A DNA stretch of 62,922 nucleotides, filler included, from Reclinomonas americana ATCC 50394 (taxonomy: Eukaryota): NCBI GenBank assembly GCA_048213135.1. It is 15 parts of 15 records of this genome, joined end to end, with 100 filler letters (N's around TTAATTAATTAA, not from the genome) between each part and the next. Parts side by side here need not be neighbours in the genome. Positions count along the whole stretch, not along the records: positions 50,784 to 60,760 come from AFZH01019434.1; 14 more parts are not named here. The stretch is one strand, 5' to 3'. Shown here piece after piece: positions 1 to 62,922 of the stretch; position 1 is the stretch's first letter; each line of letters begins with the position of its first letter. The notes under the pieces are model-generated. The model saw only the letters and a program-made list of their open reading frames with translations, was not told the origin of the DNA and made no database searches. The translations under genes and the position numbers were made by a program.

Positions 1-44700: not shown

Positions 44701-47700
44701 GGTTGCCAGAGGAGCAGAACGAAGCGGTGTGGGACGTGCGGCAGCCATTTGTGCATGCCGATGTGCTGGGGAGATTCATCGTGTGGTGTGTGTGACGGGG
44801 ACACACTGCTGCGCGGCGGAAGAGAGAACCTGCTCATATTTGCATTGGTCGCAGGTTCGTGCGCATTTGTGGGCAAGAGACGGACACCGATGCCGATGAC
44901 AAGTTCCTTCGTCGGACCAAGTTGCGATTATTCCACGCTCTCTCAATCTCCGAACCCTCTCTACCTCCTGACGTTTCTTTCCTGCAGGGGTCGGGTGGAG
45001 GCGATCCTGTCGCACGTGGCCGACGAGTTTTGGGGATGTGCACGAGTGGAGGACCGTCGCCGATGGGCGGCGATTGCACACATTGCACTGCGCGAGGCGC
45101 TCACCACCGTCGTGTTTGACACGGATTCGTCGTTTACGAGTGCGTCTGATAACCGTTCTTCGCCCCCCTCCAATGTTGCTGATCAGCGATACAGCCGGAT
45201 TGCGTCTCGTCTGTATGCTCCTGCGTGACTCGGAGACATTTGACGTGTGCAGCAAGACGGCCGAGTTTTGGATTGTGCGGCAGCGCACCAGTGCCGTGCA
45301 GCGCACCACCTCCATCACTATGGTTCGCGTTCCCACCATGTGTGGTTGCACACAGTCTACTGTTCACACTTTTATTGTCTGCAGCTTGCACGTGCCCTTC
45401 TTCCCTACGTTCCCTCCAAGGCCGTGGCGCGTCAGTTGATGTTGGCGCTGGCCGGCGACTGCGACGGAATCTTTGAGGTTCCTGCGGCGCCGGTCGACGG
45501 TGATGTCACGTTGTGGCTGGTCCAGGTATGCGCGATGTTTCCGTGTGCTATCAACGAGCAGACTACTGAGCGACGACCAGGTGTACGGCTGTTATCTCCG
45601 TGCCAAACTCGTTCACCTGTCCACCCTACTTCGCGATTTTATCGACTGGCAGGAGGCCTTTCATTTGGAGCATCTGGCGCTGCTGGCGCCCGCGCGCAGT
45701 CTACCACGCTCGCCTCTGGTGAATCGCTTTGCGCATCGGCGATACTCGTTGCTGTTTGAGTTGTCGGTGATTGCACGCGTGTTGGAGGACCCGGAGTTGT
45801 GCGTGGTCAGTCGCGCGGATGTGTCGACTCCGTGGCTGTTCATGGACGCGACGGATGCGTGCGAGGCGAATGAGGTCACCACCACACTGCTCGAGTCGCT
45901 TCTGCAGTGTGTGCTGCGCATCGGCGACACGGTGTGCGGTCGAGTGTTGGCCGGCGACAGTGCCACCTCGGAGGTGCCTCACGTGGCCGAATTCATGCAA
46001 GCCGGAGGCCGCGGTGCGCTTGCGCGCGCCGTGACTGCATGTGCGTGTGCGGCGTCGCGCCTGCTGTTCACTGCTGCTGCTGTGCATCCAGCAAGCGCCA
46101 CAATCGACTCGGGCTACGGAGGCCCTCGCTGTGCGGCTGGGGCAGAGCCACAGCACCTGGCATCGGCGTGCTCATCGAGTCTGCGTCGAGTGAGCAGCTG
46201 CATTCTGCGCGCTCTCGGCAGTGACACGGCGGAGTTGAATGGACCGGGATCGTCGGGTCTCCCATCATCAATGCTGACTGCATTGGCGCCGATTGAAGCC
46301 GCCAAACTGGCGTTGCGTTTTCCAGGACTCCTCTCCTCTTTCTCCCCTCCAGCGTCTCACTCGTTCCACAGTGTTCTGCACGAACTGGCGCGCATGATGA
46401 CGCACGCTCCTCCGTCAGTCGTCGAGCTGGGCAAAGTCGCTTTGCACGTCATGGTGGCGCAGGATTTGCGCTTCCTCGAGAGGCACGATGCGCAGTTGCG
46501 CAAGCAGTTGCAGGCATACTTGCCAAGCAAGGCCGCCAGCGTGCCGCTGAATGCGCCGCCGATGGNNNNNNNNNNNNNNNNNNNNNNNNNNNNNNNNNNN
46601 NNNNNNNNNTTAATTAATTAANNNNNNNNNNNNNNNNNNNNNNNNNNNNNNNNNNNNNNNNNNNNTATGCGCCATGTTGTAGGTGTTCCCAGTTTGTCAC
46701 TCTCTTTCTCTTACCCGGAAAATCGCGGCGTCGCAGGCCTATGTGGCTGGCTGGGATGCTTTGTCGCTGCTGTCCCGCGCCATTGACGACCTGGACGAAG
46801 TCGACGCCGCAGGCCTGCTGCCGATCACGGCCGAGCAGCACCGTCTGGGGAACACGTTCCTCGCGCAGCGTCAGTGGGACCGTGCGTTGTCTGTGGCCGA
46901 TGCTGTGGGTGACAGAAGTGTGGCCGTGGTGGAGAGTTTGTCGCGTCTGGGCTTCATGCATGTGGCGGAGACGTATCTGCGCGGATTGTCGCCGGCAGCC
47001 TTGCAGAGCACACGAGAGTTGCCGGACTTTGCGTTTGAGTGTGCGTGGAGGAATGCCAAGTGGGATGTGGAGAATGCGCTGTCGGCAAGTGAGGTGGACG
47101 CGCCTGGTTTCCATCACGCTCTGTTTTCGTGTTTGCGTGCACTCCGCGTGCCCCACACATCCACTGCTGTGAGCGGTGAGGCCGGCGGCTTCGACGCAGA
47201 CATCCTGGACGAGAGCACGCAGGTGATGATCATGGACGACGATGATGGTGGTGACGGTGACAATGACAGGTTGAAGATGAGTCGAAATTCGACGATGCAT
47301 GTGGGACTGGCGTGGTTGGATGCGGCGGCTCTTCGTGCGCTGTCCATGTCGTGTCGAGCGGGTCGGCGCGACATGGTGTCGAGCTTGTTGCGCCTGCACT
47401 TGGTACGCGCTGTGGATGGTGTGATTTCGCAGCCGAGAACGGGACCGACGGAGGCGCTAGATGCGTGGAGAGCGGATCCGCTGACCAGCACCATGCGGTG
47501 GGATCGGCATCGCGAGGTGGAACAGCTGGGCGCATTGCGCAGCGTGCTCCTGCACGATGTGCTGCAGTCGAAAACCGACTATGTTCGTCTGGCCATGCAC
47601 ATGGCCAAGGTGGCACGCAAGCAGCAGTCGCCACAGCTGGCGATTCGGTACGCGGTTGCGGCCACCGAGTACGCCAAGTCGGCGAACTTCCTGCACGTAG

Positions 47701-50700
47701 AGGCCGAGTTGGAACTGGCAAAGGTGCGGTGTGACAACCAACCGTGCGGATAATGTCTTGCGTGCACTGAGTGCATTCTTGTGCAGGCGTTCTGGAGCTC
47801 TGGTCAGTTCAAGGTTGGCGCGGCTGTGGCGCACAAGGTGTTGGCAGAGCTGGGCAGTGGAATGGGTGTGGCATCGAGTTGCGCACGCAGGGAGAGAAGG
47901 GGTTGAGGTTCTCGTCATCCGTGTGTGTTTGCTCACGTACAACAGCGAGTGCACAAGCTGGTTGGGTGTGCATCTTGCTCGGTGGCTGGCTCAGTGAGGC
48001 GAGAATGGAGAATCCGGCCACCATCCGACGGGACTATCTGCAACGCGGTTTGCAGCTGCTGCAGGAGGACAGTGCGCGCGGTGGTGCCGGTGCCAGTGGC
48101 AAGATGCACTTTATGGTGGCCTCTTGTTGCGTAGATTTGCACGTTTCCCGATGTTCTCCTCCCGCTCCTCATGCCAGCACACATTTGCAGTCTACGATTC
48201 CATGTTGCAGACCATGGGTGCACGCGAGCAGGTGCGGTGTGCGACAACTGGCTGTTTGTAGCTCCTTCTCTCACTGTTGTGTGATTCAGAGTGCCGAGTG
48301 GGTGCAATCGCTGCAATTGTTGATGGATCTGCAGGCTGCGGTCGACCATGGCAACCAGACAGTGGTGCGTGGCATCCTGCTAGGCAATGCAAGTGTCTCC
48401 TCTCCTTTTCCTGACTCTCTGTGTCACCCTGGCAGCCGAAAGACAAATCCGAGTCCACCTCTGTGCTGCGCTCGATGAAACTGCAGTTGCGACGAGACAA
48501 CGAAAACGTGCAGCGCTTCCTGCAAGAGCGGTGCACGTTGCTGGTCGAGACCGTGCATCAGTATATTGCCGCTCTGCGGCTCGGCGTGCGGTGAGTGCTC
48601 GCCACCATTGTTGCTGCTACAACTCATCGTCTGTATGTGTGCTCATCTCCACGGCAGTGAATGGCGCCGATGCGCTTTCCGCCTGTGCACACTGTGGTTC
48701 GACAACAATTGTCACATGATGTCGGCATCCCTGCGCAACGTCCCCGATGTCCGCGGCTACCTGCTGGTGAGTGTGCGAGAGTGGGTCGATGGAAATGCCT
48801 TGTGTGTTGACCCTCGCATGATTGCAGCGCACATTTGCCGCCGAGATGGTGTCGCATCCCGTGCACGAAGCCATGGAACAGATCGTGGAGCCGCCGCTGT
48901 TCTTCTTCTTACCCATTGGCTATCAGATTGCATCGCGACTGGGCGAGCACTTTGACGAAGCGCCCAGCTGGTCGGCTCTGGTGAGGGCGCTGGTCGAGGC
49001 CATGTGCAGAGAGCACCCGCATCATATGCTGTGTCACGTGGTGGCGTTGAGCCGCGGTGATGACGTCAGTGGTTTGCGCAATGCAAGTGCGTACGAATTC
49101 GACCCGGCCAAGGTTGCCGCCGCCAAGGGTGAGTGGTCAGCTGGAAAACGAACGCATACCACGGGCTCTCTTTTGACCTCGTTTGTGTGTGTAGCCATTC
49201 TGCAAAGTGTTCGTGGCGAGCCCGACACTGCTGCCGGGCAGTACATCCAAGCGCTCGATCAGTTGGTACCGGCCTATATTCAGCTGGCAAATGTCAAAGT
49301 CAACACGTGCGTGCATGCGTGCTGTTTCAATGCTTCCCGTCGTTGTTTGCTCACCAGCATGATGTTGCAGCACGACGGCCGCCACCAAGTATAAAATGTC
49401 GGCGCTGCTGGGAGAGATTGTGGAGATGTTGGAGAACAAGGCCGTGGAGCGCCGCCTGCCAGTAATTACCGCACAAATGCCCGTCCGGTCTGGCGCGGCG
49501 GTCGATGACGATGAGGTTTGACTGTGCCATGATCTCCGAGTTGTGTGTGTGTGTGTGTGTGCTCATGGTCGTCTGCGTGCAGTTCCCGCACATCCAAACC
49601 ATGGACAAACATTTCCGACTGGTGGGCGGCATCAATGCGCCGCGCCGAATGACAGTGTTGGACTCGGCTCTCGTGCGCCACATGCAACTGGTGAAGGGCA
49701 ACGATGACATGCGGCAGGACGCCGTCGTGCAGCAACTCTTTGAGTTTGTCAATGTGTTGCTTCGCGAAGACAGCCGCTCCAGCGAGCGTGGCTTGCAGAT
49801 GCGCACATACAAGGTTTGCAACTCGTGAACAACATTTGATGGTGATCTCTTGTCTGCTCACATCTCTGCGTTGCAGGTGGTTCCTCTGTCTCCCGTCACT
49901 GGCGTACTCGAGTGGGTGCAGCGCACGATTCCGATTGGCGAGTACTTGCTCGGCCCAGCACGGTTGCGTGATTTTGTTCTCGCTGTGATTCACCGCCACA
50001 CCCACTCACACGCTCTTTGCAGTGAGAATTGTGCGACTGGCGCGCACAAGCGGCTGTATCCGAGTGATTTGAGTCATCCTCGCTGTCGCGAGGTCATGAC
50101 CGGATGCAGCAGCGATCGCAAGGTTTGACACCATCGAGGTGTCAAACCTAAGAAGACTCTCGTGGATTCACTCTGTTTTGTGCAGCTCGACATCTTCATG
50201 GAAGTCTGCTCGCGCTTCCACCCAGTCATGCGCCACTTCTTCTTCGAGCACTTTCCCGACGTGCGCGACTGGTTCTCGCGCCGGGTGAATTACACGCGGA
50301 GGTTTGTGGCGTGAGTGCTTCGTGGTACCATTTTTCACTCCAATGTGACCAGCACCCTCTCCAGTGTGGCCGTGAGTTCCATGGTCGGCTACATTGTCGG
50401 CCTCGGTGATCGGCACTCGCAGAACATTCTGCTCGACGTGAACACTGCGGAGGTGGTGCACATCGATCTCGGTGTGGCCTTTGAGCAGGGCAAGATGCTG
50501 GCGGTGCCGGAGGAGATCCCGTTCCGTCTCACTCGCGACCTTGTGGACGGCCTGCTGTGCAGTCGGTACGAGGGTGTGTTCGAGCAGAGCGCGGTGGAGA
50601 CGCTGCGAGTGATGCAACAGCAGAAGCAGTTGCTGTTGACGCTGGTCGAGGTGTTTGTGCACGATCCTCTCTTCAAGTGGTCGNNNNNNNNNNNNNNNNN

Positions 50701-51014
50701 NNNNNNNNNNNNNNNNNNNNNNNNNNNTTAATTAATTAANNNNNNNNNNNNNNNNNNNNNNNNNNNNNNNNNNNNNNNNNNNNGCGGCTGCAGCGGCGGC
50801 GGCGTCTGCTGCGGCGGCAGCTGCTGCCTCGGCCACCACAGGTGGCGGCAGTCGACAGGCCGAGCGAGCGCTGCTGCGCGTCTCCGAAAAGCTGCACGGT
50901 GTCGAGGAGGGCCAGCATTACTCCACCGAGGGTCAAGTGCGACAGCTGATTCAGCAGGCCACCGATCCGGAGCGCCTGTCGCGACTGTTTCCCGGTTGGG
51001 GCGCGTGGGTGTGA
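41719..51014 (+). CDS. ATM: ATM/Tel1 PIKK serine/threonine kinase (5' part lost in gap; two internal gaps)
   Basis: FAT region ([45 protein letters not shown]). Kinase: GGINAPRR...[19 protein letters not shown]...RTYKVVPLSP...[17 protein letters not shown]...[60 protein letters not shown]. Confidence 0.95.
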
Positions 51015-51494
51015 TCGACCCCCAGCAGGAGCGAGACATGAATAATAGCCACACCTGCAAGGTCGATAGAACTTCACCGTGGCGGGAAACAACAAGAAGT
51101 TTTGCAACGATTGGTGAGCAAAGACATCTCGTTTAAATGTTCGCTGTGTGTGAGTGCTGTGTCGCTGCTGCACGCACCAAGGCACACCATCATATGTGAA
51201 GAACGTGCACCTCTTTCACTGCGTGTGTGTGTGTGTGCACGCGAGTGAGCGAGCGAGAGAGACAGCAGATGCGTTCGGAATCTGCTACACATCATGCGCA
51301 GCGTGTGTGTGTGTGTGTGATTGGTTCTCACCTCTTCATCACGCACACGCGCACACACAAGAAAGAGAGAAAAACAGAGATCAACAAAGTTGTCGCACAA
51401 AAAAGTATCCGTTGAGTCGAACACACACACCCAACATTTTCGCGCCCTCAGAATCGCTGTTTCTCCCTCTTTCGTTGTTTGTTTGCGCAGTGAC

Positions 51495-54400
51495 ATGCGA
51501 CGCGGTGCTTCTCCCTCCAGCAGTCGCAGCAGTGCGCGTGCGCACACTGTGGCCGCTGTGTTGGCTCTGACAGTGCTGATTGCGGTGGCGGGAATGAGTG
51601 TGGTGCCCGTGTCGGCGACGCCGGCGAGTGTCACAGATTACCTGGCGAATATCGTGGCCATCTTTGGCGCGGTGAGAGGGGGAGAGGAGGAGAGGAAGAG
51701 AGAGAGAGAAAATGGCAGTCAACAGATGCGATTGCATGCATGCATGATGATCAGAAGGGGCAGCAGCAGTGGCTGGCATCGCTCTGACAGGTTGCAGCTC
51801 TTGTTGTCACAGTCGGAGGGTCACTCTCCCACCTCTCCGTGCTCAATGGCCTCTTTGCATGATCCTCTTGTCGCTCTGGACCCGTTAGGAAGAGAGAGAG
51901 AACTTCGCTCAGGCAGGGTGCAGCTCCTCTTGTCGCAGTCGACGGATCGCTCTCCCACTACTCTGTGCTCCTTCGTGTCCTCACCGCATGATCCTCTTGT
52001 CGTTCTCTCATCCTTTGACCTTCAAATCATGCTCCTTGAGTTTCAGAATGGGACAGTTGCTGCTCCTCCTCTTGCTCCTCCTGCTACTCGTCTTCTCCCT
52101 TCATGTGAACCGTTTGCCACTGATGCTGCGCACGGTTCTTGGTGAAACGAGCGCCGTTGGATTTGTGTTTTTTGCTGATCACTTGACGTTGTCACACACA
52201 GGGCAATCCCGACAATGGATGGGTGCGGAATCGCAGTGGACAAGTGGAAGGTCAGTTCTTCTTCTACTCCTCCTTCCTCCTCCTTCTCCTTTCTTGGTGA
52301 TTCCCTGGTCGCCATGACACGAGAACATGCAATTCGGTGTTTGTCACGGGACCTCTCATGATACTGATACACACCCACAGTCGGTCTGCGTGCCAAGCAG
52401 CGATTCGGCCAGGTCACCAACAATGTGACGAACAACGTCTACTCGTACCCGGCGATTGCCGGTGCGAATGCTTCCTTGGCCGACTGGAATTACGAGTTCT
52501 CAGTGGTGCGTCGCATTTGCTCCACACGATCTCTTTTCTCGCACTGCTCCACTCACTTCCACATCTGTCTTGTGTGGCGCAGTGCGTGCGGGGTACACGT
52601 CCCCCAACCCTGTGTCTGTTGCGCGCCCTGACATGTTACACAGGGACACCAACTACGATGGCACTGGATCCTTGACGCTGGCCGATGTGACAGTGTCGCT
52701 GTCCATCGATCCCAACCCCTCTCTGTACAAGCAGGTTTGTGTTGCGCGAATGTTCAATGCTATCAGCCCCCCTCCCATCGCACTGAGGCGTGGACTGCGT
52801 TTTCCTCCTGCCTTCCAGTTCGTCGGGGTGAACATGCTGACAACGTACACGGATAACTCGCTGGGTACGCTGCTACCTCTTCTTCTCCGTGCCTTTCCCC
52901 ATTCAACCAGCTCATCGGATCAATGTGTGCACAGGCATCTTCAGCACCGCCAACTCGCAGGGTGTCGAGCCGGGACTCTCCGCCGATCTCTCGCAGTACA
53001 CCAAGGCGCAGAACAGTCAGAATCTGGGTTGGACGCCGGGTGAGTACACTGTTGTTGCTTGTTTGTATTCTGCTTGGAATGCTACTCACCTCTGTGCAGG
53101 CGCCAACTACAACCCGCTTGCCAATGGTGTCTACGACTTCAAACTGGAGGTCAAGAACCAATCCAATGTCCTTCTGGCCTCTGTCTCCATGACTGTCATT
53201 GTCGGCACGGCGCCGGGCACGTACGACCAGAATGTGACGTCGAATGTGATTTTTGGCTCCGGCAACGCCAACGGCTCGTGGACTGTCGATCGTGAGAACA
53301 ATGTCGAAGGTGTGCAGTTTGAATCCAGCACCGCATCTAATCAGCAGGCAAGATGTACTCAGTACTCTTTATTCAGTGGCGCTGCGTGGCAAGGTCCGCG
53401 GTCAAAACGGTACGCATGCAGTCAACATCTTTGTGTCGCCACATCATCCCCTGACTCTCGTCTGCCTTTGCACACACGTAGTGTTCAACTCCAATGGTGA
53501 CGGCACTTACTCGTTTACCACCGGAACCACCGGCACCTCGCCGAATCTCCGTGCCGTGTTGCGTCCCTCTGCACGCTTCTCAATCCTGTTCCTCCACTTT
53601 TCTCATCCAGGGACGCTTGTGTGCACGCAGGTGGAACTTTGAGTTCTCGGTTGCGTGCCGTCTCTGCGATTCACCTTCGCCACACATCCCTAGATGCTGA
53701 ACTCTCCTTGTTTTTCTCTCCACCTCCACACACAGATCAATGTCGACCTCGATGGTCAGCAGGGACGCAAGTTGAGCGACGTGACGGCTACCCTGGATAT
53801 TGATGGCGATCCATCTGCGGCCGCCAACATCAACCAGATGTCGATCAATCCGCTCACCTTCTTCCCCGACAATGCTGTCGGTGAGCGCTCGTCCTGTGAA
53901 AGTGGGGACTCATCTGGTACCGATACTTGCGTGTGCGACAGGCACGGGTGCAACCGCGAATGGTGGTGGAGTCAATGGCGCTCCACTGACATCTGGCTCG
54001 GTGGCGCAGAATTCGGAAAACCTAACGTGCGCCGCACGTCCCTTGCACCTTGTCTGCTTCGTGTGATTTCCCCCCTCACCATGTTGTGCAGGTTTTCGGT
54101 GTTTGCCCCGCTGAGCTTCAACCCGAATGTCGCCGCCGCCTACACGTTCGCGCTGTCGGTCACCAACCCACTGAACAGCGCGCTGCTCGCCCGAGTGCAG
54201 ATTGTCATGTGCGTCGCCCTCTCTTCTCTCCCTCCCTCCTCCCCCTCCTCCATCTCGTCTCACTGTGTGTAGTCTGGTGGGCGGTGGCCCGTCGCCGTAC
54301 ATTTTCGGCTTGATCCCGGTGACAACGCCTCTCAACCTGCCCACGCCCGCCTTGACTGCCGTTGGCACAGTGAACGCCGGCGATGGACACGTGAATCCGT

Positions 54401-56092
54401 CGCTGACCTACACTCTGGTCAGCGGAGATGGAGACACATTCAACTCGTTCTTCACCCTCAATTCCTCCACTGGCGCACTGGCTGTCGGTGCTAGTGGCCT
54501 GCCCGCCACGCTGTCGACACCGCTGTCGTTGCGTTTGTCGGTCAGCAACACCGCTGGCATGACCACCGGCAACATTCTGGTCGCCGTCAACGTGGCGCCA
54601 CTCCTCACATACGGACCCACGTCGTACGCCGAAGACATTCAGCCGGGTCACGATTTCGGCGAGCTGCACGCGTTTGACATTGATGGCACCGGACCGTTCA
54701 CGTTTGTCATTGACACCTCGTTCCCCGACGACTGGTCTCGTGAGTAGTCTATGTGACGACGGCTTTTTTTTCGTTTGCGTGTGTGTTAACAAGCTTTTCG
54801 TTGCGCAGGATTCGACATCTTTGAAGGCCATCTGATTGCCTCCGACGGACTGTACAACTCTACCAGCACCTTGCCGGACACGCTGACTGTTCACGTGGCG
54901 GCGATCGACGAGCACTCTAACCGACAGATTACGGCGTCGGCGATTGTGCTCACCAAACTCGCCAAGCCGTCCAGTGAGTGCTCCCAGACGTGAAAACAAC
55001 AGCTCCTCGATGCCCTCATCACGCTCACCCATGCCACGCAGATATGCAACTCATTCCCAGCTCATTCGACTCGCCGACGGCCGTCGACAATGTGGTGGTC
55101 GGCACACTCTCTGTCACCTCCGCCAATCAAGTGCAATGGACGCTGTTGACCCTGGCCTCCATCTTTGATGTGGTGCCGAAGCCGGGCACCAGCACCCCCG
55201 ATGCCTTGCTGCGCGTCATCAACGCCTCCACATCGTTGCCGTCGGCAGTGCAAGTCAAGGTTCGCGCCACCGACACGGTGACCGGGCAGTCGTTGGAGAG
55301 CTTGGTGACGGTGACACCAAACGCGGTCAGCACGCCCAACTTGTCCATCTCGTGCCCGTCGCCACTGTGTAACGGCTCCGGCTGCGACACCATCACTGGC
55401 CAGTGCTCGGGTGTGTGCCCGCCGGGGTGAGTGATGGATTTTTCTGCTTGTCGCGATTTTTCGTAGCAGTCGCTCACCCACATGGCCAGACAAGTGACAA
55501 CCACCAATGGTGTGTGCGCCGGTCTCCGCAAGGTCACGTGCCAGACCGATCAGCTGGTGGCCATTTGTCCGCCGGGCTCCAATGTGCAGATCCTGAAGGC
55601 CGTGTGGGGACGCACCAATGGCTCGAACTGCGGCGGTGGTGACGGCTACTGTGCCAGTGATTTGGAGAGCGTTGGTTTGTGTGTGTGCAGATACGCGCAC
55701 GGCCCTTTGTTCTCTTGAATTTTCTCACTCATTATCCTCTGCCATACACACTCAGGTGTGTTGCAGTCGCTCTGCAACAACCTGTCGCGGTGCCAGTTCT
55801 CGCTCGCTCTCGGCCTGCAGCTCTTTGGCAATCCGTTGCGTTCAGTGGTGCTGTGAGTGACCACAGGCGAGGGCTGCTAACGCGTGTCCCAACAGTCCGT
55901 GCTCGAACTCGGGCTCTGCATTCATGGACTGGGAGGTGAGAGAGAGAATGTGTGCACGAAGGTGATGTGATGCTGAACTCTCTCGCGCAGTTTGAGTGCA
56001 TTGTCAGCCCACCGGTCCCGCTGCCGTCGCCCTCGAGCAACTACGCACCGGTCTACGTGTACGGCACTTCGCCATCGCTGGCCGGCATGTAA
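51495..56092 (+). CDS. Secreted mosaic protein: signal peptide, 2x bacterial PEP-CTERM-associated-type domain, ~3 cadherin-like repeats, short Cys-rich (EGF-like) module, SUEL/galactose-rhamnose lectin domain
   Basis: About 19 exons chain in frame. Repeats IFGAGNPDNGW...VEVGLRAK...WNYEFSVDTNYDG...AQNSQNLGW and IFGSGNANGSWTVDRENNVEVALRGK...FNSNGDGTYSF...WNFEFSINVDLDG...AQNSENL. Cadherin-like VGTVNAGDG...LTYTLVSGDGDTFNSFFTLNSSTGAL. Lectin CQTDQLVAICPPGSNVQILKAVWGRT...C...LCNNLSRCQF...FGNPPC...FEC. Confidence 0.8.
52505..52643 (+). other. Putative spliceosomal twin intron (stwintron), [D1,2] or equivalently [A2,3]
   Basis: G|GTGCGT...(77 nt)...CGCAG|TGCGTG...ACACAG|G. Removing 52506-52582 creates a new GTGCGT donor; removing the resulting 62-nt intron gives TCA GT+G GAC (E-F-S-V-D-T-N-Y-D-G). 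Confidence 0.75.
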
Positions 56093-56298
56093 CGTGCCTG
56101 TGGATTCCAACTTCACCGTGCACGCTCATTGTGTTATGTACTTGAGCTGTGTGAGAGAGAAGAAGAAAGCAAATGAACCTCCCGGATGGATGGTGTTGAG
56201 GAGGAGGCTGAAGGGGGGAGAGAACAGGGAAGGCTTGACAAACTTTGACTCTGTCGCTGGCTGGCAGTCAGCTTTTGCCCGTGTTGTGCGCTTGTTGC

Positions 56299-56360
56299 AA
56301 ACGAGTGAACGGCCTCTGTGGTCAACGAAGTCAAAGAGCGTCGAAACGACGTCTTGTCCT
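56299..56360 (+). promoter_or_regulatory. Upstream element conserved between the two WD40 paralogs (second copy ~57620-57670)
   Basis: AAACGAGTGAAC...CGAAGTCAAAGAGCGTCGAAACGACGTCTTGTCCT versus AAACGAGTAAAC...CGAAGTCAACAGAGCGTCGAAACGCCGTCTGTCCT, at similar distance from each ATG. Confidence 0.5.
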
Positions 56361-56441
56361 CTCCTCTCTTTCGCGGCGGGGTACTCGTTGCGCGCAGAGT
56401 GTGTCTTCTCCACCAACAACCTCTCTCTCTCTCTTGTGCAC

Positions 56442-62922: not shown

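Follow-up and report, generated by a model that had tools for sequence, protein, structure and literature searches.

A stwintron candidate of the [D1,2]/[A2,3] type, likely outside fungi, in a gene with N-terminal domains of bacterial type

Introduction

Alternatively spliced [D1,2]/[A2,3] stwintrons have been shown experimentally in fungi, with published examples in the alternative oxidase gene of Helminthosporium solani and in the DHA1 antiporter gene of Trichoderma reesei (PMC5587772, partial text). In these stwintrons of Pezizomycotina, a single G belongs to both of two canonical U2-type internal introns, the 5'-most donor has a G directly before it and the 3'-most acceptor a G directly after it, the pieces are short and of intron-definition size, either order of excision gives the same mRNA, and gene models built automatically on GT-AG introns break down there. 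The candidate described here, at 52505-52643 of the DNA analysed, would be like them in all of these respects; it differs in its GTGCGT donors and CTCAC element, which lie outside the Aspergillus nidulans consensus, and in its host, which is probably not a fungus.

Three other systems are close to the present case. The sister [D1,2] stwintrons of Hypoxylaceae/Xylariaceae are repeated, internally symmetrical elements that spread within the genome (PMC9024468, PMC12403724, PMC8469720; partial texts). Introners and introner-like elements are a possible route by which a new intron enters the donor of an older one (PMC9860276, partial text). The ratchet points of Drosophila consist of AG|GT without a shared base, lie in very long introns and leave the frame arithmetic unchanged (bioRxiv 10.1101/006163, partial text).

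Materials and methods

The window is the whole stretch of DNA analysed, 62.9 kb in length, and all coordinates refer to it; the exons, introns and hairpin described for the host gene lie on the + strand. Relatives were searched for with positions 52937-53308 of the window as the query, at a threshold of E <= 1e-3. Splice products were enumerated by combining every GT or GC donor in 52440-52530 with every AG in 52560-52700, allowing either one intron or a pair of introns flanking a micro-exon. Chance occurrence of an internal site was estimated in 40000 simulated introns of 138 nt, trained on intron interiors only, success being an internal YAG|T completing a donor that the gene uses, with both halves >= 43 nt.

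Results and discussion

Comparison with described systems

The published search pattern, derived from A. nidulans (GGTRWGY N25-120 DYTRAY N4-24 HAGTRWGY N25-120 DYTRAY N4-24 HAG; PMC5587772, partial text), had 0 matches in the window; it was tuned to a single fungus to help in searching and does not define stwintrons. The strict pattern misses the interval because the donors read GTGCGT and not GTRWGY (C at donor position 4), and because CTCAC departs from DYTRAY (C for R). A pattern adapted to the gene's own donors and branch motifs matched 52505-52643. Across the window, the adapted [D1,2] pattern matched the + strand 3 times and the - strand never; those at 13627 and 17379 were rejected as further stwintrons, being exon sequence, or an ordinary intron and then exon. 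The case is single within the window.

The [D1,2] architecture is common to the present case and to the sister stwintrons of Hypoxylaceae/Xylariaceae. Unlike the latter, its halves were dissimilar (z = 0.37) and its fold was not significant (z = -1.48). An origin of the twin halves by duplication gained no support, 38% of shuffles scoring equally well, and with blastn neither the interval nor either half recurred elsewhere in the window. An introner origin gained no support within the window, where neither repeated copies nor terminal repeats were found. If real and in a non-fungal host, the twin intron, in a gene that combines N-terminal domains of bacterial type with 19 introns, may record a young intron that landed in the donor of another.

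Zero-nucleotide recursive splicing in Drosophila resembles the present case in that a 5' splice site is re-created after the first step and removal is piecewise. Unlike at ratchet points, the AG and the GT share a G here, an exon base is consumed, and the pieces are shorter than 80 nt. A recursive splice site (zero-nucleotide exon) was rejected, AG 52581-82 and GT 52582-83 having G52582 in common.

Host gene and homologues

The host gene, which encodes a surface protein of an intron-rich eukaryote, was modelled by hand with 20 exons at 52048..56091 and has 19 introns and N-terminal domains of bacterial type; the 18 introns other than the interval are all GT-AG and in frame. The protein comprises a signal peptide, two PepA-like bacterial-type domains (D1 and D2), cadherin-like repeats and a C-terminal SUEL-lectin-like, cysteine-rich part. 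Pfam matches to the cadherin and SUEL_Lectin parts were weak, and single exons of the repeated domain returned no Pfam family.

Introns of the host gene were 43-130 nt long (median 68.5), and the 138-nt interval, taken whole, would be the longest. The preliminary description held that both pieces are of normal intron size, and 77 and 62 nt do fall within the range of the gene. Intron length is weak evidence, as a pyrophosphatase gene has introns of ~140 and ~470 nt. The 5 homology-placed introns of that gene were all GT-AG, and neither non-canonical nor GC-AG introns occurred among the 23 supported by homology (18 in the host gene and 5 in the pyrophosphatase gene). The same description counted GTGCGT among the commonest donors of the window; this was borne out in part: the hexamer as such ranked 6th of 256 GT-hexamers with 90 copies on both strands, and among donors in use GTGCGT served 1 of the 18 other introns of the gene (54209) vs. 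5 for GTGAGT.

The family search returned 108 relatives at the threshold used, mostly bacterial-looking, and the motif W-[NS]-x-[ED]-x-[SA]-[VI] occurred 100 times in 88 of them. At position 8 after the W, 94 of these 100 instances had N and 3 had D, and none had V. In 31 instances the triplet [YFWLIV][DN]G occupied positions 11-13, and in none did it lie one place further on. The gene's own protein or a close relative, whether annotated or transcript-derived, was absent from the protein collections searched, the best match of an exhaustive search being 48% identical; a 155-aa exon compared with longer proteins gave just 2 weak matches, one of them named as bacterial. An exact 30-mer of exon 4 had 0 matches in metagenome contigs, and a protein-level scan of metagenomes gave 361 pattern matches, of which 0 were confirmed. 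No orthologue with a conserved position or with a canonical intron shifted by 1 nt was found in the metagenome contigs.

Anatomy of the interval

Exon 3 (52381..52505) ends with the codons TGG AAT TAC GAG TTC TCA GTG (W N Y E F S V), the final base being 52505 and the last residue aligning with [VI] of the family motif. Exon 4 (52644..52734) continues from 52645 with GAC ACC AAC TAC GAT GGC (DTNYDG), and the end of the one and the start of the other occupy neighbouring columns of the family alignment (A1).

Internal intron A (77 nt, 52506..52582) comprises a GTGCGT donor at 52506-11, a branch-like CTCAC at 52552-56 with its A 27 nt ahead of G52582, and a CAG acceptor at 52580-82. Internal intron B (62 nt, 52582..52643) comprises a second GTGCGT at 52582-87, a branch-like CTGAC at 52628-32 with its A 12 nt ahead of G52643, and a CAG acceptor at 52641-43. 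The earlier observations that each half holds a branch-like motif, that the interval contains only two AGs and that the first of these overlaps a donor were all reproduced: AG 52581-82 and AG 52642-43 are the sole AGs of 52506-52643, and the donor at 52582-52587 uses the G of the first. This shared G (52582..52582) closes the AG of intron A and opens the GT of intron B.

At the level of sequence, the parts of a [D1,2] stwintron are present: an internal U2 intron with donor, branch-like element and acceptor; an external donor split into G52505 and TGCGT (52583-87), which together read GTGCGT; and an external intron of 62 nt with CTGAC and CAG, the two-step product being open through all exons. 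For the [A2,3] alternative, G52644 lies directly 3' of CAG 52641-43. The two flanking Gs would have different roles by path: G52505 would be base 1 of the external donor on the [D1,2] path and the terminal exon base on the [A2,3] path, and G52644 would be the third base of the Val codon on the former and the last base of the re-formed acceptor on the latter. An imperfect hairpin (52540..52586; arms 52540-55 and 52571-86, 16 nt, 88% complementary) encloses CTCAC of intron A together with the overlapping AG/GT; the fold of the whole interval is that given above as not significant.

Frame and splice products

Homologues put N or D directly after W-N-x-E-x-S-[VI], so that exactly 139 nt must be removed between exons 3 and 4. 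Excision of 138 nt (52506-52643) caused a frameshift, with the first stop at codon 120, 43 codons past the junction; excision of 139 nt left the frame open across the whole hand model. The enumeration yielded 95 in-frame, stop-free products, to which the two-step product was added (96 candidates). None of the enumerated donor/AG pairs, used as a single GT-AG intron, kept EFSV adjoining DTNYDG, and GT-flanked micro-exons of 3, 10 or 16 nt were in frame only with other, weak donors, both as first claimed. Removal of 52506-52582 and 52582-52643 was found to take out exactly 139 nt in either order, again in agreement with the preliminary description. Scored with a profile of 72 homologues, the two-step product ranked at the top with 157.5 bits, and competing paths were 6-22 bits lower.

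Under two-step splicing, two orders of excision are predicted. On the first path, intron A would leave first and G52505 would join T52583, so creating a GTGCGT donor; the external intron of 62 nt left by this step would then be removed through the CTGAC region and CAG 52641-43, joining T52504 to G52644 and giving a GTG (Val) codon. On the second path, intron B would leave first and A52581 would join G52644 to form a CAG acceptor, after which the resulting 77-nt external intron would be removed and G52505 joined to G52645. Both orders would give an identical mRNA, reading WNYEFSV and then DTNYDG; the equivalence of the reverse order had been proposed before, and junction 52505|52645 is indeed equivalent to 52504|52644. 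Splicing of the outer GT and AG in one step would shift the frame of the message and bring in an early stop.

With the internal donor/acceptor pair and the peptide fixed by the homologues, two-step splicing best restores the frame. The interval would accordingly be a [D1,2]/[A2,3] stwintron, in which two short canonical U2-type introns overlap by one G and are removed successively, with a probability of about 0.7. From the anatomy, the frame arithmetic and the peptide that homologues require, all of which were observed, we infer excision in two steps by a spliceosome that matches every donor to its closest branch and acceptor (intron definition). The case is a well-supported candidate for an already known type.

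Among the enumerated products, a single GC-AG intron at 52508-52643 came 3rd of 96 with 151.0 bits, in frame and stop-free. The exon would end in ...GTG GT, G52644 would complete a second Val, and the peptide would read WNYEFSVV and then DTNYDG; the option is inherent to any GTGCGT donor, with GC at +3/+4. Its score was nevertheless 6.5 bits under that of the two-step product, and it implies a V at position 8 of the motif and a [YF]DG displaced by +1, each of which occurred in 0 of 100 instances. Its donor GGT|GCGTCG scored under 16/18 real donors with the +2 position ignored, GC-AG was seen in 0/23 homology-supported introns, competition is to be expected from the strong GT donor located 2 nt upstream, and the internal site would be left as a coincidence. 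A GC-AG intron is very unlikely.

Use of the upstream cryptic donor GA|GTTCTC (52496) with the AG at 52643 would also make one GT-AG intron, stop-free and in frame, at the cost of F-S-V. The three lost residues were kept in 100/100 motif instances of the family, the codons TTC TCA GTG still specify residues conserved both in D2 and across the family, and the product scored 138.5 bits vs. 157.5. GTTCTC was below 16/18 real donors and at the 27th percentile of decoy GTs, and this donor is extremely unlikely to be the one used. Least probable of all the alternatives are a 5-nt micro-exon (52583-87) with a GC donor, which would add C-V, and an intron from GT52510 to AG52582 with retention of 52583-52644 as a 21-residue insertion. 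Both were stop-free and in frame, and the micro-exon product reached 151.2 bits; they call for weak GC or GTCGCA donors, or for an exon of 5 nt, and for insertions that are missing from the family (151.2 and 135.6 bits vs. 157.5), with which the spacing census was concordant.

Site quality and chance occurrence

The donor of intron A outscored 11/18 real donors of the gene and its acceptor 10/18 real acceptors. The donor of intron B was above 8/18 real donors in its genomic context and above 14/18 when re-formed with G52505, and its acceptor was above 14/18 real acceptors. The acceptor re-formed on the [A2,3] path (A52581 + G52644 = CAG) was above 10/18. The sites of both introns thus ranked mid to high beside those of the 18 other introns, the internal acceptor and the 52582 donor being mid-range, and the branch-like CTCAC and CTGAC are of the kind present in the gene's remaining introns.

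An internal site arose by chance in 506-522 of the 40000 simulated introns (1.3%), and together with a branch-like motif 9-42 nt upstream in 144-170 (0.4%). A chance rate of 0.4-1.3% is small, yet not negligible across a scan of many windows.

These rates bear on two further alternatives to two-step splicing. A sequence error, or a real 1-nt insertion in a very young pseudogene or allele, would make the interval an ordinary GT-AG intron with one G fewer at 52505-06 or 52643-45. Both sites are short G runs (GG at 52505-06, GGG at 52643-45), and the window was read as a draft scaffold in which 14 spacers mark gaps at microsatellites. Such an error would nevertheless need two rarities, one being its location in ~5 specific bases and the other a chance internal site at the above rate. 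The same contig carries ~4.7 kb of coding sequence (~2.5 kb of the host gene and two intact WD40 genes) with no frame break, and 16 further exons of the host gene are intact. This alternative is unlikely. One-step removal of a non-canonical GG-AG (52505-52643) or GT-GG (52506-52644) intron, with U1 on GTGCGT and cleavage off by one base, would produce the same correct mRNA and be indistinguishable by mature cDNA alone. It is highly improbable, as 0 other non-canonical introns were present among the 23 supported by homology and as the internal canonical acceptor/donor pair and the branch-like motif would be left as an unexplained coincidence.

Sister domain

The sister domain D2 has a plain GT-AG intron at 53650..53735, between the S and I codons of WNFEFS|INVDLDG. 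The preliminary description placed this intron close to the equivalent of the twin site, correctly: it lies upstream of the position corresponding to 52505|52506, at a distance of 3 nt, or of 2 nt if the external intron is taken as reference. The further suggestion that the intron captures an intron shift is weakly supported, the offset being 3 nt (2 nt external) and the known stwintron mechanism accounting, in the available part of the source (PMC5587772), for 1-nt shifts only.

Taxonomic context

In the literature searched, represented by partial texts, no non-fungal stwintron was found, reports coming only from Pezizomycotina and the yeast genus Lipomyces. The present case likely lies outside fungi. 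At slightly worse than even odds, the stwintron is real and belongs to an alga or another protist and not to a fungus; excision in two steps would then be general to eukaryotes with short introns and intron definition, and no fungal peculiarity. Confirmation outside fungi would mean that the lineage concerned also pairs its splice sites across the individual short intron, and that the stwintron route to 1-nt intron shifts and to intron gain is available there.

If the stwintron is real and the host non-fungal, automatic annotation would systematically break such genes; gene finders that insist on single GT-AG introns would, if the case is confirmed, mis-predict them, and a lineage-adapted genome-wide search would be justified. 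For annotation, an intron that is off by one and has an internal YAG|T completing a donor is to be modelled in two steps, and not treated by frameshift repair.

No Rfam families or tRNAs were found in the present DNA, and an ATM N-terminal ORF had no protein match. Atlas neighbours were Streptophyta and Chlorophyta clusters for the ATM FAT region, and Foraminifera, Zoopagomycota and Chordata clusters for a kinase exon. The sequences weakly suggest a plant/algal affinity, not a fungal one. The pyrophosphatase exon was of the plant/prokaryotic type; its best PDB matches were plant enzymes, and its best named matches in the collections were bacteria, Chromera and Vitrella (78-83% identity over ~41 residues).

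Anatomy of the Interval

On computational evidence, the interval 52506-52643 (plus strand) was a well-supported candidate [D1,2]/[A2,3] stwintron, a nested twin intron of the type removable in either order, and its host is probably a non-fungal eukaryote. Exon 3 (52381-52505) ended with TGG AAT TAC GAG TTC TCA GTG and was directly followed by a first donor GTGCGT (52506-11); exon 4 began at G52644, with GAC ACC AAC TAC GAT GGC from 52645, all on the plus strand. As the preliminary description had noted, the interval held just two AG dinucleotides (52581-82 and 52642-43), and the first overlapped a second GTGCGT (52582-87), whose G it had in common. Branch-like motifs were present 27 nt 5' of the first AG (CTCAC, 52552-56) and 12 nt 5' of the last AG (CTGAC, 52628-32). 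An imperfect 16-nt hairpin enclosed both the AG/GT overlap and the first of the branch motifs; a significance test of the folding of the interval was negative. The halves of the interval had no likeness to each other, and the window held no second copy of it.

From the sequence we infer two successive splicing steps at 52506-52643, in which either internal intron could be removed first. Removal of 52506-52582 (77 nt) would join G52505 to T52583 and re-form GTGCGT; removal of 52582-52643 (62 nt) would join A52581 to G52644 and re-form CAG; the second step would give an identical mRNA whichever the order. An alternatively spliced fungal [D1,2]/[A2,3] stwintron has, in the portions of PMC5587772 covered, two internal introns that share a single G where they overlap, a G before the first donor and a G after the last acceptor, and the interval showed the same anatomy.

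Reading Frame and Required Peptide

The hand model of the host gene comprised 20 exons, from ATG 52048 to a stop at 56091 (plus strand). Its other introns were all GT-AG and in frame (18/18), with lengths of 43-130 nt (median 68.5). Excision of the interval as a single 138-nt GT-AG intron caused a frameshift and a stop 43 codons on, whereas excision of 139 nt left the frame open to the end of the model, in agreement with the preliminary description, in which no single GT-AG intron keeps EFSV in frame. The soluble inorganic pyrophosphatase gene on the other strand had GT-AG ends in 5/5 homology-placed introns, and GC-AG or non-canonical introns numbered 0 among the 23 checked in both genes. Donor GTTGCGT, with C replacing G at +5 and resembling GTGCGT plus one T, occurred in 4/23 homology-supported introns (53558, 53650; minus strand about 32950 and 31926).

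Exon-by-exon Pfam searches gave no match for the two N-terminal domains of the host gene (D1, carrying the candidate, and its sister D2). Exhaustively searched with HMMER, window:52937-53308, one contiguous stretch reading through an in-frame 60-nt intron, returned 108 relatives (E <= 1e-3), most of them of ~250 aa with PEP-CTERM tails and with weak similarity, below the cut-off, to flocculation protein PepA. Three of the 10 top-hit clusters checked carried names, all 3 bacterial. The expression W-[NS]-x-[ED]-x-[SA]-[VI] occurred 100 times in 88 relatives, which are those covered by the census, the remaining 20/108 not fitting it. The residue directly after the motif was N (94/100) or D (3/100) and never V (0/100), and the triplet of an aliphatic or aromatic residue plus [DN]-G occupied positions 11-13 in 31/100 instances and lay one place later in none (0/100). 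When the gene product was aligned with ten homologues, exon 3 ended at the [VI] column and exon 4 started at the adjoining one. Given this spacing and these adjoining columns, the mRNA must join WNYEFSV straight to DTNYDG.

Alternative Splice Paths

Each GT or GC donor in 52440-52530 was paired with each AG in 52560-52700, either as a single intron or as an intron pair enclosing a micro-exon, and 95 stop-free products plus the two-step product were scored with a profile built from 72 homologues. Removal of 139 nt in two steps reached 157.5 bits, as compared with 151.2 bits for a 5-nt micro-exon using a GC donor, 151.0 bits for a single GC-AG intron 52508-52643 with one extra Val, 138.5 bits for the upstream donor GA/GTTCTC with loss of F-S-V and 135.6 bits for retention of the 3' half as coding sequence. 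With a weight matrix from the 18 other introns, the donor at 52506 outscored 11/18 real sites, that at 52582 8/18 in genomic context, the donor re-formed after step 1 14/18, the internal acceptor at 52582 10/18 and the outer acceptor at 52643 14/18; the upstream GTTCTC (52496) and the GC site at 52508 each outscored 2/18.

Were there one surplus G at 52505-06 or 52643-45, the interval would be an ordinary intron. The window, a scaffold, contains 14 spacers at microsatellites (within 6143-60860, e.g., 50684-50783 and 60761-60860), each of 44 N, a 12-nt stop linker (TTAATTAATTAA) and 44 N, which counts against the candidate; on the other side, the contig that holds the locus showed no frame break in about 4.7 kb of coding sequence, and such an error would need to coincide with a chance internal site. 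Most spacers had microsatellites or low-complexity CT-rich repeats at their flanks, and the studied locus lay in contig 50784-60760. An internal YAG/T completing a donor hexamer used in the host gene, with both halves >= 43 nt, arose in 1.3% of 40000 simulated 138-nt introns (Markov models, with the interiors of the 18 introns as training set), and in 0.4% with an upstream branch-like motif; the interval's interior, when shuffled, gave 1.3% and 0.2%, respectively. Training that included splice-site ends gave higher rates and was not used.

The strict Aspergillus nidulans stwintron search pattern, which is fungal, had no match at the locus, a further point against the candidate; adapted to the signals of the host gene, it matched the locus and two false places. 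No non-fungal stwintron was found in the excerpts of the literature covered (including PMC5587772, PMC9024468, PMC12403724, PMC5639578 and PMC9860276), where works using the term were fungal studies or cited them.

Sister Domain and Host Gene

In D2 a plain intron followed the S codon, at a distance of 3 nt from the D1 site, and the D2 exon began one column before exon 4 in the ten-homologue alignment. The preliminary description had suggested that this may capture an intron shift: the nearby plain intron was confirmed, but the published stwintron mechanism yields 1-nt shifts (PMC5587772, in the part covered), and the pair is therefore a nearby discordant position rather than a demonstrated shift.

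Two intron positions were common to D1 and D2 in the same phase (52250/53309, after V-E plus G; 52864/53880, after D-N-x-x plus G), and other introns were found in just one of the copies; this pattern suggests that introns predate the internal duplication or were gained in parallel at similar sites. The 60-nt intron (53040-53099) was a multiple of three without in-frame stop, its retention adding 20 residues with the frame unbroken. D1/D2 (52202-54208), whose relatives are mostly 250-aa PEP-CTERM-tailed proteins, the named ones bacterial, lay within an intron-rich eukaryotic gene that fuses them to cadherin-like repeats and a SUEL-lectin-like end; they may go back to an ancient bacterial transfer, with many introns gained afterwards.

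Affinities and Neighbouring Genes

The protein collections and metagenomes searched yielded no close relative. GTGCGT and GTGAGT are donors typical of GC-rich green algae. A long gene for an ATM-like PIKK (36558-51000, plus strand), with FAT and PI3/PI4-kinase matches, crossed three scaffold gaps; the Atlas clusters closest to its FAT region were plant and green-algal, and neighbours of the kinase exon were mixed. A search among longer proteins detected no relative of its N-terminal 875-residue open frame.

The pyrophosphatase (31390-33160, minus strand) was of plant/prokaryotic type. It had at least 5 GT-AG introns, and an intron of about 470 nt was CT-rich and of low complexity; the scaffold gap 32719-32818 probably contains one exon. 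Two tandem intronless WD40-repeat paralogues were read from the sequence (56430-57521 and 57735-58809), both with an unusual conserved C-terminal tail and a similar stretch upstream. AT skew was strong and strand-switching at 6001-20000 and 26001-34000 (-0.48 to +0.54, 2-kb windows); it seems to track the strand that is transcribed, introns being T-rich and C-rich on the coding strand.
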